Shown here: positions 1 through 64,000 of the stretch, piece after piece
How positions within the stretch are numbered: the stretch's first letter is position 1
How the letters are laid out: each line of letters opens with the position of its first letter
Assembly: GCA_973895155.1 (NCBI GenBank)
Contig: OZ316897.1
Location: 6,275,327-6,339,326, forward strand
DNA from: Marsupella aquatica
Taxonomy: Eukaryota; Plantae; Marchantiophyta
DNA length: 64,000 bases
Direction of reading: 5' to 3'
The notes under the pieces: generated by a model
Databases searched by the model: none
Seen by the model: only the letters and a program-made list of their open reading frames with translations
What the model was told of the DNA's origin: nothing
Position numbers and translations under genes: made by a program

Positions 1-289
1 TAGTTGTAGGAGATGTCGCCCTTGAAAATACTACATACAACTGTCCATGACTAAATACAGGCTTTGAAAACTATAACCCTACATGTTCTAAAGTCTGACC
101 TTGAGCTTTGTTTATGGTCATTGCATATGGAACTTGAATGGGAAATTGGACCCTTCGTAATAAAACAGGAAGTGATTTGTCAGATGTCAACGGAATCCGT
201 GGGATAAATGTAAGGGTCCCTGTATGTTTTCCTGCAAGAACTCATGCCTCAATGACACAACCCATGCCCGTGCGTTGCACGATTTTTTC

Positions 290-915
290 AGTGAGGGCAA
301 GATGTTGAGGTGAGGGCAAGATTTCTAGGTGAGGGCAAGATGTTGAGGAGAGTGCAAGATGTCGAGGCGTGAGCAAGATTTTGAAGTGAGGGCAAGATTT
401 TGAGATGAAGGCAAGATGTCAAGCGGGATGTCAAGGTGAAGGCAAGATGTTAAAGTGAGATAAAGATGTCAACGTGAGAAACGGATGTCAAGATGAGAAA
501 AATATGTCAAGATGAGAAAAATCTGTCGAGGAGAGAAAAAGGCATTGAAGAGAGAAAAATATGTCAAGGCGATGCAAGAAAATATAGCTTTCGCAAGATA
601 GTTGATAAGACATGTTATGTATTATCTCAACCATACAATCATTGTGGTCATATTCAACAACCGTGCATTGCATAGATGGTATAATTGCGTAAATGATGTT
701 GAAGTGGAAAAGAAGAGATTGCATAGAAGATGTCGAGGCAAGACAAAGATTTTGAGGTGAAGCAAAGATGTCGGGTGAAGCAAAGATGCAAGGCCAAATG
801 TTGACGTAAGTTTAGATGTAGAGGTGATGGAAAGATGTTGGGGTGAAGAAACAATGTCAAGGCAAGGCAAAAAAATGTAGGCAAAGACATGTAGGCAAAG
901 AAATGTAGGAAAGAA
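290..915. repeat. Degenerate ~19-20 bp tandem minisatellite (GAGGGCAAGATGTTGAGGT-like)
   Basis: Recurring GGCAAGATGT/CAAGATTTT units at 290-600 and 715-915. The ORFs listed over it are repeat by-products. Confidence 0.7.
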
Positions 916-2229
916 GCATGACCATTTTGGTTGTAATAGTTGTTGTGAAAATCTTATTGTTGGGGAGCGTGAAGGTTAGGGCACAGACCCAAGATGGGTG
1001 ACAGAGGTGCTAAGAGGGAATATTTTGTTTTGTTTGTAAATTTTCAATGCATAAAAATATTCTGATTTTTTAAATATATTCATAGTTTTCCAATTTTACA
1101 AAATTATAATTATAATTTTTCATTTAATGAATTGATTTTCATTTTTGGTTTGGGGTAGCTAGGGAAGACATTTGAGGGGAATTTTTAGGGTGGATTTAAT
1201 GGTGCCAAAATGAAATGATTTTAAATGAAGTGTCAAGATTGGCTTGAGCTTTTTTATGATTATGTAAACAAACCAAAGAGTGCAAGATCAAGTCCTTTAG
1301 AGTTTGATAGTTAGAGTTGATCTCAATTGGGGAATTTTATTTCTACTTGTTTCCACCCTTTACATGGCTAATATTCAATAGTTAGTACTGGATAATTACC
1401 AAAAAAACATTTGTTTTTGTTTCCAAGACTTTGGTATTGGCCATTTAGATTGGCTAAGTGAGTGGCTTCATGGTTAGGGTGAGTCAGGGGCACCTTGGCA
1501 AGGTGGATCCTCACCAGGACCAAGGCAAGTACAGGGTGCAAGGCACGATGGTGAGGTATTGGTGTGGCAGGGGCATACTGGAGAGACAGATCCTTCCGTG
1601 GACCAAGGCAAGTAATACATGGCATGACAGGGGCACAGTGGCTTGTCTAGGACTCATTACTGACGCGACAGGGGAGCAACAGGGCATTGTGAGCAAGGAC
1701 TACCATGGAGGTGGGAGGGAGACAGGGTGCTCTTTGCCTATTCATTTTTCTAATCAAAGGTCAGGAAAAAACGGTTGCATGATCCAACGGCCACCCTTCA
1801 ATCCCGCCAAATCTTGTTTTGTAATGAAAAAATACTAAATTTGGCGGGATCAGGTATTATAGTGTTAGAAAGTTACTCTGGACACCACTAAACCTACTTA
1901 GGGCGCCATTGCTAACTTTTACCAACTACATAACGGTTGCGCAGGGCAAACAGTTACCACGGGAATCGAGTATAGCCTGAGTGACAATCTTCATGAGACT
2001 TTGACTTGCTTACCCTAATTGCAGACTGTCTGCCTCAACTATTCTACTTTAGACTTGATTCACTCCATATCTCAGGGCACCTTCAACCTCTTTGGTCATG
2101 ATTCTTCACGATTCTATTCATCTTATGCTTTTACCAGGAGAGTTGAAGTGCCACGGTTGAAGTCAACAATGGGGAAGAAGGCTACTCCCATGAAACTGCC
2201 TAAGTCAAGGGGAGATTTGCATAGTTATT

Positions 2230-3849
2230 CTTTGTGGTCCTATGCAATTGGGTTGTACCAAAACCATCACAACGAGTATATTTGGTGCGACATGTGCACG
2301 AGGAGTTAGGGCACTTTGGTGTGAAGGGCACTTATAGCTTGCTACAGACATAGTATTGGTGGCATGGTATGCACACTGATGTCCAACAATTGATAGCTAA
2401 GTGTGTGGTTTGTGATCAAGTGCGAGCATTGTTCAATGGTCCCACTCGCCAGTTTCATCCATTGCCGATCATGGGTTTGGGATATTGATGGAGGTTGGAC
2501 TTTGCTAGTCTATTGCCTCTTATCCAACGTCATAATTGGTATGTTTTGGTTATGGTGGAACACTTCTCTGAGTGGATTGAACTAGTGGCATTGCCAGATA
2601 AAGCTAGTGGAGGAGTGGCTACTACATTTTTGGATCGAGTACTTAGTCACTTTGGAGCACCAGTTGAGGTGTTGACTGATCAAGGCACAAAATTCCATGG
2701 ATATTTTGAGGATTTGTGTGAGCAAGCTCTGATTGATCATTGTACTACTTCTTGCAATCATCTTGAGGCAGATGGATTGGCAAAGAGAGTTGTACAAACT
2801 GTGAAGAGAGGATTGCGTAAGGATGGCTTGCAGGTTGGTCATTTGGGAGACTGGGATCTCCAACTACCTTGGTTAGCTATGGGCTACCGTTTTAGTCGAC
2901 AAACATCACTTGCATCATTTTCACCTTATTTCTCGCTCTATGGTAGACGGGATGGTAGAGAGCCAGATTTTCCAGCGGCTATTTGTCATGATGTTGCAAC
3001 TGTTGTGGATTTGGATGATTCAGATGTTTGGGTCAAGCTTTGCTCAGAGAGGGCATGAGTTTTTGAGAGAGTCCTGCCCATGGCCTTTGACAACCTTGCT
3101 ATTGCCCAACATTGTGATACTTTGCGATATGCTACTATTTGTGGAGGAGGTTATCGCACAAGGATTAGAAGATTTCATCCTGCCCATTATGTTTATTTGC
3201 AGCAGACAACACTAACGACGCTTGATGTGACTGCAGGGTGGAGAATCTTATGTGTGCATGAAGTGTTGCCTTCTGGATTCCTTATGTTGGAAGGACATGA
3301 TGGTATGGTTTGGAAGGATCGTGCGTAATTGTGTGCCATGTCATCTTCCAAACATTGATGGTAATGTGGATCCAAACTTGACACATGTTCGTGCTGGTTT
3401 GAAGTGTATGTTGTGTGCATATGCTCAAGTAGCAGCTACTCTCGGGGGTCTCACTATATGGGGACCTCCCCATCGCCTGCAACGTTTTTAGGCCTCGGAC
3501 CCCCTAAAATGTAAGAAAAAAAAATATTTTTTAACCCCTATAAAGTTGGAATATTCTTGGAATATTCTAAAAATTGGATTAAAAAGACCCTAATGTTCTT
3601 ATAAGTCTCAAAATTGAATTTAAAAGATCCTATTGTTCTTCTACAAAAATTCTTAAGTCTTCCCTTAGAACCAATAAAATGACCCTATCCTTCGTCGCAC
3701 GTGATATGCCATTTTTGTGGAAGTGAAACCCCCGAGCAGCTACTATGTTGATTTGTGATCGGTGTTCTAGAGGATGGCACATGTCGTATTTGACAGCACC
3801 CTTACACATGATTCCTAGCGGATCATGCTTGTGTCCTCAATATCGGTGA
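2230..3849 (+). mobile_element. Ty3/Gypsy integrase remnant (HHCC, core, C-terminal PHD finger), decayed and split by a MITE
   Basis: HEELGHFGVK...YWWHGM...CVVCDQ (HHCC, ~2290-2420); core VEHFSEW...LTDQGTKF...DGLAKRVVQTVK...WDLQLPWLAMGYR...SPYF (2495-3058); then CMLC...|MLICDRCSRGWHMSYLTAPL...PSGSCLCPQY* once 3441-3744 is removed. Contains stops and frameshifts. Confidence 0.88.
3441..3736. mobile_element. 296-bp MITE of the P-like family, copy 1
   Basis: TIRs CTCGGGGGTCTCACT / AGTGAAACCCCCGAG; perfect 8-bp TSD CAGCTACT (3433-3440, 3737-3744). Excising it plus one TSD restores the integrase PHD reading frame. Confidence 0.95.
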
Positions 3850-4894
3850 TGCCAACTAGTTATCATTTGTGTTCTCGTGGAAGATATAGATTGCAGGTAG
3901 GTGATCGATGGGGCTCACTTGCACCCGGCCTCCTAATCTTCACACCTAAAAAGGTGTATATCAACCTTGTAGAACTCATGGCTAGCTAGAGTTAGGGTAC
4001 CTCACTCCCAGCTAGGGAGCGTTTGTAGGTTTTGGGCATGTGTGGAGATGGGTTCCATTTGCACTCCATTCTCTTATGTTTGTGTCGTTGGATTGTGACT
4101 ATGCTTGGATACGTGTGACAAACAATGTATGTTGTGTAGCGATGTGTATGCGCATGATAGGTGTCACACCATTTAAAGTGGTAGTATAGTATATCGTACT
4201 ATCTAGGTATACAGGTTTTGTATGTGTGCTATATGAGCACTTTGTGTTTAGTTTGAATTGGTGTGAGGGATAGTTATCCCCTTGTGTTGGCTCAAAGGCC
4301 TCATCTTTCAATGTTGAGCCTTTGATCACAAGCTTTGGTGGCTATGGTATGGTTGACCAGGTTGTGTGCATGTAACGTGGATTCCTTGAAGCACAAGGTG
4401 CATTGGGCTTGACATACATATGTGATCGCATTAAACGGGATTGTTGTTGGATTAGCACCAATCGTTGTTTGATTTCCACCATTTAAAATTATTGTGGGTT
4501 TTGGGCATGTGTGGAGATGGGTTCCATTTGCACTCCATTCTCTTATGTTTGTGTTGTTGGATTGTGACTATGCTTGGATATGTGTGTCAAGCGATGTATG
4601 TTGTATAGCAATGTGTATGCGCACAACAACTCATTACTTAGTAAAGGCATGGCACTTGACCTTGGTTGTTATGCAGATTCCCTTAAGGTCAGATCGGCGG
4701 CGGTACCTTAAGTACCCATTATGGTTGTCCCAACTGTTTTAGGATAATAACCGTGCTTTATTGTGAACGACAAAATTTTTGGGGTCCGCACAATATACAT
4801 TGTTTTAAGTGTGAAGATCGGGAGGCACGTTATGCACCGTTGGAAGCGAATGATTGACCCTGCACAACGGGCAGAAGCTAGGGAGGGGTGTCAC
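3850..4894 (+). mobile_element. Putative Gypsy 3' UTR/LTR with an internal ~125-bp direct duplication
   Basis: Follows the integrase stop; ~4028-4154 is repeated at ~4497-4624; ends in GGGGTGTCACA (4894), an LTR-like 3' terminus. 5' boundary not resolved. Confidence 0.5.
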
Positions 4895-4899
4895 ACAAA

Positions 4900-5510
4900 C
4901 AACCCGACCTTAATTCCGAGTTACTTGACATTGCCTTTTGTGCTTACAAGTTGAATCCAAGGAAGGTACATTAGGAAGCAGTGAAATGGGTTATGAGGTA
5001 CTTGAAGGGTACTTTGGATCATGGTCTTTTATTTGATACAAATGCAAAGAATGCTAGATCAATGATTGGTTACGTAGATTTTGACTATGGACAACATCTG
5101 GTCCGGAGGAGATCAACAACAAGGTATGTGTTCACACTTGGCGATGAATGCGAGGATGAATGCATAAGTTGGAGGTCTGCCTTGTAGAAAAGCATAGCGC
5201 AGTCTACTACAAAAGCAAAGTATGTTGAAGCAATGGAAGTAGCAAAACAAAGGATTTGGTTGGATAGACTTATCACAAAGATGTGATTGCCATAAGGATA
5301 TGTGAAGCTCCATTGTTTCAAAGTGCGCTCCACCTTGTTGTGAACCAGGTAATGGACAACAGAGTGAAGCATATTGACATCAGGTACAATTTTATCAGGT
5401 AGACTATGTCTGATAATTTGTCTGAGCTAGTCAAGATTGACGGTAGACTAACATATTTACCAAAGTCATTCATTTGGAATATTTTTCTAGACACGTTGAC
5501 ATGTTGGAGG
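4900..5510 (+). mobile_element. Ty1/Copia RT C-terminus and RNase H remnant
   Basis: AVKWVMRYLKGT...IGYVDFDY...RRSTTRYVFTLG...ISWRS...AQSTTKAKY...VKHIDIRYNFIR, with stops and frameshifts. Confidence 0.9.
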
Positions 5511-5716
5511 TTTTGCAATTGCATCACAAGTAGGTTTTTTTCAACATTTGTGTAATTACTGATATATGCTCTTGCTCATTCCTATGTATTGGGCTACAAC
5601 TTAGTTCTAGTTTGCTCTAGTTAGAGAGGGGAAACCGATTTGGTCTTTCTCCTGAGCTTTTTGCTGAGTAACCATATAGGTTAGAAGTATTACTCCCCTA
5701 GAGTCAAGGGGAAGAT

Positions 5717-6153
5717 TGTTAGGCATTTACTCTTAGTCTAGGGTTACAACTAGAACCGTAGTTAGGGTTAACTATAGTCACAAACTAGGTTAGGTTAACT
5801 AGGTTGCACACTAATCCAATTGGTGTTTTTTTGGATAGGAGGACCTTAGGCTCATTGTTACAGAGCTAGTTGAGAGATAGGGAGATCTTGTATTGTGGCT
5901 GGTATGGCCGATGGGCCTAGAGTGCAGTAAAGCTCTTGTGTGTTCCTGTGAACGTAGCCTCAAACTGAGGTGAACCACTGTATATCTCTCCATGTTGATT
6001 GTTTGTGCATTGGATATTCATGGGCTTGACGTTGTGAATGTCGTCTTTTCTCAACTAGCCTCAACTGAGATGAAGCATATATCTCTTGATGTAGACAACT
6101 TATGCGTTGGATGATCATGGGCTTGTCATTGTGAATGTCATCTTTGCTCAACT
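5717..6153 (+). mobile_element. Copia 3' LTR with a partly duplicated 3' end
   Basis: Polypurine tract AAGGGGAAGA (5706-5715) followed by TGTTAGGC; homologous by eye to the LTR at 48459-48803. Confidence 0.8.
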
Positions 6154-6716
6154 CTTCTTTGTCTTGAAGCTCCAATTTGAGCCCAATTGAAAGGAAGTAA
6201 AATGAATCAATGAATTAGACGGTACGATTGAAAAAACATTTACGCCACTCCATTGCTCCCATATCACGGATTCAAGCCCCTTGCTTAAAAACTGTCAACT
6301 TATGACAAACTTCATGAGAACATAGCGCATTTTCAAAATGTGTGTGATGTCTTGACGATTTTCTTGACAAGGTTGTCAAAGTTGTCAACAGCTTGCGACA
6401 TAAACCTTACCTTTGAATTTGGCAGATGGGTCAATTAATTTGAAGTACTTTTGGATCTCAATTTAAACTAACAATTTGTTGGTACGGTCTCTCTGGTGTG
6501 GAATCTGTTACCTGACAACATTTGAGATTTTTTTGAGATCATTTGTTCCAGTTTTTATGAACACAAAGATTGTCAAATATACAAATCATGATTTCACATT
6601 ACACTTATAAATTTTCATGTGGGTCAACTAAAAGCTCCTGGTAATGGCATGATGTCTTTCACGTTTAATGTCATCAAGTTGTCAAGCTATTGAAAAGACA
6701 GGTTGGGTAACAGAAC

Positions 6717-6919
6717 CAAAACTGGCTCCAAACACTAAGAAGATTGTTTACAAGACTGTTTACAAGTCATATTTTTACTCAAAAATGTAAACAATGTTAT
6801 TTGAGGGTTTTGAGCAAGTCAAAACTGGCTCCAAACACTAAGAAGATTGTTTACAAGACTGTTTACAAGTCATATTTTCACTCAAAAATGTAAACAATGT
6901 TATTTGAGGGTTTTGAGCA
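6717..6919. repeat. Near-perfect tandem duplication, 103-bp period
   Basis: CAAAACTGGCTCCAAACACTAAG...GAGGGTTTTGAGCA starts at 6717 and again at 6820. Confidence 0.9.
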
Positions 6920-8949
6920 TGTCCATCCAAGCTTGGCCAATCCATCTGGGCTTTATTGTCAATTCATAGACAATGTGGAGTCCATCAGTGTTTTAGTTTC
7001 ATAATTGCTACTCTTGCCTCCTCTGGCACTCTCCTCCCTCGCAACTTTTGACACTCCATAATGACACCTCATTTGAGACTTATGCTTTCACCATCTTCCA
7101 CAATGATTTCTCTTGCAACAATCATTTTAAGACATTTTGGGGCTTATACTTTCACCATCTTCAGTGTTCAAATTTGTTGCACTCAACATCGTTTTCGCAT
7201 AACTGCTATGTTGCTGTACATCAAGACCATAGCCACAACAACAAAATCACAATGATGAGACACATCTGCAATAACGACACGACCACAACCATCCGTCCAA
7301 CAAGGCTAGTATCTATATTGTATGGCTTGTCGGATTCAACACTTCAGGTGCCGGCAGCAATCCTGTTAAATATGATGCAACCGCTTCTATGACAAGCTTG
7401 TTTCTACCAGAAAGCAGATTCATGTTGAGGTACCAGCACTTGAGATATGTCAGACCCAGAGAGCAGCCTTGGTCCGTCTCAGGAAGTGGAAAGCGTTTTA
7501 CTACGAAGTGTCCACCACAAAAGTGTAAGGGCAATGCATTGCTTGGACAAAGTTGCACATCAAGCTATATCTTGAAGGAAAAATCGTTGCTGAGGTAGGT
7601 GAAGTTCATGTGCTAAACTGCGGTTGGAATCAATGATGTTTTTGTGATGATACAATCATCTAGTTTGAAGACCAAACTTCTTCAAGAGTAATTCAACCTA
7701 TTGTAAGTTGCAGTTCTCAAAGTTTGACGAGGTCATGCTAGGGACAAGACAAGACAAGACGTTGAATCACAGTGGGCACTAGTGTCAGATGTAGAATAGA
7801 TACAACAGCTGCGAGCTAGTCATGTACTTCTGCCCGAGTTCTCGACTTCAGCTGGATATTGAAGTTGCAAGCTCATCAAGGGCAACTGTTTTGTTCCCAC
7901 GAATTGAACGTCATGAATGGCAGCCCCGTTGACTCGGTGAGGAGAACCAATCCAGCAATTTGTTGCAATCTGTAAAGGAATGCATCCATAAAACCTTTCG
8001 TTTAATTCTCACGGTGATGTCCATTCCAGGTTATGGCGTCTTGGTAAATCCGGAGGTGCCTGGATTCCTCTCTGCTTCCAGGCTTCATGGCCACATTGTT
8101 TTTGGTACTGTGAATTCAGAGCCGCCTCAAAGACACTGATTAGTTCGTCGAGAGGGGATCCTTCGCTTGTGCTTGCCTTGAGCTGTCGATCTAAGCCGGT
8201 ATTGTTAGAGCAAATTACTGTCAATTCGTGTTCAACAGCGCAAACCAGTTGGACTCATGGACAGAAACAAACGATATGGTAGTGCAGTGCAGCCTTGACA
8301 CTCATCGGCAGGTTGCAAAGAGAGTTGTATAGTTGCTGTACAAGAACAAATGAACCATTATGAGAGGGGAAGGAGCAATGATATCACTGGTAGCGAGCAA
8401 GGTGGCAGGGCACGCTTACCTTACAAAGATGCGATTCATTGACAAGAACAGCATCTCTAGGCGTTGGTTGAAGAAACAATGTAAGTCACCTACTTCAAAC
8501 CTCGAGATTGCCCACCTGTGACATTCCAAATCCTTCTTTGAGTTCTTGCCCTTCGCTAATCAGAACTGCTCAACAGGTGCAGATATTTGATACTAAAGCA
8601 GCTCTAAACGCATTTCAAGGAGTACACCTTGGCCACTGATAAGGAAGCTACTCGGAAAACAGCAAACATCGTGAGGCAGCTACTCCTTAAGAGTTACATG
8701 TCCCTGCTAACATCGGACAGCAAATCCTCATGTTACCACTTTCACTGAAATCAGACCTGAACAGGACCACCCTAGGAATATCCTTTAAATGCTTTTCAAA
8801 CATTGAGCATGAACAAATTAGTGTCCAGATTCAAAAGGTCTCGCTTTTACCCACTCTATTGCCTAGGGGCTCCCGTACAATATCGTTGCCTAGGGAATAA
8901 GATCTAAGACGATCCTGAGAGACAGGCAGAATATGGGGATGTGAAGAAC

Positions 8950-11772
8950 CTTTGCTGCAAGATTCCACGCCTCACGGTGTCGCTCCTGAAGCAGTCGCCA
9001 TTGCGTCCCCATCTCAAATACCACTGTATTTGGTTGCGAGCACTGTGAAGTTGCACCGCTTTTCCCCTTCAAAATAATAGTTTAAAAAAAGCGGACATTT
9101 ACAAATCAGACTAGGGCATGGATTTCAACAAATTTTTCAATTCAGTTGCAAAAATGAACTACACATGCTCACCTCAAAAAACGAGTCAAACCCTATTGAG
9201 AAAATGTTGCACCATGATCAAGTATTCAACAAAACACCATAATTCCCACCTGTTGATATTCGGCATTAGATGGATTGAACTTGGCCAACTTCAGGAAACC
9301 ATGAAAACGATTGATTTCGTGTCTTTTCTTACAGGCAAGAGATGCCACCACAGGCCTGATACACATGAAGCTCACAAACTGAGCTCACATTGCTAAACAG
9401 AGTTCCAGAATGCATTGAGTGAACATAAAGAAAATGGCATTCACGATTTTTTCTACTAGTACCCAAATAAACAGGTAGACTGCATTGTCATGTTTCGTAA
9501 TCTGAAACACTTGGCAGAAATTTTGCGAGAATATCAGTCCATGACGACACAAACAACCAGGCCGAACAAATAGGCTAGGGAGACGCATACCTTTGATCTT
9601 CTGACCAGATCAAGACGTTTTCTGTAAACTTTGCATAAGCTTTCTCTGCTTCCAATTGGCTTTGAAACAGAACAAGAGCTTCTCCTGGACAATTCCAAAG
9701 AACGAATTTAATTTTGAAAGAAACCCTAGAAGGACAGCCCAAGAGAATACCTAGTTATTTCCGATTGACAACAACCACAAGGGAAAGGGTGCAGTTGTCT
9801 TCTGCGTAGCCAAGAACACTTCTCCTACGAGTAGAAACTGAGCTCAATAACTCACCTGAAGTGTAGGAAGAAAAGTCCTTTGGTGGGAGCATGCGCGCTT
9901 CGCAAGAGACTTGCAGCAACTCTGTTAGCATGCCCTGCAATATCACCTCACACCAAAAATCCAAAACTTATTTCACAACGGCAACATCGTCCTATTGCGG
10001 AGCTAAACAATGCGCTGTACACATTTAGGACAAACTGGTAGTTCAAATACACAAAATTCTTTTGAGAATTGCTACAAAGACTATGCTTTAGTCATCGGGC
10101 AAATTTACAGACAAAAAGATTGGAAATTACAGTAAACGTGCGTTGACTTTGTACCTCAATCTCAGATGATGAGAACCAGGGATCTAAATTTTTCAGAAGA
10201 AGGGTCCTGCCTTTCTCGACGGCTATCTCGAGGGCCTTGTGCCATGGCTGGAAACCAAAGAGATCCAGATGTCAACTCCCAGCCTATCCTAGAAACTGCA
10301 GGACAGATGCTGCTTGCACCTACAAAACGGCCATTAAAAATTAAATAACTTACCAATTTAAAAAACTTCTGAACACCCGAAAGACGACGGTCTTGTTCTG
10401 AATCATGAACCTGTTTTCCAGTCAACTCATTGTGAACCAATTCAACGCCAACAATATTTTGAATCACATTGGACTTGTATGTTGGGGAGACTGGAAGAGT
10501 TGGAGCTCCTCTTGGATCCTGCATCCGTTTCCCCTTCAACTCACTCTCTACCGACTCAATGCCTTCAGCTTTTGGAGTCACATTGCACTTGTAAACTTGG
10601 GAGACATTTTTGTGAGGCTCACTGAGAGCACTAAGAGAGGCATCAGTCACTTTGGGTTTTTCCGAAGTACCCGACTGTGATTTGGGACCTGAGGCGTCAA
10701 GTCTAGGCATTTTCTTTTTTGCCTCCGCTATAAGATCATGCATCTCCACTGGTTTCCTCACATTTCCCCTATTGCTCTTAATCGCTAGCCTAGGATTATC
10801 GGAAGCGATTCCAACCGGTTGAGGAGCACGACGATCAGAGCCAATGACCCTTGTTACAGATTGCAGGCCAGGCTTCACTGCTTTCGTAAGATATCCACCG
10901 TTGCTCTTACCCACTTGCGATGGACCATCTGAAGCCCTTCGACTTAGCAGAGGACGAGGCCGATCATAGTCAGTGACCATTGCTGCAGGTTCTATGGCAG
11001 ACTGCACTGAATTCCTCGGACGTTCGGCACATTCATTCTTCACTTCGTGAGTCTGCACTCCGATACCGGTGACGTAACAAACCCCAAATTGTTTGACAAC
11101 CAACTTCAAGCTCGCTACCTGTAGATTGCACGCGTCAAACGCAAAACTGAAGATGTGGTCAGACCCTGATATCAACTCTTCGGAAGGGCTAGGAAGATTC
11201 CAATCGAGTGGTGCGGTGCAGACGACTTTGCATTTGCCAATAGTCGAAGCCTAAAAACACAAGAGCAAAGGTTAAGCATGCTTGACATCCAACTGGAGTC
11301 CTAAAGATAGTCTCACATCAATTAAGAATTGAGAATCCTGAGAGAATGTCTACCTGATATAATGCAGGAAATCCCTGTCCTTCTCTATATAAATTGGTCT
11401 AATGCGTGGAGAGAGTGGTGCCACGAGAGTGAAACCTACCGGGTTGACAACATTTTTAGATCCAGTACCCCACATCATGAAGATTTCTTTGGAGTCTTCT
11501 TTGAAGTTCACACCCGCTGTTCGTAGAGGCAGTTCGCAAGGTCTGCAGAACCATCGAACCATCATACATTTCTCCCTGGTCTTCTCCTTCTCGTGCATGG
11601 ACAGAATTTTCGCAATGTATGGCGGTCCATCGCCAGCCAGCAGATACACAGTGTCATTCAGACTGTAAGTAATACCATCTAGATTAAATGACGAAAAAAA
11701 TTTCGTAATCTTCGGGCTCTGCTTCGCCTGGCCCCAAGAGACGCCATATCTGTCCTTCTCATGATCATCCAT
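8950..11772 (-). CDS. ASI1: ANTI-SILENCING 1 / IBM2 / SG1 orthologue (N-terminal BAH plus C-terminal RRM); last exon unresolved
   Basis: Phase-consistent GT-AG exons 11772-11440, 11250-10354, 10247-10155, 9934-9856, 9684-9591, 9355-9250, 9066-8950. BAH: FSSFNLDGITYSLNDTVY...PYIAKI...VRWFCRP...GKCKVVC...HIFSFAFD. RRM region: PWHKALEIAVEKGRTLLLKNLDPWFSSSEIE...CEARM...GEALVLF...RPVVAS...TSQCSQPNTVVFEMGTQW. Collinear with ASI1 as I recall it. Confidence 0.88.
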
Positions 11773-14700
11773 CCATTCACCAAGAGCGAGCTGAACGTCC
11801 GTCAGCTTACGGTTGCATTAGATTGCGTAACTAGAAACGTCATCAACGTTTTGATCCACCATAGAGCGCCGGTTCCCAATTCTGCCAACTTGAACTCCAG
11901 AGTCAATATCAGTTCCCTCCAGGTCTTTTATCGTGCCAGCATGAGTGTCTGTCAACTGGAGCCCCGCAGAACATTGATATAGGCAAGTTGAACCAAAATA
12001 CCATTAACATTCGAATGACGCCATCCCGCGTAAGACTTGTATCAAACAATTCCAGGTTGTCATTAGCTATGAATATGCTATTCCATTATGTAAGTGTCAT
12101 CACATTTCTTCTTCTCCCGTAACGGCTTCTGCATCGTGGAATCGGTTCAGCACATCAAGCGTTGGCCGCACTCTAAATTAATGTGACGAGAACAAAACGT
12201 TCGAGCTTCCTCCAGCCAAACCCTCCCATCGTTGAAACATACGCAAAAAAATCGAGTAGAGCTCACAATTGAAAACATGGAAAACAAATTCTAGAAGACG
12301 GGTTGCTCATTCGGAATCTGAGCAGGGCAAACAAAGAATTCAAACCTTGATTCTGTTATCACCTTAAACCCCACCGCGAAACCTCCTACCGCTTGTGGTT
12401 CTCAGAGTGAAGCTCTTGACGCCTATGTGGCAATGATGGTCGGTCCCGCGTGTAGCGTTAAAAAGTATCATGAGTCCAAAAACCTGGAACAGTCTTGAGG
12501 CCCGAAAGTGACTAGGTCCAGGCCGCGAGAGAAAAAACGCTCCAATGCCACACCACTCGCCAAACTCCCTCCCCCTCCGGTATCAATAACCTGTGTGGTA
12601 CTTAATTTGTCCATAGGCCGCAATCAAGAAGTTCGGGTACGCTGGAACAGTCTTCAGGCCGCGAGACAACCTCCATGGGACCAATTTTGGATCCCTTCTG
12701 TAGCCCTAGCAGCGAGTTTACGAATGGCTGTAACACGGATAAGTTGTCAACATCTCGATGCCCTACTTGAGCCGAGGCACAGCTTAGGGTTTATGTGTCG
12801 CTATATGACATATGTACAGGACACACTTCGCTTATCTCGTTTTATTAGTAATGCTTGTTACGTATTCTTATGTTAATCTAGTCTATGCTATGCTTTTATT
12901 TTGTATTTTGCTGATTAAAAAAAATCGGCCAACCATTTTAATTTTTTCAATTCCTTGTCTTTTGTTGAATATGATTGACTTTTATTAATATTGTGACACC
13001 TTATCTCTTATTCCTCCACTCTTATTCTTTATGTTACATGCACTACTTCTTCTTTTCATGAGTATTCACTAATAAGGTCCAACTCTCCAAACTCAACCAG
13101 GCAACTAGGTTATAATCCAACCATGCACTGTAGCTTATATCTCCATTGTTTAAAAAATTCCAATGCTTATGGTTTATGGTGTCACCAAAACAGAGAGCCC
13201 TTAAACTTAAATGGCTTTCAATCACATCACAAAATACTATATAGACAAGGTACACTGACTTGTACATCAACTTAATGTACTTGTCTTTCACCCATAGAGT
13301 AATGCACATTTCTGCACTTTAATGATATGTTTTTTCTTCCCTTTACTTTTGTATAATGACTGCCTTTCACCCATAGAGTACTGTGCATCTATGCACTTCA
13401 ATGGTACCTTCAATATTCTTGAATAGGATATGATCATGATAGCTTGTAAGTATTTCATAAACCTCAGTCAATGTTCTCCATAAGGCAGACTATACTTTAT
13501 TATGAATAAGTTAAATAGGTGTGTCTTAGGACGGATGTCTCAACGCCTCAATTCAAACTTATGACTATGACATTATTGGGCCTGAAAAGAATGGCCATAA
13601 CTTTTTTGTCACGCGATTGACATGGGTCTTACCACCAAAAACCTCATTGTTGGGTGCCAAAACTATCTCCTTGTATTTGAGGATCACGAAGGGATGCTCT
13701 TGTATTTGAGGATCACGAAGGGATGTTGTGGAGGCCGATAAGCACCAATTTATCCCCTTAACACCAAATTAGTTCGTGGACCCCTTGGCTAATAAAATCA
13801 GGGGGAAGAGTCGATCTGAGCCGTCTCCATTTCTTATCTCCGGAAATCTCATCCGTCCATCATAATGGCCAATCTATGGCTCAAAAGAAAGATCTCAAAT
13901 AGATCTATGGATGGGTTCTGTCCGTTTTGTAAATGGGTTAATATTTTTCAAATGAAACATTAAACAAATCCAAGCCTTCCTAGCCGTCAATTTTGTTAAT
14001 TTTATGATCTTTGCCGTCCATTTTGTAATGCTTCTAGAAATCTTATTCATCCATGTTAGAAGGCGATCTAGGGTGCAAAAGATAGATCTCAATGAGATCT
14101 ACGACTGGGTATTTTTTGTTTTGAGAATGAGTAAATAGTTTTGAGTATAAAATTCTATGAACATTCAAGATTTCAGCCATTTCTCCTCCCCGATCTTGGG
14201 TTTCTATGTGCTCTTCCCAGCATTAATGGCCATACAATACGAGAGGTCCTTACATACCGGGAGTTGCGGTTTGACATGGAAGTTATCAAGTTAGTTATTA
14301 GTCATTATTTATTATATGAAAAATATTTTTTATAAATCTTTGAATTTAAGTTTTAAAATTAGAAATGTAACTAAAACGGTTACATAGTGATAGTTTTAAC
14401 CATCTTGTTCTTTGCATTTCCATTGTTTTTACTTTTCATTTTACGGCACGGCGTCCCAAAATTTACACCCAAATTGACACAAACACGAATGAAAACTAGA
14501 AATTTGATTCACAAAACCGATCTTGTTTTAACCGTCTTGTTTGTTGCGGTTGTTGTTGATGTGGCACGCTATGGTGCCAGGAATTTTGGAAGGGACCTCT
14601 AGTGGGGTCCGTAATTATCACAGCAAAACTTTGTCACATGTCACCCAAGCTCAATCCCAAGGAACCAAGGGTGGGAATCAGATCTTGTGTTTGTGATATT

Positions 14701-15859
14701 TCTGGTGCAAAGGGTCTTCATATCAGGTCTGTATACATCGGGCCTGGCGGTACGGTACGTGTGCCTATATCTATATGTATGCTTATTACCATAGGTATGT
14801 TTCTATTCGGCCCCCAGAATGTACCCATAAACCAATGACTCCGGACTGGTTCCCGGCTTAGGGACTTCTAAGCCATCGCCCCAACGCTCTGTCATTCCAC
14901 TCGCAGCAATCAGAGCTTTGATAGTCTCCACCCAACCCACTTCAATGCACCGGTACACCTCTCAATGGTGCTACTGGTCCCATCATACACTCAAATTGCC
15001 TCACACACACACACACACACACACATGAGAGAAATTATGAGGTCTAAGAGGAAAACTAAATTAGATTCAAAGATGTGCACAATAGTTTTCTAAGAATAGT
15101 CATTTGATCTGAATAATAGGCTTGAAGGTTGTCTACTCCAATTTGCAACGTGCTTGCCATGCAAGCTCAATCTTGAACCAGAGCCCGGTTCACTCCAGAT
15201 TGCAACGGCAGATTGGATTTGAACCAATCCCGTACTTGCCTTGCAAACTCAGTCCTAAACTCAACCTCCTTCATTGCGCTTCATTCTTGGTGGCACATAC
15301 AGGTCTCACACCTCCATTTCAGAATGTCAAGTTATTCATACACACTTGACTTGACTTCAAAGCTGGTACCAAGCTTAATGGCGATCTACCCCAGACTGCA
15401 ATATATGAGGCCCGGCCTCACACTTGCCTTGCAAGCCCAGCGTTGACCATAAATCTCTTGTCCTTGCAAGATTGCAAGCTAGGGGGTGTGAGCACCAGTT
15501 GCACTGCCAGTGGGCAGTGGCCGAGTCTAAGTCTTAGTGTCAACATTCACCCAATTCTTGCATTGGTGACACTGACGTGATTCAGAATTGATGTGGACTA
15601 TGCAACAAACTGGCGATCTGTTAAGGGTGTGAGGCAGTGGTGCTTGAAACGGAGTAGTGTGAGACAATTATGCTTGTGATTGTGTTGGTGTATTTGCATT
15701 TGAGCAATCATGCATATACAAATTAGGGTGGAATCCTGATGTTGTACTAACAACAAAGAGTACTCTCAGGATATTAAGAAGAATCATAATTGTCATGCAA
15801 GTAACATAAATATCTAAATTGAAACAACATGAGCACCATACTAATGTAGAAGTTTTGAC

Positions 15860-16405
15860 TCATATCACAAAATTTGCTACCTTCAAGCGGGCCTTCAAGG
15901 ATGATGGTAGGGGAATAAGTTGGGATGAGTTTGGGTTCACGTTCGCTTGGCCATATGGCGAGACTCCCTTAGTGTCCCCTGACTCCTCTCCTGACTCCTC
16001 CAACATGACAAGGTCTATATCTTTGACTCCAACATCACCCATGACTTTTGGGGCAACATTCGGCCTTTCTCCATAAAGGGTATGCATACATTCAAAGTAT
16101 GGGCATAACTAGTTGAGCTTGTCCTCCAATGTAAGCCCCATTCTTGAATCATCGTTGGTGAGGCCTCCACCTGACTGGTACTTGATGTCTCTGGCATCCT
16201 TGTAACGCTTGACAAAACATTGAAAACATTTTCTGAAATTGGGTGCAGTAATTTCTCGTGGAAATCTGTGGTGCTGTAGTGCAGCCAAAATCTGTTGGAA
16301 GATAGTAGCCTTGCTCTCGTACTTGCCACCCACCCTCATCTTCTTCCCTGCACCATGAATGACATTGAAGTTTTCTGGCACTTCTAAGTAGGAGACAATC
16401 AACAT
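15860..16405 (-). pseudogene. PIF/Harbinger-type Myb/SANT-like accessory ORF, decayed
   Basis: IVSYLEVPENFNVIHG...FVKRYKDARD...SGGGLT.DD...GLTLEDKLN*LCPYFECMHTLYGERPN resembles Harbinger-associated Myb/SANT-like proteins; in-frame stop at ~16109. No DDE partner ORF recognised. Confidence 0.55.
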
Positions 16406-17628
16406 GTAATCTTGATCTTTAAGACGGAACTTTCAGCTGTCTCCATCCCCCCAATTGGCACTGGTCATGGAGGATTGAAGGTCCCTCTGCCCCTACCAAA
16501 TCTTGCACTACCTGAATTCACCATTGATCAATCAATCACAATGAGGCACAATGTCTTCAGAATTTGGACCAGAGGACTCAAAACCATAAAAGATTTCAAG
16601 CAAAATTGCCAAGGGTGGCTCAGAATGAGACGGTATTGGATAGCCATAGACGTCCACTGGCTTATATGTTGGAACCTGCTGGCTATCAGAAGTCATCGTT
16701 GTCCTTGGTGGATTTGTGATTGACTCTACGATTACCTTATCTTCAATGCAAAACCATATCCTGTACATCAATTCTAGAGCTTTGCAATGCTAGAATTGGG
16801 GCTGACTCTGTCAATCTATTTATTAAAAGTGAATTATTATTCAATTTATGAACATTTGGGCAACAGAAAGTGTACATTTGGCCTTCAAAAAATGTACAAT
16901 TGGGCAAGAAATAAAGTTGATGGCCATCAGATGTACCGCCATGTTCATCCTTTGTAAATGAACTAAGATGAGACTCCTTATAGTCAAGATCATTTTTGCC
17001 CCCTCAAGTTTACAATTGATCATTTAGGTGTAGAGTATTGTACCATAGTGTACCATTTGGGTTTAAAAAGTGTACATTTAGAGACCAAAAAGTGAACATT
17101 TAGAGGCCTAAAAGTGAACAAAATAAAATACATTTTTAATGAATAGGGTGCCTCCATGAAATATATACGACGCAGGAATTTGAATCGTTTGAAAGTAAGC
17201 TTTGAACATCCATCATCTTTGGGATTCAAACAATACTTTCAAACGATTCCGATGTCCTTCTTCAGGATATGGAATGAAGGGCATCGGAATGAACTGGGGG
17301 TTGAATGTCCGGGAATTGGCAAGACGTGACTTCTCCAGAGGCTGCCTAACACTCTGTTGTGCGAGAGGGAAGGTATAAGGGAGCTCAACTTTGAGCGGGT
17401 ACTAACCCATAACCAAAGCCTTACCAAGCTGGTCAAAGCTGGTACCCCACTGGTCTTATCTGTCGTTACTGGCCCCCGTAACAAGGGTTACGGGAGCAGT
17501 ATTCATCCCATAACTTTTTGTTGACACTCTACTCTGAGGTGCCCTACTGTGAAACAAATCTTCTCCTCCCCGAAGAAATAGTTATATTCACAACTCTGAA
17601 ATGCCCAATCATGAGATAGTATATATTA

Positions 17629-17872
17629 GGGTGTCTCAAAGCTTGGTTTTAACAAGATAAGGCTCTCCCATAACTCAAGTATTATAGGAACTCCCGTAAA
17701 AGTTATGGGAGCCAATCTTTGGCTACTGTAAGGAAAGCCCGCGGGCTCAACACTTAACCCATAACTCTCCCGCAACTTTAGGCGGAAATCCGGAAATCCA
17801 GGACTCCAGGACTCCAGAAAACCACAACTAAAGGCATGCGTGATTTGCTCCTGACCAAGCTTTGAGACGCCC
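17629..17872. mobile_element. MITE, probably Tourist/Harbinger-like
   Basis: TIRs GGGTGTCTCAAAGCTTGGT / ACCAAGCTTTGAGACGCCC (18/19 match), flanked by TA on both sides. Confidence 0.75.
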
Positions 17873-19009
17873 TATTACACTGCCAAAAAGACAGAAAAGC
17901 CAAATCTAGGAGACATGATCCCACAGGCAATTATGAGAACAAAAAATGTACTGAAATGACATGTGAACAGCTATAGGGTTTCACCATCCTAATTAAGTAA
18001 GTGAAAAGAAAATATGCACTGCCTAGATTGTATGAGTGGTCTCAAACCTCAAAAGTTGATGTATCTTACCTACCAGGTTAATTCAAAATTCATATCTCTT
18101 TAGTGTACATACTTTGTAATAAAAATGACACTAGTCATCCTTAATTACTGATGTTACAATGTTAAAAGAAGTTAGGGACTACCAGCTTAGATTTCATAAC
18201 TTTTTTGGCTGTAAAGAATTCTTTACAGATGCCTTGACAATAAGTAAGTTACTTAGAGGCAGGTGAGAAAATTACTGTAGAGGCCGGTGAAAAAACTTTA
18301 GGACCCTTGTGAAAAAGTTACGAAAAGAAGCTTAGCCGTAGCTTCGAGACGCCTTAGTAAGTGTGGGTGTATGGTTGCCACTGACGCAAAAGCAAGCCAA
18401 AGTTACATAAAGCACATAACATATAAGTTCGTCTTTGCTTACAGAGTGATGAACCGAAAGGAAGCGTCATTAGGTCGCGGGTTGTGTTGTACCTTGTCAA
18501 GTACATTGAGAACAGAAGTGCCGAACCAGAAGTCCACATCTTAACCATGGAATGAGAAGGAAGGCTGGAGGTTGGCTGCTCTGGTTTTCGTTCTCGTCGA
18601 ATTGAGACTTCTGGCGTAGTTGGAGTTCTCGTGCTTGGCACGGACACAGTCATTACGCAAATCATCTTCGTCGTGCGTCTGCGGTCGTCGTCTCAACTCC
18701 ATTTCGGAATGGCTCGCAATCGGGGTGCCGGTGCGTGCATTTGCGATCGTCTTTTGCCTTCCCCGTGGTTATCTCAATCCATTGTAGGCTGGAAGTGGAC
18801 GCTTGCTGCGTTTGTGCAGTTAGGGATGTGAGGCAGAAAATTATGTCTTTGGAAGGAAGCGAGCTCTCTCTGCAGTCGGGGTTGGGGATGCAATTTTGTC
18901 GTTGCTTCCAATTGACGACAACTCTTTCCCTTTCTTGAGAGTGTACGAAACATGTTGCAGTCTGAGTGTGCTTAGATTGTAGTTAGACTTGCCTAAACGA
19001 TTCAGAGAT

Positions 19010-21724
19010 ATGGTGATTCCAGATTTGAAGACTCTCGTTGCCCTAATTGAGAAGGGCGTGGGCACGAAAGAAATGCGGCTCATGGTTCGGGTGATGCGAC
19101 ATACTATGGCTATCAGGCGCCAGCTCACAGCCTCAACGTTGACAACATTTCTGCTGTCTGCTCTTCCTATGGGTTCAGATCCAATATCGATCCTGTTGCC
19201 TTATCTGACGAAGGTAAATTCGCTCGGGTTTTGACCCGATTGACTGAGCCTTTTTCACTGTTCTCTTGTGCAGCTTTAGCTTCATGTGTGTGAAAACTTA
19301 TTTCTTATGACTTCAATTGTGCTCCGTTGACAGGATGAGGACAAAGACATGGATGTTGATGTCACGTCTGTCGGTGGACAGCCCCCTACCACCAAAATTT
19401 CCTTCCTTCCCGAAGTTGAAATTTATGCCTACTTATTAACCCTAATTTTTCTTATCGACCAGAAGCAGTACGATGCGGTGAGTTTCATTTCGAATTTTAT
19501 AACAGGGTCATTCTTTTCCATTGACACCCCGCAATGTTTGGACTTATCTAGCTGAACTGAACTTACTTGAGTTTTTTGTACGTACCAGTGATCATAATTG
19601 CGGTCTTGGTGGCAAACGCTTATCAGAAATTGTAATGATTATCCTCAACCGCAGGCAAAGGAACTATCAGTCATAGCAGTCAAGAGAGTGCAAACTTTCA
19701 ATCGAAGGACCATGGATGTGTTGGCTGCAAGACTATACTTTTACTTTTCGTACAGTTTTGAGCTGGCAAACTCCCTCTCAGAGATCCGTAGGTATGCAGT
19801 GCTATGTATTTTTTCAGACAATTGTACTTTTCGTCGTTCGCTAAGTGACGTGCTCCTGTTACACGTATAGTTCAAGTTTTGAGCCAAGTGTCGATGTTCA
19901 TGGGGAATTTTATAAACGTATGGGATTGGACTCGTGGATTGGGTAGGTGTTATCTTAAAGAATCCACTAAACAATTGACTTCAGCCCCATTCTGTTTACA
20001 TCTGTCGCGTACTGATGTTCTACTGGAGAATCAATAGTCTGGATAAGTTCTGCTCTATTGGACGTTCTTGGATGGATCGTCTTACTTGCAGTGTAAGAGT
20101 GTTGAATGCGCCCGTGTATTATTCTAAGCGATTGTTCCATGGTCCTGTCTATTTATGGCTGACTCACTTTCATTCATTCTGGACTTGCGAAACTGTGAAA
20201 TAGCCACGAAGACTATAAAACTCGTGCCCGTCTTTTGGAGAGTTTAAACTGAGATGTGTTCCATGGTTTTCCTTGTTACCAGCTCTCTCCTCGCCCTACA
20301 TCGTACAGCCACTCTGCGACATGATGAACTTGGACAGGTACAACTGGCAGGAGTTCATGCGATGCTTTTTAACCCTTTACGAAGGGCAATCTGTTCGTTC
20401 TGTTGAGTATTCGGAAGATTCTACTCAGTAGATTGCTCTCTGTGTCCTTCTTGTAGGAAACTCTTCTCAATTTGCTGCTCCGAAATTATTTGTTTTACAA
20501 CCTGTACGACCAAGCTGAGAAACTACGATCCAAGACACAGCGAGTGGAGTCCCACTCAAATCAGCAGGTTCTTAAAAGTCACTTTAGACAGTAACAATGC
20601 AGCACTCGAAACTTCTCGTTTGAATGTGAATGTCACTCATCTTTGGTCATGATATCTCTTGATAGGCCATGTGTTTCTGCCATTTGGTGATCCATTTCCT
20701 GTAGAATCGATTCGATCCTTTAATCCACAACCAACTGTTATTACTGACATCCTGTCCTGTCAACTTGCAGTTGTGCCGGTACCTCTTCTATCTTGGCAGA
20801 ATAAGAACGATCCAGTTGGAGTATACAGATGCGAAAGAGTGTTTACTGCAGGCTGCAAGGAAGGCTCCTAGCACAGCACGTGGGTTCCGAATACAGTGCA
20901 ATAAATGGGCGGTCATTGTTCGACTACTTCTAGGAGAGATCCCTGAGCGCACGACCTTTATGCAACAAGGGATGCAGAAGCCTCTTCGGCCATACTTTGA
21001 ACTAACAAATGTACAATTTCGAATCTCCATGCCTTCCCATTACTCTAGTTTGCCTGTGATTTCTGATATAAGTTGACTTTAAACTGGCTCAAATAAAGGC
21101 TCCATGATCACAGCCCTGTGGAAATCAGAGAATTTTAGCGTCCATCAACCTTTCTTGTGACTTCATGCTAGCCCAATTGAGCTTCTAATTGGACCTGCTT
21201 GCATGCAGGCTGTGCGAATTGGTGACTTGGAACTGTTCAGACAAGTGGCAGACAGGAACAACGCTACATTTTCGGCTGACAAAACCCAGAATCTCATTGT
21301 GCGCTTGAGACATAATGTCATCAGGACAGGCTTGCGAAACATCAGCATTTCCTACTCTCGCATTTCTCTGGCAGATGTGGCAGCCAAGCTTCACCTGCAA
21401 TCAGCAACTGCTGTGGATGACGCTGAGAGTATTGTTACGAAGGCTATACGTGATGGTGGTATCGACGCGACTGTCGACCATGCCAATGGATGGATGCAAT
21501 CGAAGGAGACTGGTGACATATATTCTACACAAGAGCCGCAGACAGCTTTTCATTCCCGGATTGCGTTCTGCCTGAATACTCATAATGAGGCTGTAAAAGC
21601 ATTGAGATTCCCACCTGATGCTCACAAGAAGGAACTTGAGAGTGCAGAAAAAAGGCGGGAACGACAACAACAGGAGCAAGAACTAGCCAAGCATATTGCT
21701 GAGGAGGATGATGATGAGTTCTAA
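19010..21724 (+). CDS. RPN3: 26S proteasome regulatory lid subunit RPN3/PSMD3 (PCI domain)
   Basis: Exons 19010-19213, 19334-19477, 19655-19791, 20283-20337, 20457-20567, 20771-21010, 21209-21724 with GT-AG junctions. Motifs [80 protein letters not shown]. The true start may lie in a small upstream exon (~18709-18730). Confidence 0.95.
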
Positions 21725-24012
21725 TATTGGATCCTTTCGAGCATCTTCAGGGGTGGTCTGCCAAAGCCCCCGTCAAAAGCCCCTTCGATGCTCATTTTAC
21801 TAGCCGGCATACAGTCACGTTTTGGAGTTGCTTTGAACCCCACCCGTTCCCGGGATGGTGACCAGGAAATGGCACCAATTCCAGGCCCGATAAATGTTCT
21901 CCCTGCTCCCTGGTTACCTTGCTCACTCAGCCCCATGGCCATTGAGAAAGAGACTTCGCGGCATGACGCTGGTCGGCAGCGCATATTTTAGGGTCTAACG
22001 GACGTTATATCAGTCTGATGTTAATATGCGCAGTTTTGAGTGAAAGTTCGATTGGAATCTTCGATTTGACTGAAGTTTCTACGGTTAATGAAATCTCTCA
22101 AAAGGATATTTGGTTGGAATCTTTGCGTTGATTGAGTTGCAGTTATATCTCCACTACGTTTTACTGGAAATTCTTCTCCTCTGTTTCCTCCAACGTCTGC
22201 ACTTAATCCCCAGAAATTCAGCTCGGAAGCATCTAGTGTAGCACTTATTCCACAGCTCATCTATGAAAGGCCTCTAGTACTCAAGTCTCTAGGAATTTCC
22301 CGCATACAGCCAAATTTAGCCATGACACTTTTGCACGGGCTCAACCTCCCTTTTTGTTTTATAAAAAGCCGATATGAATTTAGGATTGGCAATAGGACTC
22401 CAGGATGAGCAAATGGTCAAACCTTAGATGGGCTAGACTGGAATTCGTTTGTATAACTTGCATAAACTATGGCCAGTTTGGTAATCTTACTACGCATGTG
22501 GTGTACCACTAGAGCCTGGTGGCTTTATCCCAAAATTGGGTATAGGACTAGATATGAGTATTAAATTACTTGGTCTACCCCAGTCTCTGGCTTCGGGGGG
22601 GGGGGGGGGAGGGGCAGAGATCCAAGGCCTGACTGGGACGGTCTAGTAGAGAAGATCGCGAGTGTGGTCGATTGAAGGACTGGAACTAGAAATTGAACTT
22701 GTAAAAGTAGTTGAGAATAGCAATTAACGAAGTGACAGCAGGCAACGTGCCCGAATAATAGGCGAGGACGGATAATAGTAGCGAGTTTGCATAGGCCTGA
22801 CTACACCAGAATCCTACTAACAGAAAAGCTATTGGGAAGTCGTTGAAACCGTGAAGATGCTTTCACGATTCCTATGATTGCTAATCAGTCTGTAGGTTCA
22901 TAGTACTCTTTTGCAACTGCAAAGATGAACGACTTTTACCCTGGCATTGACGAGTACCAAGTTGAATGGCATTTTATTAATGCGAATAGAAAAACGTTCA
23001 GCAGTGAGATTGGAGCGATCAGCAGACCTGCAAAGTATCTTGGGGTATCCATCCCATGCATACGTGAGCATTGAACAGAGAAATCTGGGCCGTTTGTCAA
23101 TTTTCGAATGACCCAAGCAATTCAGATTCTCCTGAAGCCACATTTTGGGGCAGTCTGCAATTGAAATTATTGGGGGACAGAATCAATCTCACAGGTAGTC
23201 CTCGCCTACTCACCGTCTCGACTTCGAAGTGAGCCTCTATTTTGGACACGGCAACTTGAAGTCTTAGGCCTCATTTCTGTAGATCTCATTGTTTAAGCCC
23301 CAAGGAGTCCAATAGCAAAAAGATTCTCGGCAATTCTCAAGGATGGTATCTACAAGGACTAGACACGTCCTCAGCAGGCAGCGCGAAAGAACAGTACATC
23401 AAAAGCGATACCTCTCGCAGTTTGGTATGTCCAGAAGCTCAGATCAACGGAGGTGCACTTCACACATATATGTCTTCAAGGATATCAAGCGAGAAGTAAG
23501 GGTTCTAATAAAAAATGGTCTACTTTGGCTTTTCATACTGTTATAGATTTTCTAGGAAAAAATAGGTAACGAACATATGGCGAATTCAGATTAAAACCTC
23601 TCCGTCTGTTAATACCTCTCTGTCTGTTTGGTACGGTTCACATGGCTCAGGGTGAAAGAAGACGGTGTGCGCGATTCACAGGGTTATTTGTTGAAGGAGA
23701 AATTTGTGAAGGAGTGATATAGCAGAAGTGTAAGGAAAGCACTCTTATGAGTGTTTTTGTAAACACTCGTAAGTCCGTGAGAATTTTCGCGTTCAAGTTG
23801 AAAATCTTGTCTTGTTGGATGATCTGGTCCGTTTTGATTGTGACCGTGATCTAATGTTTCTTGTAATATAATGACTGGCCAAGTACTATAACCATTCTAG
23901 AAAATCCCAAAAAACAAAATATAACCCCTGTACAGGATCGACCGTGAATTACAAAAATTTATAAGTCACTCTCTACAACAGTGCCTGCGATGATGGTTAA
24001 TGTCTAGCATTA

Positions 24013-24374
24013 GGGCCACTTTACAAGACGGGCGCGGCAATTTAGTTCCTCTTTTTTCATGATAGAATCAATCACAACCGTTGTTTCAGCCTGCCCGGGC
24101 GCTCCTTACTTTAGAAAACTGGCGCGGCAAGTTGAGCTGCGGGAATAACCGAACCTGCATTCTGGTATGGATCAGCTCTGGCCAGCCGGCTTGGGACTCT
24201 CATCCGGGCGCTAGACTATTGGACCTCTGGAGGTGCGAAAATGGGCAGCCCGCTTCCTCCTAGGATTCCTGCCTTGGATTGGTCTAGAGTCCTACCGTAC
24301 CACTAAGAGTTGGGCTCTGTTACAGCCCTGGTAGAAAGCACTCAAATTGCCGCGCCCGTCTTGTAAAGTGGCCC
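24013..24374. mobile_element. 362-bp MITE with perfect 31-bp TIRs (PIF/Harbinger-like)
   Basis: GGGCCACTTTACAAGACGGGCGCGGCAATTT inverted at both ends; flanks TTA and TAA. Confidence 0.88.
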
Positions 24375-26296
24375 TAAGTACAAAGGTGGCAGTGATTTGA
24401 AGAGCTTTACTGGAACTGTTTCATAATTTGATTTTCCGGTGTCTTTGAGTAAATCCGTGCTTGATTTTGTACTAAAACAGTTTCCTTTCTTGAATAGGAA
24501 CTCATTCGTAATGGAAAATTAAAGTTGAAAAGTCATATTTCCCGTGTGATTGCCCAACATTCTGCAAGTTCTAGACAATCTTCGCATGAAACGGATTTGC
24601 TAGACCATGGATTTTCCACTGCCCGTATCCAACCCAGTAGATCTTATGAATTTTTTACAATAGCCTACTGGTTGGATAATGGGTGCCGTCACTGCGGAAC
24701 ATTCTCAAGGCAAACTAAAGCAGGATAAGTTGTGGAATCCCGGGAAACTGGTTGGTGCTGAAGTCTGGTACGTCGGAGATGATTGATCAACCTAGTTGGA
24801 AGTTAAGATCTTTTATTTGATAAACCACACTGAGGCGGATCCTAACTAATGTAGCTGTTATCATTTGACTAAAGTTTGATGAATTTTTTCTCCAAGCTGG
24901 TTCTTGTCTTCTACAATTCACTACGGTGAGTTTTGGAAGTTGAGAAGGGATTTATGCTTGCTTTCCGTCATCTGTCCGATGAACAAGTGGATGTTGTGAG
25001 GGGCAGCAGGTCGGGAAGATATTCTACAAACTAGTAGTGTTACATAGCACTGAGCGGCGTACTGAAGATCTTGCAAAAGGTTTGGACTTCTCTCTGTAGC
25101 GTACAACACCTGCTCGGTTATGATTGTGTAACTCTGTTGGACAAACATATCAACTTAGGATTCTTGTTCATGTTCTTGGCCCACACAATAATGCATCGTA
25201 TAGACGGCAACTAGATTTGTCACTGTAGCCAACCGCCGGCCAGCTCACAAAACAAATACGTGTACATGGACTGTGGTTTGCGATCGCGTGTTACGGTTGG
25301 CGGCCAGTCATTTGCTCGACAAGTTACTATTCTCCCGCTCGAGTGTATCCCGCAGCTTCACCGGGACATCCCAGTTGTCAGGAAGCGACGTGCAGCATCT
25401 CTAGCCGCACAGGGCAATGGTCAAGAGTGGGGGGGCGGGGGGGTGGGGGGGGGGAGGGGAGGGGTTGCGGGGGGGTGAATTTGGGGGATAATTTACTCTG
25501 TATTCGGGGGCGCCAGTATGTATTGCTTATGGGGAGGAATGGCATATGCAATAGGGCATGTCAAAGTCATAAATGAATATTGGCAAGACCATAAAACTGT
25601 TTTATGGCCAGGAAGTGGCCTACCTAAATACAAGCCTTATAATAATTTAGGTTTAAAAAAATTCAGCCCATAACACTATTGTTTAGTGGAGAACTTTGAC
25701 ACCTAATGGGGCGCTGCAGGAGACAGTTGCTCTTTCATGCATTTTTTGGGGTCCAACAATGGATCTAGTGGAATTGGTATGTGGATGACACATACACAAT
25801 ACGCCCTGAAAACATGGGACAGCACGGTACCATAAACATATACATATATTATATGGACTACATAATTTGACGGTGGACAATCTAATGTGCGCACTTTATG
25901 GCAGCAATGGGAATCGCACTTATTTGTAATAGTTTTATCCCTTCAGATAGAAGTGGCTAAACATCCATCTCCATTGCTTAACATCGAGACTCAGATTTGT
26001 AGATCAACGGTGATCTACAAATCTAAAAAATCAAAGGTATAATGGAGAATACAGTGAAGCTCTTGTGCAATCTCCCTTATATCTAGCTTTCAATCAGTTC
26101 TTCAAAGTTAGTGAATGAAGCTCCCATAGTCATAACACTCCAGACCACCAGAAGGCAAACACACCTGAAGTGTTATGAATTGAGTTTAAGCATCTCAGCC
26201 CGCAAAGAAGATGACAAATTATTGTGGGCAAGGTGGATGGAAGACCTTCCTTGGCACTTATCCTTCAAGATTACTTGTTCATGAAGTCATGATTAG

Positions 26297-26591
26297 CTTG
26301 AGGGTTTCACTTCTACAAAAATGACATATCATGTACAACGAAGGATAGGATAATTTTATTGGTTTTAAGGGAAGACTTAAGAATTTTATGAGAAAAACAA
26401 CAGGGTCTTTTAAATTCAATTTTGAGACTTATAAGTACATTAGGGTATTTTTAATCAAATTTTTGGAGTATTCCAAGAATAGTTCAATTTTATAGGAGTC
26501 AAAAAATATTTTTTTTCTTACAATTTAGGGGGTCTGAGGCCTAATTATGTCGCAGGTGATGGGGAGGCCCCCATAGAGTGAGACCCCCGAG
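26297..26591. mobile_element. 295-bp MITE of the P-like family, copy 2 (inverted relative to copy 1)
   Basis: Reverse complement aligns end to end with 3441-3736 (roughly 85-90% identity by eye); TSD ATGATTAG (26289-26296) / ATGTTTAG (26592-26599). Confidence 0.92.
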
Positions 26592-27871
26592 ATGTTTAGA
26601 AGGATTAATTTGAGCAGCTTTTTCCTTTATCTATGTTCCAATTGATAATATTGACACCCTTCTAATTGTAACAAATTTGCCACTTTTTGGTATATGGTTA
26701 CTTTGGTTACATTAGTGAACCTGTTGTCTATATGTGAAGATCATGACATACTTGTAGATACAATAAAAATAGTGGCCTTATTGTAATATCACATCTGTAG
26801 TGACAAAGTAATTCAGAGTTGTTAAATTGGGTGGAATGGATAGGATTGATGCTCGAATGGAACACAATGTGTAACCATGCAACAAATAGTCCCTTTTATG
26901 CACTCGACTATAACATGCTATTGCACTTATTAGAAAGTGAAATTCAATGGGATTTTTGCACTTATCAATAAGTGTTCATATACACTCAAGGGTTTGCACC
27001 TGTAAAGTTGTTGTTTAGCAAAAAAATCCAGACCTCTTTGCAATTACAAAAGGTGCATAAAAATGGAAAAGTGGATGCCCAGGAACTAAGATTTGCACTC
27101 ATTTAGCGTGCACTTAGGGAGAGACGACTGTATGCTGGGTTACTTGAGAATTTTTCACCCGTGCATGCCTTTTGATAGATGGGGATGTTTCCTGTGATCC
27201 ACTACTTCTTTCCCTGACATGTTGTCGCTTTGTTTGCAACTCGGGTCTGACGTACATGTCTTCAGTGGGATTTGCTGTTATAATTATACCTGTCCAAGGG
27301 GCTAAAAACTTTTACATGGCAGGGAAGACAGTGGATACCCAAACCACGTGACGAGGTGAGCGATGGATCGAAGTAGGCTGGCGACGAATGTGGTGATAAA
27401 TGTCACAAGAAAAGCTGGGAGGGAAACCTAGATTCCCGGACTGCGAAATTGAACGATATACTACCCTACACGTTCCTGACAGAAGTCAAAACAATAAGAG
27501 AAATATAATAAGTTTTTACATAAAAGTGTCAAACAGAGTAAAATAAATAAACAAAAGAGGTCTCAAGTGAACAAAATCAAAAGCAAAATAAATGGGCCAA
27601 AGGAAACCCCTAACAACCAAGAAAGAGTAACTAAAAAAAGTGAGTAAAATGAAAACTCTAAAAACCAAGAAAGAAGAACTAAAAGTAATGCTAATGGACG
27701 GAGGTACTCATCATTCCTAGCAATGTGACAAAATGAAAATCAAAAGAATTTGTAAATTGAAATTGGAACAAACAAAGCTTATTTATTCATAACTTTACAA
27801 ACAGTAATTATTTTTGGCTAATGAGACAGAAAAATACTAGTGAATTTTTGCCAAAACTCCCAAAATCTTTT

Positions 27872-28093
27872 TGGGGACTTGAAATTTGACAAATTTTTGC
27901 CACAAAAAATCTGTTGCATGGACTTCAGCTTTGAATCAACATCTGCTCTAACAATTACTGGAAGAGGGGACTTGAAATTTGGCAAATTTTTGCCACAAAA
28001 AAATATCTGCTGCATGGACTTCAGCTTTGAAGCAACATCTGCTGCATGGACTTCAGCTTTGAAGCAACATATGCTCTAACAATTACTGGAAGA
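27872..28093. repeat. ~95-bp tandem duplication with an internal sub-repeat
   Basis: GGGGACTTGAAATTTG.CAAATTTTTGCCACAAAAAA...GCATGGACTTCAGCTTTGAA...CTCTAACAATTACTGGAAGA repeated. Confidence 0.8.
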
Positions 28094-28699
28094 CACATTG
28101 TCAGCCTCCAAAGCTCTATAAAAATTGGCTTTCCTTCAACGAACATGTAATTCGAGGGTTCTGGATCCGGCTGGGACGAGGCTGGTAAAGAACAGAGTTT
28201 GTCCGACGGTAGGCTTCGGGCGAAACTCTCAAGCTACCGAAACTCTCAAGCTAGGCTCTCTCCAATCACCTGAAAGACGACGACTCGTCCACTCCGGCAT
28301 TTAGTTCGTCTTTCGCGCAAGAGGAGGTGCATTAATTGGAGAGGAGTGCCAGAATCGAGAACAGTACCACTGTCGACTCTGGCACTACTGTTCCGCGCAC
28401 ATGCATCCATCATTATGAGCGCGACCCTCAAAGCAGATCGAAGCGGGTGACAAGTATTCTGTAGATGGGCCCTTATGCCGGACTGCCCTTCTTTGAACAA
28501 ATCTGTACAATCAAACCTCAATGTTACACAATGATCATTCTCTCGATTTACACCAGTCAAAGTTCAAACATTGCTGACGAAATATCACTTGTGGCAGGAA
28601 TCATCCGCATTAAAGAAATCCTGGACAAATTTAATGAGGTAGAAGAGAAAACGAGAGAGATTAAAAAATGAAGCGAAAAATTCAAGAACAAGTCGCACC

Positions 28700-29773
28700 C
28701 AAAAAGAAAAGAGAGTGGATTGTTGGCACCAACTAACACCGTCCACTTATGTTAAATTCAGGCGCCACTCAGTGGAACCCTCCACAAAGCGATTCACAAA
28801 TGGGCCATCAGATTGAATTGGCAGCCCCACCCACGGACGCTCTGGCTTGATACATGGCTACCTTTCCGAGCTGCTAGCGAGAACTGCTACTTGTGGCAAC
28901 TGATTTACAGGATACCTTCAACACAGCACTGGAGGTTCCCGAGACTACCATCAACCGATCCGGCCACCTGGTGCACCCGGTGTGGCACTAACTAATAGGA
29001 AGATATCGTTCACTACATTTGGAGCTGCAATCAGTTGCAGATAGTCTGGAGGTGGGAAACATTTTGTGCTACAGCTGTGTGCCTATTCTAGGGGAAATCT
29101 TATTCACCTACAGCCAGTCCACATTTTCGTCAAGGAGCCCCTACAGGAGCATTGGGACGTCCCCATGAAGCTGTGGCATACGTTAAGGGCTATTATCTAA
29201 TGGAACTTGTGGAAGGACAGAAGTACCCACTTCATTGAACACACCCGACCCCACCCACAAGGAGTTATCAGAAATCTTGGCATCGACTCGGAATCTACCT
29301 ACGTTGTGATTGGGGCCGGATTAAAGTTCGTATCCAGGCTGGAAAGATCACTTCAAGGGAGGCGCACAACGAGATGGCGTTTCACTATGGCACCTGGGCT
29401 GGCCTTTGGGAACTCCATGAGGAGTCCCTTCAAGTCCCACTAGTACCTCCACGACCACCATGAGTCACTTTGGTTGTTCAGGTTAGGAAGTTGCACTGCA
29501 GACTGACTATTTGGAGCTTTGCTCCCGCACGGATCCACTGGCAGGAACCTTGCCGGAACCTGGTCACTGGCCGGTCTTTAGGAGTGTGCTGCTCCGACTG
29601 TTTACTTGTTTAGTTGCCCCTTATGGGCTCAGCTTTCTCCCTGGTCCCGGCCCCACCGGTTTCTGCACGCTGACCTTCGGTCCCTTGGGTTGGTGCCTTT
29701 GTGGGCCCCCCTTTTTGTAGTTGGCTATTTAATGGAATTCATTTGGTTCTTTCGAGGCAAAAATAAATAAAAA
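28700..29773 (+). mobile_element. 5'-truncated L1-type LINE 3' end (zf-RVT region plus A-rich tail)
   Basis: LWQLIYRIPST...CTRCG...EDIVHYIWSC...VWRW and WNLWKDRS motifs; A-rich terminus at ~29758-29773. Confidence 0.75.
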
Positions 29774-30300
29774 TTGAGAGATATATTACACTTAGTGGAT
29801 CTCCTGCCCATCAAAAGACTTGATGTGCGCCAGCAGGGAATCAAACCCCGACTTGGCCCATTCTTTGGTTTTTTTCACTCAATTCTTGAAGGGCCCAGTA
29901 AGAGACTCTTTGCAAATTTATAAATAATTTATCACCGGACAATTCATGTTTGTTAGATTTTATTTATCGATGGTGTAGATATTGCAACATGGGTTATCAC
30001 TCGTGTGATGGTTGAGAACACACATGTGACTAGCGTGAAGAATATCATCCATTTATATGCACAAATGATACACATTTTTAGGACCAAATTCTAATAAAAA
30101 CTTAGATAATACATGCGTCAATAAATATGACAATAATTTACTTAGAACCATTGATAGTGTTTGATCAATGGTCATCAATGTCGAACCTGATTTAGTCTGT
30201 AATCAATGGACAGGTCAGCACTGTGTAACAAGGCTAAGTGCATAATAAATTCATGTACAAAAATTGTAATCCATGTTTGACAGGTAAGGCGTACGAGAAT

Positions 30301-31277
30301 TGTAACGCATGTGGAATTTATGCCACTTGCCCCGCGCAAAGTGATTATTATTGCTTGTGAAAGTAAAATTATCTTGTTTCCAAATATGTGTCAATGAACT
30401 CGGCTATGTTACGCCACCATATTTGGATAGATCCTTTGTCTACTGATGAGTTTGTCATTGTACCTTTATCTTTGCATTTATGAGACATGCATAACCCCTT
30501 CAAGTAGCCTTATTGTGAAGGTGACTGACAATATTAAATATGGGCCAAGCGTAATATTTAACCAGTGCTTTTTTTTGGGTCTTTAAACAGCCCACCACAA
30601 ACAATTATGATGCGCTGACATATTATATGGATAGATTAGTTCATAATTTGGCTTGGAACCTGGCGTTCAGCGTTGCGATATTGGCCTTCAGCTTATGAAT
30701 GGTGGCCTTTGTCTGGGCATTGTACTCATCACTCCTTTGTTGATGTTCTCGTCGGAGGTCATCGAGTTGCACTCGCACTACCTTCTCAGCCTTCCCTTCT
30801 TCTACCATGGCCTTGTTGTAGATGGCCAATTGAGCCTGACTGAAATCTGTGAGCTTTTGAAGTCCTTATCTTTTTCTGGGCATCGCCAACTGTAGCTATG
30901 TCTTGGCAAGCTTATTCTTGATATGCTGGTTATCCTCCTTGGAGGTCTCTAGCTGATGGACAATGATGCTCAGCTCGTGCCTCTTAATGAGCAGCTCGTC
31001 TTGAGCCTGCTTGGCTGCTTCAGTTTCCCCGCCTCCGTCCTCCTGAGCCAACCAAGGAGCTCTTCCTTCTTCATTCGCTTCAAGGCCAGCACTTCCCCCA
31101 ATCGGCTCCTATTTGAGACTTCCTTTTGGATACAGGCCCCAACTCTAACTCCGCTCCAAAGTTGCCTAGAGCTAGCAACCCGCACATCTCTCTGTACTTC
31201 ATAGCGCAATTGCGCGCATAGGTAGATTGTCCGAGAGAACCGGCATCTGCCATTGTGGTCTCCCCTCCCATGTTTCA
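30301..31277 (-). mobile_element. 3' part of a gene-bearing LTR (coiled-coil ORF remnant), truncated by the adjacent LTR
   Basis: Minus-strand terminus ...GCGTTACA at 30301 and a fragmented coiled-coil frame (30641-31270), laid out like the 3' part of 53038-57044. Confidence 0.45.
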
Positions 31278-31990
31278 TGTGACATTGACGGCGCATCACG
31301 TAAACGGTATTAATAAGGCCTTGTCCATATAATGTATGCCTGAAGTAGCCATAGTAGTATGTAATTATTAGCATAAAGACAACAGGTTAGTTACTAATGA
31401 TGATTAGGCTACTTAGTCATAAGTTAGTTAGGAGTTAACGCCAAGGCTGGCAGTGCAACACCCGAAGTACAACATGATTAGGGGTACATCATGGTTGTTA
31501 GCGTTGGGTCCGTGTAACTTACTCCAAATTGGATCTCAGTCCCGCTTGGACTCAAACCCAAGGAAGTGGGGCACTACTTATGCCCGAGTGCAGTCAATGC
31601 TTGGACCAAAGGGTGTATAAGGGGCAAACTCTGCCCTATACTCCCTCACTTCTTTGGTCAGTTGTGCAAGCTTTGAGCTCACTACTCCCCTTCCAGCTTG
31701 CACTTACCAGTATCCACACTATCTCCATCAGGTTATTGCAAGATTAGGCTCCACACTTAGTGCCTCAGCCGCTTCGGACAAAGTGCTCCCCATGTCGGTG
31801 ACAATAATGTCTAGCACTACCGTCTACTTCTGGAATGCCTTCCTCTCTGTAGGATACCAGATTGCAACGTCTTTTGCCAAACACAACCCGTGACGGTGGG
31901 AAGCCGAGAAGGAATATGCACGGCTGATCCATGTTATTGCGTGCAAACAGCATTGGAGTTCATACAGCATTGGTTTGATTCACCCTTGGG
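31278..31990 (+). mobile_element. 5' part of a gene-bearing LTR, decayed relative of 53038-57044
   Basis: Starts TGTGACA; shares the motifs CACCCG, GGGTCCGT.TAAC and GACTCA.ACC; TATAA at 31616. ORF from 31792, MSVTIMSSTTVYFWNAFLSVGYQIATSFAKHNP*RWEAEKEYARLIH, aligns with MSHTILSSSAIRFWTQFLSTGRHLADSLKHANPRRYEIEREYERAIH. Confidence 0.8.
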
Positions 31991-33879
31991 TCAGTGCTGG
32001 AGGCGGCCTTGTACTATTACTGACACTAGGAACATAAATAAGCATTTAAGGTCCAAAACTTGGTATTTGTTCCCATGGACGAACAAGTAGAGAATGATTT
32101 TCTATCATTTAGTACTTATGAACAAATAAGGTATCAAAAACACATTAATCACTACAACACTACATGTACACATTTTGCAAAGTTGAAAGCGTCGCAAACA
32201 ACAAAGGAACCAAAAATAAAATGCTACCATTGCAAAGTTACACGCATGAATCGCAACCCTATCGCAAAATTCAAAGACAAACAGTTTGCATCTGGTCTTT
32301 TGCAAGACCTTTGCAACTACTTTGCAAATTGCAACACGAATCAAATCGCAAATTTCTCGCGTTTGTGCAGCTTTGCGGGCATCATGGCAGAAGTGAGACC
32401 CTAATAAATAAAGCAAGTTTCATATTTGAAATTCTACACATTTGGCAAAGTAGGTTGCAATACTAAATGAATGGTAATAATCCTGAGAAATGGTTTGCAT
32501 TGTTGTGAAACCATTTGTTTGGCATAGTAATTTGTGATACTAAGAGAATTATAAATATGTATTTTTTTTCTTTTGCATAGGTTTTGCACGGTGACTTGAG
32601 GCTAGGGTCTAGACTTAGAGTTTTGAATTATGGTTGGGGTCTTGTTGTGCAACACTGAGATGAGGTCTGAATAAATAGTTCTTTATAGAAAATCCCTAGG
32701 TACACAAAAACTAGATGGGTGTCATATGAAAATATTGGGACAAGCTAGGTCCCTATAAGAATACCCATATCAAAAATATGTAAGTCTACACTAGACCAAC
32801 AAGCTCTAGAATAGGGTCCTCTACTCCTTGTCGCCGGTCTCTTCCCCTTGTCCCTCTTGGGACGGTCTGGATGGGACACAAGAGGTGGTGTTGGATGCTC
32901 CTCCACATCTGGCTCCTCCTCATCCTCATTCTCATCCTTGTCCTCCCCCTCCTGCAGCCCCACGGACTGTGACTCCTTTATTCAATGGAACCTCAGATAT
33001 CACAATAAGTCTTGAGCCTTCATTATATATTGATAGTGAACTTCACTATCAATCTGTTTGTGGAAAAGTGACATGCCTCACATGCTTAATGTACTAATGA
33101 TTTGTATTCTTGGCATGAAAACAGGTTTCCAATGTTGTTTTGGACATCTTTTGCAAGACTGGTGGAAAGGGGTTACACCAAAATATGATAAGTTTCTCCC
33201 TCTTTCAAGTTTAGAGGATCTGTTGTCGTTGACTCTTATCAGTCTCATGATTCCTAGGTGTGTGAGGGATCCAGATATGGGATTTGCGGGTTCCCCCCGG
33301 GTCTCCATTGGGTTCATGTAGATTGGTGATTGAGCTGCTCACTTGCCCTTCAAGTGTTGTTTTTGATTGGATTGTTGAGGAAAATTGCAGTTTTTTTGTG
33401 AGAGAATATTCTGGGAGGTTTGCACCGGTTTTGACGATCGGGACAAATTTGGCGATTCCGTTGAACAGTCGCTGAAAAAAGTCCTGGACAGGAAGCCTAT
33501 TGTGGAGAGTGTCCCAGATTTTCTTCTTAGGAAGAGGGAAGTTATGGTGGATTTGGGTGATGAGGAAGATGATCCGTATGCAATTCTTGGGGATGACGAG
33601 ATGAAGACTCCTTCTCCATTGAATCAATATTTGTTGTAATGATCGGAAGTCTTACCCCCTTGTGTCCATTTTCATGTTTTTCTGACCTGGAAATGTACCA
33701 AGGTAGTTCCCATAGTGGAGGTGATGATTTAGGTCGTTAGCAATCTTGGTGGCCTTGCTAGCAAAACCGGTTTTCCTGTTTGCTTTTTTTTGTTTGCTCC
33801 CATTGTTAAAACCCCCAGCTCGGCTTATGCAACACCCAAACAATGTTCCAACCTGTAGATCATTATGAACATTTTTCAT

Positions 33880-34380
33880 GACTTCCTACAAGAATTTCAA
33901 AGTATTCAAGGACAACTTTGCTATCTTTGGAACAATTGCTCAACATCCTGAGCACCTAAGACATACCTTTGACAGCTGCAAAGAGGTGGGTTTGAAACTG
34001 CGCCCAAGAAAGTGTTTTTTTTTAAGTCACAAAAGGAGTCTTACTAGGCCATTGAGAGAGGAATCAAGGTAGATCAAGAAAAGGTGGCGGTCTGGATGAA
34101 TGTCCCGTGCTCAACTGACCAAAAAGTTGTGCAGTCCTTTCTAGGTTGTGTAGGCTACTACCGGAGGTTCATTCAAGACTTTGCCAAGTTAGCATTACCC
34201 CTTACCAAATGATGAAAAAGGATGCAATTCTAGAAATGACTTCTTGACGGGTCATTGCCTTTGAAGATTTGACAAAATGGCTCCCATCTGCCCCAATACT
34301 AACCACTCCCGATTGGAACAAGGAGTTTCATGTTTACATAAATATCTTCAGATTTTGTATTGGATCAATGTTAAGTCGGA
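33880..34380 (+). mobile_element. Ty3/Gypsy RT to RNase H remnant
   Basis: H..HLRHTFDSCKEVGLKLRPRKCFF...GIKVDQEKV...VQSFLGCVGYYRRFIQDFAKLALPLT...SAPILTTPDWNKEFHVY. Confidence 0.88.
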
Positions 34381-34813
34381 TGAACTGTGCCACCTAGAGT
34401 GCCAATTCTGACCTACAAACAGATGAGAGCTTATGGAAATGAGTTAACATGTACATGACCGCAAGTGGGTTAATTTGATAATTGATAGTATAATTCATTT
34501 GCCTTCAATTGTTTCAAATAATGATCAGTTTAGAAGTTCCTATTTTTCTGAATCAAATTGATGACATTGTAAATTATACAATTATAATTGAATTGATCAT
34601 CATCTTTCAGCTGTATTGTGATTCTCTTTAATTCTCATGAATGAGATTTATGAAGGATATGCTTATGTCATGCTTTGTTTCATATGGATGTCATTCATGA
34701 TGTGTTTATTTCTTTTATTCCTGTGTGTTATACTTCTAAAATGACGATGAATGAGAGTGTTTAGATGTATTGTAATGCGGAGTGCTCATGAATTGACTAC
34801 CTCTTGTATGAAC

Positions 34814-35302
34814 TACTAGAACAAAGAACTGTTACACAATTGCTACCTTCCATTATTGGATTAGTCATGGTTACAACTTCTACAAATTCCATCTCAATCT
34901 TATTAGTTATAAATATGACTATGTCTCACCCAAATGGTTGTGTTGTGTAGCTCATACCAGAGTCTCCCCATGGTCTATTTTGTGACACTCAAATGTCACA
35001 AGTTAGTCGCTCTTAACAAGGTTGGCAATGCTTCTGAGGGTGACTAAGTCATGGAATTGACTTACCATATGACTACTTAAAGTCATATTATAGTCATGTA
35101 TCAACAAGGCTAGACTCCATGATGGAGTCACAAATCAGTCACAAATGGGTATCAAGCGAGTCACGATTGTGACTTCTATTTTTTGGTCTCAACTTTTGCA
35201 ACTCCAAGGGTCACAGCCTAGGTCACGTCAAGTTGTCACAATGAAGTCACATGAGCCAAAAGGAGTCACATATTGCAGTCTCAGAATATCTCTTCTTCTA
35301 GT
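34814..35302. mobile_element. Possible non-autonomous CACTA element
   Basis: Right end TTCTTCTAGTG (CACTAGAAG on minus), degenerate left end TACTAGAAC, dense GTGACT/AGTCAC subterminal repeats. TSD not conserved. Confidence 0.35.
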
Positions 35303-35599
35303 GTGACAACCCCTGAAGTGCCATGTTAATGCTGAATGGAACAACGTTAAATAACATCTTTTGGTGTTGTGTTTAAGCTAGTACACTATCTCGGATGGCA
35401 TAATATACGTCAAGGGGCCGTCTCATGTCATACAAATAAGAACCCGTGCAAGAACATCTGACGCAAAACTGTCGGAGGGGGTCTAAACTGTAATAAAACT
35501 GTAATGAAACTGTAATTAGTCTTCTTTTCAGAGTGACAAATATCCAGCATAGATCTCAATGCAAGTGTGTTTTGGTTTGGTGCAAGACAACCCATCCAG

Positions 35600-36300
35600 G
35601 TAATCTCCTAATGAAATGAGAGTAACTGGCCTTGTTGCACTAGTTCCAAATAGTGGAGTGCATCTCTGTCAGCAACAGTAGGTCCAGGTCTCCTCTTGTG
35701 CTTTCGAATCACAAAAGTGATATTTGTGGTGATATTTGTGGTAATTATCTTCATCAAACCCAACAGCTACACCAGTCTTTGAACCTCCTTCCATCTTTTG
35801 GTGACCTGGCTGGAGCTAAAGAACAAGTGTTTTGGTGTGCTCAAACTGGTCTTTGCACCTTCCGGTCCACAAACTCCCCAATGCTTGCAGTACCATTTAT
35901 GGAAAAACCATGTTTCAGCAAGCACCACACAAAGAACCTCATCTTAGGGAATGACCATTCCCCCCTATGTGCTTCCCACCACTGATTCAGTTTTGTAACA
36001 TCAATTGTAGTTGGCTTGCAGTACTTAACTCACACTGTGTTTGGGAAAGTCCAACCATCGTTCCTACCCTTCCACTCCCATTGCCAGTCATTGAGTTCAT
36101 TCAGCTAACTCTCAATGAGGCAGATTGTCTCTCAATTTGTAGTAGAAGGTAGTGGACTGGGTCTGTTCAACACTCCAACCACTCGGGTGCTCCTAATCTG
36201 TCGACAGGTGTCGCCAGCAAGTGTCCAGTCTCCCTGTAGCTGCTTGATGTCCAAACTATGCTTAATCCTCCGATTGGCCAAGAATCCCAGGCTAACATTT
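35600..36300 (-). mobile_element. Degenerate LINE ORF2 C-terminal (zf-RVT-like) fragment
   Basis: Minus-strand PKMRFFVWCLLKHGF and TPKHLFFS...KRWKE motifs. Confidence 0.5.
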
Positions 36301-37459
36301 TACTATTTCAGGAAAAACAGATAAAAGTTACTTTGTTACTTTAAAGTACTTGAATACAGTACAACGATGTAGGCGAGAGTGGAAAGCGAAGGAGAGCAAT
36401 GAGCAGAGGCCACTGACCAGAGTGTCAGTGACTACAAACCACTACTGACCAGAGCTCCCTGTCAACAAAGCCAGCCACCACATCTGCGGTAAAAGATATG
36501 CGACAGTCTTCTTACCAGAGGAACGGATACATGACGAATTCGTGATGGGACTAGGGATGGACGAGATTACAAAAGTTGGCTAACTCAATGCTCTGAATTC
36601 TGATGAACAATTCTGATCTCCGCAGCTTCTTGGATATCGTGCCATAGAAAAGTGTGGGTGTGAAGTCCAGCGTGGATAAGTGCAGGCCAGTCATGTGATG
36701 TAATCCCTCATAATATTACACTGCTTTTGTCTATATAAATAAATACAGTTAAGAAGGCAGTTTTCATAAGTGCATCTTTACTTTCACTGAACGACAAATA
36801 TATAAGTGCATTTGGCGTGTATAAGGAATTAGAGTACGAGGACTACAGAGTGTGGCCTCCGACAGCCGGTTCACTATTACATCCCAAGTCCATGCAATGC
36901 CGAACCCCAAACTCCAAAATTGAGAGGGCATAACATTGAGTCAGGAGATTGGGCTTTGGGTGGTGGTGGTCTCTCCATATTTTCTTTCTCTAGAATTGCT
37001 CCAGTCCATGTATTGGAGTTCTGTCTGTCATACATATATACCCAGATGTGTCACTTCTTACCCTTCTTGGGTAGTGCAGACACTGGATGAGTGCAGGTTT
37101 GAGACGATTGCAAGGAGTTTGCACTTAGCCATTTGGGGAGGTGGGTTGGGGTCTGGGTAACTCCACATCAAAATAAGACATTTATGGTGGTGTATAAGAT
37201 CACTCCCTACCATGATAAACCTTCTTATTTTAAATGAATGGGCACCTTATATTACTTCATTTATTTTTGATGTGTGATTACAGGCGAGGGATTTACAGGG
37301 GTGGGATGATCAAGGAGTGCATCCAACGAGATTGGACTAAAGATTTACAAGAGGAGAGTCTGGCGAGTTGTGTTGAGATGCCGTGGACCCATCCTTTCCG
37401 CTTCCCAGAGTGCTTCATTATTTATTCAGTCATTTAAAGTCTGCTGCCAGTGTGAGCGA

Positions 37460-37790
37460 GTGAGGAAGCATTTTCTACCGAATTGCAGAGTGAGCTCTTC
37501 CGAGCCAGAGAAAGCCTGCTAAGCTACGAGGAAGCATTTTGCAGATTGACAGGGAGCGAGCCAGAGAGAGTGAACCACCTACTGTAGCATATTTCTAGAC
37601 CACCAGCTAAGAAACAAGAGTAAGCGACGAGGAAGCATTTCCGACCGTGTTGCAGCGTGAGCTCTACAGAGCCAGAGAAAGCCTGCTGCTGTACGAGGAC
37701 GTATTTTGCAGATCGATAGACAGCGAGAAAGCTGTGAGGATTCCTCGAGACTACTCTAGCATTATTCTAGACCACCAGCTAAGAGATAAG
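37460..37790. repeat. Diverged ~167-bp tandem duplication upstream of the remorin gene
   Basis: GAGGAAGCATTT...GTGAGCTCT...GAGCCAGAGAAAGCCTGCT...TTCTAGACCACCAGCTAAGA occurs twice. Confidence 0.65.
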
Positions 37791-38641
37791 AACGGTACCA
37801 TTTTCATGTCAGTGAGAGAATTGAGCTAGTTGGTCTAAGATTTGCGAGCCGCCTACGGAGAGAGAGAGAGATTCTCGATGCAATGAGGAGCATTTGAGAG
37901 GTAGGAGAGAGAGAAAGGAGTATTATCGCAAAGTACCGGAGCGCTGAGCAAAGGTCAACTAGTTCGGAAAGGAGTCCGAGAAAGAGACACAGAGAGAGCT
38001 GGATTGCTTTGAAGCAACATCGAGAGACAGTTTGACTCTCGAATCGATTGATCATTACTTGGTTATGCTTTTTGGCTGATTAATCATGAGATCCTAGAAC
38101 GAATGTCACGTACAGGGAAAAAAGAACGCGAGCTGGCGGTGCACTTCTCATATTGAACAGGGGCGTGGATCGGAAGTTCGGAGAGCAAGTTTTAGATTTC
38201 TGCAAGGTCAAAGTGGGGTTCGTGGTACCCATGTGATATAAGGCATCTGCTGTGAACTGGAGCCCCTTACATTTTGGCATGTTGGGAGTACTCCACAAGA
38301 GTCCCATGTGACTGATATGGAAAGCCCTTGATGGAACGGCAGTCTTTCCAGGAAACAGACAGACCACAGCTAGAACAGGAAAGAAACGCTGCGTGCAAGA
38401 GGTCCAGAGAGGTCCAGAGAGAGAGGTCCAGAGGTCCAGAGGTCGAGGTCGAGGTCAAGAGAGAGTTGTACTAAACCTTCGGAAGGGAAGGAACGACGCG
38501 CGCGCAGGGCTGAAGGATTAAGGAAGGTCATGGAGTCCAGGGGCTGGGATCAGATGTTGTAGTCCTGCAGAGGCGAAGGCGGGAGGGAGGAAGCTGATGA
38601 TAAGGAAGAGAGAAGTCGAGTGGAAGTGAACTCTGTCTCCT

Positions 38642-41600
38642 ATGATCTCCCAGGAGGAAATTGGGTTTAAGTCTTCGCAAGAGTCGAGATTTTCTCCTCC
38701 CAAGCAGAGGGCCAGCAGCGTCCAAGCTGTAGGCACTGCTCCAGGGGGCCTAATTTATGACCCTGCTTCGGGGAGCTTGCGTTATCCAAGGTTCACTCAA
38801 TTGCCAGCAGGCCTGAAGAACGAGAAGCAAGGGAGCAATGTGGCGTTTTCAATTCATGCCAGTGGTGGTGGTGGCGTTGTCGAGAAAAGTAATAGCTGCA
38901 AAATAGTAGGAGAGAAGCACAACGGATTGCTGCATGGAGGTCCCTTCGCCCATCAAAGTGCTGGTACTGTAGAGATCAACAAACTTCTCTTCGAAATTCT
39001 ATAGTCTTAAAACAATGAATCGGTCACTGTCAGTGCACGGTCCTGACCCTGCGACGTTTCTTTGCATGGCTATGCATTATTTCTGTTCAAGCTCCAGCGT
39101 TCTGCCACTGTCGATGTCGGTCAGCTTGTGGTACGAGATTTCGTGTATGGCTTTGCATTTATATCAGTCGAGGTCGAGAAAGCTCATTCAGCGCGGCCAG
39201 TTGACAACCTTCCAGTCGTAGTTTCATTGATGTCTATGATTGGGCTCCTCCTAAGTCACCAGCAATGTGTGATTGGCAATGTCTCTAACATGGCAAGTCT
39301 CAATTGCAGAATCAAGTCCGAGGTGTGTAATCGGCAATTCGATTTTGGATAGCAGCTCGTCTACCAGCCCCTCGGGATCAAAGTCTATGAGTGAGATGGA
39401 CGATTACTCCGATGTAAAGCAACTAATCGCCCACAACCGAAGTTCTTCTCCATCCGACGCCGATGACGACCCGTTCTACAGTTCCTCAAATATTCAAAAG
39501 GTGGTGTCTATCATGCTGCCCTTCTGGATGTTCTGCTGCTCATTTCAGCTCTCAATAACCTGCAATTCCTTCACTCCACTATGATTCTATATGTCTTCCG
39601 ATCCCGGTAAGGTGTACCGCACGAGTCTACTCTGTCTGCTCTCTTTTACAGCGTGTCCTGATTACCTTTTCTGACAGAGGTAAGTCGTTTTGCAGGGTTT
39701 GCCTGCGCCCAGCTTTCGACCTTCAGACTCTACTCGTGACTCCGTACGGCAGAAGAATCTCAAAGGTAGAGTGCCCCGACATACATTGCACTCATATCGC
39801 TCATATTCATGCCGGATGCCTGTATGTTGGTTCTTACACGAAAAATTGCGCACTTCACGGCAATATTTTTCTCTGTGGCTTCTGGACTCGATTGGAAACG
39901 AGTAGAAATGAAAAGTTTAATGTCTGAGCATTACCTTCTTCGTCATTAAGCATGGCAGTCCGAGGATGACAAGAATGGCTCTCAGATTATGTTGGTATGT
40001 GTTTTGTTCATCGTTTTGGCGCGAATACAGAGATTGTAGATGTGGGGCAGAAAATTTACCTACTTAATGGTAACCACCACACACGAAGCATCTCAACGTC
40101 ATCAGTGCCAGGGGTGGACTCGTTTCAGAAATTTGTTAGCAGAGATCAAGGCGCATTGCAGCATGATGCTTTGGAACTGGAATCGATCCAGGACAACAAT
40201 GCAGGGTCCACAGATGCAATTCTTCCAGGCCGTTCTTCTATTGACAACGCTATGATGGATTCTAGAGGCGGGCTAGTTGGTCCCAATGCGAAATCGAGAG
40301 GTCAATTACCACTCTGTCGACGGTGTTCTCCGTTTGGATACTGTCTTATTTTGAAATATTTCGTTAAGCTGCTCTGTTGAACAATCATAATTGATGTTCA
40401 AAAGTGTTGCGCACTGCAGGTGGAAGTGGTCTACGTAGCTCTCAATCCCACGAGCTCTTACGAGTAAAGGACAACGGATGGGGAGGTGAAAACAGAGAGG
40501 GGAACCACATTCATGCCGCAGCTACAATGAAAAATTCCTCTCTGGATCCCATTCTGGAAAGTCTCATGAAAGCGTCGATCATGAAAGACGGTGCCCAATT
40601 CAGGTATCAGCAGAACCAGATTGCGGAGAAGATCGAAGAGATGAAGAGGAAGAACGCAATGAAGGCATCCTTACAGAGTAGTAGCTTTTCACATGGTGGG
40701 ACTGGGGCATTCTCGTTCAACCAAACTCACATAGCTCGAGTGAGCGATGCAGATTTACTAGACTTTGAAAACAATTACGATACTATTAGCAATTCTAGTT
40801 TCGACTTTAATAGGGGAGGTGATATTAAAGGTGTGCACAGAACGGTGTTGACGAACTTTGCCAAGCCCGCCCCATCGAAATGGGACGACGCAGAAAAATG
40901 GCTATCCAGTGAACCACCAGCGAAAGCGAAGAGTGGGGCTATGGCACCAGGACCGCTGGCCCTCTCAAAGAAGGCAGCTTTCTTGAATCAAGCAGGGCGA
41001 CTCATTCCTAATATTAGCAACCTTGCGAAGCTCGCGACACCGACCAACTCCGGTTCAGAGGCCTCATCGTCGGTGGGTGATGTGGCAATGGCGAGTAACA
41101 ACGCTGGAGAGGAGGTCACCAAGTCCGACGAGGACCGCTTGAAAGGTGAGTTGACGAAGAAAATTGACCCCAGCGCAAAATTTGTCACGAATAACGACGA
41201 GGCAGCAGGTCCAGTTGGTGCGTCGAGGTTTGTGTTCTTGCCAGCAGCCACAGCTGCACCTCCCGGATCTCAGCAGACGGGGACGAATACTGCTGGCTCG
41301 TTGGATCGGTATCCTCTGGACGACCTCTTCGGGCGTGACAAGGGGGATGCCAAGGATGGAAGCACTTCTCCCGATCCTTCTGAACTGAATCTGCTGGATC
41401 CTGCTCTCCGCACGGAGAAACCTACTTCTGACTCGCCTCCCAAAGGTGACTGGCTAGGATTGTGAGCATTGGAGCATTGTGATCTTTTACTCATTCGTTT
41501 CGAGTGATGCCCCTGTGCTGCAAGGAATGAACTATGACGGCTAGATCTTGCTAATGGACTGAATTCGATTACAGTATCATTGATTGAAATATCATCGCTG

Positions 41601-44234
41601 ATCTGGCTGTTCATCCGTCTTACCGTGGTGGGTGTCCACCATTTAGTGTCATGTGAAGAGAGCTGGGACATTCCGGTTGAATTCTGATGTCAGTAGCGGG
41701 AAACTAATAATTGGTGTACCGTTGGTGGATCGACCTCACCTGCATGGTAATGTTTGTCCGTCATTGTCAACTGACTGTAATTTATGGATTGTTGATCGTT
41801 ATTCAGATGATGCGTCGTCCAAGCTGGAGGTTACGAAAACCGACCAAGCTGCCCTTCCCATCGATGCAGCACCGATAGTTTGCATGAGAGACATGGGAAC
41901 GGCAATGACACCTATAGCGAGCGTGGAGCCCTCTAGGGCTCCGACTCCTGTGTGTGTGAGGACGCCAAGCATGCGAAGTCCGTCTTCCTCTCGTCCTGCG
42001 ACACCTAGTAGGGTCGCACCCACATCTACACCAACCAGTGAAACTGAGAAGAAAGTTCATTACACTGACAAAGAGCTTCAGTCGAAAACTCGACAAGAGA
42101 TTTTGGCACTCGGGACTCAGCTCGGAAAGCATAATATCGCTGCGTGGGCAACCAAAGAAGAAGAGGAAGAGGATGCGTTCAAGAGTTTGAAGAACAACGT
42201 AGACTTAGAAGAAGTGAGGAAGAATGTGATTGCTACTCGCGCAGCGGCCTGGGAGGAAGCAGAACAGGCCAAATATTTGGCGAGGTGTGTCCTTCCCTTC
42301 CTGCGTGCTTCATGTGTGTCAAATGGGTCGACATTCGGCTTTCTCTCAAATTAAATAATCATGCTTTTGTCTTTGCTGAGATTCCCTATCTCCTCCTTAG
42401 TGCGATGATGGAAAGTGTTGTTAGGAAACCGTATTGGACGAAATTGGAAAGGTTGTGAATGCAGCCCGATCTAGATTGTCACCTAGGGCAAGCTGGATTG
42501 ATATCCGTCCAATCAAATACTCTCCCGTGGTGACGTCTTCCAGGTTCAAGAGGGAGGAGGCAAAAATTCTTGCATGGGAAAATCACGAGAAGGCGAAAGC
42601 AGAGGCTGAAATGAGGAGAATAGAGGTTAGTGGGCCCCAATCCATTTTTGCATGGTTATTGAGCAGATAGGTCGGCAAGAAGGATAGACGGACGTATGCT
42701 GTCTTTTGGATGGAATTCAATAAGACCTTTCAAGCCAAAAAGAAGGATAGATGGAAAAGGCAACACCTGCTTTACTGTTCCCAACCAGCTCCAGACACGC
42801 CACGACGGAAAAGCAGCGTGAGTGAGCTTTCCCACGGCCGTTTACCCGTGGTAGGATGAAAAGCCAGCGACCGCATTCATCACGGTAAGTATATGAATAT
42901 ATGATGGACGACGAGGAGATAGTGTACCCATCACGATCTTACTAATATTAGTCCCAAGAAATTTCTCCGACTGAGAAGGGCTTGCTTTCTGAACCCCTTC
43001 CGCTGTAGTTTTCATAAATCCAGCTAAGAGAGACTCATAACGCTTCGCTATTGTAGATTGATCAGATATGTACGTAACGTGCCTGCCCACAATGATTTCC
43101 TCTGCCTGACCAATCAATCCCCCTCCGTCCACATTTCGAAAGTAACGTCCGCCTTCCCATCATGGCTTCAACTTCATGCCCTCTGAATCGATACCCTCTG
43201 ATTGAATCGATTTGATTTGTCCCCTCCTCAGCGTGGTAAAAAAGTAATTCACTGTCCTTTCGAGGATATGAGTGCAATGTCGGTGTTATCTCGATGTAGA
43301 AAACTTATACTTCTCTCGACCACATTTATTTTCTTTCGATCAATCAATGCGTGTACTGATGTTTAGCGTGCCAAGTCTTCTATGTTTCCTTGCCGCTCTG
43401 GTTGTCGCCATCTCCACTTATTTAAAATGACTTTCTGGCCTGATATTCACTCATGGATGGATGGATGCTGGAGGCCTTCTGCTTGGTTTATTCGTAAGCA
43501 TTGAAGTGACATGAAGAGAATTATGTAGCTGATGCCTAAGGTAGGTCTTTTTTGTTAATCTGCCGGTCCTGTGTCAGGGCTGTGCCGTCGTCCCTTGAAG
43601 GAATAATGAAGCGAAAACCTTTTTTATTAGCAGGGAGTCGTAATAGTAGAGTTGTAAACGCTTGCTGATCAGTGGATCTTAAATTAGTGGCGAACGAACG
43701 ACATACGGTTTAGTTACCCACTAAACAATTTTTCTGCCGGCGAAATCGAGGTGTCCATCCTGACCGAAAGTAGCCCCTCGCTGTAATGCCACGAAGAGAA
43801 TTAATTGGTGGCGCTCTCGATTTTGAAGTATTAGAGTCCTTGCTGAGTTCGTAATAAATTGAAGAAACTGAAGATGTTTCATATTGTCGAAGCAAGGGCT
43901 CAGTGAAAATCTTCATTTCTGATGACTATCCGATCTGCAGCTTTTTTTTGGAATTAACTATTGTAAATTACATCGGATGAGTTCTAAGTTTAGACGTATC
44001 TAACTCGATCTACTGTTTGATGACAAGCAGATGAGAATTGAAAGAATGAGGTCACATGCGAATGAGAAGCTAATGAACAAACTAGCTGCCACTAGACGTT
44101 CGGCCGAGGAGATGCGTGCCACTGCTGCAGCTCGGCGCGGAGAGCAGGCCTCAAAGACCTCACAACGTGCTGAGTACATCAGGCGGACAGGGAAAGTGCC
44201 CGGCTCCATGTTTGCCAGCTTCTGCTGCTCTTGA
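38642..44234 (+). CDS. Long remorin-family protein, ~877 aa
   Basis: Phase-consistent exons 38642-38963, 39310-39500, 39696-39765, 40040-40300, 40420-41445, 41807-42284, 42544-42625, 44031-44234 (2634 nt). Motifs PSKWDDAEKW, RDMGTAMTPIAS.EPSR, RAAAWEEAE.AKY.ARFKREEAKI.AWENHEKAKAEAEMR and a C-terminal FASFCCS. The 5' exons are less certain than the Remorin_C exons. Confidence 0.85.
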
Positions 44235-46041
44235 TTGATTAAATTTATGCCAGATATGCGAAGCACTGTCCCACCACAACGTTGGGTGGATGCCCGTCCA
44301 CTTGAATGGACGTTCCGAATGTTGATTTAGCATTTAGCTTCTGTGCAGGAAATCTTGCGAAAATGCTGTCGTACCAAAGTAGGGACAGTGGTTACTGGTT
44401 AGGTCGATCTTTCCAGGTATATTTCCGAAAATTAGTGTTGGACGAAAGGACGTTGGCTATTCGCAATACCGTCGTTTTATGGCAGAGGTTATTTCAGCGT
44501 TTCATGGTCCCCGTCTGGTTTCACATTTCTACATAGATTGTTTTACCACTGCAGTTAATACCAGGCGATCGATACCCTCTGGTAGGATTCAGTTTTTGTA
44601 CCTAATGTGATGCGCAATCGAATTCGTCAACTTTTTGCAAGTTATTCCCCAGAGGCTCAACCCCTGTTGGAGAGCCTGTATCACTTAATTAAGTCAACAG
44701 ACCGTCGGTCCCCTTTCTTTCGAACGCATAATTATGGGCACACATCGCATCGCAATGATTCCCTCAGCTATAACTTCCTTCTACGAACTCTTTCCAACTA
44801 CGAGTAGTGAGGTACCGGACGAGTACGGTAAATAAGTAATCCGAGAGCGTACAATAATACAGTGTGCGTAAGTGCAACATGCAAGCAAACCGGACAAATA
44901 CTTCCGTTGTAGTTTGCCTCTTCGCTAGTACACTTAGTCCCTAGCTAACCAAAACCTGGTTAGTAAAACACAATTTGGGGACTCACTTTTTGGTAATAAA
45001 TTTGCTAGTAATATGAGAATCTTTAGAAATGCACTAGAAATAGTCAGCAGGAAACAACATAGGAATCTTGAAAATGCACTAATAATAAATTTTTTTTAAA
45101 TGCATGTAATTTCAGAAATGACTAAAAACACAAAATTAGTGCCCCCCCCCCCCCCCCCCCAACCCAAAAAAAAAAAACATGAAGAACCACTTGCTAGTTA
45201 TGAGCATGCTTGACCAGAAGATTTAGTGATATAAATATTTATGGATCCCCATGAAAGTTCTTTCTAAAATTCCTGGATGCATATGCAGTCACATCAGCAT
45301 GATTTCTCACAAGTCCTATCTCTAAAGGTAGTGATTGCCTTGGTGAAATTTTTGCAAAATGTATTGGAGAAAGAACCTATCTTTGAACTTGTTTGACCAG
45401 GCATGGCCTGTGGCTTTTCTTTAACAAAAATGGCACTAAAGTTTTTCAAACAAACACCAACACAACTAAAAGTCCATGAGGCATATACAGATCTTTTGGC
45501 CTAGATAAGCTTTTAGAAGACTCCCAATGAATTTTTGGTGATGTAGCTCTTTGTGTTTATATTGGCATGCACAAGACAGTTTGCGATTTCTCCTTAACTT
45601 GGGTTTTAGAAGATTCATGATAAAATTCCAGTGATGTAAAATCTTTGTGTTGTGACCGAGATCAAGTTGAGCTTCTTGAGGTGTATGCTTGATGGGACCC
45701 CTGCTAAAGCAACGTACATGATAGGCCCTTATGGAACTTTTGTTACAAACTAGGCCCCCTCTGACACTTTTGTGTCAGATGTTCTTGTAAAGTTCTTGTA
45801 AGGAGTTTTAGCTTGATATTATCACCAATAAAAGTTACTATAAAATTTAGAGTCAAACTACGCTGAATGACAAACAACACCGTTGGGGGAACCACAAAAT
45901 TTCTACCATACCGTCCGTCCTTAGGTTGCGTCACGCAGATGATGCATAGGGTTTGCATGATGTTTTGGTGTTTCTCTTTGGTCCTTTGTCTAAATATGGA
46001 AGAAATCCTCTACTTTTAGCCATTGGCCCCTGTTACAACAG

Positions 46042-46338
46042 TCAAAAATTGTCCAAAGTGTGGAACAAAGACAACATGGATGTTGTTGTTTCACATCTAG
46101 GCCCCAAATTTGTCTTAGTATGGAAGTAACCAAGGATCTTTTACTTTTGGCTGTTTGCCCTTTTGTGACTTTCAAAAATTGTCTAAGTGTGAAACAAAGA
46201 CAACATGGATGTTGTTGTTTCACATCTAGACCCCAAATTTGTCTTAGTATGGAAGTAACCAAGGATCTTTTACTTTTGGCTGTTTGCCCTTTTGTGACTT
46301 TCAAAAATTGTCTAAGTGTGAAACAAAGACAACATGGA
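46042..46338. repeat. 129-bp tandem repeat, ~2.3 copies, near identical
   Basis: ACAACATGGA at 46071, 46200 and 46329. Confidence 0.9.
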
Positions 46339-47036
46339 GTCAATCCTAACAAGGAAATTTTGCTATCCTGCAAGAAATGGACTAAATGTTTAGACTAAAT
46401 ATTCTACAAACCTGCTATCATGTCGGAGGCGGATCCTCTAAAACTCTATAATTAGGTGAAGACATAATTCATTATGTCTTCAAGCATAGAGGTACATGCA
46501 GTGGCCTATGACGCGGGTCCGGTGGAAAATGTATGGTTGACCATGTAATTAGGCACCACATAAAAAACATTTGTACATGACCTATGTAGGGGGATCTAGT
46601 TTGTAACAACATTTGTGGAGGTATTTGCTTGATCAACCCCCAGAATGAAAGTTGTTATTTGATCGACCCCCTGAGGTTTATCAATGGTCCAGATCTGAGA
46701 TCGAAAGGACCATCAATGGTCCAGATTGGAGAAAAATATTGAGGGGGCTGATTAAGCAAACTGTTTCCAGAAGGGGGTCTACTAAGCACATCTCTCAACA
46801 TTTGTGTGGGGGACTTAATTTGTAATAAAAGTTGGACTATCACATAAATTTATTCTGGCAAAAGTACCATCAAGCATATACCTCTAACATTACTCCATAG
46901 CGTAATTTTTAGAACTCTAGAATACTTACAAGGAAAGTTAACTTTCAAAGTAACCCATGGGAGTTCAAGGGTTATAGACTCGAACCCTTTGGGCTTACAG
47001 GTGAGAACCCTCCACCTATGGGTTACCCTGCACGAG

Positions 47037-47162
47037 GTAAGTCATTCGAATCAACTGAGGTCTGATCACCAGTAAAAACCGTACCACCTATCCAAATTCC
47101 TACACGTAAGTCATTCGAATCAACTGAGGTCTAATCACCACTGAAAACCGTACCACCTATCC
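47037..47162. repeat. 69-bp-period tandem duplication
   Basis: GTAAGTCATTCGAATCAACTGAGGTCT.ATCACCA.T.AAAACCGTACCACCTATCC occurs twice. Confidence 0.85.
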
Positions 47163-48458
47163 TATGAGTCTGCAATGAACAACTGGAACAATCGAAGTTA
47201 TTGACGTCCTTGTTACTGTCACTCACTCACTCTGGTCGGTCTGGTCCCCTTTGTACCGTACGGTATTGTCGGATATGGTCACTTTGACCAGACCTTGGAG
47301 TTCAAAGACTGTCAGTCTGCCAGGAATCGAACATGAAGACAATTTAGTAGTGGCCCAAACTGGACTCAGTATTACTGTATTTTGTAGGGCTGAAGCGGAG
47401 AGAGGTCATGTACACTGGACGAATGAGTGACAGATGATGAGTTGAGTAAACCCAATCTGGCACTCACCCCACATCTTGGCAGACATGCCACATTTTTGTC
47501 TGATCGGTAACTTTGTGTGCTTGCCCAGTGCCATGCTTCCAGCAAATTCACGGCAGCCATTTACGACTATATTAGCGTTGGACTAGCATGGTACCGTTGA
47601 CGATAATGCTGCACTTTCGCAGTGTTCACGCTTTGCAGGTGAAGTACTAAGTTGTATCGTTGGAGTTGAACCTGACCTACAATTTTCACCCTTCCCCTGT
47701 GGAATTCTTGACTTCGTGCTCCAGACTGGGCATGCATGTGCAAGTCGCAAATAATTCTGCGTTTGCTCTTCGAACTGAAGGCGCTCATAAATTAAACCGA
47801 CATGTGGTGCCTAACTGAACCATGTGCATGCAATTTTTAGTGGGGGTCGTGTGTCCGACTTTGAAGCTGACATGTGAGTTGTCCACGGCCCACTTGCATT
47901 AACTAAATCTCCCCTGTTGTGCTCTCCTGTTCACTTTATTTTGTGCACAATGATGGATTTAATGAAGGTCCAATCTAGAAGGTGTAGAATTGAAGATGTT
48001 ACGAAGTACGAGTATTGTATACCCCTTATCGTTGACACTGCCATATGGCACCTATTCAGTATTTTGTCTTCTTAAGATTTTTTCTGTGTATTTTTGTTTC
48101 AATATGCTATAACAGGTGCATTTCGTGTATGACTTAGATTCTAAATTATTTTGGCATCTTTTTAAATTTTGCTACCCGTAGCACTCCTTTCTCAGTGTAT
48201 TTAGATTTCAATAGAGTGAAACCAAGCCCTTTAGCAAATTTCATGGAATTTGTGCCAATGCAAAAATAATCTATCTCTTCTCCTCAATGAGAGACATGAT
48301 ACCTAGAATGTGGACACCTCCTGTTTTAAGTTATGCTCATGCTTAGGGTATTCTCTTGTGTGGAAAACTTTTGATTGATTTGGGTGTCAAGAGGGCAAGT
48401 GAGAATCTGAAACTTATGTGCACAACTTTTCAAGACTCGAGCACTTGAGACTTGAGCA

Positions 48459-48817
48459 TGTTAGTATTTACTCTTAGGTTTAGAATTATGACTGTACCAT
48501 CATTAGGGCTAACTTTAGTCGCAGACTAGGTTAGGTTAGTCATGTTGTGCACACTCTATACCCAAATGGTGTTTGCTTGGAGAGTAGGAACTCGAGCTCA
48601 TTGTTATGAAGCCAGTTTAGAGATAGGGACAGCTTGTGCTGTGGATGCTTGGTATGGTCGGTCGGCCTAGAGCGCAATAAAGCTCTAGTGTGTTCCCGTG
48701 GACGTAGCCTCATGTGAAGGTGAACCACGTATCTCTTTGTGTCGACTCTTGTGCATTGGATGGTTCATGGGCTTGCCGTTACAATTGTCCTCTATGCTCG
48801 ACAATTGGTATCAGAGC
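48459..48817 (+). mobile_element. Copia 5' LTR (48459-48803) plus tRNA-iMet primer-binding site
   Basis: TGTTAG...CTCGACA, then AT and TGGTATCAGAGC (48806-48817); same family as the LTR at 5717. Confidence 0.9.
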
Positions 48818-49536
48818 ATGTCTGGGAGGTGACCATGAGGTTATTTTGTGACGATTTTCCAGTGTTCAATGTTGGTGTTGCATTCGGAGTTTTGTCACAT
48901 GAAACTTGAATGTGTGTGGCTGAGCGGATATATTAGTGCTCAGAGGGATTTTTATCGGTGTATAGAACTCACTGATTGGTATCCGTGGTGCGGAGGAATC
49001 GGGGGAGGAATCAAAGTTCTTTTGTGTTCAACATTTTTTTGTGGGGAGAGACCAGAGTTTGTATTCTTGATGGTGTGAGCTGTGCAGTGCGTGAGGCGTC
49101 GCATGTTATAGCTCAAGTTGAAGATTGAAGTGAGCTTGTCATTTTGGTAGCTAAGTTGCTGCCGAATGGGTACCGAGTGCGTCATGACAAGTGAAAGAGG
49201 CATTCAGATTTTTTCACAGACTATGGAGCTTGTTCCCATCTAAACCGGGTTTCTTGTCGTCATGTCCAACTCGAAAGAAGAAATGTGAAGTGCTAGGGCT
49301 CAACAAAGAGATCATGACAAAGCGATCATTTTGAGTCGGGGATTTGCACTTGATGCGGAGAGAGTGAGACACGACAGAAGATTTTTCTCTGCTAAGCTTG
49401 CAGACTATGCCAGTGTAAATCGGCAACATTTCCCATCAGCGATCGTCTTTTTTCCTCGTGTAATCGGCGGCTGTTAAGGTGTGTAATTGGCAATTTTTCC
49501 ATTTAGGGTTGATTTTTGTTTAGAGGGAGTGGTGGA

Positions 49537-50902
49537 CCTTGCCACCCAGCGCCCTCACCAATCGCAACACTCACGACTAAGTGCCCCTGGTGCCCGAATG
49601 CCTCGACAGAATACTTTGAGCAAGCAACCTAGTGCCCCTAGCACAGTCCGCGGCCCCTCCCATACAAAGCCGCACTTGCTCTCCAACACGACCGCTACTC
49701 AACGGTCCTCATTGTCTGCACAAGCAACCAAGCACCTTGGTAAGTAACCCTTCAGGATCTAGAACTCATCAAATCTAACATCCTAACTCAAGCTCAACAG
49801 ACGTTGGTAAATAGGTCAGCGATAGGTCCTCCCGATGCCATAAGCCGGAACTAGAACCCACACCCACTGTTCGTCTAGAATAGCTCCTTCCTTGGGCGCG
49901 GCCTGGGTTCCCCCTTGTGCCTATCTATCACCAACTGACCGCTCCGACCCCAGGACATGCTCATGGCCCAAATAGCGTAGCTTGTCCTAAAGCTTGTCCC
50001 AACACTCCGGGACCAGAATGGCCCCGACTCTAGCAACCAACTCCCGATTCTGCTCCACTGATGGTCTAGGGGCCGAGCGCCCTTGGAACTCAACCTCCAT
50101 GCCTACTTGGCCTTGCCTCCCCAACGCAAGTTCCCTTGGGAGACTGAACGCGGCTTGGCTGCAGTTCGACAAGATTTGGCAAGCGGGCGAGCTAACACCC
50201 GCAAACCTCAAGAACTTATGGCACCCCTAGACCCAGTTGATCTCAAGAGGACGTAGCCCTCCTTGAAAGATTTCCAATGCACCCAAGAAGTCCTCCAACG
50301 GACTTCATGTTGGGAAGATATCGTCATTTTTTGGCGCTTTCCCTTAGTGTCGCCCCGAGTGTCTCGACCGCCGTGGCTCACGACTTCGGCTCGACCTTGG
50401 CCCCCAGGGAGACACCACTCCCCTCATATATGCTTCTGGAGACCTGGCACCCCCGGACCAACTTTGGTCCCTAAACATTTATCCTCCAACCCGGATCCCA
50501 TCGCGCATAGTGTCGTCACCAACTGGTAACGCCCCGGGTAATGCCCATAACTTTCTCGTTTGGCGTCCGCAAGCGGAGTGCCTTAGCCCGTTGTGATTGG
50601 GCCGACCCATTGCTCATGCCTAGGCCCTCAGGTCTCATCGCCGCTTGGGGTCCCCGATCGGCCAAACCCGGATCGGGCCCTAACTCACGCCCCAAGCGTC
50701 CGTTGCCCATGGCGTCAACTCCATTGGCCTTGGGCCCAAGAGGAGCTCACACTCAAGCCCTCAGAACTCAAAGTCTGTCTGGGGGCCCGGACGGTCGACC
50801 TTGAGTCTGGCCCCTTTCCCCTTGACCCGACCAGCTCTCAGCTCGCCTAAGTCCTTAGTGTGTGTCACCAGCTTGGCTCCTTGCCTTCGCTAGTGCCACG
50901 TC
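49537..50902. other. Unclassified GC-rich insertion that hosts the P-like element (resumes at 63801-~63822)
   Basis: Abrupt compositional shift after the Copia leader; no recognisable protein motif; the TSD GCCACGTC lies within it. Confidence 0.4.
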
Positions 50903-51619
50903 CCAGGGGTCCTCACTTAATTACTTCCGACCCATCACGCGCGAATAAGTATAGGGTTTTTTAATTCCATTTTGCAGAATACTTAAGAAGTTTTGTGCAA
51001 GAACTTTAGGGGTTCATAAATACATTTTGCAACTTTGAAGTACAATAGGGGTGCTAAAAACATCAATTCTTCAATATAAGTTGTAAGTTTAAGATAGGGC
51101 ATATTATTCAATAAAATATATGGGCGACACGCATCAATTTTTAACTGGTCCACGTTGCACTTCCTTGCATAAAGCTGGTTTAGGGGCAACATGTGGATTT
51201 CATGGCCAAAGTTTGAGAGCAAAATTCAAATTGTGAATGTGAGCGGGAGGTAGACAGTGAGGGGGAAAGGGCGAGGATCATGGGAGCAGGTTGGGGGCCA
51301 CTTAGGGCCATTGATCCAGTAGTATAGTGCCGTTTGGGGTAACATCGTGTGGCCATGCATTGGCCCACCCCGTCCATCAAGGAGTCCATTTGATGTTAGT
51401 CGCCGCGGCTGTCTAGGGTCTAATTTAGGGTAAAACGGGAAGCCATCCATCCATCCGTTTGTCGGGCCATCGATTGGCTATTGTTTGCCCTGGCAGTTTA
51501 GGCTAATGCGCAAACTTCCGATTGCTGCGTCATCTGAAGGAAAAAAATTCAGGGTGAGTCGTGGGAGTCTGGGGCTCGATGCTGCCTCGATACTTTTCCA
51601 AGGAAATGCATTCATGCTG

Positions 51620-52020
51620 CAGGGTGCTATGATCGTGCTCGATTGACATTGACATTGGGACTTTGATTGGGCAAGGCACTATTGGGCAAGGCTATGATCA
51701 ATTGGAGGGGGGGGGAGCAACTCTGGATCAAGCTGCTGTGATCGATCGGGAGGGGGACTCAAGATCAAGCTGCGACGATCGATTGGGAGGCGGCTGTGAT
51801 TGGGGGTGAGATTTGATTGGGCTGCTGTCGAGGCTGCTGTGATCGGGCGAAGCTGTGATCAGGCTACTTTAGATCCTGCTGCTATGATCAGGAGGCAGTT
51901 TTGAGTTTGGCTACTGTGATCCGCTGCTGTGATCGGGCTGCTTTGATCGAGGGCAAATCTGTGATCGGGCGCAGCTGTGATTGGCCGAGTTTGGATCTGC
52001 CGTGGTGCTATGATCAGGCG
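51620..52020 (+). repeat. Array of about a dozen GCT(G/A)TGAT(C/T)-like motifs in the transposon 5' region
   Basis: Copies near 51625, 51691, 51735, 51792, 51836, 51852, 51881, 51926, 51958, 51974 and 52007; followed by a splice donor CAG|GTACGT at 52110/52111. Confidence 0.7.
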
Positions 52021-53395
52021 AGAGCGCATAGGGTGAACTGCGGCTAGGCGTGAGTGCACACAGTGAGCCAATAGAGCTTGGTTGGGTGCGCCTAAGTTAT
52101 GATGTTGCAGGTACGTACTTTAATCTGGTGGAGTTTTCTATTTCTCTCTCTTGGTTCTTTTGAACTGCTAGTGTTGTCCCGGTGTTGTCATGTTCATCGT
52201 TCTCCATTTGCACTCGTGAAGGTAAGGACAGGGCTCATTCGTCTGCATGTCTTTGAACTTTAGTTGCTACGAATGCACCCCACTTTGCTTCCTTGTCATT
52301 TGAAAGATCTGTCACCTTCTTTGCAAAGAACCTCTCTTACCTTGCATCTCATCGTTGCTTTGATCAAATTAGAAGGCTGTCTACTACCATGCATCTCATT
52401 GTTGCCACCAGACTGAAGATCCTCTATTACCACGTAGCTTCATTGATGATTTAAAAAACTCTAATGCAATCTGTACATATACCATGGCAGTATGTAAAAC
52501 ATGAATAGAAAATCATGCAATATGAAATCTGGAGAGCAAAGAAGAGGAATATCATCCTAACTGTGTAGGCTATCAGTACACAGACCTTAATAATCTCTTC
52601 CAGAAGGTCCTTGATGTGCATAATGTGGACTTGTTCTATGATTAATTGGGTTACAAAGGTGAAATCTGCCCCCTTCCCAGTGAGGCATTCGCAGTGCCCT
52701 TGATTAGCAGCAGCTGCCTTGGCTTTGTCACTTCAGTTTGAAGACAGAAGCAGATCATTTAACACTTCACCATAATGCCAAATAATTACAGTAGACAGGC
52801 CTGAAGTATTATCGGACAAAACATTTTAACTCACAAATAAATATGCACAAAGGGTAATTAAACCTCAGATGTCTCCCATTCTTGCTCAGATTAGAAACCC
52901 TGGAGTTCCATAGGCTGTCGAAGTCACTTGAGGCTCTCACATCCATTTGGCACTGTGTTCTACAGCTTGTCAAACAAAAAGAGGAAAGTGCAGCTTGTTC
53001 AGCCTGATCTGTTTAAAGTCTATAATCTAGAACCAATTGTGACGCCGCCGGTACGGCGGTTAATGAGTGATTCAGTCTAACTGCGCTCGGCACGCGCATT
53101 AGGTGGGTCTTAGGCCGCTATTATTAGCATAACGACAGTATTTAGGTAATCATTAGGGGTAGGACATCATTAGGCAATAAGGGGGACTTCAGGTTCGGGC
53201 TGGCGGCGGGTCGCTATTCGCACACCCGGGTTACGAGCGTGGAGGGGCCCCTCCCTCGGGTCCGTATAACGAACTTAAGGAAGCGGCCACTGACGCACGC
53301 TGACTCAGACCGGCGGAGTGGCCGGTACACCACAAGCGTGAGCGGTTCAACCTATGGGCGTCGAGGAGACGTCGGGGATCGACAAGCCCTCAAAG

Positions 53396-53402
53396 TATAA
53401 AA
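53396..53402 (+). promoter_or_regulatory. TATA box of the LTR promoter
   Basis: TATAAAA followed by a pyrimidine-rich leader ~100 bp before ATG 53504; positionally conserved in the 31278 copy. Confidence 0.65.
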
Positions 53403-53503
53403 GGGGAGCCAACCCTTTGTAGTGCACCAGTCCATCAGTCCGCGCGCCAGCTTCGACCCCAGCTCTCTCGTTCTCTCTAGGTCGCCACTACTATCTCCTC
53501 TGA

Positions 53504-56145
53504 ATGTCGCACACGATCCTCTCCAGCTCGGCCATTCGATTCTGGACGCAGTTCCTATCTACCGGAAGGCACTTGGCCGATTCATTGAAACACGCCAACC
53601 CGCGCCGATACGAGATCGAACGCGAATACGAGAGAGCCATCCACCTAGCAGGACGACACCACTACGTCCTTAACTTTGACTACCCGTCTCAGAGCGAGCT
53701 TTACCGACCAGCTGAGGTATCTGGGTACTTCTTCAACGGAGACAAATATATCGGGTTCTGGGAAGCATTGCTTCGGCTTCCGGACGAGGTTTTCAATATC
53801 CCGGGTACAATCGACCTGCAGCGACATCACTTCGACCACATCCCTGCCCAGGTTCGGGCTGTCATTAACGGCGAGTCCAGTACCAACCGTTCGACAAGGG
53901 CGTCCACACTCGCTTCGGAGAACTTCTACCAGCACCTACAGAGCTTCATGGGAACTCGGCCATCAACCAACATGACCAACTCAGCCGGACCCGTACCCGT
54001 ACCCGTACCCGTGCCCATGCAACCTCAGCTTCAGCTTCAGCCTCAGCCGCGGCCTAGCCAAACCCCACCACCTATCACCCAGCCAGCACAGGTACGCTCC
54101 ATCATCAACGCTGTGGATCTTAGCGATGACGACGAGGCTACCCCACCCTTGACCAGGCGGCCCAGAGGAACAAGCGCTCGGGGGGCCGACACTATATCGT
54201 CCCCACCCCCTGCTCTGACCCCAGGAGCGGCCCCAACAGACAACATGGTGACCGTGGCCGCCCCGGGCCCGTTACCAACCGCAGTGGCACTCCCCAGGCC
54301 CGATCGGGAGGATGGGGAAGTATCACCTTCCCCGAGTCAGTCACGGGGAAAGAAGAGGAAGGAATCCGCCAGTGCATCCGGGTTACCGTTGGCCACGGTA
54401 GCCGTAGCCAAGGTAACGATGCATCGCATGGGGGAAAACGTTCACAGCAACATCCTCCATCCCAAGCATGCGGTGTACCTGAAGACTCAGGGATTTGAGC
54501 ACCTCGCCTCTCTCCCCTGGAACACTTGTAGGTACTACGGGGAGGACATGACAGAATTCGTCAAGAATTATGACGACGTACGTCAACAGACTCGGCTGCG
54601 GGGAAGGAATATGTCCCTCACAGAAGAACGGCTCAAGATGATCTTCGGGTTACCCGAAGGTGACCATCGAGTCGAATCACGGGCTCCCGGGGGCAAGGGG
54701 GCCAAGTACCAATCTTCAAGTTTTCCCTCAGAGGGATCAGTGGACAACGGGTTCGTGATGAGGACCTGCCTCATGCCCGAGATAGCTGAGCGGCTGGAGT
54801 TCCAAAGGTACGCTCTCCACATGATGGAACCCCGGGGGGAGATCTCCGCCGCCCAGGTCATCCAGGTCGAGAACTATCGACCTAGGAAATGGGCGTCGTA
54901 CTTCGCTAAGAAATTCCATGAAGAGATGGAGCGGCGAAGGAAGACGCTGTACATTGGCGGGAAAGCGTATTTCGCTAGCCACATCGAAATCATTCTTGAG
55001 TGGTACGCCCGGTTTGATCGACGAACCCTTCCCCGCATCAACGTTACAAAGCTGGTCCCAGCTAGGTGGGTTTTTCCGGCATTGGAGAGACGGCCCCAAC
55101 TCGAGGCCTGAAGTCCAGTGGACACGCCAGCTTCACCCACCCCACCTCCACAAATAGCTGTAATCGTAACCGAGGAGGCGCCGGAGGGGTCGGTCGTCGC
55201 AACCGTTGATGCGACCCAACTAGCCGGGCTAAGTACAGAAGTTGGTACGGCAGAGGTCTTACCCGAACCCGGGTCTCCCAAGGACCCGCCGGTGGCAATT
55301 CCGGAGAACCGGACATCGCTGCAGGAGGACACTCCAGCCCCTTCCAACGTTATGTCCCCAGGGCTGGACGTCACTGCCCCGGCCCCTGCGCGTGTTGATG
55401 TCTGCCCGTGCCCAAATCCGGACAGGCACAACTTGGACCACCCGGAACTCTTCGTACAGGGTACGTTTCTGAACGGGCTTCTGGGAGATTTCTCTCATCA
55501 AATTGCCCGGGATACCGGGGAGTTCGTGGCCCGGAAGGTAGCCTGTTTCTTCAATCAGGAGTTGGTTGCCGCCGTAAAGGCAGGTCGGGCCCAGTCGGAG
55601 GCCCTTCAGAGGATAGAGCGGTACCGGGTGGAGTCCGTGTACCTAAAGAACGAAGTGGCGGCTCAAGAGGCTGAGCTTCTGCAACTACGACCCAAGGTTG
55701 CAGCCGCCGATGAGTTGTTAGCAAAGGCGTACGCTCTTACCGCCCTAGCGAACAGGCCAAAGCTGGGAACGAGGCCGAGATTACACGACTCCGGAACCAG
55801 ATTGACAGTTTGAAGAAACAAGTTGTCACCTGGCAGAAAGACCTGGAGGAGGCCGAGGAGCGAGCCCAGCGGGACGCGACGGAGATAGCCACGCTGCAAG
55901 CCGAGATGGCGCGGCTCCAAACCGAGGCCGAGAAGCAGGACCAACTGGCGAGTAAACTGACGAGCGACGCCCAGCAGCTGGAGGAGGCATGTTAGGAGGC
56001 AGCAGAGGAGATGGACGCGGCGAGGCGAGAGAACGAATCTCTGCTGGACCAGGTCCAGCTCCTCAAAGCGGACAATGACAGGCTTCGAAGGCAGCGGGAT
56101 GGCCGTTCCCATTCAGGCGGCTCTGGCAAGCGTGCCAGGCATTAG
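53504..56145 (+). pseudogene. LTR-encoded protein, ancestrally ~880 aa: N-domain, Pro-rich linker, plant-transposon (PMD/Athila-ORF-like) domain, coiled coil
   Basis: 53504-55111 and 55118-55813 are the same frame separated by one TGA. A 1-nt shift near 55748 joins the coiled-coil frame (EQAKAGNEAEITRLRNQIDSLKKQ...), which has one TAG (55993) and ends at 56145. YLKTQGFEHL...EFVKNY...LRGRNMSLTEERLKMIFGLP resembles plant retroelement extra-ORF domains. Confidence 0.75.
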
Positions 56146-57672
56146 CGGCGGAGTAGGAATAGATTAGGATTAGGATTGGCTTAGTCAGGCTCTTGGGACA
56201 GGCACCTGCCTTAGGTACAGCAGCGCTGCCCTGCTGTCCAGCCTGCGTAGATTAGGATCTTCTAATAATACACAGCCGTTTTCCGGCCTGACTGTCAGCT
56301 TAGTTAGGACCTTGGTCAGCGGATCTTCGGCGGGAGGACGCCCCGTTCCTCGGCTCTTAGTATTTAGTGCACCCCTCGGTAGAGGCAAGGGGGGGTTTTT
56401 AGTTTCAGAGTCGGACATCCGCGGGACATGCGGGGAGTCCCGACCTCTGGGAATGACAGAGTACCAAGGGGAGGGGGTAGGACTAAGCTCGCCGGGCGAG
56501 TGCGGAGCCAGGCTCTGTTGTAGTGTGCACCCTTGGCCTTGAACCTGTGCATTCCAGGGCTGTCGTGTCAACTAAGTGTACGCATATGTTCCCTTTGTAG
56601 TAAAATCCTTTCCCATCATTTTTCCTTCGTGTAAATCGAGATTGTATGCATGTGTGCGCATATGTGTGTGGGTTTCTCGTATATGGGTGGCAGCGCCGAG
56701 CCGAACGCACTACCCGAGACGTGCACAGGGTGCAGCCTGCGGGTAAGTGGTTGCGAGCACGGGTTGAGGACCTGTATCATCGAATCTGGATCGAAGGCAG
56801 ACAGCACGAAGGCTTAGAAGCCCTTAAGCCGGGGTCGATCCTGCTATCGACTAAGGTACGTTCCGGCGGCGGAACACAAACCATACCTAGGAGGTGTCCG
56901 TATTTAGCAGTATGCGTACTTAGCGCTAGTTTACGAGAATAAGGTGCATTACGTGCTTCCCTTCCTGCCCGAACCCTCAGATTTACGAGGGATGTGCCCG
57001 TCTAAGCTGAAGTCTGAGTTAAGGCCGAAGCCTACGACGTGACACCAATAGTTGCCAACTGAGGTATCTTAAGTTCTGGCTCAGACAACTTGAATGGCTA
57101 GTTTTGTTTCATGGTTAACTTATATCCATATTTCCATGCTTGACTGCAATTATGTGTTGTATGTACAAGTTTGCTACTGTGCCTTCTTATTCTCCTTCTT
57201 CCTCTAGTGTATTTGGTCTTATTGAATGTTTTATTGTAGATCTTCATGTCCCAGTCGTCCTTTCTCTATTCAGTCTCCTCCAAGGAATCAACTTCCAACA
57301 GGAATGCACTTGGCTTGAGTTTATTTCCTTGAGCTCAGACAACCAGCTTTTTCAGCTATTAATATGCTAGACTCGACTCTTCTTGCAGGATGAATTTGTT
57401 TAGGGTGTAGTGGAAGCATCTCAGAAGCTTCAGCAATATACAGTCAAGGTTCACGTTCAAAAATTGTGGAAGGAGCAGACCTCAATCAACTATCACCACT
57501 TGCTGCATCTCGAGTTCCATCAGAGATTAAAGGTATGCTTATGTTAAAGATGCTGTCAATAACTATGAATCTGCTGTTCAATGTAGAATGGATGTTGAGG
57601 GGATGCAAAATGGATGCTGAGTGAATGCATCTGTACGTTGTGCAGAGGTAAATCACTATCCGACAAGTCAGG

Positions 57673-58338
57673 ATGGCTTCTAATGTGCCAAGGATTGACA
57701 TATTTTCCCATAAGGAGCACCACCGCATGGATCCCCCTTGCTGTTTCTTTTGTGATGAGACGGATGATGTGGTCTTTTGTGATGGGCCTTGTAGTAGACA
57801 TTTTCACTTTGTTGGTGGAAAAGGTATGCAGGGACCTGCTTGCACTCCTGTAACACTGCCTAAAAACAATGATTGGAGGGCACCATGGGTTTGTGAATTG
57901 TGTGCTGCCAACAGAGCTAGATGCTTTGCTTGTGGACTCATTGGCAGATTTGAACATCCCACAACACAAGAATCTCTTGTGCTCCATTGTGCCCATCCTG
58001 ATTGCTTTTCTCATTACCATCCTGGCTGCCTTAGGGTGCTACTTGTGGTTGGGGCACTGCCTCAGAGGTCTCATCCAGCAAGTCCAAACAGCCTAATGTG
58101 CCCAAGGCATTTTTGTGAGTACTGTAAAGTGTACAAGGATGGTATAAAAGACTTTGTACAGTGTCGGAGGTGCCCTCGCAGTTGGTGTCATGATGAGACA
58201 CCTGGGGGGGTGAAGCACCTCAAGAGGTGTGTGAAGGGCAGGGACCATTGGGATGTGGAAGGGTGGCGTTTTATTTATTGTCATAGGCATGCAATACCTG
58301 AGGGGGAAGTGGTTCCTGTGCAGCCTCATACCTCTTAG
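57673..58338 (+). CDS. Stand-alone EDM2/NSD-type composite PHD-finger protein, 221 aa, transposon cargo
   Basis: Intact ORF: CFFCD..VFCDGPCSRHFH..C..WVCELC..RCFACG..HCAHPDCFSHYHPGCL..CPRHFCEYC..VQCRRCPRSW..W..FIYCHRHAI....P...H, collinear with the EDM2 PHD region including its LIYCxxHxI...PxxxH tail as I recall it. Confidence 0.85.
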   Translation: MASNVPRIDIFSHKEHHRMDPPCCFFCDETDDVVFCDGPCSRHFHFVGGKGMQGPACTPVTLPKNNDWRAPWVCELCAANRARCFACGLIGRFEHPTTQESLVLHCAHPDCFSHYHPGCLRVLLVVGALPQRSHPASPNSLMCPRHFCEYCKVYKDGIKDFVQCRRCPRSWCHDETPGGVKHLKRCVKGRDHWDVEGWRFIYCHRHAIPEGEVVPVQPHTS

Positions 58339-58618
58339 AGGCTATGAGATATGTTGGTAGAATTGCTTTGGTAAAGGCCTGGTACAAATCAAGCGAACTT
58401 ATTCATTGGACTAATCACATGTGAACAATGATAGCAAGATTTGTTGTTCTTGCCTGGTCTTCAAATTTGGATACCAAAACCTTTTTTGAACTATTTTGGA
58501 GTAATCTCTAATACTATTTGTATTGTTTTGTTCACTGTGCTATATGGCAGGTTCCTTATGTGACTGTGAAAATCGTATATAGAACCCTTGATGCTTTAAC
58601 CTGAACAAATTGATTGAA

Positions 58619-61600
58619 ATGGCTTCCCAATTTGTAAAGCTACTTCACAAGAAAATGGATGTGGTGACTGATGGGAAAGATGAAGAACCTATAGCTGTGT
58701 TGGCCTTCAAAGAAGGACAAACTTTGGCTGATTTCCGAAACCGAATTCCTGATTGGTTGATTTTGATTTTGATTTCTGGGATTATAGGCTTCCTGGTCGA
58801 ATGAAGGTCAAGAGTGAGAAAATGACTGAGCTGTCTGAATTGGATGGAAAAGTTGCTGTCATTGAACAAATTGGATCCTTGCCTACTAGCAGGGCAGAGT
58901 TTCCATCAGTTTCTGCTGCTGTCACCCAATCGGTTGCAGTGGATTCTTCACAGGGTGAACAATTGCAAGAAATTCCCCCTGTGAGAGCTTCTTTTGAGTC
59001 TCTTTTGATGTCTAAGGCAGCTGTCAAAGTTTGGAATGATGAATTTATAAGACTAGAAAAGTGGATTCACAAGAATGGTTATAAAAATCATAATTGGAGG
59101 ATTCGAACATGGGATGAAGGACAGGATGTGAGAGGCCATCTAGAGTGTCTTGAGTGCAGAGTGGTCTATGGGAGAGCAGACAATTCCCAAGATAGGAAGT
59201 CAATTGCTAATCTATTTAGCAATTTTAAGACCAAGCACCTTGCCTTTGCTAAACACAAAGACAATTACTGCAGGAGAAGGGGTATTGCTATGATTGGGGT
59301 GAAGCCCTCAGATCTTGCACAGAAGCCTGAGTTTGATTATGAGGGGGCTATAGCAACTGGCCTAGAGATAGTAAAGAATCTGAATGTTGAGTGTGGAGGT
59401 GATGATGAGCTATTTCATGTGCCCCCTGTGCCTGGATTAGCCAATAATGCAAACAAGTGGTTCCTTTATAAGGTTCGTTGTAAAATCTGTGGGACAATCA
59501 TGGATTTGGTTTGTAAGAAAGGGACTTTGGATCACAACCTGAGAACCCACTTGGTCAGTCGGGGTCACTTGGATGTAGTTGAAGCCAGAGAAAATACTGC
59601 TGAACTTGCATTGAGATCTGGAAAGAGGGGCAGACCAAGGAAGCCAGATGAGAGGGATCAACATCCTTCACAAAATTCAATTTTAAAATTCTTCAAGGAG
59701 GATGCTTCCAATGCAAGCAGCAGCTCTGGTACAGGTGGGTCTATAGGCATTGATGTGGGCTTAAGTTTGCTCTGTTGGGGAATATGGGATGAATGTGTAG
59801 AGTGGAAGAATGTGAAGTATGTTGTGAAGGGTATCTTGCATGATCAGCGTGGTGGACATGTATGGGATTTAGATGCTGCAGTCTCTATTGATGTCTACAA
59901 TCCTAGCACAAGTTCTATTGTACATATAAAAGGACTATTTAGGCATAGAGATTGCTCTAGGCTGTCCTTGTATGGTGGGGGATTTCTGAACCTAACTTGC
60001 AGTAGATGTCATGCTATAACACTAGAAGATGACTTTCGTGGGCGGGTGCACAGGGAAGCGGAGGCTTTAGCAAAGAGAGGGGAAAGAAGCACAGAGGGTG
60101 GTTTGAATGCACGTTATTTGACACGTCCAGAGTTGACCACACAGCTGCATGGTTTGAATGTTAAGAGAAGAAAGGAGAGATGGTTGTTGGCACTACAGAC
60201 TCAGAAAGTGTGTGCCCTTAGTACTAGGAAGAGAAAATTGCAGGAACTGTTAGGAGTAGCTGCAGACAGAAAAGATTTGAGACTTTTTCTAAGGAGTATT
60301 GTCAATGGTCATAGGAATGGTGCATTTGGTGGAAAAGAAGGTCTGTGGGATTTCTTGAAGGATGTAGGTAGAAATTTGGAGAGAAGTGCAAGGGGGTTTC
60401 GCTACAGTAAGAAAACAAAAGCCATAGCTCAAGCTATGTTTCAATATGGGGGCCGGCAGGTGGCCCATGTTTTTGCAAGGAACTTAGCTGGGCCAAGCCT
60501 GAAGACACTAAAACGAGATAGAGCAAAATTTGTTCAATTTCGTGTTGGAATCAGGCCAGAAACATTCAAAGAGGTGGCTAGAATTTTGTTTGCTGCAAAG
60601 GAGATGTTGGGAATTCAAGGGGATGTACCTGTCATGCTTGCAGAGGATGAAACCAGGATCAAGGAAAGCCCAAGGTATGTTTGCATATTATAGCACATAA
60701 TGATGCAATTGGAGTTGAAGACTATTTGTGAGACATATAGTTCTATGAACTCTTTGGAACTGACTTCATTAACATTGGGCTCTCTGCAGGTGGGAGGCCA
60801 AATATGACACTCTGATTGGCTTCTGTGGCCATAAGGATGGGCACACTTGTGAATTTGGATTAGAAATTCTTGTAGGTGACGGTGAGGATGGCTATAACAA
60901 GATTGTAAACACATTTCAGGATTTTAACAAGGGCATGTATGCTAGAGTTGTCATTGTGAATCCATTGCATGTTGGAATGCCAAAGTTGGCCCTTTGTGCT
61001 ATATCAACCTGTAACAAATTCAAGGCAGAATGGGTACGAGAGCATTGGGTGCAATTGAAGGAATCTTGGGATGTGCACTGTAGAGACTGTGTAGGTCCTT
61101 TGCTTGGGCATGCTAGTGATGGTGATGCAAGACGCAGGAAATTGATGTTAGAAGACTACAGAGGAGCAAATGGCTCTTACCCTAGATTTTCTGTAGGGTG
61201 GGAAGGATGGCCTTACTCAGTTGCCATATTGCCTAATGGGGACCTCTATGGTTTTGGTGATCAAGACCAACCTCACAATGGGAAAAAGTTGATTAACCCA
61301 CTAGATCGAGTGTCCTCAATAATGGCACTTGGAGACCAACATGCTTCTCTGTTTCATGTTTGTAATGTGTATAATCATTACCCAATTCATCAACATGGAT
61401 TGAATTGGGATGATGTGAACAGATCTGACCGTCAGAATTGGGCTGGTCCTCAAAGGATAGCATCAGACAAGGTGCGTGAATGTTTAACAGATCTACATGC
61501 AAGAACTGATATGTTGTATGAACGAAGCTTGGGGACAGAGTTGTATCTGCAGATCTGTGCAGATTATATTGACATTTTCTACTCCCAGAGACATGATCTA

Positions 61601-63193
61601 AGGACTAGAGTGAAATTGGCAGGGAAAGTTTCTTGGTTCTTTCGATTGTGGAGGTTGTGGTTAAGGTATGGTGATCATGCTGTAGGTGGAGATGTTGCTT
61701 CACATACAGAGAAAAATATGATTTCAATCCAAGCTTTTCATGATGTTAATATGTCTTGCCAGTTCATTGTGTTGCTTATATGTGCATTTCGTGATAAATT
61801 TTCTCACTTGTGTATTCCATTTCATGAGTTGGGTTCTGATTGTTGTGAGATCTTTTTCAGCAAGGTAGGTGGAATGAGTGGCCATGAGAGGAATTATGAT
61901 TTTGGCTCTTTGTTGGATAGTGCTGTTGGGTTGAATCGTCTTGCTGGATTAGAATGTGGACCAGAGGGCTTGAAAGTAGCTCGATCACATAAGAAGCAAG
62001 ATCATGTGTGGGCCAAGCTTCATCCTTTACTTGAAGGTGAAGATGCACCTAATCTTTTTTATTACTCTGAAGTGCAAACTAATGAGTTGGTGGTTGCAGC
62101 CTTGAAAGAAGGATTTGAAGAAGCAAAAGAGCTCCTTAGAAGGTTGCAAATGTCTCCCCGAAGTGATCTGCCAGCATCAAGAAAGCGGTGGTGGACTCAC
62201 CCTTGGCATGTGGAAGTTGAAACATGGCCAGATTCAGCTGTCATAGCAGAGGCAGTTATTGTTGACGATTCTGAAGACCATGTAGAGCATAGATCTCCAA
62301 TTGGACCTCGTCCAGAAGGAGAGTTTCATGAATTTGAAGACCCTGAGGAAGATCTAAATCGAATTGATGCATGGTTGACAGATGAGCTAACCATTCCTGA
62401 TGATGTTTTGCAGGATGGGGCTGAGTTAGATGTACCAGAATCTCATTCTGTAGAGGTAGATACTTTGGGGCATGAGGTTCGTCATGTGTTGTCATCTGTT
62501 GTGGCTGATCTTACAGAGTCTATTCAAAGCCCTCTACAGGAAAAGAGGAAGGTGTTGCCTACAGTTACCTATGAAGGCAGAACAATTTACAAATCTACTT
62601 TGGTGAGTCAACTAGTGGGCAACCCTCATTTGTCCAAGGATAGGCTCACAAGGGTGAAACAAGTGGCATATTATAACCTTGGTAAGAGGAAACAATGTGA
62701 TCCAAATACTGTGACCTGTTTTGTTGATGTTGGGAGTGATTGTGGAGTAGCATTTGAATGTGCTAATGCTGCAGGCCCTTCTACAAGATCAAAGAAGGGG
62801 AAAGGTAAGGGAAGAGGTAAAGCTAGGACTCAGGAACCAGAAGTTCAAGCCAAGAAAGAATTTTGGCTTGGTCGGATTATGATGATGAGACAGAAAGTTA
62901 AGGGACAATGGACTAGAGTGAGATCTGCTATTGATTTGCTTGACAGGCCTACACCTCCTCATGGACACATAGGGAGTATTTGTCAGTTTTTATTTAATTG
63001 GTATAAGCCAACAAGCTCAAGCAAGGTTGAATTCACTTATGATACGACTGATTTACAATGGATTGATATAGAAATGGTGATGACTAATGTTACTCTGACC
63101 ATGAAACAAGGGATTGGCTTAGTGTATGTGTTAGATCGTGTTGACAAACAAGCTTTGGATACTTATCTAGAGACCATGTCTAGAGTTGAATGA
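58619..63193 (+). CDS. P-element/THAP9-superfamily DDE transposase, ~1490 aa, one intron, one 1-nt frameshift near 58752
   Basis: Intron 60675-60789 (AG|GTATGT...TGCAG|G) joins the two long ORFs in frame. P-type motifs: RYS...GPSLKTLKR; LAEDET (D1); ASDGD (D2); DQPHNGKKLIN (DxxH); DRQNW insertion region; GSDCCEIFFSKV (E). Confidence 0.85.
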
Positions 63194-63269
63194 TGTGCCT
63201 GTACGTATCCATAGTCATGGTAGTGGTTTAAGTAGGTATAGGGGATAGGTTAGGGGAATAGGTTAGGGG

Positions 63270-63330
63270 GTGGTAGATTTGGATACTTGAGCTTCTTGCT
63301 CAATCAGGGGTTCAATTCCCCTCTGCCACA
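63270..63330 (+). ncRNA. D-armless tRNA-like structure downstream of the transposase stop
   Basis: Acceptor stem GTGGTAG/CTGCCAC+A; stem-loop TTGAG-CTTCTTG-CTCAA; T-arm AGGGG-TTCAATT-CCCCT. No D-arm. Confidence 0.4.
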
Positions 63331-63824
63331 TACACTCATTCAGATTGTTAACTCAATTTCCTTTTGGTGCACCTACCTTTCACATGAGACTGTAAGCATA
63401 GGAGATTGCAAATATAAACAACTCATATTGTATATTGCTGAAGCTTCTACTAGAATTGAGATTCTTAGTGGAAGCATCAACACTATATACTATAAGTTTT
63501 TTATGATGAGACATCATGAATGCCAAAGGAGCATAGGAGGGCTTGACTAAGACTCGAATAATCTTGACAAACACTAAAAAAAGGTGCGCATTTGAAAGAA
63601 CTTTTCTTTTCTTAGTAAGGTATGTTTAAATGAAGGCAAAACTTTACTTAACCTTTTTTAGGGGTCAAAATTTAAGGATTTGGAATTCTTCTAAGTATGA
63701 TAGGGAGGGAGAAAAAAATATTTTACTTAATAAGTTAGGGTCACAAGGGACCAAAACGTCGAGCGTGGTATGGGGTCCTCTGTATACTGAGGCCCCCGAG
63801 GCCACGTCTCATTGCCCACTAGTC

Positions 63825-64000
63825 TTAGAGATGTTATGGTTGTCTTAGAGATAGTATTTGGAGAAGGCACTTGTCAAGTACGGGATGGAGAATACAAAAC
63901 CAGTTGGTAATCCATTGGCTCCCCACTTCAAACTCTCGAAGAATGATTGCCCTTCTAGTGAGAGTGATAGACTGACAATTAATTAGGTTCCCTATGATAG
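63825..64000 (+). mobile_element. Copia RT fragment, probably continuing the element whose 5' LTR is at 48459
   Basis: LWLS*R*YLEKALVKYGMENTKPVGNPLAPHFKLSKNDCP...VPY. Confidence 0.85.

What the first reader, a model, noticed from the sequence alone, without database searches (positions are those of the whole stretch)
57673..58338. Transposon carries a stand-alone EDM2-type PHD reader: candidate TE-encoded anti-silencing or targeting module
Seen: an intact 221-aa Cys/His-rich ORF inside the TSD-bounded element, 280 bp upstream of the transposase, on the same strand and similarly CpG-poor. Established: EDM2 uses a composite PHD region to read H3K9me2-containing marks and acts with ASI1 and AIPP1 to allow full-length transcription through intronic heterochromatin. 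VANDAL Mutator elements provide a precedent for TE-encoded anti-silencing proteins (VANC). Inference: the element captured only the reader module, without EDM2's other domains, and kept it intact. It could recruit or decoy the ASI1-AIPP1-EDM2 complex, protect transposase mRNA from premature polyadenylation, or steer integration to particular chromatin.
Basis: partly seen in the sequence, partly recalled or inferred. Interest (0 to 1): 0.92.

Follow-up and report, generated by a model that had tools for sequence, protein, structure and literature searches.

The report
Transposon-borne PHD histone-reader gene

Summary
The ORF is real. It runs 57673-58338 (+), 221 aa, ends 280 nt before the transposase ATG, and is CpG-poor like the rest of the element. 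It encodes a triple PHD array of the NSD/EDM2 type by Pfam and by fold. It is not a one-off capture. A homologue with about 58% protein identity sits at the same spacing before the same transposase N-terminus in other samples. Synonymous sites are saturated while pN is only 0.28. Several distinct contig variants of the ORF occur in each of four sequencing runs. The neighbouring enzyme has the P-element transposase fold (Z 19.9), lacks THAP, and has one 115-nt intron. This copy lacks one T after 58752, which shifts the frame; this may be an assembly error. I could not confirm "TSD-bounded": I found only a 20-nt inverted repeat. The gene is not universal, since a sister lineage and two Riccia loci lack it. 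A more distant homologue precedes a probable CACTA transposase. It is not an EDM2 family member, because it has the PHD module only, on a long, unresolved branch. Anti-silencing or targeting roles remain untested, and no RNA data exist. The scan already reported this gene family on other DNA of this genome (for example s1-776024 and s1-763459).

The parts
57673..58338 (+). PHD accessory gene, 221 aa. Finger 1 is aa 23-78 (57739-57906), finger 2 is aa 81-146 (57913-58110), and finger 3 (a PHDvar/C5HCH-like variant) is aa 148-206 (58114-58290).
   Evidence: ORF. Pfam PHD_NSD 4.6e-8 plus weaker first and variant NSD fingers. Model pLDDT 79.8. Best folds are the NSD1/2/3 PHD5-C5HCH tandems: Foldseek E 2e-4 and VIA Z 6.1 with 92-93 residues aligned at 30% identity. 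pN 0.27-0.29 against saturated pS 0.76-0.78 versus L003 and L004.
58339..58618 (+). 280-nt spacer between the PHD stop codon and the transposase ATG.
   Evidence: It does not align with L003 or L004 although both flanking ORFs do. The long pieces listed in it are near-identical (0-2 differences). Some copies have a 61-nt deletion at 58340-58402.
58619..60674 (+). Transposase exon 1: a conserved N-terminal motif, a region with C2H2-like Cys/His motifs, and the first acidic motif (EDET). This copy lacks one T after 58752, which shifts the frame by -1.
   Evidence: N-terminus is conserved with L001 and L004, which both read through in one frame. Contigs of all four runs carry an extra T behind 58752 (table 4). 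Donor AG|GTATGT at 60674/60675.
60675..60789 (+). 115-nt GT..AG intron, phase 2.
   Evidence: Frame change between ORF2 and ORF3, with the conserved residues (WEAKYDTLIGFCG) recovered only after splicing. The same interruption occurs in L001. The joined protein was not built or searched.
60790..63193 (+). Transposase exon 2: the P-element-type RNase H core with its insertion domain (ORF3 aa 1-343), a disordered linker, and a C-terminal beta-rich domain.
   Evidence: VIA Z 19.9, rmsd 4.0, 295 residues aligned to Drosophila P element transposase 6p5a_A residues 252-569. Foldseek probability 1.00. Invariant S61, G63, D64 and G300, D302, E305 across 23 homologues. Homologues in Riccia at 45-49% identity.
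62687..63190 (+). C-terminal beta-rich domain of the transposase (ORF3 aa 585-752). BAH-like by fold at a weak level only.
   Evidence: VIA Z 5.0-6.4 to DNMT1 BAH1, ORC1/ORC1b BAH and DIM2. No Pfam BAH match. Atlas search blank.
57423..57442 (.). Left arm of the perfect 20-nt inverted repeat, probably subterminal.
   Evidence: E 4e-5 against the whole left part of the window. Assembly contigs of three runs break at 57423-57425 (table 8).
63429..63448 (.). Right arm of the 20-nt inverted repeat.
57408..57420 (.). 13-nt direct repeat (second copy at 63466-63478) outside the inverted repeat.
   Evidence: It is offset by 2 nt on the left and 17 nt on the right, so it is not a clean TSD.
57045..57422 (.). 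CpG-poor sequence upstream of the 20-mer. Its membership in the element is uncertain. The part from about 57290 seems to be shared, with indels, by other copies.
   Evidence: CpG o/e 0.24. Loose ends at 57376/57379 resemble window 57290-57375 by my own comparison (table 7). The neighbouring repeat ends at 57044/45.

Best explanation
The ORF is a genuine, selected accessory gene of one sub-lineage of a THAP-less, P-element-type DNA transposon that is abundant in this probable liverwort genome.

It encodes only a triple PHD zinc-finger module of the NSD/EDM2 type. Its last two fingers have the fold of the NSD PHD5-C5HCH tandem, which binds the histone H3 N-terminal tail.

Most likely mechanism (inferred, not shown): the protein is made from its own transcript and binds H3 tails. 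Finger 1 has the acidic 'CDE..D..FCDGPC..FH' pattern. From my memory of other PHD fingers, this pattern suggests K4-unmethylated H3, and the NSD3 tandem also accommodates K9me3. The protein would act in trans for the element by coupling it to a chromatin state. I think the likeliest single role is licensing or tethering the transposition machinery to a particular chromatin, as RAG2's PHD finger does for RAG1 and as chromodomains do for chromoviruses.

My odds:
- Real accessory gene of the element: about 0.85.
- It works by binding the H3 tail: about 0.6.
- Tethering or licensing rather than anti-silencing: about 0.35 against 0.25.
For: Shown:
- Intact ORF with the invariant ligand columns kept.
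- Pfam PHD_NSD above its cut-off.
- NSD PHD5-C5HCH fold, including the NSD3 complexes with H3 and H3K9me3 peptides.
- Homologues with about 58% protein identity lie 288 nt upstream of the same transposase N-terminus in L004. The contigs of P0002 and P0216 have a downstream same-strand gene at the same spacing, but their DNA could not be fetched.
- Only the ORFs, not the spacers, align at this divergence.
- pN 0.27-0.29 against saturated pS 0.76-0.78.
- At the variant places listed inside the ORF, 1-14 distinct contigs per run cover it (up to 13-14 at 58146 and 58215), much as for the transposase. No indel is listed inside the ORF.
- A clade-specific motif in finger 3 (W171, C172, D174, P177, G178, H182) is invariant among the transposon-borne proteins.
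- The neighbouring enzyme has the P-element transposase fold at Z 19.9.

Suggestive for a chromatin theme:
- The transposase C-terminus is weakly BAH-like.
- Distant relatives of the transposase end in a PTM/DIR17 Tudor domain.
- A 31%-identical stand-alone PHD gene precedes a probable CACTA transposase in L005: Transpos_assoc at 2.1e-5 (25.1 bits, below the 27.7 cut-off).
Against: - No expression data of any kind: no RNA run holds the sequence.
- No binding data. The complex prediction of the PHD protein with ORF3 gave no verdict.
- The gene is absent from the 1.1 kb upstream of the transposase in the sister lineage L001, and from 8 kb around two Riccia sorocarpa homologues. The transposase lineage can persist without it.
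- Its presence on two unrelated transposase superfamilies argues for a host-directed role such as anti-silencing rather than a specific partnership with one enzyme.
- Element ends and a TSD were not found, so physical inclusion in the mobile unit is inferred from linkage.
- This copy's transposase carries a frameshift.
Confidence: 0.5

Rival explanations
1. Anti-silencing or decoy factor. The stand-alone reader occupies repressive H3 marks on copies of the element, or titrates or recruits the host ASI1-AIPP1-EDM2 machinery. The methylated element would then still produce full-length transposase mRNA.
For: - The whole element is strongly CpG-depleted (o/e 0.13-0.24), as expected of long-term methylated DNA.
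- The module is the one EDM2 uses as a chromatin-binding protein at heterochromatic introns (PMC7529245).
- Related PHD genes sit on two unrelated transposon superfamilies, which fits a role directed at the host rather than at one transposase.
- The transposase gene is long (about 4.5 kb) and contains an intron.
Against: - The parts of EDM2 outside the PHD array are absent. Whether the array alone can contact host partners is unknown.
- The protein is only 28-31% identical to EDM2-like proteins and has a remodelled third finger.
- No expression or methylation data.
- Sister lineages lack the gene.
Confidence: 0.25
2. The ORF is not a separate gene. It is an upstream exon that is spliced onto the transposase mRNA, giving a PHD-transposase fusion.
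For: Same strand and only 280 nt apart. PHD-transposase fusions are known in other eukaryotes (bioRxiv 10.1101/2021.11.30.470311). No RNA data exclude it.
Against: - Each homologue ends in its own stop codon 10-15 residues after the last zinc ligands.
- The transposase has its own conserved ATG-proximal N-terminal motif in lineages with and without the PHD gene.
- Spacer sequence is not conserved.
- No GT..AG joint was seen, but the runs behave as DNA, so this says little.
Confidence: 0.08
3. Self-regulator. The reader damps or restricts transposition, for example by directing the element's own copies or the transposase to silent chromatin. This would limit damage to the host in the way truncated P-element repressors limit P activity.
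For: The family is high-copy yet persists. The predicted reading of K4-unmethylated or K9-methylated H3 points to silent chromatin (and my inference from finger 1).
Against: No direct evidence. Selection at the level of the element for a pure repressor is hard to maintain. Lineages without the gene also persist.
Confidence: 0.1
4. Neutral hitch-hiker. A host gene fragment was captured once (Pack-type) and amplified with the element without serving it.
For: Gene capture by DNA transposons is common in plants. The gene is missing in related lineages.
Against: The frame and ligand columns are kept across lineages whose synonymous sites are saturated, with pN/pS about 0.37. There are invariant clade-specific residues. 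Position and spacing are conserved. No indel is listed in the ORF among many contigs.
Confidence: 0.04

Closest known systems
Plant EDM2 / EDM2-like proteins. These include the liverwort proteins with a C-terminal array (Marchantia Mp1g03210, Riccia R1sor_003797, Calypogeia) and the stand-alone Marchantia Mp4g03050.
   Same: The same three-finger array in the same order (PHD-1st_NSD, PHD_NSD, PHDvar_NSD). These are the best long sequence matches: E 5e-24 to 2.5e-21 for the best two liverwort proteins and about 1e-11 for named EDM2.
   Different: No RFD-like N-terminal domain and no C-terminal part. Only 28-31% identity. The third finger is rearranged ('WCHD...H' in place of 'WH..C'). It sits on a very long branch with unresolved attachment. 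It is encoded by a transposon, not at a host locus.
NSD1/2/3 PHD5(PHDv)-C5HCH tandem
   Same: Best structural match for fingers 2 and 3: Foldseek E 2e-4 to 2e-3, VIA Z 5.7-6.1, about 90 residues aligned, about 30% identity. The NSD3 tandem is solved with H3 and H3K9me3 peptides.
   Different: No SET or PWWP context. An extra first finger is present. The Z score is modest because the domain is small. Binding specificity is untested.
RAG2 PHD finger with RAG1 (the Transib-derived recombinase)
   Same: A separately encoded partner next to a DDE transposase gene carries a PHD finger that reads a histone H3 mark and guides the enzyme. The RAG2 H3K4me3 reading is from the abstract of PMC5175335, listed.
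   Different: Unrelated PHD type and unrelated transposase superfamily. No Kelch domain here. No interaction with the transposase has been shown (one search gave no verdict).
Chromatin-reader domains recruited by transposable elements: chromovirus chromodomains, and the PHD- and Chromo-transposon fusions surveyed across eukaryotes
   Same: The general principle that elements acquire readers, PHD and Chromo being the commonest (10.1101/2021.11.30.470311).
   Different: Those cases are mostly single-polypeptide fusions. My three literature searches found no description of this.
VANC of VANDAL Mutator elements, and accessory ORFs of two-gene DNA transposons (the PIF/Harbinger Myb-like protein, Spm TnpA)
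   Same: An accessory protein encoded beside the transposase that serves the element. This comparison rests on my own knowledge of these systems.
   Different: No sequence or fold relationship. Those proteins bind DNA, whereas this one is a predicted histone-tail binder.
Drosophila P element / THAP9 transposases
   Same: The neighbouring enzyme shares the RNase H core plus insertion-domain fold (Z 19.9). It has DET / DGD / D..E motifs in the expected order.
   Different: No THAP domain and no Pfam TNP-like match. It has N-terminal C2H2-like Cys/His motifs, an extra C-terminal beta-rich domain and an accessory PHD gene. Neither an 8-bp TSD nor TIRs were found in this copy.

Membership tests
NSD/EDM2-type PHD array (Pfam PF23011 + PF22908 + PF23004) | Central PHD_NSD finger scores above the curated cut-off | tested here: met
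   33.7 bits against a cut-off of 23.9, aa 81-146.
NSD/EDM2-type PHD array (Pfam PF23011 + PF22908 + PF23004) | Flanking first finger and variant finger, in that order | tested here: inconclusive
   PHD-1st_NSD 17.0 bits and PHDvar_NSD 15.3 bits, both below their cut-offs of 27, but in the right order and positions. The alignment with 39 relatives keeps the invariant ligand columns. The fold of fingers 2 and 3 matches the NSD PHDv-C5HCH tandem.
EDM2 family (plant EDM2/ELP proteins) | RFD-like (DNMT1-RFD) domain N-terminal to the PHD array | tested here: not met
   The 221-aa product is the array alone. The RFD domain is found in the EDM2 orthologues P0098, P0113 and P0136 but not here.
EDM2 family (plant EDM2/ELP proteins) | Long C-terminal region after the array (total length about 1200-1400 aa) | tested here: not met
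   A stop codon falls 15 residues after the last ligand.
EDM2 family (plant EDM2/ELP proteins) | Binding to H3K9me2-marked chromatin and partnership with ASI1/IBM2 and AIPP1/EDM3 | not testable with these tools
   Background from PMC7529245.
EDM2 family (plant EDM2/ELP proteins) | Phylogenetic placement inside the land-plant EDM2 clade | tested here: inconclusive
   Quick IQ-TREE of 141 PHD regions. The transposon-borne proteins form one clade (SH-aLRT 99) on a 2.64-long stem in a basal polytomy, outside a weakly supported (83) clade of 118 plant sequences. The careful tree search did not finish.
P-element superfamily DNA transposon | RNase H-like catalytic core interrupted by the P-type insertion (GTP-binding) domain | tested here: met
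   Z 19.9, rmsd 4.0, 295 residues aligned to 6p5a_A residues 252-569. The next enzymes score far lower (RAG1 5.8, Hermes 5.0). Foldseek probability 1.00.
P-element superfamily DNA transposon | Conserved acidic triad | tested here: inconclusive
   The EDET motif at the end of exon 1, D64 (with D62 nearly invariant) and E305 are conserved in 23 homologues and lie in the expected order. Residue-level superposition was not available.
P-element superfamily DNA transposon | THAP DNA-binding domain, or Pfam TNP-like sequence signatures | tested here: not met
   No Pfam match for either long ORF or for 23 homologues. The language-model neighbours are TNP-like clusters at 0.87-0.88 only, which is a lead and not a test.
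P-element superfamily DNA transposon | Terminal inverted repeats flanked by an 8-bp target-site duplication | tested here: not met
No such pair within the window. There is only a 20-nt inverted repeat, probably subterminal. The ends may be disrupted or lie outside the window.
Transposon-encoded anti-silencing factor (VANC-like) | Homology to VANC, or demonstrated loss of methylation at cognate copies | not tested

The most novel reading that the evidence does not exclude
The element carries a two-part chromatin-reading system of its own: the stand-alone triple-PHD protein, plus a BAH-like (Tudor in distant relatives) C-terminal domain on the transposase. This would mirror the host's pairing of a BAH protein (ASI1) with a PHD protein (EDM2). 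Together the two would recognise heterochromatic H3 tails. They would then either direct integration into silent 'safe-haven' chromatin or secure full-length transcription through the element's own methylated body. The PHD gene would be a portable module exchanged between P-like and CACTA transposons.
Probability: 0.12. Interest if true: 0.85.

Novelty: new variant of a known kind. Interest (0 to 1): 0.6.

Why it matters
Transposons are known to borrow chromatin readers, but mostly as domains fused to integrases or transposases. Here a free-standing reader gene of the NSD/EDM2 type has been kept under selection. It lies beside a P-type transposase, a superfamily that standard domain models do not detect in this lineage. 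A relative lies beside a probable CACTA transposase.

If the protein reads heterochromatic H3 tails, it offers a direct experimental handle on how DNA transposons choose or escape chromatin states in early-diverging land plants. The system has natural 'with' and 'without' lineages to compare. It could be tested in Marchantia.

The finding is not new to this scan. Several earlier reports describe the same gene family elsewhere in this genome.

Tried and rejected
- **PDB sequence searches.** Searches with the PHD ORF, with ORF3 and with a 23-sequence ORF3 profile gave nothing meaningful.
- **Pfam.** No match for the transposase ORFs or for their homologues.
- **C-terminal domain of the transposase.** No Pfam BAH match. 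The Atlas search was blank.
- **TSD and TIR scan.** The exhaustive scan produced only an artefact inside the palindromic core of the 20-mer.
- **Other copies in the window.** There is no second copy of the element or of the PHD ORF elsewhere in the 64 kb.
- **Metagenome scans.** The scan with the PHD alignment confirmed nothing. The scan with the 20-mer returned seven unrelated contigs that share only 21-25 nt, which are chance matches.
- **Exact-sequence look-up.** The window's PHD protein is not on record.
- **Missing DNA.** The contigs of P0002 and P0216 could not be fetched, so only their gene layouts were used.
- **Sequencing runs.** No RNA run holds the stretch. The four runs that were laid behave as genomic DNA: the intron and spacers are covered and there are no GT..AG joints. 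Expression and splicing therefore stay untested.
- **Complex prediction.** The PHD protein with ORF3 scored 0.05 against a mark of 0.34. This is no verdict, and counts neither for nor against binding.
- **Phylogeny.** The tree did not resolve the donor of the PHD module, and the careful search did not finish in time.
- The spliced transposase (exon 1 plus exon 2) was never joined. Each exon was searched by reference on its own.
- **Left end at 57376-57379.** I considered this and rejected it. The differing 'flanks' there resemble window 57290-57375 with indels, so they look like diverged copies rather than insertion sites.
Full report
**1. Observation**

- It matches Pfam PHD_NSD above the curated cut-off (4.6e-8, 33.7 bits, aa 81-146).
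- It has sub-threshold matches to the NSD first finger (aa 24-46) and the NSD variant finger (aa 148-206). Together these give the three-finger order typical of NSD and EDM2 proteins.
- In an alignment with 39 relatives, the invariant Cys/His ligand columns are all kept.
- The transposase's conserved N-terminal coding sequence starts at ATG 58619, 280 nt after the ORF ends and on the same strand.
- CpG observed/expected is 0.13 in the ORF, 0.18-0.20 in the transposase ORFs and 0.24 in the spacers. The GC-rich repeat that abuts at 57044/45 has 0.90.

I could not confirm 'TSD-bounded'.

- The only significant terminal symmetry is a perfect 20-nt inverted repeat at 57423-57442 / 63429-63448. A 13-nt direct repeat lies outside it at unequal offsets.
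- An exhaustive scan for a TSD of 3-10 bp next to matching termini found nothing.
- Other copies appear to share sequence to the left of the 20-mer. This is my reading of the loose-end consensus sequences. The 20-mer is therefore probably subterminal.

**2. The neighbouring enzyme**

- The two long ORFs (58753-60693 and 60935-63193) have no Pfam match.
- They belong to one gene. A GT..AG intron at 60675-60789 (115 nt, phase 2) restores conserved residues. The same interruption is present in a related genomic contig, L001.
Each was searched by reference on its own.
- ORF3 has homologues in Riccia sorocarpa and R. fluitans at about 45% identity, and in many unnamed assemblies.
- Its AlphaFold model (pLDDT 72) matches the Drosophila P element transposase over residues 1-343 with Z 19.9, rmsd 4.0 and 295 residues aligned. 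RAG1 and Hermes follow at Z 5-6.
- The motifs EDET, DGD and D..E are conserved.
- There is no THAP domain. The N-terminal exon has C2H2-like Cys/His motifs instead.
- The enzyme is therefore a P-superfamily transposase by fold. Sequence models miss it. This agrees with earlier scan notes s1-771422 and s1-762761.
- This copy lacks one T after 58752. Contigs in all four runs carry that T, and L001 and L004 read through in frame. The transposase frame is therefore broken near codon 45, unless this is a homopolymer error in the assembly.

**3. Is the PHD gene part of the family?** Three lines of evidence say yes.

- **Conserved linkage.** In contig L004, a homologue with about 58% protein identity lies 288 nt upstream of the same transposase N-terminal motif. 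The contigs of P0002 and P0216 show a same-strand downstream gene at the same spacing, but their DNA could not be fetched.
- **Selection.**
  - Between the window, L003 and L004, synonymous sites are saturated (pS 0.76-0.78) while pN is 0.27-0.29.
  - Frames and ligand columns are intact.
  - At this divergence only the ORFs align, not the spacers.
  - A rearranged third finger, with W171, C172, D174, P177, G178 and H182 invariant, is specific to the transposon-borne clade.
- **Copy number.**
  - Four public runs from two organisms hold 468-2172 contigs at 90% identity or more over 57000-62999.
  - At the variant places listed inside the PHD ORF, 1-14 distinct contigs per run cover it, reaching 13-14 at 58146 and 58215. 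This is much as for the transposase.
  - No indel is listed inside the ORF.
  - The tool warns that contig depth cannot rank regions, so I rely on contig counts and positions.

**4. Limits on that conclusion**

- The gene is not universal in the transposase clade. L001 (64% identical in ORF3) has no PHD ORF in the 1.1 kb before its transposase ATG.
- Two Riccia sorocarpa loci have none within 8 kb.
- The window holds no second copy.

**5. What the protein is like**

- The model (pLDDT 79.8) matches the NSD1/2/3 PHD5-C5HCH tandems best. Foldseek gives E 2e-4 to 2e-3. VIA gives Z 5.7-6.1 with about 90 residues aligned at about 30% identity. The matches include NSD3 bound to H3 and to H3K9me3 peptides.
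- An exhaustive phmmer search found 164 relatives.
  - Best after the stand-alone homologues are liverwort proteins of 619-768 aa with a C-terminal array (Riccia, Marchantia Mp1g03210, M. paleacea, Calypogeia).
  - The stand-alone Marchantia Mp4g03050 also ranks high.
  - EDM2 orthologues, with an RFD domain plus the array, follow at about 1e-11.
- Identity to all of these is only 28-31%.
- A quick tree puts the transposon-borne proteins on one long branch (2.64 changes per site) in a basal polytomy.
- 'EDM2-type' is therefore right for the module. Membership of the EDM2 family fails on the other defining domains. Capture from EDM2 itself is not demonstrated.

**6. A wider pattern**

- A 220-aa relative (P0089, 31% identical) lies about 420 nt upstream of a gene with the CACTA-type Transpos_assoc domain. 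The match is 2.1e-5 at 25.1 bits, just under the 27.7 cut-off. This partly confirms earlier scan notes that the same kind of reader rides on an unrelated superfamily (s1-763459, s1-327412).
- The transposase's own C-terminus (aa 585-752) resembles BAH domains, but only weakly: Z 5.0-6.4, with no sequence support.
- Two distant relatives of the transposase end in a PTM/DIR17 Tudor domain.
- These points hint at a chromatin-reading theme. They are leads, not findings.

**7. Mechanism**

Shown: a conserved, multi-copy, stand-alone triple-PHD gene is linked to a P-type transposase.

Inferred: it binds H3 tails and serves the element. I rank the possible roles as follows.

- Chromatin licensing or tethering of transposition comes first (a RAG2-like logic).
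- Anti-silencing or decoy action comes second. The strong CpG depletion and the gene's presence on two superfamilies favour this reading. EDM2's known role at heterochromatic introns is from PMC7529245.
- Self-regulation, a fused upstream exon and neutral capture follow. Neutral capture is largely refuted.

No expression data exist, and the complex prediction gave no verdict.

**8. Novelty**

- Recruitment of PHD and Chromo readers by transposons is documented across eukaryotes, mainly as fusions (10.1101/2021.11.30.470311).
- Three literature searches found no description of a stand-alone NSD/EDM2-type PHD gene in P-like or CACTA elements of liverworts.
- I class it as a new variant of a known kind.
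- The scan has already reported the same gene family on other pieces of this genome. This window adds one more apparently near-intact copy. It also adds independent checks of fold, linkage, selection and lineage-specific absence.

Noticed in passing
window 58752/58753: This copy lacks one T that contigs of all four public runs carry, and that L001 and L004 imply. The loss shifts the transposase frame near codon 45. It could be a real mutation or a homopolymer error in the assembly.
   Followed up: partly
window 62687-63190 (ORF3 aa 585-752): The C-terminal beta-rich domain of the transposase resembles BAH domains (DNMT1 BAH1, ORC1/ORC1b, DIM2) at Z 5.0-6.4 only. There is no Pfam or Atlas support. 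An earlier first-reader note (s1-771491) raises the same idea for another copy.
   Followed up: partly
proteins P0058 (aa 1066-1119) and P0061 (aa 1160-1217), distant relatives of ORF3: These transposase relatives end in a PTM/DIR17-type Tudor domain (Pfam 9.7e-10 and 1.6e-8). A different chromatin-reader fold therefore sits at the position of the window's C-terminal domain.
   Followed up: partly
L005:3648-5691: A 31%-identical stand-alone PHD gene lies about 420 nt upstream of a gene with the CACTA-type Transpos_assoc domain (25.1 bits, cut-off 27.7). This points to the same kind of accessory gene on a second transposon superfamily.
   Followed up: partly
L001:1-1200; L007 and L008 (Riccia sorocarpa): Close and distant relatives of the transposase have no PHD gene upstream. 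The accessory gene is therefore specific to a sub-lineage, either gained or lost.
   Followed up: yes
window about 53000-57044: A GC-rich block (57% GC) with nearly undepleted CpG (o/e 0.90) ends sharply at 57044/45. Contigs of run X3 end at 57044/45 with differing continuations. It holds ORFs of 535 and 231 aa without Pfam matches. It may have inserted into the left part of the P-like element or next to it.
   Followed up: partly
window about 63860-64000: A decayed fragment that looks like Ty1/copia reverse transcriptase lies on the + strand. It carries the 'KPV..PLA.HFKLS' motif with in-frame stops upstream. I identified it by eye and did not test it.
   Followed up: no
window 57249 -> 62325 (joint in runs X2 and X4): One contig in each of two runs joins 57249 to 62325, skipping 5075 nt. 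This may be an internally deleted, non-autonomous derivative. Other joints are 57441->57672 (230 nt, three runs) and 58340->58402 (61 nt, three runs).
   Followed up: no
window 58186-58218 (aa 172-182 of the PHD protein): In the transposon-borne clade the third finger reads 'WCHD...PG...H' where EDM2-like proteins read 'WH..C'. The new residues are invariant within the clade, which suggests a remodelled zinc site.
   Followed up: partly
window 46045-46338: A tandem repeat of a 129-nt unit, with two full copies at 95% identity plus the start of a third, lies inside a 127-aa minus-strand ORF.
   Followed up: no
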